Assembly: GCA_016235455.1 (NCBI GenBank)
Contig: JACRKZ010000074.1
Coordinates: forward strand, 1-56,723
Direction of reading: 5' to 3'
From: Armatimonadota bacterium
GTDB lineage: Bacteria; Armatimonadota; UBA10988
Length of the DNA stretch: 56,723 bases
The notes beneath the pieces are model-generated. The model saw only the letters and a program-made list of their open reading frames with translations, did no database searches and was not told the origin of the DNA. This document shows positions 1 to 56,723 of this stretch, one piece after another. A program made the position numbers and the translations under genes. How positions within the stretch are numbered: the stretch's first letter is position 1; the number at the start of each line of letters is the position of its first letter.

Positions 1-73
1 GAGCCCGGCGGCCCGCCGCGAATGGTCACCACGGCCGAGCGCGAGCGCGAGCGCGTTGGCTGGGAGTGCCGCC

Positions 74-1429
74 ATGTCGACATCGAGACGCGAGTTCCTC
101 AGAGGGTCTGCCCTGGCCGGGCTGGGCCTCTACTTTGCACGCGACGGGTGGGCCGCGCCCCGATCGCCCAGCGACAAGCTTAACATCGCCGCCATCGGCA
201 TCGGCGGCCGCGGCGCCGGCGACCTGGACGAGGTGGCCAAGCTCGGCGAGAACATCGTCGCCCTGTGCGATGTGAACCGCACGACGCTCGGCAACCAGGG
301 CAAGCGCTTCCCCAAGGCCACCCAGTACACCGACTTCCGGCGGCTGTTCGACACCGAGCGGAACCTCGACGCCGTCGTCTGCGGCGCGCCCGACCATGTC
401 CATGCGCTGGTCTCGGGCATGGCCCTGGTGCGTGGGCTGCACAGCTACTGCGAGAAGCCGCTGACCCATACGCCCTATGAGGCGCGCTTCCTGGCCGAGC
501 TGGCCCGCGGCAAGGGCCTGGCCACCCAGATGGGCAACCAGGGCCATGCCAACAACGGGCTGCGCGAGGCCGTCGAGGTCATGCGCGCGGGCACGTTGGG
601 CCGTATCAGCCAGGTGCATGTGTGGACCGACCGGCCGGTCGGCTGGTGGCCCCAGGGCGTGCGCAGGCCCGTGGACAAGCCCACGGTGCCAGCCGACCTG
701 GACTGGGACAGCTTCCTCGGGCCGGCTCCCTGGCGACCCTATCACCCGGCCTATCAGCCGTTTGTGTGGCGCGGCTGGTGGGATTTCGGCACCGGCGCCA
801 TCGGCGACATCGCCTGCCACATGGCCGACCCGGCATTCTGGGGCCTGAACCTGGGCGATCCGGTGCGCGTCGAGTCCGAGACCGACGGCACGGGCACGCC
901 CGACAGCCCGCCGCTGCACAGCCGCACGCACTACATCTTCGCCGACGGCTGCGTGCTGACCTGGCATGACGGCAAGCTCAAGCCCGATGCGGACCTGTTC
1001 TGCGGCGCGCCGATCCCCGACAACGGCTCGCTGGTGGTCGGCGCCAACGGCACGCTGCTGATGGACGGCACCGCCGCCTATCGTCTGCTGCCGGACAAGC
1101 AGTGGACCGGCTTCAAGCCGCCCGCGCCGAGCCTGCCGCGCTCGCCCGGCCACCATGCCGAGTGGATCCGCGCGGCCAAGGGCGGCGAGATGTGTCAGTG
1201 CCCGTTCACCTACGCCGGCCACATGACCGAGGTGGTGCTGCTGGGCAACATCTCCATCCGCGGTGGCCAGCCGGTGGAGTGGGATGCCGACCTGATGCGC
1301 GTCACTAACAACCCCGACGCGCAGCAGTACGTCACCAAGACCTACCGGCCGGGCTGGGATCTGCACGAACTGACCGGCGTCAAGCCGCTGTTCGGCCACG
1401 TGCCGGTCAACCGGCACCGCGAGGGCTGA
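74..1429 (+). CDS. Tat-exported Gfo/Idh/MocA family oxidoreductase
   Basis: N-terminal SRREFLRG twin-arginine signal; Rossmann motif [10 protein letters not shown]; CEKPLTH motif; [18 protein letters not shown]; ATG at 74 preceded by GGGAG. Confidence 0.92.
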
Positions 1430-1472
1430 AGCATCCCAGAGCGTGCTATGCTGCGGGCCAAGAGGTAGTCAA

Positions 1473-3413
1473 ATGGACTGGTTGCGGCCCTTGGCGCGTG
1501 GTGGCGTCTACGACGTGCCCACGCATGGCGCCGGCCCGGCGGGCGAACTGCCGGTCCAGCCCGAGCAACTGACCGAGGGGGCCAGCGGCGACCTGTTCGG
1601 CTGGACCCAGGACGTTGGCATGGGCCTGCCGCCCGAGCGCCTGGGCCGGCCCGAAATGCTCATCTTGAGCACGTCGGGCGGGCTGCGCGGCGAGGACGGC
1701 AGGCCCATCGCGTTGGGCCTGCATACCGGCCATTGGGAAGTGCACCTGCAGGTGGCCGCCGCCGCCGAGGAGCTCAGCCGGCGCGGCGCCGTGCCGTTCG
1801 CCGCCAGCGTCACCGACCCCTGCGACGGCCGCACGCAGGGCACGACCGGCATGATGGACTCGCTGGCCTACCGTAACGACGCGGCCATCGTGTTCCGCCG
1901 GCTGATTCGTTCGCTGCCCACGCGCGCCGGCGTGCTGGGTGTGGCCACCTGCGACAAGGGCCTGCCGGCGATGATGATGGCGCTGGCCGCCATGCGCGAC
2001 CTGCCGGTGGTGCTGGTGCCGGGCGGCGTGACCCTGCCCGCGCGCGGCGCCGAGGACCTGGCCACGGTGCAGAGCCTTGGCGCGCGCTACGCCCAAGGCC
2101 AGGTCAGCCTGAAGGAAGTCGCCGAGCTCGGCTGCCGCGCCTGCGGCTCGGGCGGTGGTGGCTGCCAGTTCCTGGGCACGGCCGGCACGGCGCAGGTGGT
2201 AGCCGAGGCGCTGGGTCTCACCGTGCCCCATGCCGCGTTGGCGCCCTCGGGCTTCCCCATCTGGCTCGACGTGGCCCGCCGCAGTGCCCTGGCCCTGCTG
2301 GCGGCGCGCGAGTCGGGCCTGACCGCGGCCGACATCGTCACCGACGACGCGGTCCACAATGCCATGGTCGTCCATGCGGCGTTTGGCGGCAGCACCAACC
2401 TGCTGCTGCACCTGCCGGCCATAGCCCACGCCGCCGGGCTGCGCCGGCCGACGGTGGACGACTGGCATGCGGTCAACCTGGCCACGCCGCGGCTGGTCGA
2501 TGTGCTGCCCAATGGGCCGCGGTACCACCCGACAGTCCGCGTCTACCTGGCTGGCGGCGTACCCGAGGTCATGCTGCATCTGCGCGAGCTGGGCCTGTTG
2601 CGGCTCGAAGCGCGCAGCGCCACAGGCCAGACGGTGGGCGAGAGCCTGGACGCCTGGGCCGGCTCCGAACGGCGGGATCGGCTGCGCGAACGCCTGCAGC
2701 GGGCCGACGGCGTCGACCCCGACGAGGTCATTTACAGCCCCGAGCGCGCTCGCCACGCCGGCCTGACCAGCACCGTGGTCTTTCCACGGGGCAACCTGGC
2801 GCCCGAAGGCTCGGTCATTAAGGCCACGGCGCTCGACCCGAGCGTGGTGGATGCAGACGGTGTCTACCGGCACTGCGGGCCGGCCAAGGTGTTCATCACC
2901 GAGCGCGCGGCCATCGCGGCCATCAAGCGCGGGCAGATCGCGGCGGGCGACGTCATGGTCATCTGCTCGCGGGGGCCCTTGGGCTCGGGCATGGAGGAGA
3001 CCGCACAGGTCACCATCGCGCTCAAGCACCTGCCGTTCGGCAAGCACGTGGCCTTGCTCACCGACGGTCGGTTCTCGGGGGTCAGCACGGGCGCGTGCAT
3101 CGGCCACATCGGGCCTGAAGCACTGGCCGGCGGGCCCTTGGGCAAGCTGCTCGACGGCGACCGTGTAGCGATTCGCGTCGATCGCGTCACACTAGAAGGC
3201 AGCATCGATCTGGTGGGTGTCGACGGCGTCGACCACGGGGCCGACTGGGGCGCCGCCGAACTGGCCCGGCGCGCTCCGCGCGCCGATCTGGCGCCTGATG
3301 CGCTGCTGCCCGACGACACGCGCCTGTGGGCTGCGCTGCAGGCGTTGAGCGGCGGCACGTGGGGCGGCTGCGTGTTTGACGTGGATTCTGTTTTACAGCG
3401 CCTTAACACCTGA
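1473..3413 (+). CDS. IlvD/Edd family sugar-acid dehydratase (YjhG/YagF D-xylonate dehydratase-like)
   Basis: Motifs [33 protein letters not shown]; [11 protein letters not shown] typical of the YagF/YjhG subgroup; start at ATG 1473 after AGAGG. Confidence 0.88.
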
Positions 3414-3434
3414 GCGGTGGAGGCCGATAAACGG

Positions 3435-3461
3435 GGAACCAGGGCGCTGAGTAGCAGCGTT
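3435..3461 (+). promoter_or_regulatory. possible ECF-sigma promoter (GGAACC-N17-CGTT)
   Basis: GGAACC at 3435-3440 and CGTT at 3458-3461, upstream of the orphan cluster. Confidence 0.3.
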
Positions 3462-3514
3462 TGGATATCGGAGCCGCGGGTCGGCTCCGCCGATGGGCAG
3501 GATGGAGGTCCGAA

Positions 3515-3961
3515 GTGAACAACGTGGAGTTCCGCACCGGCGGCGACTGGGATACGACGACGCTGTTCAACAACGGCGAGGAAGTGTTCGCCAGCCAGTT
3601 GTTCGTCGAGTTGCATTGCGGTCGCGACGAATGGGGCAACCCGGCCGACGGCGGCATCGGCAACGGTGGCGAGTTCGCCGCCATTGTCCGGCTGCAAGAG
3701 GATCCCAGCCGCGAGGTGGGCCTCTTCCCGGGCCGGCTGGAGATGATCTTCCCGCGGCACAACCTGACCATCGAGAACACGCACCCCGGCTTCGCGTTCG
3801 AGTTCACGCGGATCTGGTACAACGGCCACGATGTGACTGATGATGTGGTTGACCTGCTGGTGAACATCGACGCCGCGAACAACCAGGTGCAGGCGTACAT
3901 CACGGTCTATCGGTCGCATTGGATCGCCCAGGACGAAGTGGCGACCTACAATATCATCTAG
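3515..3961 (+). CDS. hypothetical acidic, beta-rich cytoplasmic protein
   Basis: GTG start after GGAGG; host-like codon usage; no recognisable family motif. Confidence 0.8.
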   Translation: MNNVEFRTGGDWDTTTLFNNGEEVFASQLFVELHCGRDEWGNPADGGIGNGGEFAAIVRLQEDPSREVGLFPGRLEMIFPRHNLTIENTHPGFAFEFTRIWYNGHDVTDDVVDLLVNIDAANNQVQAYITVYRSHWIAQDEVATYNII

Positions 3962-3974
3962 AGGGAGGATCCCC

Positions 3975-4784
3975 ATGACCTCAACGCGTTGGACGATGGG
4001 CCGTCGGTATGGCCTCGGTCTGCTGGCCCTGGCGCTGGTCGCCTTCCATGCCCCAGTGGCCGAAGCCGGCCGCTCGGGCGGCTCGCGCGGTGGCAGCAGC
4101 TTCGGTGGGTCGCGCAGCAGCAGCGGCGGCAGCTTCGGCGGCAGTTCGCGCTCCTCAGGGGGCAGCTTCGGCGGCAGCTCTCGCTCGTCGGGCAGCAGCA
4201 GCTTCAGCGGCAGCAAGCCCTCCAGCGGTGGCAGCTTCGGCTCGTCGTCGAGTAGCAAGCCCTCGACTGGCGGCAGCTTCGGCGCCCCGCGCACCGCGCC
4301 GAGCACCGGTCGCTCCACCTCGGGCGGCAGCTTCGGCTCCTCGTCAAGCAGCAAGCCCTCGAGCGGTGGCAGCTTCGGATCTCCGAGCACGACGAGCAGT
4401 CGTACGGGTTCGTTCGGCAGTGCGCCGAGCTTCGCCCGCTCCAGTTCGTCGGTGCCACGCTACTACTCAAGCCGCACGCCGATCAGCTCCAGTCCGCTGC
4501 CGTATGCCGTCGCTGGCTACGCCGCGGGCTCGCTCATGGCTCACCGCTATGGCGGTTGGTCGGACTACAGCTACGGCTGGGCGCACCCACGCTGGTACTA
4601 CTACACGCCGTTCAGCCCGGCCTTCTACTATGGCCGGCCGGTGTATGTCGACGGCGCGCTGTACCCCGGCTCGTTCAGCCTGGGTCGGCTGATCTTCGGC
4701 GCCATCGCGCTGTTCTTCGTGGTGGCCATCATCGCCGGCCTGGTCAAGGGTCGCGGCCCCAAGTACACCACCTACAGCGGCTGA
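3975..4784 (+). CDS. exported Gly/Ser-rich (GGSFG-repeat) protein with Tyr-rich segment and C-terminal TM anchor
   Basis: GGAGG RBS; signal peptide ending AEA; eight SFG motifs; TM helix LIFGAIALFFVVAIIAGLV. Confidence 0.85.
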   Translation: MTSTRWTMGRRYGLGLLALALVAFHAPVAEAGRSGGSRGGSSFGGSRSSSGGSFGGSSRSSGGSFGGSSRSSGSSSFSGSKPSSGGSFGSSSSSKPSTGGSFGAPRTAPSTGRSTSGGSFGSSSSSKPSSGGSFGSPSTTSSRTGSFGSAPSFARSSSSVPRYYSSRTPISSSPLPYAVAGYAAGSLMAHRYGGWSDYSYGWAHPRWYYYTPFSPAFYYGRPVYVDGALYPGSFSLGRLIFGAIALFFVVAIIAGLVKGRGPKYTTYSG

Positions 4785-4856
4785 GCCGTGTCGGCTTGAG
4801 TTGAGCGTCGGGGCGCGGCTGGCCGTGCCCCGATGCCGTTCACCAAGGAATTGCGC

Positions 4857-5372
4857 ATGTTCGGACGCCCCAAGCCCGAAGCTGCTCCACCACTCGCCAT
4901 CAGCGCCGCCGAGCGCGCCAAGATCATGGGCCGCGGGCTGGTGCAGGTCGTGGTCACGCAGACAGAACCCCTCGAGTTCATTGTCCTGATCAACGAGAAG
5001 GTCATCCCCCAGGACCAGGTCGGCAGCTTGTTCGTCAGCATCGAGGCGCCGAGCGACGCCGCGCCTGACGGCACGGTGCAAGCCACGCTGGAATACCTGG
5101 TCGACACCATCGGCGGGCAGGCGGCGATGCAGCGCGTGGAGCTGTTCCCTTGCACGCTGGTGTTGCTGGCGGCCGGCCGGCGCGTGGCCATCACCGCCAG
5201 CAGCGCCGGCTCGCTCGACGGCATGTGGATCAATCTGGGCCTCAAGCCCGACGGCTCCTCGCACGAGGTGTCCGGCGCGCAGGCGCTGTCGGTCATTGTG
5301 CAGGACCCGCTGCTGCAGGCCAAGATCACCTGGAACGACGGCCGCGAAGAGGATCTGATCCCGGTTGCCTAG
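4857..5372 (+). CDS. hypothetical protein, probable distant paralog of 3515..3961
   Basis: AAGGA RBS before ATG 4857; collinear short motifs shared with 3515..3961. Confidence 0.75.
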   Translation: MFGRPKPEAAPPLAISAAERAKIMGRGLVQVVVTQTEPLEFIVLINEKVIPQDQVGSLFVSIEAPSDAAPDGTVQATLEYLVDTIGGQAAMQRVELFPCTLVLLAAGRRVAITASSAGSLDGMWINLGLKPDGSSHEVSGAQALSVIVQDPLLQAKITWNDGREEDLIPVA

Positions 5373-5405
5373 GGGTGTAAACTAGCGGCGGGAGGATCCC
5401 ACACC

Positions 5406-6188
5406 GTGGACACCGCTTCTCGCCCGACCGCGATCGTGACGGGCGCCAGCCGAGGTATCGGCCGGGGTATCGCCGAGGCGCTGGGTGCGCTCGGCTGGGC
5501 CGTGGCCATCAACTACAACCGTAGCGCCGAAGCTGCCGAGGCCGCTGCCGTGGCTATTCGCGCCGCGGGTGGCGAGGCCATTTGCGTGCAGGCCGACATC
5601 GGCAGCCTGGCCGACCACGCCCGGCTGGTCGACGCCACGCTCGACGCATTCGACCGCATCGATCTGCTGGTCAACAACGCGGGCATCGGTTCGCTGGTGC
5701 GCGGCGACCTGCTCGATGCCACGCCCGAGAGCTTCGACGCGGTGCTCAGCACCAACCTGCGCGGCCCGTACTTCCTCACCCAACGCGTCGCCAAGGCGAT
5801 GATCGATCTGGTCAGTCGCGGCGTGGTGGATGCACCCCAGATCGTCAACGTCAGCAGCATCAGCGCGTATACCGTGAGCACCAGCCGCGGCGACTACTGC
5901 CTGAGCAAGGCGGCCTTGGCCATGATGACCGGCCTGTATGCCGACCGGCTGGCCGAGTACGGCATCAACGTCTACGAGATCCGGCCGGGCGTCATCGCCA
6001 CCGACATGACCGGCCCGGTCAAGGCCAAGTACGATGCGCTCATCGCCGAGGGCTTGACGCCCATCCGGCGCTGGGGCCAGCCCGAAGACATCGCCAAGGC
6101 GGTCTGCGCCATCGCTGCGGGCGCGCTGCCCTTCTCCACGGGCCAGGTTCTGGACATCGATGGCGGCTTCCACCTGCGCCGGCTCTAG
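5406..6188 (+). CDS. SDR family oxidoreductase (3-ketoacyl-ACP reductase-like)
   Basis: [17 protein letters not shown] (YxxxK), PGVIAT, DGG. Confidence 0.93.
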
Positions 6189-6216
6189 CTTCTCCGCAAC
6201 ACAGAAAGGACCCACG

Positions 6217-7215
6217 ATGGACCCCAAGGTCATCCTCACCGGATTCGCCGACGAAGGCCCGACCACCAAGAACGTCGAGGCGCAACTGGCTATGTGCCGC
6301 GGCCTCGGCCTGAGCTACTACTCGCCCCGCTTCGTCAATCTCGGCGGCGGCGCGAAGAACCTGATGGCCGCGACCGACGACGAGTTGGCGCAGATCCGCG
6401 ACCTGCACGACGCGTATGAGATGAAGGTCAGCTCCATCGGTTCGCCGATCGGCAAGGTCAAGCTGCTTGACGCCGACGATGGCACGGCCAACCGCTACGT
6501 GCCGTTCGAGACCTACCTCGATACCGAGGTGGCGCACGCCATCGACGTGGCCAGGCTGCTGGGCGCCAAACTCATTCGCGGGTTCAGCTTCTATCCGCCG
6601 AAGACCGACGATCCCATGGCGCACGTCGAGCTGGCCGCCGGCTACCTGCGCGCCATCGCCGAGCGCTGCGCCGCGGCCGGCCTCGTCTACGGCCTCGAAG
6701 TCGAAGCCAACCTCGTGGGCCGCGACGGCCGCACCGAGATGGCGCTGTTCGACGCTGTGGGCCACGACAGCCTGATGCTCATCTTCGACGGCGCCAACAT
6801 CGCCTGCCAGGGCTACCCGCGCGACAGCGTCTACGCCGAATACGAGGCCATGAAGGCCGGCATCGGCTGGATGCACGTCAAGGACTACCAGTTGGCCGAC
6901 GGCGCACAACAGACCGGCCACATCGACGAAGAGTCGCTGTGGCGGTTCGTGCCTTGCGACCGCGGCACGTCGGGCTATGCGGCGATCCTGGCCGACTTCC
7001 GCGCCGCGCTGCCGGCGCTGACCGCGAAGCTCCAGGCGCGCGGCATCCCCGGCGTCTTCCTCGATCTCGAGCCGCACCTCAAGGGTGGCGGCCAGTTCGG
7101 CGGCTTCAGCGGCTGCGACGGCTTCGGTGTGGCGCTGCGCGTGCTGTGCGGCGTGCTGGACGCGGTCGGCATCGGCTACGACCTGACCGTATACGGCGAG
7201 CTCAACCGCGCCTGA
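6217..7215 (+). CDS. sugar phosphate isomerase/epimerase family TIM-barrel protein
   Basis: GFADE, IGSPIGK, IRGFSFY, FDGAN, HVKD, LEPHL; GAAAGGA RBS. Confidence 0.85.
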   Translation: MDPKVILTGFADEGPTTKNVEAQLAMCRGLGLSYYSPRFVNLGGGAKNLMAATDDELAQIRDLHDAYEMKVSSIGSPIGKVKLLDADDGTANRYVPFETYLDTEVAHAIDVARLLGAKLIRGFSFYPPKTDDPMAHVELAAGYLRAIAERCAAAGLVYGLEVEANLVGRDGRTEMALFDAVGHDSLMLIFDGANIACQGYPRDSVYAEYEAMKAGIGWMHVKDYQLADGAQQTGHIDEESLWRFVPCDRGTSGYAAILADFRAALPALTAKLQARGIPGVFLDLEPHLKGGGQFGGFSGCDGFGVALRVLCGVLDAVGIGYDLTVYGELNRA

Positions 7216-7294
7216 GGGGCACGGGGAGGCGCGCTCCGCGCGCCGAACGATTGGGCTGGCGTGAACCGGTGCGGGTTGGGTATAACGTAGCCTA

Positions 7295-7999
7295 ATGATC
7301 ACCTATCGATGCCCTGGCTGCGGTGAGCGCCTGAACGTCGTGGAGAGCGAACTGGACCGGCAGGTCGAGTGCGCCGCCTGCGGCATGCCCAGTCGGTGCC
7401 CGGCGTCGGACTACCACAAGAGCCGGCTGCGCCGACTCAAGTCGGAGCTGGCCAAGCGCCCGCTGGCCTCCGCGGAGTTGCGTGAGGCCGCGGTGCATTA
7501 CCGCGGGCTGGGGCAGGACGACAAGGCGCGCCGCGCCGAGAAAGCGGCGCGCCGCGCCGCGGAGACCGGCGTCGCCGAGGCGGACAGCGAGCTGGCCGGT
7601 GCCGTGGCGGCGGTCACCGCCGACTTTGCCGACTACGAACCGGCGCCCGCGCCGCACGACGCGTTGGCGCTGGCCATCGGCGCTGCGGTCTGGGCGGGCG
7701 TGACGGTCGGGGCGGCGCTAGTCCATCCCGCGGCGGTAGCGCCCCTCTTCGCGCATGGGCTGGCGGCCATGGCGGTGGCGGGCGCCTGTGCCGTGCGCGG
7801 TTCGGCGGCGGGCTGGACACTGCTCGGTGGGGTACTGCTCGGCGCGCCGTTCGGCATGGCCTATGGCTTGCTCTATCGCGGGTCGGCTCCACGCCATCTG
7901 CCTCGCGCCGACAGTGGCGTGGCGCTGGGTATGGCTGTGGTGACCACGGCGGTGTGGGTCGGCACCGCTGTGCATCTGCTGGCTGTGAGGCTGGCATGA
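7295..7999 (+). CDS. Zn-ribbon + helical + multi-TM membrane protein (paralog 1)
   Basis: CPGC...CAAC at the N-terminus; about 4 hydrophobic helices at the C-terminus; TATAAC 8 nt upstream of the ATG with no SD. Confidence 0.75.
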   Translation: MITYRCPGCGERLNVVESELDRQVECAACGMPSRCPASDYHKSRLRRLKSELAKRPLASAELREAAVHYRGLGQDDKARRAEKAARRAAETGVAEADSELAGAVAAVTADFADYEPAPAPHDALALAIGAAVWAGVTVGAALVHPAAVAPLFAHGLAAMAVAGACAVRGSAAGWTLLGGVLLGAPFGMAYGLLYRGSAPRHLPRADSGVALGMAVVTTAVWVGTAVHLLAVRLA

Positions 8000-8706
8000 C
8001 CTACCGCTGCCCGCATTGTGGGTTCCGCATCGCGTTGTCGGACCGCCATTGTGGCGAGACGCGCGCCTGTCCGGCTTGCCTGCGCGACAGCCGCGTGCCC
8101 GACGCCCTGCATCGCGACCGGCTCGAAGCGCTGTTCGAGCAGTCCAACCAGCGGCCTCTGACCGCCGCCGAGTGGAACGAGGTGGCTACCCACTACCGCG
8201 CGCTGGGCGACCGCGCCAAGGCCGACAAGGCGGAGATCTCCGCCTCGCGCGCTTTCGACGCCGAGTCCGAGCGCCGGGTCGACGCCATCGTGCCCGACCT
8301 GGTGGCGCCGGTGGAGGCCGCCGAGATCGAGTCGGCGATCGCCGCCGACGGGGGACAGAGCGGGCACCTGCGGGCCTGGATATGGTGCGCCGTGGCGGCC
8401 GGCCTGCTGGCGCTGGCGGCGGCTCTTTGGCCGGTGGGCCGGCTGGCTGCCGCGACGCAGGCGGCCACGGCGATCGCCGTCGCGGCGTCCGTGGCGCTGC
8501 GCGGCCAGGCGGTGGCGGGCACGCTGGCACGCGGCCTGTGGCTGACGGCGCCGGTGGCCTGCCTGCTGGCCGAGACACGGGCGCAGCGTGAGCCCGCGGC
8601 CGTGCCGCTGGACGATCAGCTCGCGGCGCAGATGCTGGCCTGGGTGGCCTGCGCGGCGTGGCTGGCGGGCTACGCGATCAGCCTGCTGACCGTGCTTCGT
8701 TCGTAG
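7996..8706 (+). CDS. Zn-ribbon + helical + multi-TM membrane protein (paralog 2)
   Basis: ATGA overlap with the previous gene; CPHC...CPAC; shares RPL.AE..E.A.HYR.LG...KA..AE with paralog 1. Confidence 0.75.
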   Translation: MTYRCPHCGFRIALSDRHCGETRACPACLRDSRVPDALHRDRLEALFEQSNQRPLTAAEWNEVATHYRALGDRAKADKAEISASRAFDAESERRVDAIVPDLVAPVEAAEIESAIAADGGQSGHLRAWIWCAVAAGLLALAAALWPVGRLAAATQAATAIAVAASVALRGQAVAGTLARGLWLTAPVACLLAETRAQREPAAVPLDDQLAAQMLAWVACAAWLAGYAISLLTVLRS

Positions 8707-8732
8707 CTGTCGCCAGAAGAGGATGGACGTTC

Positions 8733-11033
8733 ATGGCCAGAGCATGCCTTGACCAGGGCTGGCGCCTGCGCGCGGTCGCGCGGCCGTTCGAGGGCAACAT
8801 CGGCGGCGCGCCGCAGGGCGCCGACATCCCCGAGTACCCCGATGCCGACTGGCGCGTGGTGGATCTGCCGCACGATCACGCCATCGAGGCGACGCTCGAA
8901 CAGAACGGGCCGGCAGGCAGTGGCAACCCAAACGCCGGGCAGAACGCCTGGCTGCCCGGTGGCCTGCTCTGGTACCGCCGGCATCTGACGCTCGACCGCA
9001 CCGAGGGTCGTGTCTTCCTGCTCGAGTTCGGCGCCTGCTACCGCGGTACCGAGGTCTGGGTCAACGGGCACTACGCCGGCGCCGAGGCCAACGGCTACTT
9101 CTCCTTCACGCTGGATATCACGCCTTGGGTCCAGCCGGGCGAGAACGTCATCGCGGTGCGGGCCGACAACTTGGACACGCCCAACTGCCGCTGGTACACG
9201 GGCACGGGCCTGTACCGCCATGTCTGGCTCTGGGATCTGGACCAGACCCATCTCGCGCACCACGGCATCGCCATCACCACGCCGGAAGTCACCAGCGATC
9301 ACGCGGTGGTCTGGGTGAGCACCGAGATCAAGGGACCGGGCGGTCGGGCGCATCTGGTCAGCCGAGTGGCCGACGGGGCGGGCCATGTCGTGGGCGAGGC
9401 CGCCGGTCTGTTCGAGTGCGGCTCGACCGCGGTTCAGCAGATTCGAGTGCAGGACCCGCGGCTGTGGAGCGTTGACTCGCCGGTGCTCTACTCTCTGCGG
9501 TCGCAGCTCTCACGCGATGGCCAGGTGACCGACGAGCGAGCCACCGCGTTCGGCATCCGCACGCTGGAGTTCCGCCGCGGGGAGGGCTTCTTCCTGAACG
9601 GCGAGCCCCTGAAGTTCAAAGGCCTGTGTTTGCACCACGAGGCGGGCCCGCTCGGCGCCGCGGTGCCCGAGACCGTCTGGGCGTACCGCCTTGGTGAACT
9701 GAAGAAGGTTGGCTGCAACGCCATCCGGACCAGTCACAACCCGCCCGCCGAGGAGTTCCTGGACCTCTGCGACGCCCTGGGCTTCCTGGTCATGGACGAG
9801 CTGTGCGACAAGTGGGAGCCGCCCCACTACCGTGACTTCGAGCGGCGGTGGCGTCCCGATATCACCGCCTGGGTGCGCCGCGACCGCAACCATCCCAGCG
9901 TTGTGATGTGGTCGGTGGGCAACGAGAACGATGCGCCCGGCACGCTCTACCTCGACCGTCGGCTCCCTCAGCTTTGCGGGTTGGTACGCGCGCTCGATCC
10001 GACGCGGCCCGTCATTGCCGCGCTCGAACGCGGGCCCGATGGTGAAGATCGGGCGGCGCAGGTGCTCAAGTCGGCGGCCCACACGGACCTGGTCGGCCTC
10101 AACTACGGCGAGCAGTGGTATGCCGATCTGCTGCGGCACGACCCGGATGAACTCATCCTCGGCACCGAGAACTACACCTACTACACCAGCCTCCCCGAGC
10201 AGCGCGAGGCCATGGTGGAGAAGAACGCCTGGCTGTACGTTCTCGAGGACCCGCGGGTCATGGGTCTGTTCTACTGGACCGGCATCGACTACCTGGGCGA
10301 GGCCGGCCGCGCGTGGCCGCGGATCGGCTCGACCTCGGGCTTCTGCGACCTGACGGGTCATCCCAAGCCCCGGGCGGCCCTCCTCGCGAGCTTCTGGTCG
10401 GCCCAGCCCGTGCTGGCCATGGCGGTGGCGGCGAGCACCCCACGACCGTCCTCCATGTGGAGCTTCCCGGCTCTAGACCCATGCTGGACGGGCGTCGATG
10501 GCGAGATAGTGACCTTGGCCATCTACGGCAATTGCGAGACGGTCGAACTCACCCTGAATGGGCGCAGTCTGGGCCAGCGGGACCTGACGGGCCAGGTGAA
10601 CCGCATGCTGTCCTGGGACGTCCCGTACGCGCCAGGGACGCTGGTGGCCACGGGCCGCAACGGTCAGGCCGAGGTCGCGCGGTGCGCTCTGCGTACCCCG
10701 CAGGACCCGGCATCGCTTCGGCTGCGGGTGTTGACCGGTGAAGTGGCGGCTAACGGGTGGGATACTGCTCTGGTCGAGGCGCAACTGGTGGACGCGCAGG
10801 GCACCGTGTGCCCCAGTACGGACCCGGTGGAGTTCGCCGCAGCGGGTGGTGCTCAGGTGGTCTGCGTCGGCAACGGCGACATGGCCTGGCACGGACCGTT
10901 CCGTGCCCAGACCGTGCCGCTGTGCCGCGGGCGAGCTGTGGCCTACCTTCGGGCCGCGGCGAGTCCCGACCAGGCCAGCGTCACGGCGCACTGCGCCGGG
11001 CTGACCGCGACGGTGGCGTTGCACTTCCGTTGA
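8733..11033 (+). CDS. glycoside hydrolase family 2 (beta-galactosidase-like)
   Basis: RWYTGTGLYRHV, KGLCLHH, GCNAIRTSHNPP, RDRNHPSVVMWSVGNE, WTGIDYLGE. Confidence 0.93.
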   Translation: MARACLDQGWRLRAVARPFEGNIGGAPQGADIPEYPDADWRVVDLPHDHAIEATLEQNGPAGSGNPNAGQNAWLPGGLLWYRRHLTLDRTEGRVFLLEFGACYRGTEVWVNGHYAGAEANGYFSFTLDITPWVQPGENVIAVRADNLDTPNCRWYTGTGLYRHVWLWDLDQTHLAHHGIAITTPEVTSDHAVVWVSTEIKGPGGRAHLVSRVADGAGHVVGEAAGLFECGSTAVQQIRVQDPRLWSVDSPVLYSLRSQLSRDGQVTDERATAFGIRTLEFRRGEGFFLNGEPLKFKGLCLHHEAGPLGAAVPETVWAYRLGELKKVGCNAIRTSHNPPAEEFLDLCDALGFLVMDELCDKWEPPHYRDFERRWRPDITAWVRRDRNHPSVVMWSVGNENDAPGTLYLDRRLPQLCGLVRALDPTRPVIAALERGPDGEDRAAQVLKSAAHTDLVGLNYGEQWYADLLRHDPDELILGTENYTYYTSLPEQREAMVEKNAWLYVLEDPRVMGLFYWTGIDYLGEAGRAWPRIGSTSGFCDLTGHPKPRAALLASFWSAQPVLAMAVAASTPRPSSMWSFPALDPCWTGVDGEIVTLAIYGNCETVELTLNGRSLGQRDLTGQVNRMLSWDVPYAPGTLVATGRNGQAEVARCALRTPQDPASLRLRVLTGEVAANGWDTALVEAQLVDAQGTVCPSTDPVEFAAAGGAQVVCVGNGDMAWHGPFRAQTVPLCRGRAVAYLRAAASPDQASVTAHCAGLTATVALHFR

Positions 11034-11170
11034 GGGTGCCCGGCAACCTCGCGTTGCACGATGAACCCGCCGTGCCCGCGCTCGCCTGTGCGGCCCGCGC
11101 GCGTGTCTAGCGGGATACGCGATTAGCCTGTATGCTGTGTTCCGCTCATAGACTCCAAGCGAGTCGGTGA

Positions 11171-12541
11171 GTGGAGTTCCTGGGCATGAAATGGGTCTTC
11201 GCCGGCGCCTTCGTACTGCTTTGTCTGCTCGCGATTCCTGCGTACCGTGGCAGCCACGACCCGGTGACGGCGGGCAAGACGCGCATCGTCTGGATCAGCG
11301 ACGACAACCCGGTACGCAAAGGCCAGATCGAGCTGTTCAACAAGACGCATCCCTCGATCGAGTTGAAGATCGACCCCACCAACGCCGGCATGGAGAAGGT
11401 CATCGTGCAGAGCCTGGCCGGGGTGGGGCCCGACCTGTTCGACTGCTACAACCCCTTCCAGCTCTCGGCCTACGTGCGCGCCGGCATCGCCGCCGACATC
11501 ACCGACGACATGCTCAAGGCGGGCGTGGATGTGGGCAAGATCATCTGGCCGGCGGTGAAGGTGACCTGCGTGCGCGATGAGCGCGCCTACGGCTTCCCGT
11601 GCAATGCCGCCTGCGATGCGGTCTGGTTCAACAAGAAGCTGTTCGAGGAGGCGCGCATCCCGTATCCCGACCATCAGATGACCTGGGACGAGCTGATTGC
11701 GCTGGCCAAGCGGCTGACCGTCCGTGAGGCCGACGGCCGCGCCAAGCAGTTTGGTCTGCTGTGCGACTGGTGGCAGTGGCAGTCGTTCATCGCCATGTGG
11801 GGTGGCAGCATCTTCTCGGCTGACGGCAGCCAATGCGTGGTGGACAGCCCCGAGGCCATTGCCGCGGTGCAGTTCCTGCACGACCTGATCTATGTCCACA
11901 AGGTCATGCCCAGCCCGGCCGACGAGGCGTCGGCCACCCAAGGCGGTTGGGGCTCGGGCACCATCTCGTTCTTCAGCGGCGACAAGGGCGCCATGGCGTT
12001 TGGCGGACGCTGGTGGCTGTGCACGCTGCGTATGTCCAAGGACCTGCGCAGCGGCGTGATGCCCGCGCCGTTCGGCCCAGGCGGCGTGTACCGCGGCTAC
12101 GGCCGGTCGACGCTGGTCAGCGCCAACTCCAAGAACCGCGCGGCGGCGCTGGAGTTCATGAAGTATCTGGCCGGGCCAGACTACAACCAACTCCTGAACG
12201 ACCAGGGCGATGCACTGGCGCCGGTGCCGGCCTACTGCCAGGGCGAGCGTTTCCTGCACAACCCCGAGTACCCGCAGGAGACCGACAACCAGGTGTGGGC
12301 CGACGCCATGGCCAAGGGCGTGCCCGACCAGGTCAGCCCGTATGTCAATGGCAACCTGGCCAACCGCATTCTGACCAAGCAGCTCGACCTGGTGAAGAAC
12401 GACCAGAAGACCGCCGCCGATGCGCTACGGAGCGCGGCCAAGCGCATCAATGAAGAGATCGCCAAGGGCCGCGCCATGGCCGCCGCTGCCGGCGTCGCCG
12501 GCCGGGCGGGCACCGCGGAGAAGACGGGAGGCCGGCCGTGA
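11171..12541 (+). CDS. carbohydrate ABC transporter substrate-binding protein
   Basis: N-terminal hydrophobic anchor; YGFP..WFNKKLF..MTWDEL..AKRL; FFSGDKGAM; lies upstream of two permeases. Confidence 0.9.
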   Translation: MEFLGMKWVFAGAFVLLCLLAIPAYRGSHDPVTAGKTRIVWISDDNPVRKGQIELFNKTHPSIELKIDPTNAGMEKVIVQSLAGVGPDLFDCYNPFQLSAYVRAGIAADITDDMLKAGVDVGKIIWPAVKVTCVRDERAYGFPCNAACDAVWFNKKLFEEARIPYPDHQMTWDELIALAKRLTVREADGRAKQFGLLCDWWQWQSFIAMWGGSIFSADGSQCVVDSPEAIAAVQFLHDLIYVHKVMPSPADEASATQGGWGSGTISFFSGDKGAMAFGGRWWLCTLRMSKDLRSGVMPAPFGPGGVYRGYGRSTLVSANSKNRAAALEFMKYLAGPDYNQLLNDQGDALAPVPAYCQGERFLHNPEYPQETDNQVWADAMAKGVPDQVSPYVNGNLANRILTKQLDLVKNDQKTAADALRSAAKRINEEIAKGRAMAAAAGVAGRAGTAEKTGGRP

Positions 12542-13451
12542 AGAAGCGCACCGGACTGCATGACAGCGAGTTCTGGGCGGCCCCGTCGTGTTCTCCCTGG
12601 TGGTCAGCGCCACCAACTGGAGCCTGACGCGCGAGGAGCCCTTCCGCTTTGTCGGCCTGGCCAACTTCGCCCAGCTCTTTGGCGACAAGGAGTTCTGGCA
12701 GTACTTCATCAACACCGGCTACCTGATGCTGGGCATGCCCATCGCCATCGCCGGGTCGCTCTGCCTGGCGCTGCTGCTGAGCCAGAAGCTGCGTGGCGTG
12801 GTGATCTACCGCACCATGTTCTACTTGCCCAGCTTCACCAGCGGCGTGGCGTTGCTGATCCTGTGGAAGGCGCTGTACAACCCGCAGTTCGGCCCCATCA
12901 ACGCGGCGCTCGGCCCCATCTTCCAGTGGTTTGGCGGGCAGGCGCCCGAGTGGCTGCTGTCCACCAAAAACCTGCTCGGCCTGCACGCCGAGGACATCCG
13001 GCTGGTCTGGGCGCAGTTCGGGCTCGGCGCGCGCGATGCCATGATCTTCATGGGCATCTGGATCAGCATCGGCGGCAGCAACATGCTGCTCTATCTGGCC
13101 GGCCTCAGCAACATCCCCCAAGAGCTGTTCGAAGCCGCGCAGATCGATGGTGCCGGCCCCTGGGCCACATTCCGCCATGTCACCTGGCCCCAGCTCGCGC
13201 CCACCACGTTCTTCATCCTGGTGATGAGCTTCATCGGCGGTCTGCAGGGCGGCTTTGAGTCGGCCCGGGTGCTCACCGCCGGCGGCCCGGCCGGCACGAC
13301 CACCACGCTGGCGTACTACATCTACACCAAGGCCTTCGAGGAATTCCAGATCGGCTATGCCTCGGCGGTCTCGTGGGTGCTGTTCATCATCATCGCCGTG
13401 GTCACACTGCTCAACTGGAAGTTTGGCTCGCGCGAAACCAACGACGCCTGA
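12538..13451 (+). pseudogene. carbohydrate ABC permease 1 with apparent N-terminal deletion/frameshift (intact frame 12588..13451)
   Basis: The coupled GTG start at 12538 (GGAGG RBS, GTGA overlap) reads MKKRTGLHDSEFWAA, but the permease body (GPVVFSL...EAAQIDGA) is in another frame that is closed by TGA at 12561; the first TM helix is missing. Confidence 0.65.
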
Positions 13452-13463
13452 GGGAGGCCAGCT

Positions 13464-14327
13464 ATGAAAGAGACAACCGCGACGACCTCCGGCCGCTCTG
13501 GCGAGTGGTGGTTCCGCAAGGGCCGCTTCGGCGTCAGCCACCTGGCGCTGTGCCTGCTGGCGCTGACCACGCTGACGCCGTTCCTGTGGATGGTGCTGGC
13601 CAGCTTCAAGCACGTCAGCGAGATTGAGGGCAACCTCAACCCGTTCCCCAAGGTCTGGCATCCCGAGAACTACGCGCAGGTCTTCAAGCAGATCCACTTC
13701 GCGCGGTACTACTTCAACTCCATCTTCGTGGCCGCCTGGGTCACTGTGCTCCAGACCCTGACCAGCGCCATGGCCGCCTTCGCCTTCGCGCGGCTGCGCT
13801 GGCCGCGGCGCGACCAGGTGTTCAAGCTGTATCTCTTCACGCTCATGGTGCCCGGCGTGGTGACCATGATCCCCAACTACACGCTGATGGTGAAGCTGGG
13901 TCTGCTGGACAGCTACATCGGCCTGATCGTGCCGGCCTCGTTCTCCGCGTTCGGCACGTTCCTGCTGCGCCAGTTCATGATGGGCATTCCCCGCGCCCTC
14001 GACGAAGCGGCCGCCATCGACGGCGCCACGCATTGGCGCACCTTCTGGGACGTCATCCTGCCGCTGGCGCGACCGGGTCTGGTCACGCTGGCCATCTTCA
14101 CCTTCATGGGCACCTACGGCAGCTTCTTCTGGCCGCTGGTGCTCATCAAGAGCGACGCCCTGCGCACACTGCCCATCGGCATGTTGTACTTCGACAGCGT
14201 CTATGGCAAGCAGACCAACCTGATCATGGCGGCCAGTGTGATGAACATCACGCCGCTGATCATCCTGTTTGTCTCGACCCAGAAGTTCCTGGTCAAGGGC
14301 ATCCAGCTCGGAGCGGTGAAGGGGTAA
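13464..14327 (+). CDS. carbohydrate ABC transporter permease 2
   Basis: EAA loop DEAAAIDGA; FLLRQF; C-terminal QKFLVKGI. Confidence 0.93.
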   Translation: MKETTATTSGRSGEWWFRKGRFGVSHLALCLLALTTLTPFLWMVLASFKHVSEIEGNLNPFPKVWHPENYAQVFKQIHFARYYFNSIFVAAWVTVLQTLTSAMAAFAFARLRWPRRDQVFKLYLFTLMVPGVVTMIPNYTLMVKLGLLDSYIGLIVPASFSAFGTFLLRQFMMGIPRALDEAAAIDGATHWRTFWDVILPLARPGLVTLAIFTFMGTYGSFFWPLVLIKSDALRTLPIGMLYFDSVYGKQTNLIMAASVMNITPLIILFVSTQKFLVKGIQLGAVKG

Positions 14328-14393
14328 GCCGGTCATTGCCGTTCGGTGCCATCGCCTCATACTGATCCCGCACAGCAGCGAGGAGATGAGACG

Positions 14394-15386
14394 ATGGCGA
14401 ACGGCCCGCGCGCGGTCACGCCCGGCAGCTTGAGGGCCTACGCGCAGCCCAGCGTGGGGCGCAGCCTGGGTCAGATGGCCACGTCGTTTGGCCCGTTCGT
14501 CGCGCTGTGGGCGTTGGCCCGTTGGCTTCTGCGCGTCCACTGGTGGGCCGCCCTGCCGGCCAGCCTGGGCGCGGGTCTGTTCCTCCTGCGCATTTTCGTC
14601 ATCCAGCACGACTGTGGTCATGGCTCGTTCTTCCGCTCCAAGCGCGCCTGCTGTTGGGTGGGCCGGCTGAGCAGCCTGTTCACGGCCACACCGTACGGCC
14701 GCTGGCGAGCAAGCCACGCCCATCACCACGCCCACGTCGGTCAGCTCGAAGGCCGCGGCGTGGGCGACGTCGGCACGATGACGCTCGACGAGTACCGCCG
14801 GTGCGGCGCATGGCGGCGATTGTGCTACCGGCTCTACCGCCATCCGCTGTTCCTGTTCGGCTTCGCCCCGATGGCGCTGTTCGTGGTGGGCAACCGGCTC
14901 GGCACGACGACGCAGACCCGCGCCGACCGCACCAGCCTGTGGACGCACAACCTGGTGCTCGCCGTCGCCGTGGTGGCTGCGTGCTGGCTGCTGGGCTGGC
15001 GCGAGTACCTGTTGGTGCAGGGCCCGGCCCTGTTGGTCGGCTCCACCATCACGGTCTGGCTCTTCTATGTGCAGCACCAGTTCGAGAGCACCTACTGGGC
15101 GCACACGGGCGAGTGGAACCTGTCGGACGCGGCGCTCCAGGGCAGTTCACACTACCGCCTCCCGCGCCTACTGCAGTGGCTGACGGGCAGCATCGGCCTG
15201 CACCATGTGCACCACCTCAACTCGCGCATCCCCAACTACAACCTGCAACGCTGCCACGACGAGTTGCCGCCGCTGCACGAGGCGCCCGTGCTGACGCTCA
15301 CGTCCAGCCTGAGGTGCATGAGACTGGCGCTGTGGGATGAGGAGGCCGGGCGACTGGTGTCGTTTGACGCGGCCCGCCTGAGCTGA
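14394..15386 (+). CDS. membrane fatty acid desaturase (Des-like), copy 1
   Basis: His boxes HDCGH, HAHHH, HHVHH; FYVQHQFE; RIPNYNL. Confidence 0.93.
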   Translation: MANGPRAVTPGSLRAYAQPSVGRSLGQMATSFGPFVALWALARWLLRVHWWAALPASLGAGLFLLRIFVIQHDCGHGSFFRSKRACCWVGRLSSLFTATPYGRWRASHAHHHAHVGQLEGRGVGDVGTMTLDEYRRCGAWRRLCYRLYRHPLFLFGFAPMALFVVGNRLGTTTQTRADRTSLWTHNLVLAVAVVAACWLLGWREYLLVQGPALLVGSTITVWLFYVQHQFESTYWAHTGEWNLSDAALQGSSHYRLPRLLQWLTGSIGLHHVHHLNSRIPNYNLQRCHDELPPLHEAPVLTLTSSLRCMRLALWDEEAGRLVSFDAARLS

Positions 15387-15493
15387 CGCGTGGCGGGATC
15401 GTTGCGGGCGCAGGGGGTGACTTAGCGCCCTTGCGCGGCATAATGAGATCACCTGGTTGACCGAAGTTCCTGTCGCCAGATCCGGAGATCGAG

Positions 15494-16489
15494 ATGATGG
15501 CGACCGGCCCGCGGCCCAGCACGCCCGGCAGCTTGAGCGTGTATGCACGGCCCAACGTCTGGCGTAGCCTGGGCCAGATGGGCACCTCCTTTGGCCCGTT
15601 CGTCGTGCTATGGGCTCTGGCCTGGTGGCTCCTGCGCCTCCATCCGCTGGCTGCGCTGCCGGTCAGCCTCGCCGCTGGGCTGTTCCTGGTGCGCATTTTC
15701 ATCATCCAGCATGATTGCGGCCATGGCTCCTTCTTCCGCTCCAAGCGCGCCTGCTCCTGGGTCGGCCGGCTGTGCAGCCTGTTCACCGCCACACCGTATG
15801 GTCACTGGCGATCAAGCCACGCGCAGCACCATGCCCAGGTCGGCAAGCTCGAGGGCCGTGGGGTGGGTGATATCAACACAATGACGCTGCGCGAATGGCG
15901 CGAGGCGGGCTGGCGGAAGCGGCTGCTGTATCGGCTGTACCGCCATCCTTTGGTGCTGTTTGGCATCGGGCCGGTGAGCCTGTTCCTCATCGGCAATCGC
16001 TTCTGTTCCGCTGACGACCGACCGAGTGCCAAGCTCAGCGTCAACATGACCAACCTCGCGCTGGCCGCCACGGTCACCATCGCCTGCCTGCTGTTCGGCT
16101 GGCGTGAGTTCCTGCTGGTGCAGTTGCCAGCCACCTTCCTTGCGTGCAGCGTTGGTGTCTGGTTGTTCTATGTCCAGCATCAGTTCGAGGACACCTACTG
16201 GGCCCACGCCACGGAGTGGGACCTGACCGAGGCGGCCATACGCGGCAGTTCCTACTACCGCCTGCCGGCGCTGCTGCAGTGGCTGACGGGCAACATCGGA
16301 CTGCACCACGTGCACCACCTCAACTCGCGCATCCCCAACTACAACCTGCAACGCTGCCACGACGATGTGCCCGTGCTGCATGAGGCGCCCGTGCTGACGC
16401 TGGCGTCCAGCCTGCGCTGTGTGCGTCTGGCGCTGTGGGACGAGGACGCGCGGCGCCTGGTGTCGTTTGGCGAGGGGCATCGGAGGTAG
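15494..16489 (+). CDS. membrane fatty acid desaturase (Des-like), copy 2
   Basis: His boxes HDCGH, HAQHH, HHVHH; close paralog of copy 1. Confidence 0.93.
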   Translation: MMATGPRPSTPGSLSVYARPNVWRSLGQMGTSFGPFVVLWALAWWLLRLHPLAALPVSLAAGLFLVRIFIIQHDCGHGSFFRSKRACSWVGRLCSLFTATPYGHWRSSHAQHHAQVGKLEGRGVGDINTMTLREWREAGWRKRLLYRLYRHPLVLFGIGPVSLFLIGNRFCSADDRPSAKLSVNMTNLALAATVTIACLLFGWREFLLVQLPATFLACSVGVWLFYVQHQFEDTYWAHATEWDLTEAAIRGSSYYRLPALLQWLTGNIGLHHVHHLNSRIPNYNLQRCHDDVPVLHEAPVLTLASSLRCVRLALWDEDARRLVSFGEGHRR

Positions 16490-16561
16490 GTGCTGCCGCG
16501 CGCCTTGCGGCCACCGCGTAACCCATTGGGTCCGACAGGTCACCTGCCCAGGGAGACAACC

Positions 16562-17089
16562 ATGTCGGACTCGACCAAGGAGCCGTGGCTGCAGTGGCTC
16601 GCGTTGGCCACGGTGGTGCTGGCGGTCTGCGCCTCTATCGCCTCGCTCAAGGCGGGCAGCTACTCCACCAAGGCCACGCTGACCACCACCGACGAGAACA
16701 ACCAGTGGGCCTACTTCCAGGCCAAGAGCATCAAGCAGCATACCTGTGAGGTGCAGCGCGACCTGCTCACCTACTACCGTTCCGAGGCCCGAACCGCGAC
16801 CGCGCAGCAGAACCTCGACAAGCTGCTCGCGCGCTGTGGGCAGGACATCGCCCGGTACGACCAGGAGAAGAACGAGATCAAGGCCGGGGCCGAGAAGCGC
16901 GCCAAGGACGAGGACGTCTTCAAGCGCAAGGGCGCCAGCATGTCGCTCGCGGTCATGCTGCTGCAGATCGCCATCATGCTGTCATCGGTCAGCGCACTGC
17001 TCAAGCGATCCTGGCTGTGGGGTGCCGGCCTGGCCGTTGGCCTGACCGGCTTGGTCTACATGGTGAACGCCTTCGCACTCGTGCGGTGA
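16562..17089 (+). CDS. DUF4337-like membrane protein
   Basis: NQWAYFQAKSIK motif; LLQIAIMLSS; three TM helices around a coiled segment; GGGAG RBS. Confidence 0.8.
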   Translation: MSDSTKEPWLQWLALATVVLAVCASIASLKAGSYSTKATLTTTDENNQWAYFQAKSIKQHTCEVQRDLLTYYRSEARTATAQQNLDKLLARCGQDIARYDQEKNEIKAGAEKRAKDEDVFKRKGASMSLAVMLLQIAIMLSSVSALLKRSWLWGAGLAVGLTGLVYMVNAFALVR

Positions 17090-17164
17090 GCATGCCCCGG
17101 CTGGGAGGCGGTGCTGACAGCGCCAGTCGGTCGACTGCGCCGCCAGCACCGCCTGGTCCCAGCG

Positions 17165-20100
17165 CTAGGGGGCCTTCGGCCGCTCGGTCACGCGGACGAT
17201 GCCTTCATCGCTGAGGCAGCGCACGTCGGGCCGGTACATGGCGAAGCCGTTGTGTGGCAGCGCCCGGAACAGGCCCGGCGACTCCGCGCGGAGCCGGTAG
17301 CTGATGGTCGTCTTGCCCTGGCTGAGCTGGTCGGCGAAGAAGGTGACCTCCTTGTCGCGCAGCTCGCGGTACAGATACGAGCCGCCCCAAGTGCCGCCAC
17401 TGGTCTGGTCGACCGGTTCACAGCCGGCAGGCTTGGGGTCGCGGAAGGCGACGTAGCTGAAGTCGTTCTCCGCGTCGATGTCGATCTTCACCTCGATCTG
17501 GTCGCCCGAGGCAATGGGCGTACCGTTGGCCAGGGGCTCCAGGCGCGTCTGGCGCTTGTTGTCCTTGTCCGTGTACTCCACCACGCGCGAGTAGCTGCGC
17601 TTGGCCGACATGAGGTTGGAGGCCGCGGTGATCGGGTCTTCCTTGGTGTAGTAGGTCAGCATGGCCGCCACATACGGGCTGCCGCCGCCGGCCGTGGTGA
17701 CCGACACGTCGTTGGCACCCGAGCGCAGCAGCGCCGGGTCGACCTCGATCTCCGCGTTGGTCGATAGGGCGTTCTGGGGCGTGATCTCCAGGCCCTTCAC
17801 GTCCTTGCCATTGACCTGCACGTTCACGCTGTACGTGCCCGTGAGCTCCTTGTGGCCATCGGCATACTCGGCCAGCGCCAGGATGGCCGCCGCCGTGTCC
17901 TTGGTGCTGTACCACTGGTTGCCCGTACGGTTGAGCAGCAGCCACTGCGCGGTCTTGCCCGCCAGTGCGGCGTTGGGCTCCACCTTCTGGCTGGCCAGCA
18001 GCGCGAACGCGGTGGTCTCCACCTGATCCTCGCTCCAGCGCCAACCCCAGCGGTTCTCACCCCAGTGGCAGCCCTGAGCCGTCTCGATGCGGCGGCTCTG
18101 CAGGTTGCGCCAGACCACCTGCGCGCGCTCGTTGTCGCGCCGGCCGGCCAGCGTGAGCACCAGCAGCGCCCGCGTGTAGTCGTTCAGGCCGTCACGCTCT
18201 GCCCAGACGCGCTCGACCGTCTCGGTCAGTGCCTTCTTCTGGTCGGCGCTGGGCGTATGCCCGATGCCTTCCACCTCGGTCAGCACCCACGCCACGTAGG
18301 CCGAACTGTCGTTCTGGCTCTTGAGCAGGTGCAGGTTGCCATAGAGGAAGTCGATGGCGCGCGTATAGCGGTCCTGAGGCACGGTGTAGTCGGCGCGCAA
18401 GGCCTGGCTCAGGCCGTAGGTGACATAGGCGCTCATCCACAGATCGCTGCGCATGCCGCCGAACCAGCCGAAGCCGCCATCGGCGTTCTGCATGCCGCAG
18501 AGCCGGTCCACGCCGGTTTTGACCATGGCCGGCAGCTCATCGAGGCCCTTGCTGTCCCACCACTCGGGCATCTGCGGCGGCTTGACCGCCGCGGGCTTGG
18601 CCGCCACCGTGGCGCCGCCGGTCGCGGGTCGGCCCACGAGGTCGAGCGTGCGCGCCACCATGACGCACGGCAGGAACTTGCTCGTGGTCTGCTCCACGCA
18701 GCCGTACGGGTAGCGGACGAGGTACGGCAGGGCGTCGACCAACGAGTTGATCACCGACGGCTGGATGCTGACCTTGAGCTTGGTGGCGTTGTCGCGGCGC
18801 TCGGCGGGCAGGTTGAGCGCGAAGCTCAGCTTGCCGTCGGTCACCTGGCCCGCGGCGGCGGCGAACTTGTCCGCGCCGTGCGGCAGCACCTCGAAGTCGG
18901 TCTTCACCGCATCGGAATCGGTGGCGCCGCGCAGCGTCGCCGTGATCGTCGCTCGGCCGGGGTTGACCGCGCGCACGATGCGGTCGAGCCGCGCCTGACC
19001 GTTGGGCGGCACGACCAGCGAGCCGGTGGCTTCGCCCTCCAGGCTCAGCCCGGCCACCTGCAGGCTGACCGCCACCTGCTGTTGCCCCGAGGTCTTGTTG
19101 GTGGCGATGATGCTGACGGTGGTCTCGTCGAGCTGGGTGAAGAAGCGCGGGGCCTGCAGACGACAGATCAGGTCCTTGCTGGTCACCACGCGCTCTACCT
19201 GCTGGCCGGCGCGCGTGTCCTTGGTCACAGCGCGCGCGGTGGTGCGCCAGGTGGTCAGGCTGTCAGGGAAGTCCACCTTCACGTCAGCCTGACCCTTGGC
19301 GTTGGTGGTCACCGTGGGCAGCCAGACGATGGTGTCGGGGAAGAAAGAGCGCACGGCCACGGCCGCCTCCGGCCCGGCCTCCGCGCCCGGGGCCGCCTTG
19401 GCGGCATCCGCGGGAGCCGAGGCCATGGCCGCCGGAGAGGGCGGCGGCGCGCCGGCGCGCTGCATCATGGGACGGCCGCCACCCATCCCACCCATGCCGC
19501 CGCCGAAACCGCCAGGCATGCCGAGCGCCACACCTTCGGTGCGTGGTTCGAACTTGTCGTCGTACTCGCCGGCCGGCTCGAACGAGCAGGCGCTGCGGAT
19601 GCCGTTGAAGCGGCGACCGCCATGGAAGTAGGCGCCGATGGGCTGCGCCATCTCCTCCTGGATGGCATAGACGCTGTCGTCGGTGATGCCCAGGCTGACC
19701 TGCGCGGCCACCGGCTTACCGTCCTGGTCGGTGGTGGTCACGGCGAACTGGCCGCTGGTGCGCGGCTTGTACTCCGCCTTGTCGCTCTGCACCTTGACGT
19801 TCACGAAGCGGTCCGTGGGTGGCACTTTGAGCTCCGCGTTGGCGAAGTAGACCTGCTTGGAGCCGACCACGGTGGCGTTGACATAGACGTTCGGCGAGTA
19901 GTTGTCCCTCACCGGCAGTTCCAGCACCAGCGCGTTGCCCTGGTAGCGGATGACCTTGGTCTCATAGATGTGCACCGCGCCGATGGTCAGCAGCACTGCG
20001 CCGTCCTTGACGGGGCTGTTGAGCAGCAGGCGCGCCGTCTGGCCCTTCTGGTACAGGTCCTTCTCGGGCAGCAACTGCAGGTTGGCGTGGTCCCAGTTGT

Positions 20101-22654
20101 TGCCTTTGTAGGCGTCGTTGGCCACCCAGAAGCTGGTCGACGCGGTGACATCGACCTTCTTGTCGAACTTGTCGGGCGCACGGAGCCCGATCTCCCAGTT
20201 GCCGTCCTTGGGCGCGTCGAAGACGAGCTTCTTCTCGCCGGAATCGGGGTCGGTGTCGAGCTTCCTGGTCCACATGAGCTTGTCGCGCTCGGAGTGCGCG
20301 TAGCGCGTGACGCGGCCCGTCTTGGGGTCCTTGAGCTCGGGCAGCCACTTGGTCGACCACAACTCGACGGTCACCGGCGTCGCCACCGGCTGGCTGTCGG
20401 CGTCCTGGGCCTTGGCGGTCAGGGTCACCTTGTCCGTCGGCCGGTAGAGGTGCTGGCCGGTGTTGGCATAGAGGTAGAAGGCTTTCTGCGTGACGGTCAC
20501 GCTGCCCGACGCCTCCACCACGCGGCGGCTGACGTCGGCCACCTCGGCCTCGATCGTGTAGCTGTAGTCGTTGCCGTCCTTGAGCGTGACGAATTCGATG
20601 GTCGCCTTGCCCTTGCCGTCGGTCTTGGCCGTGCCTTCGGTGACGACCTGCTCGCCACCGCGCCAGAAGCGCGGGCGGTCCCACCCGGCATAGAACCAGT
20701 CGAAGGGGTCACGCCACCAGTAGGTCTGGTAGTAGGGACGACGCTTGACCACGTACTTCACTTCGCCGTCGGTCACGGGCGCGCCGAAGTAGTACTGCGC
20801 ATCCACTTCGACCGCCGCGCCACCGCCGGGCCGGACTTCGGCCAGCGGCTTGCCCACGGTCACTTTGAACTCGGGCTTGCGGTACTCCTCAACGCGGAAC
20901 TGGCCGCCGCCGCCCTGGTTGCCCAGCTTGACGCCGATGCCGTAGACACCCAGCGTCGGCTCCTTGTCCAGCGTCAGATCGCCGGTCAGCGAGCCGTACT
21001 CGTCGGTGGTCAGGGTCTTCTTGAGCAGCTCCTTGCCACGGGGGTCATGCACCGTCACCTCGACGCTCTTGCCGGCGAGGTTGGTGAACAGACCCTCTTT
21101 CTCGTTGCGCAGGATGGCCTTGAACTGCACCTTGTTCTCGGGCCGATAGACGGGTCGGTCGGTGTAGACGTAAGCCTTGAGCTCCGTGCCCGGCTCATTC
21201 CACCAGGCATAGAGACCGTCGTCCTGGAAGACATATTGGTCGCGCAGGCGACCGAAGGTCCACAAGCGCCAGTCGCCATTGTCACCCCGCGGGGCGACCT
21301 CGGTCTCCAGCAGGCCGTCGGGGTTGGTCTTGCCGCTCACGGCGTCGCGCAGGCGCATCTCGTTGCCGCCGCGGCGCGGCTGCAGCACCCGCAACTCGAC
21401 CTCGGGCACCGGCTGGCGCGTGGTGCGGTCGGCCACGTAGCTGACCAGCTTGCGCGCCGCATACGACTGCACCAGCACCAGGTTGGAGATGTTGAGCAGC
21501 GCGCTCTGCTTCAGGTCAGGCTTGCCGTCGGCCTGGGCCTCGACCACATAGAGCCCGGGCGCCTTGATGGGCACCTGCTGGGCCGCAATGTGGAACTCGT
21601 ACTTGCCCTGGTCGGCGACGGCCTGTCGCCAGGTGGCGACCTTCTGGCCGGTCTGGCGCAGCTTGTCGCGCTCATTGAGGTACTGGACGGTCAAGTCCTT
21701 GGCCGCGAACAGGTCAACCGAATAGGCGGTGAAGGTGACGCCCTGGAGGTTGCGCGTCTGGAAATGGAAGGGGATCTTTGCGCCCGGCAGATGGGTGCGC
21801 GACAGCATCAGTTCCAGCCGCGGGGCCTCGATCTCGGCGATCTGCTGCTTGGCATCGGCTTCGAGTTCGGACTTGGGAAAGCGGCGGCGCAGTTCCAGGT
21901 AGCGGGTGCGGGCCAGCGGGTAGTTCTCCTGCTCCTGGGCAATCTGGGCCAGCAGGTACCAGGCGCGGTCGGCCACCTTGGTCTCGGCAAACTGGTTGAC
22001 CACCACGAGCAGCGCGGCCTCGGCCTTCTTGCGGTCACCGTAGCGTCCGCGGTAGAGGTCGGCCTGGGCCACTCGGGCGCGGGCCACGTCCTCGACGTCG
22101 GCCTTGGAGGCGATGATCGTCTCGAGGTGGTCCAGGGCCAACGGCTTGGCTCGCTCGTCCCACCATTCGGCATAGAAGGTGGCGGCGGCGAAATGCCACT
22201 CGTTGATCTCGTGGAGTTCCTCGGAGCTGGTCGGCCGCCGGCCGATCAGCGAGCGGTAGTCGCTCAACGCCGTCTCATAGAGGTTGGCGATCTTCTCCCA
22301 GTTGCTCCAGCGGTCGCGTTCGCGCAGCCACGTGGCCTCCAGGATGCGCGCCCGCAGGCCCCACGGGCTGCGGCGATTGGCCTCGGCGAAGGTGTCGAGA
22401 CGCTCGGCCAGGTCCTCGGTGCGGCCGAGCCGGCTCAGCGCATGCAGTTGCTTGTAGCCCGCCTCGGTGACACGGGCATCGTCGGGAGCGGCCTTGGCGA
22501 AGCTCTCGAAACCAGCCGCGGCGCGGTCCCACGTCATTTCGCGGTAGTACTTCTCCGCATCGCGAAACTGCTCGTCCGGCGTGGCTGCCATCATCGGCGC
22601 TGCAACGATCAGCGTCGCGAGGAGGCCCCACCAGGTTGTGCTCTTGCTGCTCAT
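17165..22654 (-). CDS. bacterial alpha-2-macroglobulin with N-terminal TPR region
   Basis: YTDRPVYRP (MG2), FRVEEYRKPEF, VRSFFPDT, PDSLTTWR, thioester YPYGCVEQT, QNADGGFGW; TPR-like AWYLLAQ..YLELRRRFPKS; signal peptide. Confidence 0.93.
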   Translation of the reverse strand: MSSKSTTWWGLLATLIVAAPMMAATPDEQFRDAEKYYREMTWDRAAAGFESFAKAAPDDARVTEAGYKQLHALSRLGRTEDLAERLDTFAEANRRSPWGLRARILEATWLRERDRWSNWEKIANLYETALSDYRSLIGRRPTSSEELHEINEWHFAAATFYAEWWDERAKPLALDHLETIIASKADVEDVARARVAQADLYRGRYGDRKKAEAALLVVVNQFAETKVADRAWYLLAQIAQEQENYPLARTRYLELRRRFPKSELEADAKQQIAEIEAPRLELMLSRTHLPGAKIPFHFQTRNLQGVTFTAYSVDLFAAKDLTVQYLNERDKLRQTGQKVATWRQAVADQGKYEFHIAAQQVPIKAPGLYVVEAQADGKPDLKQSALLNISNLVLVQSYAARKLVSYVADRTTRQPVPEVELRVLQPRRGGNEMRLRDAVSGKTNPDGLLETEVAPRGDNGDWRLWTFGRLRDQYVFQDDGLYAWWNEPGTELKAYVYTDRPVYRPENKVQFKAILRNEKEGLFTNLAGKSVEVTVHDPRGKELLKKTLTTDEYGSLTGDLTLDKEPTLGVYGIGVKLGNQGGGGQFRVEEYRKPEFKVTVGKPLAEVRPGGGAAVEVDAQYYFGAPVTDGEVKYVVKRRPYYQTYWWRDPFDWFYAGWDRPRFWRGGEQVVTEGTAKTDGKGKATIEFVTLKDGNDYSYTIEAEVADVSRRVVEASGSVTVTQKAFYLYANTGQHLYRPTDKVTLTAKAQDADSQPVATPVTVELWSTKWLPELKDPKTGRVTRYAHSERDKLMWTRKLDTDPDSGEKKLVFDAPKDGNWEIGLRAPDKFDKKVDVTASTSFWVANDAYKGNNWDHANLQLLPEKDLYQKGQTARLLLNSPVKDGAVLLTIGAVHIYETKVIRYQGNALVLELPVRDNYSPNVYVNATVVGSKQVYFANAELKVPPTDRFVNVKVQSDKAEYKPRTSGQFAVTTTDQDGKPVAAQVSLGITDDSVYAIQEEMAQPIGAYFHGGRRFNGIRSACSFEPAGEYDDKFEPRTEGVALGMPGGFGGGMGGMGGGRPMMQRAGAPPPSPAAMASAPADAAKAAPGAEAGPEAAVAVRSFFPDTIVWLPTVTTNAKGQADVKVDFPDSLTTWRTTARAVTKDTRAGQQVERVVTSKDLICRLQAPRFFTQLDETTVSIIATNKTSGQQQVAVSLQVAGLSLEGEATGSLVVPPNGQARLDRIVRAVNPGRATITATLRGATDSDAVKTDFEVLPHGADKFAAAAGQVTDGKLSFALNLPAERRDNATKLKVSIQPSVINSLVDALPYLVRYPYGCVEQTTSKFLPCVMVARTLDLVGRPATGGATVAAKPAAVKPPQMPEWWDSKGLDELPAMVKTGVDRLCGMQNADGGFGWFGGMRSDLWMSAYVTYGLSQALRADYTVPQDRYTRAIDFLYGNLHLLKSQNDSSAYVAWVLTEVEGIGHTPSADQKKALTETVERVWAERDGLNDYTRALLVLTLAGRRDNERAQVVWRNLQSRRIETAQGCHWGENRWGWRWSEDQVETTAFALLASQKVEPNAALAGKTAQWLLLNRTGNQWYSTKDTAAAILALAEYADGHKELTGTYSVNVQVNGKDVKGLEITPQNALSTNAEIEVDPALLRSGANDVSVTTAGGGSPYVAAMLTYYTKEDPITAASNLMSAKRSYSRVVEYTDKDNKRQTRLEPLANGTPIASGDQIEVKIDIDAENDFSYVAFRDPKPAGCEPVDQTSGGTWGGSYLYRELRDKEVTFFADQLSQGKTTISYRLRAESPGLFRALPHNGFAMYRPDVRCLSDEGIVRVTERPKAP

Positions 22655-22732
22655 GGCCGTTCCTTCGTCCTTCGGGCTGGGTGATTCCGGGGCGGATCCC
22701 CGATCACGTCACGCTGCCCCATACCAACGCCA

Positions 22733-22758
22733 AGCCCGCCGCGTTGACGCGGCGGGCT
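22733..22758. repeat. perfect inverted repeat (REP-like or terminator)
   Basis: AGCCCGCCGCGT-TG-ACGCGGCGGGCT, intergenic. Confidence 0.7.
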
Positions 22759-22793
22759 GAAAACATCGGAACGCGAGCGGCCGCGGGCTAGGT

Positions 22794-23417
22794 TCAGCCC
22801 TGCTTGGCTCCGCATTCGGCGCAGAACTTGGCGCCCGCCGCGAGCTCGGCGCCACAGGAGCCGCAGGCCGCCTTGGCCGCCAGCGCGCCGCCGCATTCGG
22901 CGCAGAACTTGGCCTTCTGCACGCGCGCATCGCAGTGCGGGCAGCGCACCTGGTCGTCGGTCGAGAGCTTGCCCTTCTCGACCTGCTGCACGGCGCGGGC
23001 CTGGGCCAGTTCGATCTCCCGGCTGCGGGCGGCGACATTGGCCTCGTCCTCCACCGACGGCGCGCAGCCGATACACAGCTGCACCTGCGGGTTGTAGCAC
23101 GAAGCGCAGAAGTAATTGTGGCAGCGTCGGCAGCGGTGGAAGTGCTGCTGCGCCTGCTCCACGGCGACGGCGAAGGCAGCGTCGTGCGCCTTGCGCCAGC
23201 CGGCGTCGCGGGCCCGGTCGGCCAGGTTGCCGGCGCTGCCCAGGATGCCGCCCAACAGCGAGCCGGCCGCGCCGAGCAGGTTCGACGCCGTGGCCACGCT
23301 GTAGCGCTCGTAGGGCGTGCGCCAGGCATCGTGGCAACTCTCGCAGTAGAACTCGAACTGGAACCCGTTGCCATCGCTCTGATCGCCAAAGTTGTCGTGG
23401 AATGCCAAGTCCGCCAT
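22794..23417 (-). CDS. multi zinc-ribbon (double zinc ribbon) protein
   Basis: Eight CxxC pairs; FQFEFYCESC; repeated KFCAECG; GAGAGGA RBS and TACAAT upstream. Confidence 0.88.
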   Translation of the reverse strand: MADLAFHDNFGDQSDGNGFQFEFYCESCHDAWRTPYERYSVATASNLLGAAGSLLGGILGSAGNLADRARDAGWRKAHDAAFAVAVEQAQQHFHRCRRCHNYFCASCYNPQVQLCIGCAPSVEDEANVAARSREIELAQARAVQQVEKGKLSTDDQVRCPHCDARVQKAKFCAECGGALAAKAACGSCGAELAAGAKFCAECGAKQG

Positions 23418-23477
23418 AGGTCTTCCTCTCTTGCTTCCGCTAGGATGATTGTAGGCCGCGCCCCGTGTGACCAGCAA

Positions 23478-24002
23478 CTAGCACTCGGCGCGAGCCAGCA
23501 GCATGTCGCTGTAGCTGCTCGACAGCAGGTCCGACTCCTCGACGCCCAGGGCGCTCATCAGCGCCTGACACTGGGCCAGGCGCCGTTCCGCGCCCAGGTC
23601 GCCGTGGAGGTCGATGGCCTCCACCTCGACGAACTCGCCGAGGCCTTCGAGCCGATCCAGATGAACTTTGACGTTATCGACGAACCAGATCTGCCGCTCC
23701 TTGACCACTTCCACCAGCACGCCCAGAGCCGCGCTGAGCACCGGCTTGAGGGCCAGGTCGGGCGGCACTGCAGTCATCGTCACCTCGCTATGCTTGGGGC
23801 CGGCCTGGTCAGGTCGGGTGTAGGCGATGAGCGAGCGTTCGATGTTGCCTTCGCGTAGTTTGAGGCGGCCTTGGGTGCAGTGGAAGTAGGTGTCTACCTG
23901 TAGATCACGCCCGACATGTCGGGCGCCCAGATCGCGCAGCACGCGCTCGGCCCGCGCCAGGTTGGGGCAACGTGCCTTGATCTCGGTGATCTGATGGCTC
24001 AA
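23478..24002 (-). CDS. CYTH-domain protein (class IV adenylate cyclase / triphosphate tunnel enzyme)
   Basis: EIKAR, QVDTYF, RLKLRE, HLDRLEGLGEFVEVE, SYSDML; TTG start overlapping the serpin stop (TTGA). Confidence 0.88.
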   Translation of the reverse strand: MSHQITEIKARCPNLARAERVLRDLGARHVGRDLQVDTYFHCTQGRLKLREGNIERSLIAYTRPDQAGPKHSEVTMTAVPPDLALKPVLSAALGVLVEVVKERQIWFVDNVKVHLDRLEGLGEFVEVEAIDLHGDLGAERRLAQCQALMSALGVEESDLLSSSYSDMLLARAEC

Positions 24003-25258
24003 CGCACCACTCCGGCATACAGCGGCATGTTGCCCGCCGCTTGGGCCACGACGAACACAAACGGCTGGTTGGCGGCCACCGCGATGGGTTGCGTGCTCGC
24101 CGGCGGGCGGCCACGGTCGGTGGCCGGCAGCAGTGGCGGCTGCGCGTTGAGGCCGTGCTCGTTGATCCTTAGCGGCGTGACCATCCACATCGGGCCGAGC
24201 CGCAACATGCCTGGCACGGCGCCGCTGACGTCCATGCCGGTGATGCCCATGACTTCGTCCAGCCGGGCCGTGTCCTGCAGGCCGAGCCGTGGGAGACTCA
24301 GGTCGACGTCGGTGAACCGGCCGCGCAGCGTGGCCGCCGCCCAGGTATCGGGACTCAGTTGCGTCAGCAGCTCGCTCAGGCCGGTGCGGCTATCGGGGAT
24401 GAGCAGCGTCAGGCTGACCTCGCCGGCCCCGAGGGGCAGGTCGATGCGCCGCACGCGGTCCAGCTGCGCGAGGCGCGCCACGGTGCGGTGATGCATCATG
24501 GGCAGCAGGCGCGTGGTGCCGTCGGCGCGCGTGAACGGCTCGTCGCGCGTGGCCGACGGCGGGAACGGGTCGGCCCACTCGCCATGCACCAGCGCCGTCG
24601 CCGCGCCGACCATGACTCCGCCCGGCGGGCTCTCGGGGGCGACAACGCGCTCGGCGGCCGTGGCCCACGAGAACCAACGGTCCACCGCGGCGCGGCCCGA
24701 CGGCTGGGTCAGGTCGAGCGCGGTCAGGCGCGCCTTGTAGCGGCCGCGGGCGGTCCGCGCGAAAGCCGGCCGCGCCGGCGGGTCGAGCGGCACCCAGAGG
24801 GCCATCGCGGCGCGGCTGGTGACGTCGCGGCCCGGGCGGAGAAGCATCTCGCGCAGCGCTTCGGCGTTGGCCGTGCAGGACTCGCTGCCGAGCTGGGTCA
24901 GGCCCAGCAGGTCTCGCAGGTGTGCGGCATCGGGCTTGGCCGCGGCGTCATGCAGCAGCGACAACGCCACGGCGGCCGCAGCGGGTGAGATGACGACATC
25001 GCCGCTGCGTTGTCGCGCCAGGTCGCGCAGCAGGCGGAAACCAATGTTGCTCACCGAGCACTGCAACGGCGCCATGCCGTTGGTACTGGTGCTCACCACC
25101 TCGGCCACCGGGCTGGGCGGCACCGGCACCCTCGGCGCGGGGGGCGTAGCGGAACGCTGGCCGCAGGCGCTCAGCGCGCTCCAGGCCAGCAGGGCGACGG
25201 CGAGCCGGCAGCGCCTGGCTACGCGCCCAACCAACCCAAGCTCTTGAGCAGCAGCCAC
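23999..25258 (-). CDS. serpin-fold lipoprotein with atypical hinge (start uncertain)
   Basis: Lipobox LSAC; VVISP; GEWADPFPPSATRDEPF..DG...PMM; IDLP; VDLSLPR; INEHG; ANQPFVF..LYAG. Confidence 0.8.
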   Translation of the reverse strand: MAAAQELGLVGRVARRCRLAVALLAWSALSACGQRSATPPAPRVPVPPSPVAEVVSTSTNGMAPLQCSVSNIGFRLLRDLARQRSGDVVISPAAAAVALSLLHDAAAKPDAAHLRDLLGLTQLGSESCTANAEALREMLLRPGRDVTSRAAMALWVPLDPPARPAFARTARGRYKARLTALDLTQPSGRAAVDRWFSWATAAERVVAPESPPGGVMVGAATALVHGEWADPFPPSATRDEPFTRADGTTRLLPMMHHRTVARLAQLDRVRRIDLPLGAGEVSLTLLIPDSRTGLSELLTQLSPDTWAAATLRGRFTDVDLSLPRLGLQDTARLDEVMGITGMDVSGAVPGMLRLGPMWMVTPLRINEHGLNAQPPLLPATDRGRPPASTQPIAVAANQPFVFVVAQAAGNMPLYAGVVR

Positions 25259-27399
25259 GTGAGCGGCATCCCCAGAATCATGCCAAAGGCCCGCATGGGC
25301 AACATGCTGAAGTCAGAGAGCGCCAACAGGCCGATGATGGCCAGTGGCGCGAAGGCGACGGCGTCGCGCGGTCGGCCGTTCATGTAGAACCAGGCGAACT
25401 GTTTGAGCACCGCCGTGGCGATGACCCAGGCGACAACGGTGATGGCCACGCCGGTGACCAGGTCGGACCACACCGCGGGCGTGCGATCGTCGCGCTCCCA
25501 GGGCTTGCGCTCCGGTCCGGCGTCGCGGCGGGTCACCACGCGGTCGCGGGCGGTGGGCTTGCGCTCGGCCGTCCGCGGCGGGGCTTTCTCGCGCGCGGCG
25601 GGCTTGGCCGGCGGCGGCGTTGCGGCGGCGGGCTTGCGGCGCCGGCCCTTGTCGTCCACATTGGGGTCGAAGTGGCGGTTCAGCCGGCCGCAACTGGGGC
25701 AGTTCTGGTCCTGCACGCGCACGGGCGCCTTGCAGTAGAAGCAAGCCAGTTGCCCACCCTTGGTGGTGCGACTCGGCTTGGTCACCTCCGGGCGCGTCTC
25801 GCGCGTCGGCTTGGCGGCCTGCTCGCCGCTCTTCTTGGTGCTGCTCGTGCCACCGGCATTCACGCCGCGCACGAGACGCTGCATCCAGCCTTGCGGCACG
25901 TGCTCGGCACCGTCGGGGTGCCAGGCATAGACCATCAGCCCGCCATCACGGTCCTTGCGCAGCGGCACGAACCCCTCGTGCGTGGTCAGCTTGTCGAGCG
26001 TGACCTCGGAGATCTCCACCAGGCCCGGCTGCGCGTCCTTCTGCAGGTGGCCGGTGATATCCAGCGTCCGACTGGTGACCTGGCCGAGCGTCTGGTTGGG
26101 GTCGCGCAAGATGCTGCCGGTGTGGATGCCGATGCGCACCTCGAGCGGCGGCGTGTCGGTGAACTCGGTGTTGACCACGCGCAGGCCCGTGATGACCTGC
26201 TGCGCGGCGCTCACGGCCTGGCTGGGCAGCGTGAACAGCGCCACGGTGCCGTCGCCGGCCCAGACCACGTCGACCACGTCGTTCGAGCGTAGCGCGGTGT
26301 CGACCAGCTCGCGGTAGCGGTTGAACACCGCGCCCAGCGCGACGGTGCCGCCACCGGTCTGCTTGAGCTTGGTCGAGCCGGCGAGGTCGAGCGAGACCGC
26401 GGTCAACTCGCGCCGGAAGATCTTGTCCAGGTGCTCAGTCTCATCGGGGAAATCGTGGATGGCCGTGGCCAGGGCCACTTCACCCCGGCGCACGCGCGCG
26501 ACGATGTCGTGACCGACGGTGGTGGTCTCCTGTGCCTCGGAGAGCGCCCCCACCTGGCCGCTGAGGATGTCACGCACCTCGGTCATCGTCGCAGGCCGCT
26601 TGTCGCGGTCCTTCTCGAGGCAGCGGGCGACCAACTCGTCCAGGTAGGCCGGCACATCGGCGCGGGCATTGCGCACGCGCGGAGCGACGGTGTTGATGTG
26701 CTGGTTGATGACGGCGAAGGCCGAGTTGCCGGTGAACGGCGGGTGGCCGCAGAGCATCTCGTAGAGCATCACGCCATAGCTGTAGATGTCGGCGCGGGCA
26801 TCGACCTCGTCGCCCATGGCCTGCTCGGGCGACATGTAGTCGGGGGTGCCCAGGATGGCGCCGGCTTGCGTGGGACCGCCCTTGGTCTGCGTCTCGGGCC
26901 GGGCCAGACCGAAGTCGGTGATGGTGACCACGCCGTCGTCGGAGACGATGACGTTCTCGGGCTTGATATCGCGGTGCACCACGCCGTGGCCATGGGCATA
27001 GGAGATGCCATCGGCCACCTGCATGGCGATGGGCTCGGCATCGGCCCAGGTCAGCCCCTCGCTGAGCAGGCGGTCGAGCGGCTTGCCGATGACCATGCGC
27101 ATGACGAAGTAGACCAGCGACTTGGCCTCGCCCACGTCGTGGACGGTGACAATGCTGGGATGCTCCAGCCGCGCGGCCATCTGGGCCTCGCGAGTGAACC
27201 GCTGCACGAACTGCGCATCGGCGGCCAACTGCGGCAGCAGCACCTTGATGGCGACGGGCCGGTCGAGCAGCGTGTCGTGGGCCAGGTAGACGATGCCCAT
27301 GCCGCCGCGGCCGATCTCCGCCTCCAGCCGGTAGCGCCCGAGCTCACACGGCAGGTCGAGCGCGAATGGCTTCAGCTCTGCGGAGTCCTCTAAGGGCAT
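25219..27399 (-). CDS. Hanks-type Ser/Thr kinase fused to a class III nucleotide cyclase-like domain, Zn ribbon and C-terminal TM helices
   Basis: [30 protein letters not shown]; cyclase-like DLAGST, GDG, RIGIHTG; CFYC..CPSC; three hydrophobic helices. Confidence 0.88.
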
Positions 27400-27535
27400 G
27401 TCACCATCTCCCGGCTCACCCAACCACCTAATTGGTCCGTGGTCACAATTCGCTATTGTAGACCAACTCCTGCTCGCTGTCTCAGTGGACTCTGGCGGTC
27501 GCGGGCGCGTGGGGATCTGGTACCATGGGACACGC

Positions 27536-28132
27536 GTGTGGAGAACCCGGCTGCTCAGCTTCATGGGACTGATCGTGGTGCTGGCGTTGCTTGCGGGCGG
27601 CGTGCTGGTGCTGGTGGCGCTGTTGACCGGTGGGGCGCCGGGCAGTGCGGCGAACCGGCGCTGGGCACGAGTCGCGCAGCGCCGCGCGCCCGTGGCCCCG
27701 CGCTCGCGCCGTGACTCGGCGTCGTCGGAACTGCTCGACCATGTCGACCGGCAACTCTCGGCGTTGCTCAGCGAGCGCCATCGCGTCGGGCTGCTGCTCG
27801 GCCGCGGTGAGCAGTTGCGGCGCCGGCTGCTCGGTTCCGAGCAGTTCCGCTCGCGGCTGGAGTCGCTGGACCAGCAGATCGAGCTGCTGTGGCGCAAGGC
27901 GCGGCACCTGGACGGGCTGGTGGGCCGCTACCAGCGCCACCGCGACGAGCTGGCACTGCTCGCCGAGACGGCCGAGTTCGGTCGCATGGTCGCCGACTAC
28001 GAGGCCGAATCGAGCGTCGATGCGCGCTGGGCGGGGTTGAGCGAGCCAACCGACGAGCTGGACGAGGAGGCCACCCGGCTGCTCGACGTGGTGGAGGCCG
28101 AAGACGAACTGACGGCCATGCTGCGCGGGTGA
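27536..28132 (+). CDS. membrane-anchored coiled-coil hypothetical protein (start 27536 or 27563)
   Basis: N-terminal TM helix followed by a charged helical heptad-like region; divergent from the kinase; TGGTACCAT extended -10 upstream. Confidence 0.7.
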   Translation: MWRTRLLSFMGLIVVLALLAGGVLVLVALLTGGAPGSAANRRWARVAQRRAPVAPRSRRDSASSELLDHVDRQLSALLSERHRVGLLLGRGEQLRRRLLGSEQFRSRLESLDQQIELLWRKARHLDGLVGRYQRHRDELALLAETAEFGRMVADYEAESSVDARWAGLSEPTDELDEEATRLLDVVEAEDELTAMLRG

Positions 28133-28231
28133 AGACTCCCCAAGCGCGCCAGAACGCTCGCGAAGCGACGTTTGTCGTGCGCGGCGTCGTGATTTCCGTC
28201 TCAAGAGTGAGCCATCCCGGCCGAATGTTCT

Positions 28232-29791
28232 ATGGGTAGCGGGCAGGGAATGGCCATGGTGCAGTCGAAGACAGCGAGTGCGGTCATGGAGATTGGCCCT
28301 CTCGAGTGGAGCACTGAGCTGGCAATGCAAGTCAACTGGGCTGCCGTGGCACGTCGAACGCAGACACTGGCCCGCGCTTTGCAGGTGGACGATGTCCTCT
28401 CGCAAGCGCTGGACGGCGGCGACGAGATCGGCGCGGACGGCGCGGCCGTGTGGCTCTTCGACCGCTCCTCCTACCGGCTTGAGCTGGCTACGGAGCGCGG
28501 CCTGGATACGCTGGAGTCCGACAGCGGCCACCGACCCGAATGGCCCGGCCTGTTCAAGATCCCCCTCAGCAGCGCTGGCGCGCTGGGCGGCGTCATCGAG
28601 TTCTACACACGCGCGGCCGAGGGCTTCTCCGAGGACCAGCACTGCGCGTTCACCATCCTCGGTGCCGCGGTGGCCGGTGCGCTGCAGCGTTCTCACGAAG
28701 TCGAGCAGTTGCGCCAGGCCCGCGAGGAGGCCGCCGCGCTGGGCGCCGTCGATGCGCTCCAGACCATTGTGCAGAGTCTGCCTCAGGGCGTGGTCCTGCT
28801 CGACCCGGCCGGCCATGTGCTGCTCGCCAACCGCAACGGTGGGATCTACCTGGAGCGACTGAGTGACGAGCAGGATCCCGTGCTCACGATCGGCTCCGTG
28901 CCGCTCACCGTGCTACAGGGCGAGGCCTTCGCCAGCGGTATCGACCTGTGTGTGCGCGAGGTGGAGCTGCGCAGCGGCGAACGTTCGTGGCACTACAGCG
29001 TCACGGTGGTGCCGGTGCATGAGAACCGGTCGTTGCTGGGCACGGTGCTCTCCATCGAGGATGTCAGCGAGCGTCGGCTCACCGAACAGCGGCTGTTCCA
29101 CGACGCCCGGCTGGCGTCCATCGGCGAGTTCGCCTCAGGCCTGGCGCACGAACTCAACAACCCGATGATGATCGTGCTCGGCGTGGCTGAGATGCTGCGC
29201 GACGACCCGTCGCTGGGTGCCGACAAGCGCGGCATTCTGGAAGCGGCCGCCCAGGCCGCGGTGCGCGCCGCCGAGATCGTCAAACAGATGACCACGTTCA
29301 CCGACACGCAGCAGGAGCGCGGTTGGGATGCGCTCAACCTGCGCGACGTGCTGAGCGAGGCGATGAGCCTGGTCGAGACACGCTGTGCGGGCAGCAACAT
29401 CTTCCTGGTCACCGAGTGGGACGAGAACCTGCCGCCCGTCTACGGCCAGGCTGGCAAGCTCCAGCAGTTGGTGCTCGACCTGATCAACAACGCGCACGAG
29501 GCGTTGGTGCAGAGCGGTGTCGGCACGCGCATCTGTGTGCGCGGTCGGGCCGTGGACAGCGAGGTCTGGATCGACGTCGAGGACAATGGGCCCGGCGTGC
29601 CGGCGGACATCCGCGACAACATCTTCGACCTGTTCTTCTCCACCAAGCGCGAGCACCAGGGCAAGGGCCTGGGCCTCTCCGTGGCGCATCGCACCGCGGT
29701 CGAACACCGTGGCGCGCTGACCCTGGAGCCCGTGGCGGAAGGTGCGCTGTTCCGCTTGCGGCTGCCCCAGCACAAATGGGCCAGCCAGTGA
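28232..29791 (+). CDS. cytoplasmic sensor histidine kinase (GAF-PAS-HisKA-HATPase, NtrB-like)
   Basis: H-box LAHELNNP, N-box LINNA, DNGPG, IFDLFFSTK, GKGLGLS; no TM segment. Confidence 0.92.
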   Translation: MGSGQGMAMVQSKTASAVMEIGPLEWSTELAMQVNWAAVARRTQTLARALQVDDVLSQALDGGDEIGADGAAVWLFDRSSYRLELATERGLDTLESDSGHRPEWPGLFKIPLSSAGALGGVIEFYTRAAEGFSEDQHCAFTILGAAVAGALQRSHEVEQLRQAREEAAALGAVDALQTIVQSLPQGVVLLDPAGHVLLANRNGGIYLERLSDEQDPVLTIGSVPLTVLQGEAFASGIDLCVREVELRSGERSWHYSVTVVPVHENRSLLGTVLSIEDVSERRLTEQRLFHDARLASIGEFASGLAHELNNPMMIVLGVAEMLRDDPSLGADKRGILEAAAQAAVRAAEIVKQMTTFTDTQQERGWDALNLRDVLSEAMSLVETRCAGSNIFLVTEWDENLPPVYGQAGKLQQLVLDLINNAHEALVQSGVGTRICVRGRAVDSEVWIDVEDNGPGVPADIRDNIFDLFFSTKREHQGKGLGLSVAHRTAVEHRGALTLEPVAEGALFRLRLPQHKWASQ

Positions 29792-29810
29792 TGGCTCAGC
29801 CATCCCTGGC

Positions 29811-32093
29811 TCAGCGCTGCACGACCTGACCGGTCTCGTCGACCAGCGCCCTATCGCGCGCCTCGATGTGGTTGCCGCGCAGGATCAGGTGTTCCACGCT
29901 ACCGGCGACATGGATGCCGGTGCGGGTGTCGCGCAGGTCCAAGTCGGCCGCCAGATTCCAGCCGGCCCGCGGTTGGGTCGGTGCGTCGCCGCCGGCCGCC
30001 GATATCGAGAGCGCCTCAGGCTGGTCATTGCCACGAACCGAACACTCGCTCAACACATTGCCCACCACGCCGGCGCCCGCCAGGCGGATCTGGCCACCAC
30101 CGCTCACCGCGCAGCGGAGCAGTTGGTTGTAGGCCGACGGACCCGGTAGCGCGCCACGCAGATCGCCCAGCAGCAGCCCGCCGCCGCCGCTCAGGTCGAG
30201 ATCGCCGACGACGTTGCCGACGCTCAAGCCGAGCAGGTAGTCCCACGGCCCGCGGCGTTGGTCGCGCTGTCCGAGCCACAGCGTGTCGGCCAGGCAGCCG
30301 TCGATGACGATCTGGCTGCCGGCGTCGGGCGCCACATCCCAGGCGGGGCTGACGGTCACGGTGTTGGTCGTGTTGCTGACCACACGCCGGTACTGCCCGA
30401 CGCCGCGGCCGGCGGTGACCACCACGTAGCTGTCGCTGATCCCGGTCCAGAACGGCTCGCCGTCGACGGTCAGCGTCGCCTCGTCGCCCGACTTGGGCTG
30501 GCCTTGCCAGAACACCTCGGCGCGCGCACCGGGCCAGGGCGCCAACACTGCCGGCTGCTCGCCGCCGAGCAGTTGGTTGCCGGCGAACACGGTGCGCGCG
30601 AAGCTGGCCAGTGGCACGCGCTGGCCGTTGCCCACTTCATGCTGCCCGCGGCTGCTGTCGAGACCGATACGCAGGTTCGGCGCGCCGTCGGCCAGGCGGT
30701 TGTCGATGACCACACTGTCGGTGAGCCCCCGCAGCGTCAGGCCGGTGTAGCGACCGTGCGGCACGCAGCGAATGTCGTTGCGCGCCACCAGCGCCGACAC
30801 ATTGGCAGCCGAGAGGAACGTCAGGCCGTCATGGCCTTCGAGGCTGCAGTCGCGCAGCACGAAGCGCTCGGTGTCGCCGGCCACCCCCACGCCCGTGGCG
30901 GGCATCTGCCCGCGTTGGGTCTGGCCACAGCGAATGCGGCAGCGCTCGATGCGAATGTCGCGCGCCGTGCCAGGACAGGCGGCGACCATGATGCCCATGC
31001 CCACGCCCGGTCCGGCCTCGAGGGTCACGTTGGACAGCGTGCTCTGGTCGCGCAGCCAGACCATCGGCGCGTACGCCGACCCGCGCAGCGGCGCCTGGAG
31101 GTCGCGCGCGACTCCGTCCAGGTCGGCGCGCATGGGGAACCCGCCGACGAACGGCTGGCCGTCCTGCACCTCGATCACGGTGTTGCCCGGCCCGGCGCCG
31201 ACCAGGCTCACGCCCGGCGGGATCTCCAGCGTGCCGCGCAACGGGTAGCGGCCGGGCGGCAGCACCACCGTGTCTCTGGTTCTGGCGGCCACGATGAGCG
31301 CCTGACGCAACGAATTCGTCTCGTCGACGACGCCATTGCCACGGGAGCCATGCAGTCGCGCGTCGACGAAGGTCACGTTGATGGGCGTTGGCGGGCGCGC
31401 TTGCAAGCGGAAGGACACCGGTCCGCCCCAGCCGGCCAGACCGCCTTGGCCGTTGTGTACGTACACCTGCCACGCGCCCACGGGCAGATCGCCGGGCAGT
31501 TGCAGCCAGACCTCGTTGGGCGATAGCGCGCTGACCGCCGTGCGGTCCAGCGGCACCACATGGCTGCCGTCGGCGGCGCGCAGGGCCACCAGCCGTGGCT
31601 CGAGCGCTTGCCCCCAGAGCCGCACGCCGTCGCCCGCGTAGGCGACGTTGGGGTAGGCCAGCAACGGCTGGGCCGTGCCGGTCACGGCTGGCTTGCTCCA
31701 GCCGTCGGCGTTGCGCACCCAGCAGACCGGCTCCTCGAAGTCGGCGGCCAGCGCCAGCCCGCGCACATCGACATCGACCACCGAGCGCTTGACGGCTTCA
31801 GCCGGCGGCTCGGCGGGCAGCAGGGCGCGCCCGCCGTAAGTCGGAGCGGCCAAGGCCTCCAGCAGCGCGGCGTCATCGACCTGGGGCGACCACGCCCGCA
31901 ACTCCACCGCGCCCGGCACCAGGCCGACGCCGTAGACGACGCGCGTCCGTGCACCGCGCACCGCGGCGATCTCGGGCGGCGCGGCCAGGGCGGCCGTGGC
32001 CACACAGAGCAGCCAGAAGGCGGCGCCAGCAGCGAGACTCCCCTCCCGCGCGCGGGGAGGGTTGGGGTGGGGGCCAAAAGGACGACGCACCAT
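29811..32093 (-). CDS. secreted right-handed beta-helix (pectate lyase superfamily) protein
   Basis: HGSRGNGVVDETNSLRQAL..VVLPPGRY..VSLVGAG; N-ladder repeats; GRGVGQYRRVVSNT; signal peptide. Confidence 0.75.
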   Translation of the reverse strand: MVRRPFGPHPNPPRAREGSLAAGAAFWLLCVATAALAAPPEIAAVRGARTRVVYGVGLVPGAVELRAWSPQVDDAALLEALAAPTYGGRALLPAEPPAEAVKRSVVDVDVRGLALAADFEEPVCWVRNADGWSKPAVTGTAQPLLAYPNVAYAGDGVRLWGQALEPRLVALRAADGSHVVPLDRTAVSALSPNEVWLQLPGDLPVGAWQVYVHNGQGGLAGWGGPVSFRLQARPPTPINVTFVDARLHGSRGNGVVDETNSLRQALIVAARTRDTVVLPPGRYPLRGTLEIPPGVSLVGAGPGNTVIEVQDGQPFVGGFPMRADLDGVARDLQAPLRGSAYAPMVWLRDQSTLSNVTLEAGPGVGMGIMVAACPGTARDIRIERCRIRCGQTQRGQMPATGVGVAGDTERFVLRDCSLEGHDGLTFLSAANVSALVARNDIRCVPHGRYTGLTLRGLTDSVVIDNRLADGAPNLRIGLDSSRGQHEVGNGQRVPLASFARTVFAGNQLLGGEQPAVLAPWPGARAEVFWQGQPKSGDEATLTVDGEPFWTGISDSYVVVTAGRGVGQYRRVVSNTTNTVTVSPAWDVAPDAGSQIVIDGCLADTLWLGQRDQRRGPWDYLLGLSVGNVVGDLDLSGGGGLLLGDLRGALPGPSAYNQLLRCAVSGGGQIRLAGAGVVGNVLSECSVRGNDQPEALSISAAGGDAPTQPRAGWNLAADLDLRDTRTGIHVAGSVEHLILRGNHIEARDRALVDETGQVVQR
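32038..32073 (-). repeat. REP-like element CCCCCACCCCAACCCTCCCCGCGCGCGGGAGGGGAG
   Basis: C-rich leader plus GC hairpin resembling a widespread interspersed repeat of GC-rich bacteria. Confidence 0.6.
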
Positions 32094-32106
32094 GCTCGAC
32101 GACTCC

Positions 32107-35100
32107 CTACACGGGCGCTGTGAAGCGCCATTCGCCCGAACCGACCTCGAAGGTGCCCGGCACCGCGCCCGGCTCGGCGTCGGTGACCACGCGGTCGGGT
32201 GCGCTGGTCGGTACGACGACCGTGGCCGCGGCGTTGGTCGGAACGACGACGTCCAGCGTCAGTTGGCCGTCGTCGATGGCCCAGGCGGCCTTGGCCGGAC
32301 CGTGCGGCGTGACCAGTTCGGCGCGCGCATAGGTCAGCCCACCACCCGGCCTGGGCGCGATGCGCAGCCGGCCGTAGCCGGGCTCCGCGCTGTCCAGACC
32401 GGCCACCACGCGGTACATCCAGTCGCCGATGGCTCCGTAGGCGTAGTGGTTGAAGGAGTTCATGCTGGGCGTCTGGAAGCCGTGCTCGGCGGTCCAGCCG
32501 TCCCAGCGCTCCCAGATCGTCGTGGCGCCGTGCTTGACCGAGTAGCCCCACGACGGGTAGCAGTCGTTCAGGAGCAGGCGATAGGCCAGGTCCAGGTGAC
32601 CGTGGTCGGCCAGCGCCGCGCAGATGTACGGTGTGCCCACGAAGCCCGTCGAGATGCGCACGTCGCGCTCGCGCAGCCGTTCGGCCAGCCGCGCGGCGGC
32701 CAACGGGCGCTGCGGCTCGGGCAGCAGGTCGAAGGCCAGCGCCAGGACATACACGCACTGGGTGTCGCCGTGGATCGTACCGTCGTCGGTGACGAAGGCG
32801 CGCTGGAAGGCGGCTCGGATGTCCGTGGCCAGCGCGGCGTAGCGCGCGGCGTCCTCGCCTCGGCCGAGCACCTGGGCCACCTGGGCCACCAGGGCCGCGC
32901 CGTGGGCGTACCAGGCGGTTTGGATGACCTCGCTGGGCGTGTTGCAGTCCTGCTGCAGCCAGTCGCCGAACCCGCCGGCGGGTCGCAGGTGGTCGGGCGC
33001 GGTGCCGGTCTGCCAGTCCAGCCAGCGCCGCATGGGCTCGTAGTAGTCAGCAAGAATGCGCTGGTCGCCGTAGCAGAGGTAGATGGTCCATGGGCAGACG
33101 ATGATGGCGTCTCCCCAGGCCGCCGAGGCCCCGCCGATCTCGGTGCGGGGTGCCACATGGCAGATCACGCCGTCCGGCTGTTGCGCGTCGGCCACATCGG
33201 CCAGCCACTTGGTGAAGAACGCGGCCACGTCGAAGTTGAAGCAGCCGGTCCGCGCGAAGACCTGTGCGTCACCCGTCCAGCCCAGGCGCTCGTCGCGCTG
33301 CGGGCAGTCGGTGGGCACCTCCAGGTAGTTGCCGCGCTGGCCCCACTCGATGTTGTGCTGAAGCTGGTTGAGCATCGGCTCGGAGCACTCGAATGAGCCG
33401 GTCTGCGCCATGTCGGTGTGGATGGCCACGCCGGCCACCGTGTCCAGAGGCGGCGCGGTGGGCAGGCCCCAGACCGAGACATAGCGGAACCCGTGGAAGG
33501 TGAAGCGCGGCTCCCAGGTCTCCAGGCCGCCGCCGCGACAGACATACGTGTCGATAGCGCGCGCGGAGCGCAGGTTGGTCAGGTACAGCGTGCCGTCGGG
33601 GTTGAGCATCTCGGCGAACTGCAGCCGGACATGCGTGCCCGCGGGCGCCTTGATGCGCAATTTGGCCCAGCCCACCAGGTTCTGGCCCAGGTCGAAGACG
33701 TACTGACCCGGCTTGGGCTGAGAGACGCTCACCGCCTTGAACTCCTGCTGCCGGTGCACCGGCGGCGCGGGTGACCAGACCAGGCGCGTGTCGGGCAGCG
33801 GCTCGGCGTTGACCGGCTGCCAGTCCACCGGGTGGTAGCCGGGCTGGTCCCAGTTGGCCAGTTCCAGCCGCGCGTCGTACCACTCGCCGGCGAGCAGGTC
33901 GCCGTAGAGCAGTGCCCCGTAACGCGCCTGCCAGGTCCCATCGGTGGCGACTACCTGACGGCTGCCGTCCTCGAACTCGATTTCGAGCTGGGCGATGAGC
34001 CGCATGTCCGTGCCGTAGTGTGCGTGCATGAAGGCCAGATGGCCCGCATACCAGCCCTCGGCAAGGAGCGCGCCGAGCACGTTCTCGCCCGGGCGGATGG
34101 CGGCGGTCACATCGTAGGTGCAGTAGGGCAGGCGCTGAGCGTAGTCGGTCCAGCCCGGCCGCAGCAGGTCGCGGCTGACCTTGCCACCGTTGAGGTGCAG
34201 TTCAAACAGGCCCAGTGCCGACACATACGCCGTGGCGCGCTTGACGGGCCCGGTCACCACGAAGTTGCGCCGCAGGTAAGGGCACGGCTGCGGGACCGCG
34301 GGCAGACTGAAGGGGTGGCACTGCCACGGCGCCTGTGCATACTCACCGACGTTGGCCGGCTCAGGCCAGCCATAGTCGTCGAGCCCGTACGCGCTCCACG
34401 TGCCGACGGTCACGGTGCCGACGCGCCAGCCGGGCCCGATGGGCTCGGTGATCAGCTGGCCGTCCTCCAACTCGACGCGCAGCCGGCCGATGAGCCCCGC
34501 GCGTCCGCCGCCCGAGACCACCTCGACGGCCAGGATGTTGTCGCCAGGACCCAGCAGTCGGGTGATGTCCAGCAGCTTGCCACGCGTCCAGGTGTCTGGC
34601 GGCGCATCGCTCTCGCCCGCGGCGCTGCCGTTGACCGCCAGGCGGAAGCCCGGGTCGGCGGTGAGCAGTACTTCCGCGTGGCGCACACGGCGGTTCATGG
34701 GCAGCTTGAGCCGGCGCCGGAAGCAGACCGCGCCAGGCTCGGTGGCCTCGGCGGCCGCGGTGCCGGGCAGCCACAGCCACGAGCAACCCAACAGCGTCAG
34801 TTCCTCGCGCACCAGCTCGGCGGGCGCTGGCTGGGCGATGCCGATGGCCAGCGCCTGCCAGTCCTCGCGGGCCAGCAGGCCCATGGCGAACCGCACGGGC
34901 TCGCTCCAGCCACTGGCGCCGCCGTCGACGGCCCAGGCCTGCACCCGCCACCACACGACCTGTCGCGATACCAGGCGCTCCCCGCCGTAGGGCACGTGCG
35001 TGGTCTGAGCGCCAGACTGCCGGCCGCTGTCCCACAGGTCGGGCTGGCCGGCGAGCAGCGCCTCGAGGGTGCTCGCCGCCTGCACCTGCCAAGCGGTCTG

Positions 35101-35211
35101 CCGGTCGTTTCGCTGGTCGGATTCGACTCGCCAGAACAGCCGGGGCTCGGCGACGTCCAGGCCCAGCGGCTGGTCACGGTATTCCACGCGCAGTGTGGTT
35201 GCTCGGAACAC
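32107..35211 (-). CDS. glycoside hydrolase family 78 alpha-L-rhamnosidase
   Basis: PTDCPQRDERLGWTGD, FTFHGFRY, GATTIWERW, MNSFNHY. Confidence 0.95.
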   Translation of the reverse strand: MFRATTLRVEYRDQPLGLDVAEPRLFWRVESDQRNDRQTAWQVQAASTLEALLAGQPDLWDSGRQSGAQTTHVPYGGERLVSRQVVWWRVQAWAVDGGASGWSEPVRFAMGLLAREDWQALAIGIAQPAPAELVREELTLLGCSWLWLPGTAAAEATEPGAVCFRRRLKLPMNRRVRHAEVLLTADPGFRLAVNGSAAGESDAPPDTWTRGKLLDITRLLGPGDNILAVEVVSGGGRAGLIGRLRVELEDGQLITEPIGPGWRVGTVTVGTWSAYGLDDYGWPEPANVGEYAQAPWQCHPFSLPAVPQPCPYLRRNFVVTGPVKRATAYVSALGLFELHLNGGKVSRDLLRPGWTDYAQRLPYCTYDVTAAIRPGENVLGALLAEGWYAGHLAFMHAHYGTDMRLIAQLEIEFEDGSRQVVATDGTWQARYGALLYGDLLAGEWYDARLELANWDQPGYHPVDWQPVNAEPLPDTRLVWSPAPPVHRQQEFKAVSVSQPKPGQYVFDLGQNLVGWAKLRIKAPAGTHVRLQFAEMLNPDGTLYLTNLRSARAIDTYVCRGGGLETWEPRFTFHGFRYVSVWGLPTAPPLDTVAGVAIHTDMAQTGSFECSEPMLNQLQHNIEWGQRGNYLEVPTDCPQRDERLGWTGDAQVFARTGCFNFDVAAFFTKWLADVADAQQPDGVICHVAPRTEIGGASAAWGDAIIVCPWTIYLCYGDQRILADYYEPMRRWLDWQTGTAPDHLRPAGGFGDWLQQDCNTPSEVIQTAWYAHGAALVAQVAQVLGRGEDAARYAALATDIRAAFQRAFVTDDGTIHGDTQCVYVLALAFDLLPEPQRPLAAARLAERLRERDVRISTGFVGTPYICAALADHGHLDLAYRLLLNDCYPSWGYSVKHGATTIWERWDGWTAEHGFQTPSMNSFNHYAYGAIGDWMYRVVAGLDSAEPGYGRLRIAPRPGGGLTYARAELVTPHGPAKAAWAIDDGQLTLDVVVPTNAAATVVVPTSAPDRVVTDAEPGAVPGTFEVGSGEWRFTAPV

Positions 35212-35271
35212 GGCTTGGCTCCCACTGTCGACACTAGCACAGTGCGGTGGCCCGAGGCAAGCCAGCGGCCC

Positions 35272-35311
35272 AAACGAGAGCGGCGCCGACGACAGCTCGC
35301 CGACGCCGCTC
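35272..35311 (-). terminator. probable intrinsic terminator of the prepilin gene
   Basis: Minus strand GAGCGGCGUCGGCGA-GCUG-UCGUCGGCGCCGCUC (15-bp stem with G-U pairs) followed by UCGUUU. Confidence 0.6.
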
Positions 35312-35334
35312 GACCCTCCTGGCCGCGCTCTGGA

Positions 35335-36030
35335 TCAGTCGTCCTCGAGCGTGAACAGGTACATGACGGTGTTGGCGTTGACCTTGGCCAACTCGCCCAT
35401 CTTCTGGCTCTTGACGTGCCCATCACAGAACAGGCAGTTGGCCATTTCCATGTGGCGGGCCACGGTGTTGGCCAGTGCGGGCAGGTTGTTGTAGGTGCCG
35501 ACGACGGGGTTGGCGGCCTTGTTCTGCCAGGCTGTCTCGAAGGTGGCGGCGCCGTTGCCGTCAGTCACCCAGATCGTGGTGGCCGGCGCGGCCGCCATGG
35601 CCAGGCCGCTCCAGGTGCCGCTCGGCGAGTGGCCGTCGACGCCGGACCAGTACGACGAGTTGATCACGTAGCTGCCGTAGTTGGTGCCGTTGGCCACGCT
35701 GTAGCGGGCCGCACCCGAGGCGCTCGGGCAGTCGAAGATCTGCGTGCTCTTGCAGTAGGGGCTGACCGAGTCCATCCACTTCCACTGCACGCCCGCGATG
35801 GATCCGCCATTGGCGGCACCCATCCAAGCCTTCGGGTACTGCTCGTCGTAGTCCTGCGTGTACTGCAAGATGGCCAGGCCCATCTGCTTAAGGTTGCTCT
35901 GGCAGCTCGACTGACGAGCCTTCTCACGGGCCTTGGCGAAGACAGGGAACAAGATCGCTGCGAGGATCGCGATGATCGCGATGACCACCAGCAGTTCGAT
36001 TAGCGTGAAACCACGCTGACGACACGTCAT
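35335..36030 (-). CDS. prepilin-type N-terminal cleavage/methylation protein with H-X9-DG domain (DUF1559-like)
   Basis: [34 protein letters not shown]; [16 protein letters not shown]. Confidence 0.95.
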
Positions 36031-36125
36031 GAGGACCTCCACCGGCACGTGGCCTCAAGGCCACCGCGGTGCGCAAATGATACCAGTTATGAGACAACTG
36101 TCCACGGTCGGCACGGTGCCATGGA

Positions 36126-36812
36126 CTACGTCTCAACCCCGAGCCGGGGGCACAGATCGGCCACCAGGCACTGGTCACAGGCGGGCCGCCGCGCCGCGCA
36201 GCACTTGCGGCCGTGCCAGATGATGGTGTGGCTGGCTTCGACCCACCGCTCGCGGGGGACGAGGTCCATGAGGTCGCGCTCGATCTTGACTGGGTCGGTC
36301 TGAGTGGTCAGGCCGAGCCGTTGGGACAGCCGCTGCACATGGGTATCGACGACCACGCCCGAGGCGATGCCGAAGGCATTGCCGAGCACCACGTTGGCCG
36401 TCTTGCGCGCCACGCCGGGCAGCGCCAGCAGGGCATCCATGGTCGCGGGTACCTGGCCACCGTACTGCTCGACCAGGATGGTGCAGGTGCCGCGAATCGA
36501 CTTGGCCTTGTTGCGGAACAGGCCCAGCGAGTTGATGGCCGCCTCGATGTCGGCCTGGTCGGCGGCGGCGAACGCGGCGGCATCGGAGTAGCGCTCGAAG
36601 AGGGTTGGCGTGACCCGGTTGACCATCTCGTCGCTGCACTGGGCGGACAGAATGGTGGCCACCAGCAGTTGCAGCGGCCCCTCGTGGCGCAGGCCGCAGA
36701 CGGCGTCGTACTCGCCGCGGAAGCGGCGCAACAGGGTCGAGACGCGGCGCCGGCGGGCGGCGGGCGTCTCCGCGGCCAACGCCTCGGCGCTCAGGTACCG
36801 GGTCATGCTCAC
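36126..36812 (-). CDS. nth: endonuclease III
   Basis: ILSAQC, HhH LPGVARKTANVV, VVDTHV, C-X6-C-X2-C-X5-C Fe-S motif. Confidence 0.95.
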   Translation of the reverse strand: MSMTRYLSAEALAAETPAARRRRVSTLLRRFRGEYDAVCGLRHEGPLQLLVATILSAQCSDEMVNRVTPTLFERYSDAAAFAAADQADIEAAINSLGLFRNKAKSIRGTCTILVEQYGGQVPATMDALLALPGVARKTANVVLGNAFGIASGVVVDTHVQRLSQRLGLTTQTDPVKIERDLMDLVPRERWVEASHTIIWHGRKCCAARRPACDQCLVADLCPRLGVET

Positions 36813-37795
36813 AAGCCTTCCAGGTCGATGCGCATCTTCCAGCCAAATGGCGTGGCGCGCGGCAGGTTCACGCAGCCTTTGCCGGTCTGCAGGCCGTTGG
36901 GCCGGCCGAGCCAGGGCTCGGGGCAGTAGAAGCCGCGGTCGCGGCGGCCGTAGAGCACGAACAGGTGGTCCTCCGGCCGCCCCAGGGACAGGCTGTCGGT
37001 CACCGTATGGCTGACGCGCACGATGGGTCCGGCCGCCTGGCGCACCTCGACCCAGCCGTCGCGGCCGCCGATCAGCGCGCCGTTGCAGGTCCAGGGCTCG
37101 CTCAGCGGCACGCCATCGCGCGCACCAACGGTGATCTTGGTCTCGTCGAGCAGGCCGAAGCGGTTGACCGCCAGTCGGGCGTCGGAACTGGTGCGCAGCG
37201 TGATGCTGTCGAAGGCGGCTTCGTCGCGCACGGCCAGGGTGAGATGGTTGCCCAGCCCAAAGCGCAGGGCCTCGCGCGAGTAGATGCGGACCGCCTGCTC
37301 GACCCCGTAGTCATCGACCGTCCAGGTGGCGCGCAGTTCGAAGGCGTGGGGGTAGAAGCGCCGCGATTCCGCGCTGTCGGTCAGCTCGACATCCAGCGTG
37401 GCCACCTCGTAGTTGGCGCTCATTGAGGTCATCTTCCACGGCAGCGAGCGCGCGAAGCCATGGATCGGCATGGGCCAGGCGCCGTCGCTGTTGCGCCAGC
37501 CGAGCCGAAGCGAGGCCGGGTCGGTGTCGGCCGTGGGCACCAGCGGGTAGGTGCGGCCGACCACGGGCCACAACACCGGCGCGCGCCCCGTCCATTCGCC
37601 GGGCTCCGGTTGGCCAAAGTCGGCCGCGCGGTAGAGCAGTTCACCGTAGCCGTCGAGCAGCAGGCTGCTGAGCACGCCACCCAGGGCTGGCACGACCGTC
37701 GCGGCGACACGGCGGCCCGGCGAGGTCAGCGTGAACGCCCGCGGATGCCCCTCGGCGTCCAGTTCAAAGGGTCGGATTCTGGCAAGGACTGGCAT
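36809..37795 (-). CDS. aldose 1-epimerase (galactose mutarotase-like) family protein
   Basis: APVLWPVVGR, IHGFAR, YPHAF, GLGNH, FYCPEPW; stop overlaps the nth start. Confidence 0.85.
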   Translation of the reverse strand: MPVLARIRPFELDAEGHPRAFTLTSPGRRVAATVVPALGGVLSSLLLDGYGELLYRAADFGQPEPGEWTGRAPVLWPVVGRTYPLVPTADTDPASLRLGWRNSDGAWPMPIHGFARSLPWKMTSMSANYEVATLDVELTDSAESRRFYPHAFELRATWTVDDYGVEQAVRIYSREALRFGLGNHLTLAVRDEAAFDSITLRTSSDARLAVNRFGLLDETKITVGARDGVPLSEPWTCNGALIGGRDGWVEVRQAAGPIVRVSHTVTDSLSLGRPEDHLFVLYGRRDRGFYCPEPWLGRPNGLQTGKGCVNLPRATPFGWKMRIDLEGL

Positions 37796-37885
37796 GTGCG
37801 TAGTATGCGTTGACCGGCCGCTTGCGGTCAACGGGGGACTGGCATGTGCGTAGTATGCGTTGACCGGCCGCTTGCGGTCAACGGG
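37786..37885. repeat. perfect 50-bp tandem duplication
   Basis: 37786-37835 is identical to 37836-37885 (GGACTGGCATGTGCGTAGTATGCGTTGACCGGCCGCTTGCGGTCAACGGG). Confidence 0.95.
37802..37831 (-). promoter_or_regulatory. sigma70-like leaderless promoter TTGACC-N18-CATACT overlapped by a palindrome
   Basis: The -10 lies 6 nt from ATG 37795 and there is no SD; palindrome CGTTGACCG-N8-CGGTCAACG. Confidence 0.55.
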
Positions 37886-37918
37886 CGCGCGGCGCCCGGC
37901 TGCGCAGACCGCGCCGCC

Positions 37919-40681
37919 CTACGGTGCTCCGAACACCACCGCCACCCGTCCCTTGGCCGGCACGGTGAGGTCGATCTCGGCGCGGTGCTGGTCGTCCAGC
38001 GGGATCGCGCGCGGCTGACCGTCGCCGATGGTGGCCTTGGCTCGACCGCGCAGGCCGGTGTAGTAGAGCGGCACGGTCAGCTTGCGGGTCACCGGCTCAG
38101 TCAGCGGGTTGTAGACCATGAGCAGCCCTCGTTCGGCCGCCGATGGGTTGACGTGCAGCCAGTAGTCCAGGTCGCGCCCATCGGCCCGGCGCAGGTGGAT
38201 CAGGTCGCTGTCGAGGATGACACGGTGTTGGCGGTAGAAGTCCACCCAGCGCTTGACCACGGCCTTGGTGGCGTCGGTGTCATACAGCCGCGGCCCGCGA
38301 TAGCAGGCCTGCACACCGGCGCCAAACAGACTGGCCAGCCGCGTCTCATAGTGGTCGAGGTGCTCGGCCAGCGGCTCGATGGTGGCCGCCTGGCCGCCGC
38401 CGTGGTACTCGGTGAGCGGCACGAACATCCAGCCCATGCTCGGGGTCTTGAACCACGTGCCGTCATAGATGTTCTGGCGCTCGATGATCTCCTGGTAAGC
38501 GCGTGGCAACGACCAGTTGGTCTCGCGGTAACCCATGTAGGTCTTGGGCGCGCCGTTGAGCACGTACCAGTCCGGCACATTCAGGTACACGCCGTTGGCG
38601 CAGCACCACTTGTAGAGGTCGGTGATGGCGCGCCACATGACCCACTGGGAGTCGTCGAGCCCATGATGCCCCGGGTGGTTGGTGGCGGCGCAAGCGTCGC
38701 CGGGATAGGAGCCGTCGTGCTCCAGCACGCCGAGGCCGGCGGTGGCGATGAAGCTTCGGAGCTGCGCCAGGTAGTCGGCGCCCCACTTGGCCCCCAGGCA
38801 GGGCATGACGCCGAACGCGGTCGGCGCGCCTTGGGTGTTGTCCGCGGCGGTGCCCGCGCCGCGGCTGGCCAGCAGCGAGTACCCGCCAAGGGCCACGCCC
38901 TTGGCCGCGGCGTAGTCGGCGAGTTCCTTGATCTGCTGCTGGTACTTGGGGTCACGGTTCTCGAAATCGAAGCCGCTGCCGAAGGTCAGGATGACCATCT
39001 GGAAGCCGACCTCGGCGCACTGATCGATGGCCAGCCGCACCGCCTTGGGCTCGGCCGAACGCACGTGCATGAGGATCGGGTTCTCGGTACACCAGGGCGC
39101 GATGGTGCGGTACATACGGCGTTGCGCCAGGCTGCAGCGCTCGCGGTCGCCGGCATCGAGCAGCAGTTCCCACACGCGGAACGACTCGAAGCTGCCGCCG
39201 GGGGCGATGTCCTGGTCGGGGCCGCGCTCCGCCTGACAGCGCAGCAGGCAGGGCATGGAGCGGTCGTAATGGACCTGCGTCTCATAGAGCGGGTCGGCCT
39301 CCCAGTGCACCACGCGGTTGGCCGGTCGGGGATTGCCGTCGCCGGCCATGGCGTAGTCGCTCTCCACGTAGATATCCGGCCGCGGGTCCATCCAGCCGAT
39401 GGGCCGGCCTACCGCGGATTCGGGCTCCACGGCGGCCAACAGCTCCGTAGTCACCGTGTTCAGCCGCACGGTCTTGCCGCCTGGGTTGGTCAGCGTGAGC
39501 CACTTACAAAGCAGGGGGATGCCATCGTAGATCTCGTAATGCACCTGCACCAACGGCAGGTCGCCGCGCGGCTCGTTGCTCGCAGCGGGCTCGGGGCCGC
39601 GGACCGTGACACGCTGGATGTGGCAGCGCGGCGGCAGCGTGGCCGGGTCGGCCTTGACCTGGGGGTAGTCTCGGCCGGCACCCAGTTGACCGACCTTGCC
39701 GACGCGCAACGTGTCGGGCTTGGCCTCCAGCTTGGACTGACCGAGCGCGAGGAAGGCCTGTCCGTTCTGCGACGCCTCGAAGATGACCTCGCCGGCGTCG
39801 AGCCGCACGCGCAGCGTGGCCGGCCGGGTGCGGTCGAAGCGCTGTACGAGGGTCTGGCCGAGCGCCGGTGTGAACAGCTCGTACTGCTGGGAGTTGGGCC
39901 GCATGACCAGGCTGGCCACGGCCTTGCCACCTGCCATCAGCGACAAGCCTGGGCCCCACGAGTTGGCGTAGGTATCATCGCCCGTGTCGGCGGTCACCTC
40001 CACGGTTGCCGCGCCGGCGGGCAGCGGCTGCTCGGCGAAGACGCAGGTGTCCGACAGCGCCATGATCTCGCCGGCCTTGCCCTCGTTGGCAAAGGACGAG
40101 CGTGGATGGGCCGGGCTGACCACCACCTTCCAGACCGGTTTGAGCGGCCCGGCGAAGTCGTCCTCCAGCAGCACCGGGCCGGCCAGCCGAGCCGGTGCGG
40201 GCGCCGGTGGGCGGAAGTGCAGCGTCACCGACCGGCCCGGCGGCGGCCACGGCACATCGGCCGGCATCCACTCCAGCCGCTTGCGCCAGGCGAAGCGCTC
40301 CTGGGTCACGCCGACCTCGACACGATCGAAGCGGTAGGCGCCCGGCAGCGGCTTCATCTGTGCCAGCCAGGCGGGATCGAGGTAGTTGTGGACCGGCTGC
40401 CCTTGTAGCCCGCCCACCGGGTACGCCACGCCGTCGACGGTGACCAACGCCTCCGGCCGCACCGAACGCAGTAGCGAGTTACCGGTCACAAGGTTGTCGA
40501 ACGACACGGTGGCGGCGTTGGGGCCGAGCTTGATGGTCCGTCGCAGCAATCCGTTGTCGAGCGTGATCTCGCCGGCCGTGCTCTCGACGATGCGCGCCTT
40601 GTAGGGCTGGGGGTCGACCAACCAGTCGGGCCCGCCAGCGAGCACGAGCGAAGCCGTGATGGCAACAGCGCACGCGTACAT
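37919..40681 (-). CDS. secreted glycoside hydrolase (alpha-galactosidase / clan GH-D-like) with inserted lectin-like domain
   Basis: Signal peptide; IAPWCTENPILMH, VILTFGSGF, EHDGSYPGD, MGYRETNWSLPR resemble a family usually labelled alpha-galactosidase. Confidence 0.6.
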   Translation of the reverse strand: MYACAVAITASLVLAGGPDWLVDPQPYKARIVESTAGEITLDNGLLRRTIKLGPNAATVSFDNLVTGNSLLRSVRPEALVTVDGVAYPVGGLQGQPVHNYLDPAWLAQMKPLPGAYRFDRVEVGVTQERFAWRKRLEWMPADVPWPPPGRSVTLHFRPPAPAPARLAGPVLLEDDFAGPLKPVWKVVVSPAHPRSSFANEGKAGEIMALSDTCVFAEQPLPAGAATVEVTADTGDDTYANSWGPGLSLMAGGKAVASLVMRPNSQQYELFTPALGQTLVQRFDRTRPATLRVRLDAGEVIFEASQNGQAFLALGQSKLEAKPDTLRVGKVGQLGAGRDYPQVKADPATLPPRCHIQRVTVRGPEPAASNEPRGDLPLVQVHYEIYDGIPLLCKWLTLTNPGGKTVRLNTVTTELLAAVEPESAVGRPIGWMDPRPDIYVESDYAMAGDGNPRPANRVVHWEADPLYETQVHYDRSMPCLLRCQAERGPDQDIAPGGSFESFRVWELLLDAGDRERCSLAQRRMYRTIAPWCTENPILMHVRSAEPKAVRLAIDQCAEVGFQMVILTFGSGFDFENRDPKYQQQIKELADYAAAKGVALGGYSLLASRGAGTAADNTQGAPTAFGVMPCLGAKWGADYLAQLRSFIATAGLGVLEHDGSYPGDACAATNHPGHHGLDDSQWVMWRAITDLYKWCCANGVYLNVPDWYVLNGAPKTYMGYRETNWSLPRAYQEIIERQNIYDGTWFKTPSMGWMFVPLTEYHGGGQAATIEPLAEHLDHYETRLASLFGAGVQACYRGPRLYDTDATKAVVKRWVDFYRQHRVILDSDLIHLRRADGRDLDYWLHVNPSAAERGLLMVYNPLTEPVTRKLTVPLYYTGLRGRAKATIGDGQPRAIPLDDQHRAEIDLTVPAKGRVAVVFGAP

Positions 40682-40752
40682 GGCATACTCCGCTCAGCAG
40701 CATAGCACGCACGGGGAACGGCGTGCGGGGCTCAATCGTCGGGAGGCAAACG

Positions 40753-42099
40753 ATGCGCATCTTGTTTGTGCAGACCAACACCTATCGGTTGCTGTGGCCG
40801 CAGCCCATCGGCCCGGCGCTCGTGGCGCGGCGGCTGCAGGAGGATGGCCACGAGGTTGAGTTCGTCGACCTCATGGGCGAGGCCGACCCCGCGGCCGCGG
40901 CGCGGTCGGCCGCCAGCCGGTTCGCGCCCGACCTGGCCTGCTTCACCATCCGCAATCGCGATAACCAGTCAGCGGCGCACTACGACGACCCGCTGCCGGG
41001 CATCCGCGCTGTCATCGAGGCGGTGCGCGCGGCAAGCCCCGCGCCGCACCTGCTCGGCGGCACCGCCTTCACCACCTATCCCGCGCGTCTCCTGGACATG
41101 ATGGGCGCCGAGTATGGCCTGGCCGGCGATGACCTGGCCCAGGTCTCGCGCTTCGTGACCTCGCTGGCCGCCGGCCAGCCGGATCTGGCCACGCCAGGGC
41201 TGGTCTATCGCCGCGACGGGCAGGTGGTGGCGAATCCCTTCACTCTGGTCGGCTACCGCGGCCAGCACTTCGACTACCAGCGCCTGGTCGATCCCCGCCG
41301 TTACCGCCGGGCTTACTGGCAGGCGGCGGTGGTGACGCGCACCGGCTGCCCCGAGCGCTGCGCCTATTGCGACACGTACCGCACGTTCGGTCGTGAGTTC
41401 ATCCTGCGTGAGCCGGCGGCCGTGGCCGAGGAGCTACTGGCCTTCAAGCGTGGCGGTCGGGTGCGGGCGGCGTTCCTCATCGACTCCGGGTTCAATCGGC
41501 CTCTGGACCATGCCAAGGCGGTGCTGGAGGCGATCATCCGCGCCGGCGCGCAGTTGCAGTTGTACGGCATCTACGACCCGGGCGAGGGCGACGACGAGTT
41601 CTTCCGCCTGTATGCGCGAGCCGGCGGCATGATGTTCACCGTCTTCGCCGAGAGCCTGTCCGACGCCGTGCTAGGGGAACTGGCCAAGCCGTTTGGTGTC
41701 GCCGAGGTGCTGCGCGACGCGCGGGGTCTGCGGCGCGCGGGGGTGGGGATGATGTTCATGCCCACCTTCGGCGGCCCCGGCGAGACGCGCGAAACCGTGG
41801 CCGAGACGCTCCGGCTGGTGCCCAAGCTGGCGCCGACCATGTGCGACTTCGGTATCGGCTGGCGCATCCAGCCCGGCACGCCGTTGCGCGACCGCGCCGT
41901 CGCCGAGGGCCTGCTGGCCGAAGACGATGACTGCTTCGACGCCACCTTCTATATCTCCCCAGCCACGCCGCGCGACTGGATCGCCGCGCAGATCAAGCGC
42001 TTCCGGCGGCGCCATCCGCTGCTGCCGCTCAACGCCGCGCCGTTCGCCTGGCGGGCGATGACGACCTGGCCGTGGCGCTGGCCAGCCGAAGCCGTGTGA
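40753..42099 (+). CDS. B12-binding radical SAM protein
   Basis: N-terminal cobalamin-binding-like domain (PIG, LGGTAFT); RTGCPERCAYC (CxxxCxxC); GGPGETRET; GGGAGG RBS. Confidence 0.9.
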   Translation: MRILFVQTNTYRLLWPQPIGPALVARRLQEDGHEVEFVDLMGEADPAAAARSAASRFAPDLACFTIRNRDNQSAAHYDDPLPGIRAVIEAVRAASPAPHLLGGTAFTTYPARLLDMMGAEYGLAGDDLAQVSRFVTSLAAGQPDLATPGLVYRRDGQVVANPFTLVGYRGQHFDYQRLVDPRRYRRAYWQAAVVTRTGCPERCAYCDTYRTFGREFILREPAAVAEELLAFKRGGRVRAAFLIDSGFNRPLDHAKAVLEAIIRAGAQLQLYGIYDPGEGDDEFFRLYARAGGMMFTVFAESLSDAVLGELAKPFGVAEVLRDARGLRRAGVGMMFMPTFGGPGETRETVAETLRLVPKLAPTMCDFGIGWRIQPGTPLRDRAVAEGLLAEDDDCFDATFYISPATPRDWIAAQIKRFRRRHPLLPLNAAPFAWRAMTTWPWRWPAEAV

Positions 42100-42110
42100 G
42101 CAAAACGAGA

Positions 42111-42140
42111 ATGGCCGCGGAGCGCGTGCGCCGCGGCCAT
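42111..42140. terminator. hairpin between convergent genes
   Basis: ATGGCCGCGG-N10-CCGCGGCCAT. Confidence 0.5.
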
Positions 42141-42169
42141 CTCCGTCAGCAGTCGGCAAGGGCCGGCGG

Positions 42170-43615
42170 CTACCGCATGGCGGGTGTCAGCACCACCGCC
42201 ACGACCATCTCGGTCGCGGGGTCGCTGGTGGTGCGGTAGAGGTCGCCCGAGAGCGGCAGGTTGGCCAGCAGGCGGCAGGAGTCAGGCGCGCGGAACGTGC
42301 CGCGCGGCAGCACGCCCGAGACGACCAGACTCTGGCCCAGCGGCACGGTGATCGTGGAGCAGGAGCAGGGCACCATGCTGGACTTGGCGATGGAGCCGGC
42401 GGCCCCGGTCTTCAGTTCCAGCAGCGCATCGCCGAAGGTCGGCTCCAGGTGCAGACGCACCCAGCGCTGACCGTCTCCGACCACGGGCCAGGGCACCACC
42501 TTGAGGTCGGTGGTGACCAGGGCCGAGGCCACATCGGCGGCCACCAGCGGCGTCGCGGCGCAGCCTTCGATGGCGCGCAGCGGCGGGACGATCTGGCGGC
42601 TGCAGGTCAGCACGGCGGGCCGCGCCACATCGACCGTGACCGGCTTGGCGTCGAAGATCTGCGTCACCGCCGCCTTGGCCAGTTCGGCCGAGAGCGTGTC
42701 GAGACCGCCGATGGCGCAGCGCAGGTTGGCGTTGCCGGATTCGGCGGGGGCCGTGTTCCACTTCAGGCTCAGCGCCGCGAAGCGGTCGGCGGGCATGACG
42801 AAGTAGCGGGCGTTCAGTTCGATGCGGCCAGCGGCCACGTCGAGTTCCTTGGCCAACTGCGCGAAGCGGTCGACCGCGGCGGGCTCACCCACGGCGATGA
42901 GGGTGCGGCTGGGGTCGTAGCCAATGACGACGGCCGTGCCCGCGGGCAGCGCGATGGCGCCGCGGCAGCCGGGATGCGGGGTCACGCCGCTGGCCAGGTC
43001 GGCCCAGCGCTGGGTGGTGCGGCCGGCCTCCTGGCCGAGCAGCTTGTCCAGCCGGGCGGTCTGGTCCGGCGTCTCATTCTCGCGCCGGGCCAGGCTGGTC
43101 TGGGCGATGGTGTAGCGCACCGGCGTGGGCTGCTCCAGGCCGCCACCAGGTCCGGTGTGCTTGACCGCTGGTCGCCCGAAGTAGGCGGCCAACTGGCTGG
43201 GCAGCGTCTGCTGGCAGTGATAGACCACCTTCTTCACCGCGTCACGGCGCAGTGGCCCGGCCAGCGTGGCCAGCGGCTTGAAGCCGGCTTCCGCGGCATC
43301 ACTGGCGCGGCGCATGACGATCTGGTCACCGACCACGCCGACACTCACGCCGGTCACTTCGGCCAGCATCTCCAGCGCCAGGCGCAGCGAGACGGCGTGG
43401 ACGTCAAGGCTCACCTTGATGTCGGCCACGGCCGGCTGAGCGACGACTTTGGCGCCGCTCTGGCGGCTAAGCTGCGCGGCCACGGCGGCCAACGGCGCGT
43501 CCTGGACGGCCAGGTCCACCAGCGTGTCGAGCGCCGCCTCTTGGGCAAAGACAGGGCACGCTACAGCGACGATCCAGGCCAGCGCGAGGATGGCCTTACG
43601 AGCGGTGCGAGTCAT
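42170..43615 (-). CDS. divergent secretin-like protein (STN + N3 + degenerate secretin domain)
   Basis: Signal peptide; STN-like VDLAVQDAPL; YDPSRTLIAVG..AKELDV..RIELNARY; GQSLVVSG; LANLPLSGDLY; VVLTP at the end. Confidence 0.65.
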   Translation of the reverse strand: MTRTARKAILALAWIVAVACPVFAQEAALDTLVDLAVQDAPLAAVAAQLSRQSGAKVVAQPAVADIKVSLDVHAVSLRLALEMLAEVTGVSVGVVGDQIVMRRASDAAEAGFKPLATLAGPLRRDAVKKVVYHCQQTLPSQLAAYFGRPAVKHTGPGGGLEQPTPVRYTIAQTSLARRENETPDQTARLDKLLGQEAGRTTQRWADLASGVTPHPGCRGAIALPAGTAVVIGYDPSRTLIAVGEPAAVDRFAQLAKELDVAAGRIELNARYFVMPADRFAALSLKWNTAPAESGNANLRCAIGGLDTLSAELAKAAVTQIFDAKPVTVDVARPAVLTCSRQIVPPLRAIEGCAATPLVAADVASALVTTDLKVVPWPVVGDGQRWVRLHLEPTFGDALLELKTGAAGSIAKSSMVPCSCSTITVPLGQSLVVSGVLPRGTFRAPDSCRLLANLPLSGDLYRTTSDPATEMVVAVVLTPAMR

Positions 43616-43666
43616 CAGCTTTCTCCCACCATCGGGACCTCCCACACTATGGAGAGGTCTGCGGAA

Positions 43667-43707
43667 CCGCCGGTTCCGAACCTTGCGGCTCGGAACCGGC
43701 GGGCTAC
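43667..43707 (-). repeat. GTAG-type REP-like hairpin
   Basis: Minus strand GTAGC-CCGCCGGTTCCGAGCC-GCAA-GGTTCGGAACCGGCGG. Confidence 0.65.
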
Positions 43708-43731
43708 AGCTTGCTTGACAGCACGCCCGCG

Positions 43732-45030
43732 CTACGGAGCGGACAGTCGCTGGAAGGTTGCCAGCGCGGAGTTGAGCACGGCCAACGAGTAATCGTGGTT
43801 GTGCACGCCCTTGCTGGGATCATTGATCGAGATCAGGTTGTAGTTCCACTTGGCCACGTCGTAGTCATTGAGGTTCGGACCCGTGAGGGTGTTGCGGTCA
43901 ATGAACAGCGCGTTGCCCGTGGTCACGTACGGCTTGACCTGGTTGAGCTTGGCTGTGAACTCGGCCTGAGTGGTTTCCATCAGGTTGACGGCGACCACAT
44001 CGGCGCCGCTCTCGATGGCTTCCTTGCCCCGCGGCACCGTGGTGCCCGACGGCGTGTGGCAGCCGGACTGCGTGCAGGCCTTGAGGTTAGGCTCGAAGGT
44101 GTGGCCGGTCACATTCGGATTGTCTGTGTTGGGGCTGGGCACGTTCACCTTGAACAGGTGGCAGGTGGCACAGCCTTCGGCGGCCGCGGTCGTGTGCGCC
44201 GAGTTCGGACCCGACATGGCGGTGCCGCTGATCTTGCCGTTCGGCGTGTAGGCGCCCTTGCCCTCGAAGATCAGGCTGGCACCATGACGCGGCGTGCCGG
44301 TGATGGGGATTGCGTCCGTGACCGATGCCGCGCTAAGGCGGTGGCAGGTCTCGCACAACGCCTTCTTCTCCAGCCGCAGCTGAGCGGTGTTGGCGGTCGC
44401 TTCGTGCGGGTCATGGCAGGTCGGGCAGCCAATGTTGGTGCTGCCAACCACGACCTTCGACTTGTGTTCGCCCACCGGCATGATGGGCTGCGACAATTGG
44501 TAGAAGAAGCCCTCCTGCGAGTGGCAGGCCATGCACTTGTCCTGATGGCCGTCGACCACGGACCGCGCGTGCGCCGAATTCTGCCATTCGTCGTAGGTCG
44601 GATGGTGTGCGTCGGTGTGGCAGGTGCCGCAGGCGGCCGACGTCACTTCTCGCGAGAAGGCGGCGCTCGTCGGATTGGCCGCGTGGGCGCTGCCGGCGCC
44701 ATGGCAGTTCTCGCACTGCACGTTCGCCAGGTCCGGGGTCTCGGTCTGATTAATGTAGCCCGAGGTCTGGCCGTAGCCGACCGTGTGGCACGGCACACAA
44801 TTGGCGTTGGTGCCCATGCCGATGTCGGTCAAGGTCTTCAGGGCTTCGGCGTGCTTGGTGCCGTCCCAGTGTTGGCCGGTCTCGACATGGCAGCCCTTGC
44901 AGACCTTGGCGCCCACAAAGGTGCGGCCGCCGCCACCACCGCCCGGTACCGTCTTGTCGCTACCACATCCGGTGATCGCGATCGCCACCACGATCGGTAC
45001 CACCAACAACCATCTCAGCGTTCTGGCCAT
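43732..45030 (-). CDS. multiheme c-type cytochrome lipoprotein (8 CxxCH + 1 CX4CH)
   Basis: Lipobox ITGC; CKGCH, CVPCH, CENCH, CGTCH, CMACH, CPTCH, CETCH, CATCH, CTQSGCH; helical tail with DPSKGVHN; AAGGAGG RBS. Confidence 0.93.
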   Translation of the reverse strand: MARTLRWLLVVPIVVAIAITGCGSDKTVPGGGGGGRTFVGAKVCKGCHVETGQHWDGTKHAEALKTLTDIGMGTNANCVPCHTVGYGQTSGYINQTETPDLANVQCENCHGAGSAHAANPTSAAFSREVTSAACGTCHTDAHHPTYDEWQNSAHARSVVDGHQDKCMACHSQEGFFYQLSQPIMPVGEHKSKVVVGSTNIGCPTCHDPHEATANTAQLRLEKKALCETCHRLSAASVTDAIPITGTPRHGASLIFEGKGAYTPNGKISGTAMSGPNSAHTTAAAEGCATCHLFKVNVPSPNTDNPNVTGHTFEPNLKACTQSGCHTPSGTTVPRGKEAIESGADVVAVNLMETTQAEFTAKLNQVKPYVTTGNALFIDRNTLTGPNLNDYDVAKWNYNLISINDPSKGVHNHDYSLAVLNSALATFQRLSAP

Positions 45031-45157
45031 GCCAGCCTCCTTGTGGGTCGGTGCTAATGCCGACTATTGCTGCCGGATACTGTGTCTGCGCCTGAACTGC
45101 CACAGCCACTCTGGCAATCGCTTCATACAACCTCTTGGCCCAGCCCTGATTCTGGCT

Positions 45158-45174
45158 CGCAAGAGTCGAGCCAG
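45158..45174 (-). promoter_or_regulatory. sigma54-type promoter for the multiheme lipoprotein
   Basis: Minus strand CTGGCTCGACTCTTGCG, exact GG-N10-GC spacing, near the consensus TGGCACG-N4-TTGC. Confidence 0.55.
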
Positions 45175-45520
45175 ACCCAACAAATGTCGCCCGCAGAGTT
45201 TCGTCCAGGGCAAGGGCGAGCCGCGAAGGTGCCTATCATGCACACTGGGCCGCATCGTGTTACGTCTGTCCACTTTCGTGCCGCCCCTCGACTGGATCTT
45301 GATGCCCATGCGGGTATGTCGAACATATTGGTGGTCGGTGTCGGATATTGCCGCTGACACACCGGCGCAATCCCGCTCCCAGAGCCGGTCAACGCGGTAT
45401 CTCACGACGCAACATCCGTCCGCCCCGCCGGCCCGCCGGGCGCTCTGGGTCGCAAGTTGCCTCGCAACGCGGACGCAACACTTTGTCATAAGTCGACTCC
45501 CCGCAGCCGTTTGGGGGGCT

Positions 45521-45537
45521 CTGGCAAAGCAGTTGCA
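45521..45537 (+). promoter_or_regulatory. sigma54-type promoter for the decaheme/porin operon
   Basis: CTGGCAAAGCAGTTGCA, GG-N10-GC, about 90 nt upstream of ATG 45626. Confidence 0.6.
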
Positions 45538-45625
45538 AACGCTGAGGGTGCTTCGGACGCAGTTATGGTTGCCGACAGGTCCGAACGTAATCCACGGCGT
45601 GAGACGGGACAGGAAGGAGCGTGCC

Positions 45626-46540
45626 ATGGGAGCAGTTAGCCGGCACGGACGGCTGCTGTTGGTAGCTGTCCTGGTTGGAGCCGGCGTGTTCACCCTCGGA
45701 GTGCCACCCGCCGGCGGCGAGCAAGCCGCCCCACAGGCCAGTGCCAAGAACGAGCGCATCGGCGCTGACGTGTGTTTGCAGTGCCACACCCAGAATGCCA
45801 AGGGTTGGTTCACGCTGCGCCACAATCGCTATCGTACCTCGGCGTCCGCGCCGGAGATGCTGACCGGCTGCGAAGGTTGCCACGGCCCTGGCCAGAAGCA
45901 CTTGGAGGACGAGAAGTTCCGCAGCATCCTCAACCCCAAGCGGGAGACGGGGATCGTCGCGACGCAGATGTGCTTCCAGTGCCACAGCACGACCATGAAG
46001 GCCAGTGCCTGGTTGCAGACGGCGCACGCGAAGAACGGCGTCAACTGCGGTGGCTGCCACGAGATGCACACCGACACGGGCCAGCCGTCGCTGCTCAAGG
46101 CCGAGCCGACCAAGCTCTGCCTGTCCTGCCATCCTGATCAACAGGCGCAGTTCAAGCTCAACTCGCACCATCCGGTGCTCGAAGGGCGCGTGGCCTGCAC
46201 CGACTGCCATGATCCGCACGCGGACGGCACCATGTCAGCGCCGACCCTCAAGCAGGGCGAAGACCGCTGCCTCAAGTGCCATCAGGAGAAGCGTGGTCCG
46301 TTCGCCTTCGAGCATCAGACCTCGTTGGCTGGCGGTGACGACGGCTGCGTGGCCTGCCACAAGCCGCACGGATCGGCCAATCCGAAGCTGACGGCCTACT
46401 TCGGCCGCGGCGTCTGCCTCCAGTGCCACAGTGACATCGCCGCGGATCCCAAGCACCTGCCGCGAGCGGGTAACTGCTGGTCGGCGGGGTGCCACAACCG
46501 GATGCACGGTTCGAGCACCAACCGGCTGTTCATCAACTAG
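45626..46540 (+). CDS. DmsE/MtrA/PioA family periplasmic decaheme cytochrome c
   Basis: Nine CxxCH plus terminal CWSAGCH; family signatures SHHPVLEG, EKRGPFAFEH, HKPHGS, MHGS; AAGGAG RBS; signal peptide. Confidence 0.93.
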   Translation: MGAVSRHGRLLLVAVLVGAGVFTLGVPPAGGEQAAPQASAKNERIGADVCLQCHTQNAKGWFTLRHNRYRTSASAPEMLTGCEGCHGPGQKHLEDEKFRSILNPKRETGIVATQMCFQCHSTTMKASAWLQTAHAKNGVNCGGCHEMHTDTGQPSLLKAEPTKLCLSCHPDQQAQFKLNSHHPVLEGRVACTDCHDPHADGTMSAPTLKQGEDRCLKCHQEKRGPFAFEHQTSLAGGDDGCVACHKPHGSANPKLTAYFGRGVCLQCHSDIAADPKHLPRAGNCWSAGCHNRMHGSSTNRLFIN

Positions 46541-46552
46541 GAGGGCCACACC

Positions 46553-48166
46553 ATGTCAAAGCATCGTACAAGCTGGTTGGTGCTGGGTCTGGCCCTGCTG
46601 GGCCGGGCTGGCTGGGCGGCGGAGGATCCGCTCCTGGCCGAGGCGCGCAAGGCTCCACCCATCTCCGGCGTGTTCACGCCCTATGCCTCGGCCTTCGAGG
46701 TCTCGGGCAATGCCGCTCAGGCTGGGCGCTATCTGGCGCCTCATGCCGAGGTCGGCTTCAGCGTCGATGATCTGAGCCTGCGTGCGGCCGACGGCTTCGA
46801 CGCCCTCGACCTGTGGGCGCATGGCGCGTTTGGCTACAACCAGCGCAACCTGCTCCAGGTCTGGACGCACGAGATCCCGGCCCGGCTGCGCGTCAACTAT
46901 GGTCGCTCGCTGTTCGTCTCCGAGCCGACGCTGCTGGGCCAGCCCTTGGGCTCGCGCAGTTCGGTGTCCTACGACCTGTTGGTCCGACCGGCGACTTGGG
47001 CGGCGGTCAGCGGCGGCTACCGCAACGACAACGATCGCCTCGGCCTGCTGGCTCGTGGCGGCACCATCATGAACCGTGGCACCGAGGCCTGGGGCGCGCT
47101 GAACATCGACACCGGCATGGGTGTCCTGGGCGGCTACTTCAGCACCTCCGACTACCGCGACCGCGCGGTGGGTCAGCCGAGTTCGTCCACGCTCCAGTAC
47201 GGCGTCAACTACGACGGCGTGTTTGGCAAGCAGTGGGCGCTGGCCGGTGGAGCCCGGTGGGCGGAGATCCGCATCCCCGGCGCGCCGAAGTCGACGGTCT
47301 TCCTGGCCGGCGTCAGCGGTAGCTACCAAGCGTCGAGCAACCTGTCGTTCGACGCGCGCTGGCGCTACCGCGACGTGGTCTGGGGCCCGACCCAGAACGC
47401 CTATCTGGGCCGCAGCAATGGTGGTGGCGCGAGCCTGACCTATCGGCCGTGGAAGCCGATGACGGTGCGCGCGGGCTTCGAGATCAGCGAGTTGCAGCGC
47501 TTCAACGCGACGCAGACCGCCCTCGAGAAGCCGGGCGAGACCCGCTTCTGGGTGCGCGCCGACTACCGCGGTGGGCGCAGCCTGAAGGCCTCGGCCTCCT
47601 ACCAGCTGCGTAGCCTGAGCCGGCTGGCGGTCAGCGCCGTGCCGGGCATCACCAACACCGCGCCGCTGTTTGCCGACAGCGACCAGCGGGTCGACCTGCG
47701 GGCCAGCCGCATGATCGGCGGCAGTGGTCTGGGCTATGCGTTCTACCAGTACCGCCAGATCCACTCCGACACACGCGCTATCGACAGCGCCGTGGGCACC
47801 GTCGGCGTGGGCTTGACGATGCCGCTGAGCCACAGCCTGACCGGTACCACCGACTGGTACTACCGCTACGCTACCGACAGCCAACTCAGTATGGCGGGCC
47901 TGGGCACGGACACCGTGGTCGCGCACGTCGGACTGGGCTGGCAGCCCGGCCCCAGGTGGCACATGACCGCGGACTATCACTGGGTCAACAGCTACTATGG
48001 CCAGGCGGCGTCGGACCACTACATCGCCGCTACCCTCGGCTATGACGCGGGCAAGAACTCGACCTTCCAGTTGAGCTACTCGCGCGATGGCTATGATGGC
48101 GGCCTGTTCCCCGGGCTCGACTACGACGCGGACATCTTCCGCTTCAGCCTGGTGAACAAGTTCTAG
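46553..48166 (+). CDS. outer-membrane beta-barrel, MtrB/PioB-like porin partner
   Basis: Directly follows the decaheme gene; signal peptide; alternating aromatic/Gly strands; C-terminal Phe (FSLVNKF). Confidence 0.8.
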   Translation: MSKHRTSWLVLGLALLGRAGWAAEDPLLAEARKAPPISGVFTPYASAFEVSGNAAQAGRYLAPHAEVGFSVDDLSLRAADGFDALDLWAHGAFGYNQRNLLQVWTHEIPARLRVNYGRSLFVSEPTLLGQPLGSRSSVSYDLLVRPATWAAVSGGYRNDNDRLGLLARGGTIMNRGTEAWGALNIDTGMGVLGGYFSTSDYRDRAVGQPSSSTLQYGVNYDGVFGKQWALAGGARWAEIRIPGAPKSTVFLAGVSGSYQASSNLSFDARWRYRDVVWGPTQNAYLGRSNGGGASLTYRPWKPMTVRAGFEISELQRFNATQTALEKPGETRFWVRADYRGGRSLKASASYQLRSLSRLAVSAVPGITNTAPLFADSDQRVDLRASRMIGGSGLGYAFYQYRQIHSDTRAIDSAVGTVGVGLTMPLSHSLTGTTDWYYRYATDSQLSMAGLGTDTVVAHVGLGWQPGPRWHMTADYHWVNSYYGQAASDHYIAATLGYDAGKNSTFQLSYSRDGYDGGLFPGLDYDADIFRFSLVNKF

Positions 48167-48183
48167 GCAACGCTCCCATGGCC

Positions 48184-48216
48184 CAGCGGCCCGCCGGCCT
48201 CGCCGGCGGGCCGCTG
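48184..48216. terminator. 15-bp perfect hairpin ending the porin-cytochrome operon
   Basis: CAGCGGCCCGCCGGC-CTC-GCCGGCGGGCCGCTG between convergent genes. Confidence 0.7.
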
Positions 48217-48227
48217 CGCTTTGGGGC

Positions 48228-48848
48228 TTACCGGCGACCGACCGCCACGAACACGCCGTACGTGCGCGGGATGCCGTGGACATCCGGCCGCGTTACGCGA
48301 TGGGCATCGGCCACGCGCACCTCGCCACAGCCCGCCGCGCGCAGCCAGGCGGCCATCGTCTCGCGCTGGAACCCCTGGTGGTGGACGTCGTCGACATCCG
48401 GCCCGTGGAAGCTGCCATCCTCGGCATCGAGATCGGCCAGCGCCAGCCAGCCACCAGGCTTGACCGCGCCCACCAGCCGCGCCAGCAACGCCGGCACGTC
48501 GGCAATGTGGTGCAGCGTCATCGAGCTGACCACGGCGTCCACCGGCTCGCCGTCCCACGCCGCGCGGGTCAGGTCGACGCGGTGCGTGGTCACCTGAGTC
48601 AGTCCCGCGGCCGACAGCTTGTCGTCCAGCACGTCGAGCATGCCCGTCGAGCAATCTACGGCGACCACCTCGGCCACGGAATCGAGCAGCCGCAACGTGA
48701 CCAGCCCCGTGCCCGCGCCGAAGTCCATGATGCGCCAGTCCGGCGCGAACGGCACCTCGCGACGCATGGCGTCAGCCACGCCGGTACCCAGCGCGGCGCG
48801 CACGGGGTTGGTGTCCCATTGCGGGGCAAGCGTGTCGAATCGGCTCAT
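48228..48848 (-). CDS. class I SAM-dependent methyltransferase
   Basis: MDFGAGTG, VAVDCS, SMTLHHI, VKPGG, DLDAEDGSFH. Confidence 0.92.
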   Translation of the reverse strand: MSRFDTLAPQWDTNPVRAALGTGVADAMRREVPFAPDWRIMDFGAGTGLVTLRLLDSVAEVVAVDCSTGMLDVLDDKLSAAGLTQVTTHRVDLTRAAWDGEPVDAVVSSMTLHHIADVPALLARLVGAVKPGGWLALADLDAEDGSFHGPDVDDVHHQGFQRETMAAWLRAAGCGEVRVADAHRVTRPDVHGIPRTYGVFVAVGRR

Positions 48849-49037
48849 GCGGCGACTCCTGTGCGCGCATTGTAGCCCATGCATCGGTCAATGCAGGGGA
48901 TGGCCAGAGATACCTCCAAACCTACGAAGAATGACATGCAATGCACTCGAGATTTACTTGACGATGCTCTGGTAGGGGGGTGTAAGATAGGAGCGTGTAG
49001 ACGTCGGAGGGGTTGCGGCCGGCGTCAAGGGGATGTC

Positions 49038-51272
49038 GTGAAGAGGCTGCTGACTGGCTGGGTGGCGAGTCTGTTGCTGGTGTCCAGCGTGGCGGGGGCG
49101 CCGTCGTGGGACAGCGGCAAGCAGGGCCGCTTCGTCATGGCGCTGGCGCGCGATGCCGCCGGCGCGCTGTGGGCCGGCACCGAGGACATGGGCGTCTGGC
49201 GTCACGACGGCCAGGCCTGGCGCCAGTTCACGACCAAGGATGGCCTGGGCGACGACAACGCCTACGCGGTCTGCGCCGACTCGGCGGGGCGCGTGTGGGT
49301 CGGCCATCTCAACCACGGCGTGTCGGTCTACAACGGGCAGACCTGGCGCAACTACGACCTGCTCACCGGCCCGCTGGGCGACCGCGTTCATGCCATCGCC
49401 GCCGCGCCCGATGGCGACGTCTGGATGGCCACCAGCGCCGGCTTGACGCGCTACGTGGCGGTCATCGACGCCTGGGTCGACTACACCATCGCCGATGGCC
49501 TGCCCAGCAACCAGTTCACCAGCATCGCAGTCGACCCGCGCGGCGTGGTCTATGCCGGCTCGGCCTGCAATGGGCTGGCGGTGGGCACGCTGGCCGGCGG
49601 CCGCATGGTCTGGCGCATCGTGCCGGGCCCCATCCAGCGCCCGCAACGCTCGCGTGTCTCCGGCGAGAAGCTGTTGCCCTCGGCGCTCATCAACCACCTC
49701 AGCATCACCGCCCGCGGCCGGGTCTACGTGGCCACCAACTACGGTCTGGCCTACAGCGACGACCAGGCGCAGACCTGGACCTGGGCACGCGGCGTGGACT
49801 GGGCCGAACATGTCAAGGGCCTGGCCGATGGCGCGCCGAGGAACTTCAAGGCCGACGGGCCGGGCACGCTGCTGGAAGACTACGTCACTTTCGCGACGGA
49901 GGACGCCAAGGGACGGCTCTGGGTCGGCCACTGGACCAAGGGCGTGGAGACCTTCGACCTGGGCGCGGGCAAACGCGTCTGGGACTCGGGCACCGACAGC
50001 GGGCGCGACTTCGCCAACGCCTGGCTGGCCGTGCCGGGCGAGGCGCCGCTGTTGGCCTGGTCGGGCGGCGGGCTGAGCCAGGCTGGTTTTGGCAGCGCCA
50101 GCGTTGCTGGCGTTGGCGCCAGCGCTGCTGGCGCCGGCACCCAACCCGCACCCGCCCCGAGTTCGGCAGCGCCCAAGCCGGTGCCGGCTCTGCCCAAGCC
50201 AGCCGCGCCGCCGAGTGAGAAGGACCTGGCGCAGCTCCAGGCGCGGCTCGCGGCCTGCGCCACGCCATCGCCGCCGGGCACGGCCGGCTTCCGCGGCGAG
50301 GACTGGCAGACCCAAGGCGATTGGGTCGGGCGCTACGGCCGCACCAAGGGCATCCTGTGCGCGCAGAAGGCACCGCTCGATGACGACATGGGCAACGACA
50401 TGTACACCATGGTCCGCGCCCGCATCGGCCGGCACCACGGCGACAAGGACTCGCTGCGCTACTGGGTCCACTGGCTGCGCAGCGACGATCGGCGCGTGCT
50501 CTACAACCCGACGCTGGGCTACCGCCGCCAGTCGGACTGGGACGACCACGGCGAGACCTACGCCATGACCTACGACGGCCCGGACATGTGGGTCGACGTG
50601 ACGGTCACCGCCGGGGTGCATCGGCTGTCGCTCTACTTCTTCAACAAGGACGGCCACGACGGCGCCAACCGCTGGCGCGACTACCTGGTGGAGGTCAAGC
50701 CCTACGCGGCCGACCCCAAGCAGGCGGAGACCGCGCCGACACTGGCCCACTGCCGGGTCAACCGGTTCTGGGGCGGAGTCTACCCGCAGTTCGTCGTGAC
50801 CGGCCCGGCGCGCTACCACGTGCGCATCGCCCGCAACGGCAGCTTCAACACGATCGTGCAGGCGGTGCTGGTGGACAAGGTCTGGGGCGAGTTGAGCTTC
50901 CGCGACAAATGGCGGCAGCTGTGGTTGGCCTCACAGCCGTTTGGCCCGGTGGACCAGGACTGGCAGCGGGTCAAGGCGGCCGAGGAGATGGTGCCCGAGG
51001 TTGCCGACGGCTTGGCCACGGCCGGGCTGTGGCGGGAGTTGAGCCGGGCGACGAGTTGCGACGGCACGTGGGCCGTCGATCGCGCGGCGCGGGTGGAGTT
51101 GTTGCGTGCGATGGTCGCGGGGAAGGCTTCGGCCCCGGCTACCGAGCGCTTGCGATGGTCGCTGCCGGCCTGGGAGCCGGAGGAGCGGAAGGGGTTCGAG
51201 ACTTCCGTAAGCAGCGCGTACAAAGCGCTGCGACAGAAGCTCGACAAGGACAAGGGGGCTCCGGCGGGCTGA
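49038..51272 (+). CDS. secreted two-component-regulator-type beta-propeller protein with Trp-rich C-terminal domain
   Basis: Repeats such as D..G.LW.GT, DGLGDDNAYAV, DGLPSN; Pro/Ala linker; no kinase domain. Confidence 0.8.
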   Translation: MKRLLTGWVASLLLVSSVAGAPSWDSGKQGRFVMALARDAAGALWAGTEDMGVWRHDGQAWRQFTTKDGLGDDNAYAVCADSAGRVWVGHLNHGVSVYNGQTWRNYDLLTGPLGDRVHAIAAAPDGDVWMATSAGLTRYVAVIDAWVDYTIADGLPSNQFTSIAVDPRGVVYAGSACNGLAVGTLAGGRMVWRIVPGPIQRPQRSRVSGEKLLPSALINHLSITARGRVYVATNYGLAYSDDQAQTWTWARGVDWAEHVKGLADGAPRNFKADGPGTLLEDYVTFATEDAKGRLWVGHWTKGVETFDLGAGKRVWDSGTDSGRDFANAWLAVPGEAPLLAWSGGGLSQAGFGSASVAGVGASAAGAGTQPAPAPSSAAPKPVPALPKPAAPPSEKDLAQLQARLAACATPSPPGTAGFRGEDWQTQGDWVGRYGRTKGILCAQKAPLDDDMGNDMYTMVRARIGRHHGDKDSLRYWVHWLRSDDRRVLYNPTLGYRRQSDWDDHGETYAMTYDGPDMWVDVTVTAGVHRLSLYFFNKDGHDGANRWRDYLVEVKPYAADPKQAETAPTLAHCRVNRFWGGVYPQFVVTGPARYHVRIARNGSFNTIVQAVLVDKVWGELSFRDKWRQLWLASQPFGPVDQDWQRVKAAEEMVPEVADGLATAGLWRELSRATSCDGTWAVDRAARVELLRAMVAGKASAPATERLRWSLPAWEPEERKGFETSVSSAYKALRQKLDKDKGAPAG

Positions 51273-51310
51273 CGCTCGCGGCGGGGCCGAATGAACACAG
51301 GAGGTACGAG

Positions 51311-51769
51311 ATGAGAGGATCGCCAAGGATGAGGTGGCGAGGCGTGCTCGGCGCACTGGCGGTGACGCTGGGGTGCCTGGGATCGGCCGGGGCGGTGGAG
51401 GTGACGGCGACGGCGGGTGACGGGTCTGCGGCCGTGCCGGGTCCAGCGAGCGTTGGCCTCGGCGCCGTTGCCACGGATGCGCCGGAGCCGAACGATGAGC
51501 TGCAGGTCGTGAGCACGACGTGGTCGTGGGGCACCGTCTCTGTAGAGGACCTAACAGAGGCGGCGCCGGGCACCTGCCTCGCGCCGGTTCTAGTGGACGG
51601 TACCATCAGCCAACCCAATCCAGAGTTACCCTCGGCGACGCTAGATGTCAGTGCGACACGCGCAGGCACGTACCGCGTGACGCTGGCGGTGAGCGTGACC
51701 TACAAGATGAGTGACGGCAGCGAGGTCACAGGCGGCGCAGAGACCCAATGCACTGTGACGTTCACCTAG
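51311..51769 (+). CDS. secreted single Ig/PKD-like domain protein
   Basis: AGGAGG RBS; signal peptide; WSW and AGTYRVTL motifs. Confidence 0.65.
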   Translation: MRGSPRMRWRGVLGALAVTLGCLGSAGAVEVTATAGDGSAAVPGPASVGLGAVATDAPEPNDELQVVSTTWSWGTVSVEDLTEAAPGTCLAPVLVDGTISQPNPELPSATLDVSATRAGTYRVTLAVSVTYKMSDGSEVTGGAETQCTVTFT

Positions 51770-51803
51770 CGGGGAGACCCGGGCCAAAGGAGGTTCAGTT
51801 CAC

Positions 51804-52337
51804 ATGATCACGAAGTGGATACCGCTTCTGCTGGCAATGGCAATGATGCCGGCTTGGGGCAACGCCGCCGACGATGCTGGCGTTCAGTTCAGACTACACT
51901 CCCTCAGTCACCTGCGCATGGATCACAATGACCTGGGCGGCCGTTGCTCATGGATGTCGGAGTCGCACCCTCCTATCATCACTCTGGTCTGCGCTCCGTT
52001 TGGTGAGACGCAGCAACTGCGCATCGCCAGCGCCTTCCAGCCGCCGAACAACCAAGGTGGCCCGGTAGCCATACCGATCCCGCAGACTGTCTGGTATGCC
52101 TACCAGTCGCAAAAGGACAAGTGGCTGCACTTCGCGTGCGAGACGAGGTATGTGCTCGATACGAGTAGACCGCTTGGTGCCTATGTGACCTGCCCCAACA
52201 TGCCGCCGATACCGCCCGATGCCCAACACTTCTTCCAGTTGACGGCCTACACAACCGATATGAGAACGCACCACACGCCGCAGGGCCCGGCTGTTGAGGC
52301 AACTGTCTGCGAGAACCCGCCCCAGTGGCCTCAGTGA
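51804..52337 (+). CDS. secreted hypothetical protein
   Basis: AAGGAGG RBS; signal peptide; atypical codon usage. Confidence 0.65.
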   Translation: MITKWIPLLLAMAMMPAWGNAADDAGVQFRLHSLSHLRMDHNDLGGRCSWMSESHPPIITLVCAPFGETQQLRIASAFQPPNNQGGPVAIPIPQTVWYAYQSQKDKWLHFACETRYVLDTSRPLGAYVTCPNMPPIPPDAQHFFQLTAYTTDMRTHHTPQGPAVEATVCENPPQWPQ

Positions 52338-52346
52338 GGGACACAA

Positions 52347-53828
52347 ATGCGCCTACACCACCTACTGGTGCCCATCGCGGCCATTGCGGGCGTGTCGCCT
52401 GCTGTGCATGCGGACGACAACTGGGCTCAGTCTGTCGTTCAGTGGATTGCGGGAGAGCAGGGGCTCAGCGTGGTGCCGGTGCCCGGTACGTTGAGGCCAA
52501 CGGCCTCTGCCGATAGCCCGGCAGTCGCTCCGCTGGAGCGACTGCCGGGCTCCTGGCAACAGGTTGGTTCGGTCAGGGCATTCGTGCCCTACGGAGACCA
52601 GGATGCTGTCACGGCCGAGATGGCGCAGCGTGGGCTGGAGCGCACCGCTCGGCTGCGGGCCTTGGTTGACGTGCTCGGCGAGGACTCCTGGCGCGCGTTT
52701 CGGCGCGGCGCGCCGTTCCCTCTGGCCCTATTGACGCCAGAACAGCGAGTGTGCGTGGACTCGTTGCTCGCGGTCTCTGGCTCGGTGCAGCCGACGGCGC
52801 CGGCGGGCAGTGGCGCGCAGACCGCGGATCTCGTGTCGGCACTCCGGCTCGTTGTACGGCCAGTCATCCGGTTCGAGCGCTTCGGCCGTCTTTTCGGGCA
52901 AGCTGACCTGATCGCCGAGGTTTGGTCAAGCGATGGGTATGACCTGAGTAGACGATGCACCAGGGATGCAGAGGGCTGCTTTGTGCCGGTTGCCTACGCG
53001 GGTCGATGGGCACGAGGCAAGTACGGGGAGGCGCCCGACCTTCATACGGATGCCAATGTGCCACCAGTGGTCCTGGGTGAGGTCGACAGCGCGCTGGCCG
53101 CCAAGCGCTTGTCGGTGCCAGCAGCCCGTATCGTGACGGTGGCCGAGATGTCCGACAGCCTCAAGCAGTGTTGTGGCTGGGATGTGGTGGTCGCGCCGAG
53201 CATCCGCCAACTCCGGGTTGCTCTTGGCCCAGGCGAGTATCCCTGCAACGAGCTCGCTGCGGCGGTCAGCGCTGCTCTCGCGATTGATTGCAGGACGTTC
53301 GACCGCCTCCTGTATTTCGTCAGTCCTAACACGTTGCTGCCGGCCAGCAGTGCGCCGGCTCCGCAGTTGTCCAAACCGGGTGCGGCAGCGCTCCGGAGGG
53401 TGGGCGCCAGCGCCGACTATGCCGGCTTGGTTGTACCAATGGCCTGGCACCGTGAGGGCAGGTGTGTGCGGTTCGCCGAACTGGTCCCGCCACTGTCTGC
53501 GTTCGCAGAATCGGTGTGGTACGCAACGAGGCATCCTGAAGCGGCACGAGACGAGGTGCTGTTCTCGGTCGGTGGACCACGCCAGACTGTCGACTCGTGG
53601 TACAGCCTGTGTGCGCCGCGGTCGGCGGGCGCGACGGCACTGCTGCGCCGGGAGTTGGCTGGCAGCACGTTGCAGTTCCGGCTCGCATACACCTTCGGCG
53701 TGGCCGACTACGCGGCTCTCCCGCAGGCTGCGGACGCCACCAACCGTCCGCCCGCTGGCCTAGCATGGGAGCAGCAGCGGGTCCGCTGGCTGGCGTCTTG
53801 GACCGACGAGGGCGGGCCGACGCCATGA
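52347..53828 (+). CDS. secreted hypothetical protein with an STN-like module
   Basis: Signal peptide ending VHA; TVAEMSDSLKQCCGWDVVVAP...ELAAAVSAAL resembles an STN/N0 fold. Confidence 0.55.
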   Translation: MRLHHLLVPIAAIAGVSPAVHADDNWAQSVVQWIAGEQGLSVVPVPGTLRPTASADSPAVAPLERLPGSWQQVGSVRAFVPYGDQDAVTAEMAQRGLERTARLRALVDVLGEDSWRAFRRGAPFPLALLTPEQRVCVDSLLAVSGSVQPTAPAGSGAQTADLVSALRLVVRPVIRFERFGRLFGQADLIAEVWSSDGYDLSRRCTRDAEGCFVPVAYAGRWARGKYGEAPDLHTDANVPPVVLGEVDSALAAKRLSVPAARIVTVAEMSDSLKQCCGWDVVVAPSIRQLRVALGPGEYPCNELAAAVSAALAIDCRTFDRLLYFVSPNTLLPASSAPAPQLSKPGAAALRRVGASADYAGLVVPMAWHREGRCVRFAELVPPLSAFAESVWYATRHPEAARDEVLFSVGGPRQTVDSWYSLCAPRSAGATALLRRELAGSTLQFRLAYTFGVADYAALPQAADATNRPPAGLAWEQQRVRWLASWTDEGGPTP

Positions 53829-54952
53829 GGAGACCAGCATTGTGCAAGGGAGTGCTCGGCCTGCTGTTCGTGTGCATGTTCGCCCGCGATGTGCAGGCGC
53901 GACCGCAGTTGGTGATCGACGCTTGGCGGGAGCCACGCCTGATCGGCGCCACCGCGCGTCGGATGGACCTGCTGAGCAGTCTGGCACGGGTCTACTGCTT
54001 CGCTTACGCCAACGGGCAAAGCCTGGTGCAGACCGACGTGCCTTGGGTTGTGCGGCCGTCCTTCGCAGGGACCGGAGACGCGTTTGTGGAGTTGAGGCAG
54101 CGGTGCCGCGCGGCCAGGATTCCGCTGTACATGGCGGCTGACATGCTGGTATGGCGTGACTTCACGAAGTGCCCTCTACCGCAGGTGGTCCGTCCGTGGC
54201 TCGAACTTACGCCGACGTTCGACAGCGGTCGCGGACCAGTGTGGGATCCGGTTGTCTACCTTTCGCCATTCTGTCCCCAGGTCCAGGACTTCGTGACGTC
54301 AATGGCTATGGCCGTCGGTACCGGAAGATCTGCCTCGGACGGACTGGCCGTTGGGCTACGACTCTCGCCGCGCCTGCGATTCGGGACCAGCCAATGGGCC
54401 CGCGCTCATACCATCCGCGCGCTTGGGTGGGACCCGCTCGATGGGGTCGACGTGGGCCAACTGCCGCAGTGGACCGAATGCCGAGAGTCGTTCATCGCGT
54501 CGATGCTAGAGACCGTTGCGGCGACAGCGAGGGCAGGCGGCGAAGGGCGACGGATGGTTGCCATCGGTGATGGCGACCTGCCTATCAGCGACCTCGCCGC
54601 GAAGGGCAACGCCGCCGACAACTGGCTGGCCTGGCTGGAGCGCGGTCTGGTGGACGAGGTGCTTGTCGATGCGGTCTGGACGCCTGCCATCACCAGCAAA
54701 GTGTGGGGCGCGCTACGTCAGGCCTCGCTGGCCCAGATCGCACGCACTGGGAGGACATTCCTCGGTACGGCCCAGGCACCGTTGGCCCGGCTGGCACCCC
54801 TGGTGGGAGGTCGCACCGACGAGGTGACGCCCAGCCTGACCGAGCAGTACGGGCAGCTCAAGGCTGCGGGGGCACCACTGGACGCAGTCACCTTCTACCC
54901 GCGCTCGCTCGAGGAACTGTCCGAAGTGCAGGACATCATCAAGCCGCGCTGA
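53825..54952 (+). CDS. degenerate GHL10 (DUF187)-like TIM-barrel protein
   Basis: ATGA coupling; YLSPFCPQV, W...RESFI, DNWLAWLERGLVD resemble GHL10 motifs. Confidence 0.5.
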   Translation: MRRPALCKGVLGLLFVCMFARDVQARPQLVIDAWREPRLIGATARRMDLLSSLARVYCFAYANGQSLVQTDVPWVVRPSFAGTGDAFVELRQRCRAARIPLYMAADMLVWRDFTKCPLPQVVRPWLELTPTFDSGRGPVWDPVVYLSPFCPQVQDFVTSMAMAVGTGRSASDGLAVGLRLSPRLRFGTSQWARAHTIRALGWDPLDGVDVGQLPQWTECRESFIASMLETVAATARAGGEGRRMVAIGDGDLPISDLAAKGNAADNWLAWLERGLVDEVLVDAVWTPAITSKVWGALRQASLAQIARTGRTFLGTAQAPLARLAPLVGGRTDEVTPSLTEQYGQLKAAGAPLDAVTFYPRSLEELSEVQDIIKPR

Positions 54953-54962
54953 GGACGCCACC

Positions 54963-56267
54963 ATGACCACGCATCGCTCGTTGGCCCTAGCCGCGCTGGC
55001 CGGTCTGTCGTTGCTCGCCGGCTTGGCCGCCGACCCGGCCAAGCCGGGCTTCACGCTCTACTACACCCACGACGCCATGGGCTACCTGGAGTCGTGCGGC
55101 TGCGCCGGCCCGGTCATTGGCCTGGCCGATATGGTCAACGAGCTGATGGCCCGGCGCAAAGCCGTCACGGGTCCGACGTTGACGCTCGATGGCGGCAACC
55201 TGAGCAAGGACCAATCACGCGGCAGGATCGTCTGGGACGCGCTGAGCCGCGGCGGATACGACGTGGTCGCCTTCGGCCCGTCCGATGTGGCCTGGCAGCA
55301 CGAGTATTGGCCGATGGTCTTCGAGAAGAAGCTGCCGGTGCTCGTGGGTCCCTGGTTCCAGCATGGCAACAACCTGGCCAACGGCATCGCCGTGCCGCGC
55401 TGGACCAAGAAGCTGGGCGACCTGACCGTCGGCGTGACCAGCAGCGGCCCGCGCGCCGAGGTGGTCGACAAGGAGGTCAAGGCCACGCAAGCCGTCCTGG
55501 CCGAGCTGAGGAAGACCTGTGACGTGGTGATCCTGGTCAGCTACCACGACATCGGCGTGGAACGCGCGCTGGTCGACACCGGCCTGCTGGGCGATGCCGA
55601 TCTGGTCATCGGCTGCCGCGGCTGCGCGCTGCTGGAGAACCCCGAGCAGACGCGCAACACCTGGTTCCTGCCCGAGGCCCCCCAAGGCCGCCGCTTCGGC
55701 CAGCTCAAGCTCAGCGTCTCGCCTGCCGACGCCGCCCTGGCTCAGACCGGCCGCAAGTACAAGCTGGCCCTGGCCTACGAGAGCATCACGCCCAAGCAGA
55801 GCGCGAAGGCCGATGACCCCATCGTGGCCGACACCAGGAAGCAGCAGCAACGCGAGGCGCGCATTCAGGTGGCCAAGGGCTACGACAGCGACCTGGACGT
55901 CATGGCCAAGTACGGCTACGTGCCCTCTGACCGCTGCGCGACCTGCCATCGCGAGCAGTATGTGGCCTGGGGCCGCAGCCGCCATGCGCAGGCCTTCCGG
56001 ACGCTGCTGGACAAGAAGGCGCTGCGCGATGAGTGCCTGCCGTGCCATGCCTATGAGATCAAGGCGACCGGCAAGTTCCTCACGCCGACCAAGCAGGAAC
56101 GCGGCGTGGAGTGCATCGCCTGCCACGGCAACGGCATGGTGCATCTGTACATTCCGCGGAAGGACACCATCGACCGCGGCGACCGCACGCTGTGCGTGGG
56201 CTGCCACACCCAGGTCAACGACCCGAACTGGGATGCCGAAAAGCGCTGGGCGGCGATAGCGCACTGA
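54963..56267 (+). CDS. UshA/metallophosphoesterase-like domain fused to a tetraheme c554-like cytochrome
   Basis: Signal peptide; YYTHDAMGYLESCGC, LDGGN, DVVILVS; CATCH, CLPCH, CIACH, CVGCH. Confidence 0.8.
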   Translation: MTTHRSLALAALAGLSLLAGLAADPAKPGFTLYYTHDAMGYLESCGCAGPVIGLADMVNELMARRKAVTGPTLTLDGGNLSKDQSRGRIVWDALSRGGYDVVAFGPSDVAWQHEYWPMVFEKKLPVLVGPWFQHGNNLANGIAVPRWTKKLGDLTVGVTSSGPRAEVVDKEVKATQAVLAELRKTCDVVILVSYHDIGVERALVDTGLLGDADLVIGCRGCALLENPEQTRNTWFLPEAPQGRRFGQLKLSVSPADAALAQTGRKYKLALAYESITPKQSAKADDPIVADTRKQQQREARIQVAKGYDSDLDVMAKYGYVPSDRCATCHREQYVAWGRSRHAQAFRTLLDKKALRDECLPCHAYEIKATGKFLTPTKQERGVECIACHGNGMVHLYIPRKDTIDRGDRTLCVGCHTQVNDPNWDAEKRWAAIAH

Positions 56268-56321
56268 CGAAGGAGTTGCCGGGGCACGGCGAATGGTCGC
56301 GGGACAGCAGAGAGAGAGCCC

Positions 56322-56723
56322 ATGAACCGTGCCCTGACCAGCCTGCTACCCGCCGCCATGCTCGCCGCCTCGCCGGCCTGGTCCGCCGATGGCCCACGGC
56401 CCGGCGCCGCCAACACCGACTGGTTCGTCCAAGCCGGCTACGGCGTGTTCGTGCACTATCTCAATGACGTGCAGAACAACCCGAGCACCATCCAGAGCCT
56501 CGGGCGCCAGACCACCTGGGACGAGTGCGTGCGCGAGTTCGACACCGAGCGCTTCGCCCAGTCCATGGCCGAGGCCGGCGCGGGCTATGTCATCTTCACC
56601 ATGCACCAGCGCACGCGGTTCCTCATCGCGCCCAACGCCGCGTTCGACCGCATCACCGGCTACAAGCCGGGCGAGGCCTGCGCCACGCGCGATCTGGTGG
56701 AGGATCTGTACCAGTCGCTGCAC
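56322..56723 (+). CDS. secreted alpha-L-fucosidase-like (GH29-like) protein, truncated by the window end
   Basis: Own translation: signal peptide, WF..AGYGVFVHY, FDTERFA, AGAGYVIFT, RDLV. Confidence 0.65.
   Translation, partial: MNRALTSLLPAAMLAASPAWSADGPRPGAANTDWFVQAGYGVFVHYLNDVQNNPSTIQSLGRQTTWDECVREFDTERFAQSMAEAGAGYVIFTMHQRTRFLIAPNAAFDRITGYKPGEACATRDLVEDLYQSLH

What the first reader, a model, noticed from the sequence alone, without database searches (positions are those of the whole stretch)
43732..48216. Porin-cytochrome extracellular electron transfer locus with a non-MtrC lipoprotein partner
Seen: a decaheme gene with DmsE/MtrA signatures is followed directly by a Phe-terminated beta-barrel, and a lipoprotein with 8 CxxCH + 1 CX4CH is transcribed divergently. 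Established: MtrAB/PioAB/DmsEF pairs form outer-membrane electron conduits. Inference: this is a three-part conduit whose surface component is a c554-like nonaheme with a GVHN helical tail rather than MtrC. The barrel (537 aa) is shorter than canonical MtrB. The surrounding genes suggest an Armatimonadota-like polysaccharide degrader, a background where such a conduit is, to my knowledge, not experimentally characterised.
Basis: partly seen in the sequence, partly recalled or inferred. Interest (0 to 1): 0.85.

Follow-up and report, generated by a model that had tools for sequence, protein, structure and literature searches.

The report
MtrAB-type electron wire, OcwA-type partner
Three neighbouring genes encode a ten-haem cytochrome, an outer-membrane barrel predicted to have the shape of the known electron-wire sheath MtrB, and a nine-haem lipoprotein related to a Gram-positive surface reductase; together they likely carry respiratory electrons out of the cell in a bacterial group where standard gene searches miss this ability.

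The parts
43732..45030 (-). OcwA-like nonahaem c-type lipoprotein (432 aa; lipobox Cys22; His142/His143 and Arg248/His249 at OcwA's two His-His pockets; GVHN His410; three C-terminal helices)
45031..45625 (.). Divergent intergenic region (595 bases); no promoter consensus site was found in it
45626..46540 (+). MtrA/DmsE-like decahaem cytochrome (304 aa; 9 CxxCH + CX4CH; N-terminal signal peptide by inspection)
46553..48166 (+). MtrB-fold outer-membrane barrel, predicted 26 strands (537 aa; no Cys; C-terminal Phe); not detected by the MtrB/PioB HMM
42170..43615 (-). Secretin-like gene directly downstream of the lipoprotein; link to the conduit is possible but unproven

Best explanation
The locus encodes an MtrA-like decahaem, a barrel predicted to have MtrB's 26-strand fold and an OcwA-like nonahaem lipoprotein, which likely assemble into a three-part outer-membrane conduit that would export respiratory electrons, with the OcwA-like protein likely taking the place of MtrC. 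Shown: sequences, haem motifs, homologies, gene linkage. Predicted: both folds. Inferred steps: (1) quinol is oxidised by an inner-membrane b-type cytochrome and multihaem relays, which follow the barrel gene in several relatives and lie on contigs C85 and C147 here; (2) the decahaem threads through the barrel as in PDB 6R2Q; (3) its last haem passes electrons to the lipoprotein on the cell surface; (4) the lipoprotein reduces extracellular acceptors such as Fe(III)/Mn(IV) oxides, humic quinones or partner cells during anoxic growth on sugars. My odds by step: decahaem plus barrel form a conduit about 0.93; the lipoprotein serves the same pathway about 0.85; it is the surface terminal about 0.65; flow is mainly outward about 0.75.
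Against: No experiment, localisation or complex model exists. The lipoprotein gene is divergent here and in all 5 family relatives, so co-transcription is excluded. Of 67 full-length relatives in other loci only 20 lie beside an MtrA-like/barrel pair; 47 do not, including all Phycisphaerae loci and three from Actinomycetota (some loci are short). 11 of 49 barrel loci lack the gene, 4 of them cut by contig ends. Some loci hold other multihaem lipoproteins as well or instead (L016, L109, L125, L146). OcwA also reduces nitrite and turns over hydroxylamine in vitro, so a periplasmic enzyme role is open. The genomes are related, so the counts are not independent events. A COX1-family gene is present, which is compatible with inward flow.
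Confidence: 0.6

Rival explanations
1. Two-part conduit. The decahaem and barrel form an MtrAB-type wire that ends at the last haem, while the OcwA-like lipoprotein faces the periplasm as a relay that feeds the wire or as a nitrite/hydroxylamine-reducing enzyme on the same electron chain.
For: Divergent gene in this family. No surface-export signal was identified. OcwA has nitrite and hydroxylamine activity. 47 of 67 full-length relatives elsewhere have no such pair beside them. MtrAB alone exposes haem A10 and allows reduction of soluble Fe(III) (PMC7198977 passage).
Against: One lineage has lost haem 2 with its His-His pair (24 loci) and another has lost haems 5-7 (4 loci) while the gene keeps its place, so neither pocket is essential to the slot. 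The gene fills the mtrC position in 15 distant loci. He et al. predicted the extra multihaem of the Verrucomicrobia clusters to be extracellular (PMC5615132 passage).
Confidence: 0.25
2. The same three-part conduit runs inward, taking electrons from Fe(II), reduced humics or partner cells to quinone and oxygen, like MtoAB/PioAB.
For: COX1-family gene in the genome. Relative G005 has Rieske and cytochrome b6-like genes in the cluster. Kato et al. placed an Armatimonadota decahaem nearer PioA/MtoA and suggested Fe(II) oxidation (PMC9671151 passages).
Against: MtoAB and PioAB are described as lacking an extracellular multihaem (PMC5566968 passage). OcwA is a proposed terminal reductase. The window holds sugar-transport and glycosidase-like genes by my reading (not scanned), which fits a heterotroph with surplus electrons.
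Confidence: 0.12
3. The barrel is an unrelated solute channel or exporter and the cytochromes are ordinary periplasmic redox proteins that cluster with it.
For: No MtrB/PioB HMM hit. The sequence profile's best PDB hits are general porins.
Against: 26-strand model with MtrB far above all other barrels; decahaem adjacent in 47 of 49 loci; natural fusions.
Confidence: 0.03

Closest known systems
MtrCAB of Shewanella (PDB 6R2Q; PMC7198977)
   Same: MtrA-like decahaem gene directly followed by a barrel predicted to have 26 strands and MtrB's fold (rmsd 2.7 A over 495 residues); a multihaem lipoprotein as third gene.
   Different: Barrel has 11-12% identity, is about 135 residues shorter than the solved chain and misses the HMM. 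The tenth haem motif of the decahaem is CX4CH. The third gene is OcwA-like, not MtrC, and is divergent in this family.
OcwA of Thermincola potens (PDB 6I5B; 10.1101/641308) and OmhA (PDB 6QVM)
   Same: Nine haem motifs, c554-like N-terminal module, NrfA-like C-terminal module, three-helix tail with GVHN, first His-His pair kept.
   Different: Lipoprotein of a bacterium with an outer membrane, linked to a porin-cytochrome pair. It lacks most of OcwA's extra beta-sheet insert. The second pair reads Arg-His here (His-His in about 106 of 120 family rows). A conserved His may replace OcwA's haem-9 Met (by eye only).
Verrucomicrobia porin-multihaem cluster (He et al. 2017, PMC5615132)
   Same: Porin plus periplasmic multihaem plus, in several cases, an extracellular multihaem. 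My Verrucomicrobiota loci have an 8-motif MtrA-like protein, matching the paper's count, and a homologous barrel.
   Different: 8 rather than 10 haems and a barrel of about 700-770 aa. The passages I read do not relate the extra multihaem to OcwA. That my loci are the same cluster is inferred; locus tags were not compared.
MtoAB/PioAB, and the MtoAB-like genes of one Armatimonadota MAG (Kato et al. 2022, PMC9671151)
   Same: Decahaem plus porin core; the same phylum in the Kato case.
   Different: No surface multihaem is described for MtoAB/PioAB; the passages read mention no third component or phylum-wide distribution.
GSU2203/GSU2204 families of Geobacter (NF041028, NF041027)
   Same: Decahaem scores 192.7 bits; several barrels of this family hit NF041027 weakly.
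   Different: Both far below cut-off (325 and 350); the window's barrel has no CxxCH.

Membership tests
MtrB/PioB porin | Reaches the PF11854 or TIGR03509 cut-off | tested here: not met
   No hit for the barrel at E 0.1; none over cut-off in the genome
MtrB/PioB porin | 26-strand beta-barrel with MtrB's fold | tested here: met
MtrB/PioB porin | Gene directly downstream of an MtrA-like decahaem | tested here: met
   12-base gap in the window; 47 of 49 loci
MtrB/PioB porin | Encloses the decahaem in a membrane complex | not testable with these tools
   The complex predictor was not available; natural fusions are indirect support
MtrA/DmsE decahaem (TIGR03508) | Reaches the family cut-off of 192.2 bits | tested here: not met
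   190.5 bits over profile positions 1-257 of 258, a near miss
MtrA/DmsE decahaem (TIGR03508) | Ten haem motifs, exported, homologous to MtrA | tested here: met
   9 CxxCH + CX4CH; 6R2Q_A E 5.2e-30; signal peptide by inspection
MtrCAB | MtrC/OmcA-family decahaem lipoprotein | tested here: not met
   TIGR03507 best 27.2 bits against cut-off 209.3 in a 93% complete genome
OcwA | Nine haems; c554 module, NrfA module and three-helix bundle | tested here: met
OcwA | His-His pair over haem 2 (OcwA 281/282) | tested here: met
   His142/His143 align to it; His in 115 of 120 rows at each column
OcwA | His-His pair over haem 5 (OcwA 380/381) | tested here: inconclusive
   Arg248/His249 in this protein; His in 107 and 106 of 120 rows
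OcwA | His/Met ligation of haem 9 | tested here: inconclusive
   A His is conserved in 119 of 120 rows near OcwA's Met, but HMMER placed a gap there and the model has no haems
OcwA | Extra beta-sheet domain (OcwA 75-156) | tested here: not met
   The alignments skip OcwA chain residues 47-107 or more; the model has no strand of 3 or more residues
OcwA | Cell-surface location and iron-oxide reductase activity | not testable with these tools
   Needs experiments
GSU2203/GSU2204 | NCBIfam cut-offs; CxxCH in the barrel protein | tested here: not met
   192.7 of 325 and 24.1 of 350 bits; no Cys in the barrel
Verrucomicrobia porin-multihaem cluster (He 2017) | Periplasmic multihaem with eight haem sites | tested here: not met
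   Ten here; eight in my Verrucomicrobiota loci
Verrucomicrobia porin-multihaem cluster (He 2017) | Homologous porin and neighbouring extra multihaem | tested here: inconclusive
   Homologous to the barrels of my Verrucomicrobiota loci; the paper's own loci were not fetched

The most novel reading that the evidence does not exclude
About a quarter of sampled genomes in this phylum (74 of 301) carry an HMM-invisible MtrB-fold conduit whose surface end is an OcwA-type module that lineages have pruned to 9, 8 or 6 haems, losing one or the other substrate pocket, and that is sometimes built with decahaem and barrel as one polypeptide. This would be a widespread third class of surface terminal for MtrAB wires, shared with Verrucomicrobiota and Binatia, linking Gram-positive and Gram-negative extracellular respiration in polysaccharide degraders.
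Probability: 0.5. Interest if true: 0.75.

Novelty: new variant of a known kind. Interest (0 to 1): 0.58.

Why it matters
If right, many uncultured sugar-degrading bacteria in groundwater, sediments and reactors can respire minerals, humic matter or electrodes, and surveys based on MtrB and MtrC HMMs miss them. It would show that an MtrAB core can take a surface cytochrome of the NrfA/OcwA fold, which tests how modular these wires are. The natural 9-, 8- and 6-haem series tests which OcwA pocket matters. The compact barrel and the single-chain decahaem-barrel fusions are attractive for structural work and for engineering electron transfer in laboratory strains.

Full report
Observation. The window is contig C4 of a 6.5-Mb, 69% GC, 93% complete genome. 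The three ORFs are as described: a 432-aa lipoprotein at 43732-45030 (-) with 8 CxxCH and 1 CX4CH, a 304-aa protein at 45626-46540 (+) with 9 CxxCH and 1 CX4CH, and a 537-aa Phe-terminated protein at 46553-48166 (+). A contig of another assembly spans the region without gaps (possibly the source sample). The three best DNA holders are groundwater runs of one study, and near-identical pieces lie in a freshwater run. Close relatives of the lipoprotein and barrel are named Armatimonadota or Armatimonadia by their sources; the phylum is inferred from that.

The decahaem. It matches MtrA of the solved Mtr complex (6R2Q_A, E 5.2e-30) and nearly reaches the DmsE cut-off (190.5 of 192.2 bits). Its last six haem motifs and the terminal HGS are invariant in 30 aligned relatives.

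The lipoprotein. Its best PDB match is OcwA by sequence (E 4.5e-12), by a 120-row profile (E 2e-62; OmhA 3.6e-55) and by fold (E 4.9e-10, TM 0.64; then OmhA, NrfA and octahaem nitrite reductases). The model has three long C-terminal helices. OcwA is a c554 module joined to an NrfA-type module, with two open haem sites under His-His pairs; it is the proposed surface terminal reductase of Thermincola and also reduces nitrite (10.1101/641308 and 10.1101/2022.02.24.481543, passages). The first pair is kept (His142/His143); the second reads Arg248/His249 here and His-His in most of the family. No MtrC over cut-off was found in the genome.

Linkage in the phylum. The barrel profile hits 96 of 301 genomes at E <= 1e-5, 74 of them strongly. 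In 49 barrel loci (9 and 40 hand-picked) a decahaem lies upstream on the same strand in 47. An OcwA-profile gene lies in 38: 30 downstream on the same strand, 3 upstream on the same strand and 5 divergent, the last all in the window's family. Four of the 11 misses are cut by contig ends. From the other side, 57 of 301 genomes have a full-length OcwA-like gene; 55 have a strong barrel hit (52 within 7 kb on one contig), one has a barrel fragment beside it and one has none found. 19 have the barrel without a full-length hit, including the 6-haem variants, and 225 have neither. These genomes are kin, so this is conservation, not a statistical test. The partner has 9 haem motifs in 10 loci, 8 in 24 and 6 in 4. 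In an alignment of 20 of them the 8-haem form lacks haem 2 and its His-His pair, and the 6-haem form lacks haems 5-7; most carry a lipobox with a Gly-rich linker.

Outside the phylum. Of 80 loci fetched with the lipoprotein, 67 hold a full-length relative and 20 of these have the MtrA-like/barrel pair. In 15, from Verrucomicrobiota, Binatia, a deltaproteobacterium and unclassified records, the order is nonahaem, MtrA-like, barrel, the order of mtrC-mtrA-mtrB (PMC12133095, passage). The other 47 lack the pair within the fetched DNA, including all Phycisphaerae copies, so the fold has other uses. This is the main evidence against an obligatory partnership.

The rest of the chain. In relatives G002 and G004 a CcmF-like gene sits between lipoprotein and decahaem, and the barrel is followed by 7-, 11- and 7-haem genes, a b-type cytochrome weakly like formate dehydrogenase gamma, and an 18-haem gene. 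G005 has Rieske and cytochrome b6-like genes and an NrfH-like-anchored 26-haem gene. In this genome genes of the same haem counts and similar N-termini lie on C147 (CcmF-like, 7-haem) and C85 (11-, 7-, cytochrome b, 18-haem, beside AhbC/AhbD-like genes); I did not align them to prove orthology. The C85 cytochrome b is split in this assembly, but 4 of 4 laid runs differ from the assembly at that place by an indel that fits an unbroken frame, so the break is likely an assembly error or private to one strain. The genome has BamA, a COX1-family gene and three NiFe hydrogenase loci.

Mechanism. I commit to an outward three-part conduit: inner-membrane cytochrome b, periplasmic multihaems, decahaem inside the barrel, OcwA-like lipoprotein on the surface, extracellular acceptor. 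The core pair is strongly supported. The third component is supported by linkage and by OcwA's known role. Its side of the membrane, its binding and the direction of flow are inferred. Loss of either pocket in different lineages favours electron transfer over a fixed enzyme role, though it does not prove it. The complex predictor was not available.

Prior knowledge. He et al. 2017 described a porin, an 8-haem periplasmic protein and sometimes an extracellular multihaem in Verrucomicrobia (PMC5615132, passages); my Verrucomicrobiota loci have 8 motifs and are probably that cluster. Kato et al. 2022 noted MtoAB-like genes in one Armatimonadota MAG (PMC9671151, passages), and another metagenome paper notes iron-reduction genes in one Armatimonadota MAG (PMC13055281, passages). 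The MtrCAB survey PMC8805035 has no occurrence of Armatimonad, Verrucomicrob or OcwA in its main text. Limisphaera isolates reduce ferrihydrite (PMC13608581, passages). Searches (listings, plus the passages named) showed no paper naming an OcwA-type partner for MtrAB, a phylum-wide Armatimonadota distribution or the fusions; supplements were not read and may bear on this. Earlier notes of this scan report the same kind of trio in Aminicenantes and an acidobacterium; I reached the OcwA reading before seeing them and did not test their loci.

Verdict. Real, and a new variant of a known kind. It works like MtrCAB but is not a member, since MtrC is missing and the MtrB HMM is not met.

Noticed in passing
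P0144, P0148, P0152, P0205 (no locus held): Single-chain fusions of an MtrA-like multihaem domain and the 26-strand-family barrel, in what look like two separate lineages; no paper found with the fusion terms.
   Followed up: partly
L018:8243-10357 (-); L132:4698-6785 (+): Barrel-family ORFs with an N-terminal extension carrying 1 or 2 CxxCH motifs, reminiscent of the GSU2204 description.
   Followed up: no
window 42170-43615 (-): Secretin-like gene next to the lipoprotein; orthologues lie beside it in G001 and G002, and GspE/GspF-like genes (by my reading) in G004. Only two copies in this genome. It could matter for surface export, as type II secretion does in Shewanella (recalled).
   Followed up: partly
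L020:8030-8688 (-), contig C85: b-type cytochrome gene split in this assembly; 4 of 4 laid runs differ there, so probably an assembly error or a private allele.
   Followed up: yes
window 54963-56267 (+): Exported protein with an N-terminal UshA-like region and a C-terminal four-haem c554-like module (NF041198 137 of 275 bits); two similar four-haem proteins lie on C46 and C47.
   Followed up: no
L029:8675-13643, L032:8498-13634 and other Phycisphaerae loci: OcwA-like nonahaems of about 590-890 aa without a porin pair; in these two loci genes that look like NiFe hydrogenase subunits follow (motif recalled, not scanned).
   Followed up: no
L016:1652-3124, L125:10807-12039, L109:9584-10780, L146:9903-11033: Two further families of 8-haem lipoproteins occur in or beside the third-gene slot, in addition to or instead of the OcwA-like gene.
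   Followed up: partly
L012:129-8199 (G005): The conduit genes are followed by 7-haem, Rieske, cytochrome b6-like, subunit IV-like, 9-, 26-, 11- and 7-haem genes: a whole envelope-spanning chain in one cluster.
   Followed up: partly
G000:C151:57490-59793 (+): Four-haem plus five-haem gene pair that looks like NrfH/NrfA with a CxxCH at all five sites (family not scanned).
   Followed up: no
window 40753-42099 (+) and 48228-48848 (-): Flanking B12-binding radical SAM gene and SAM methyltransferase gene; not seen as conserved neighbours in the family loci mapped.
   Followed up: partly
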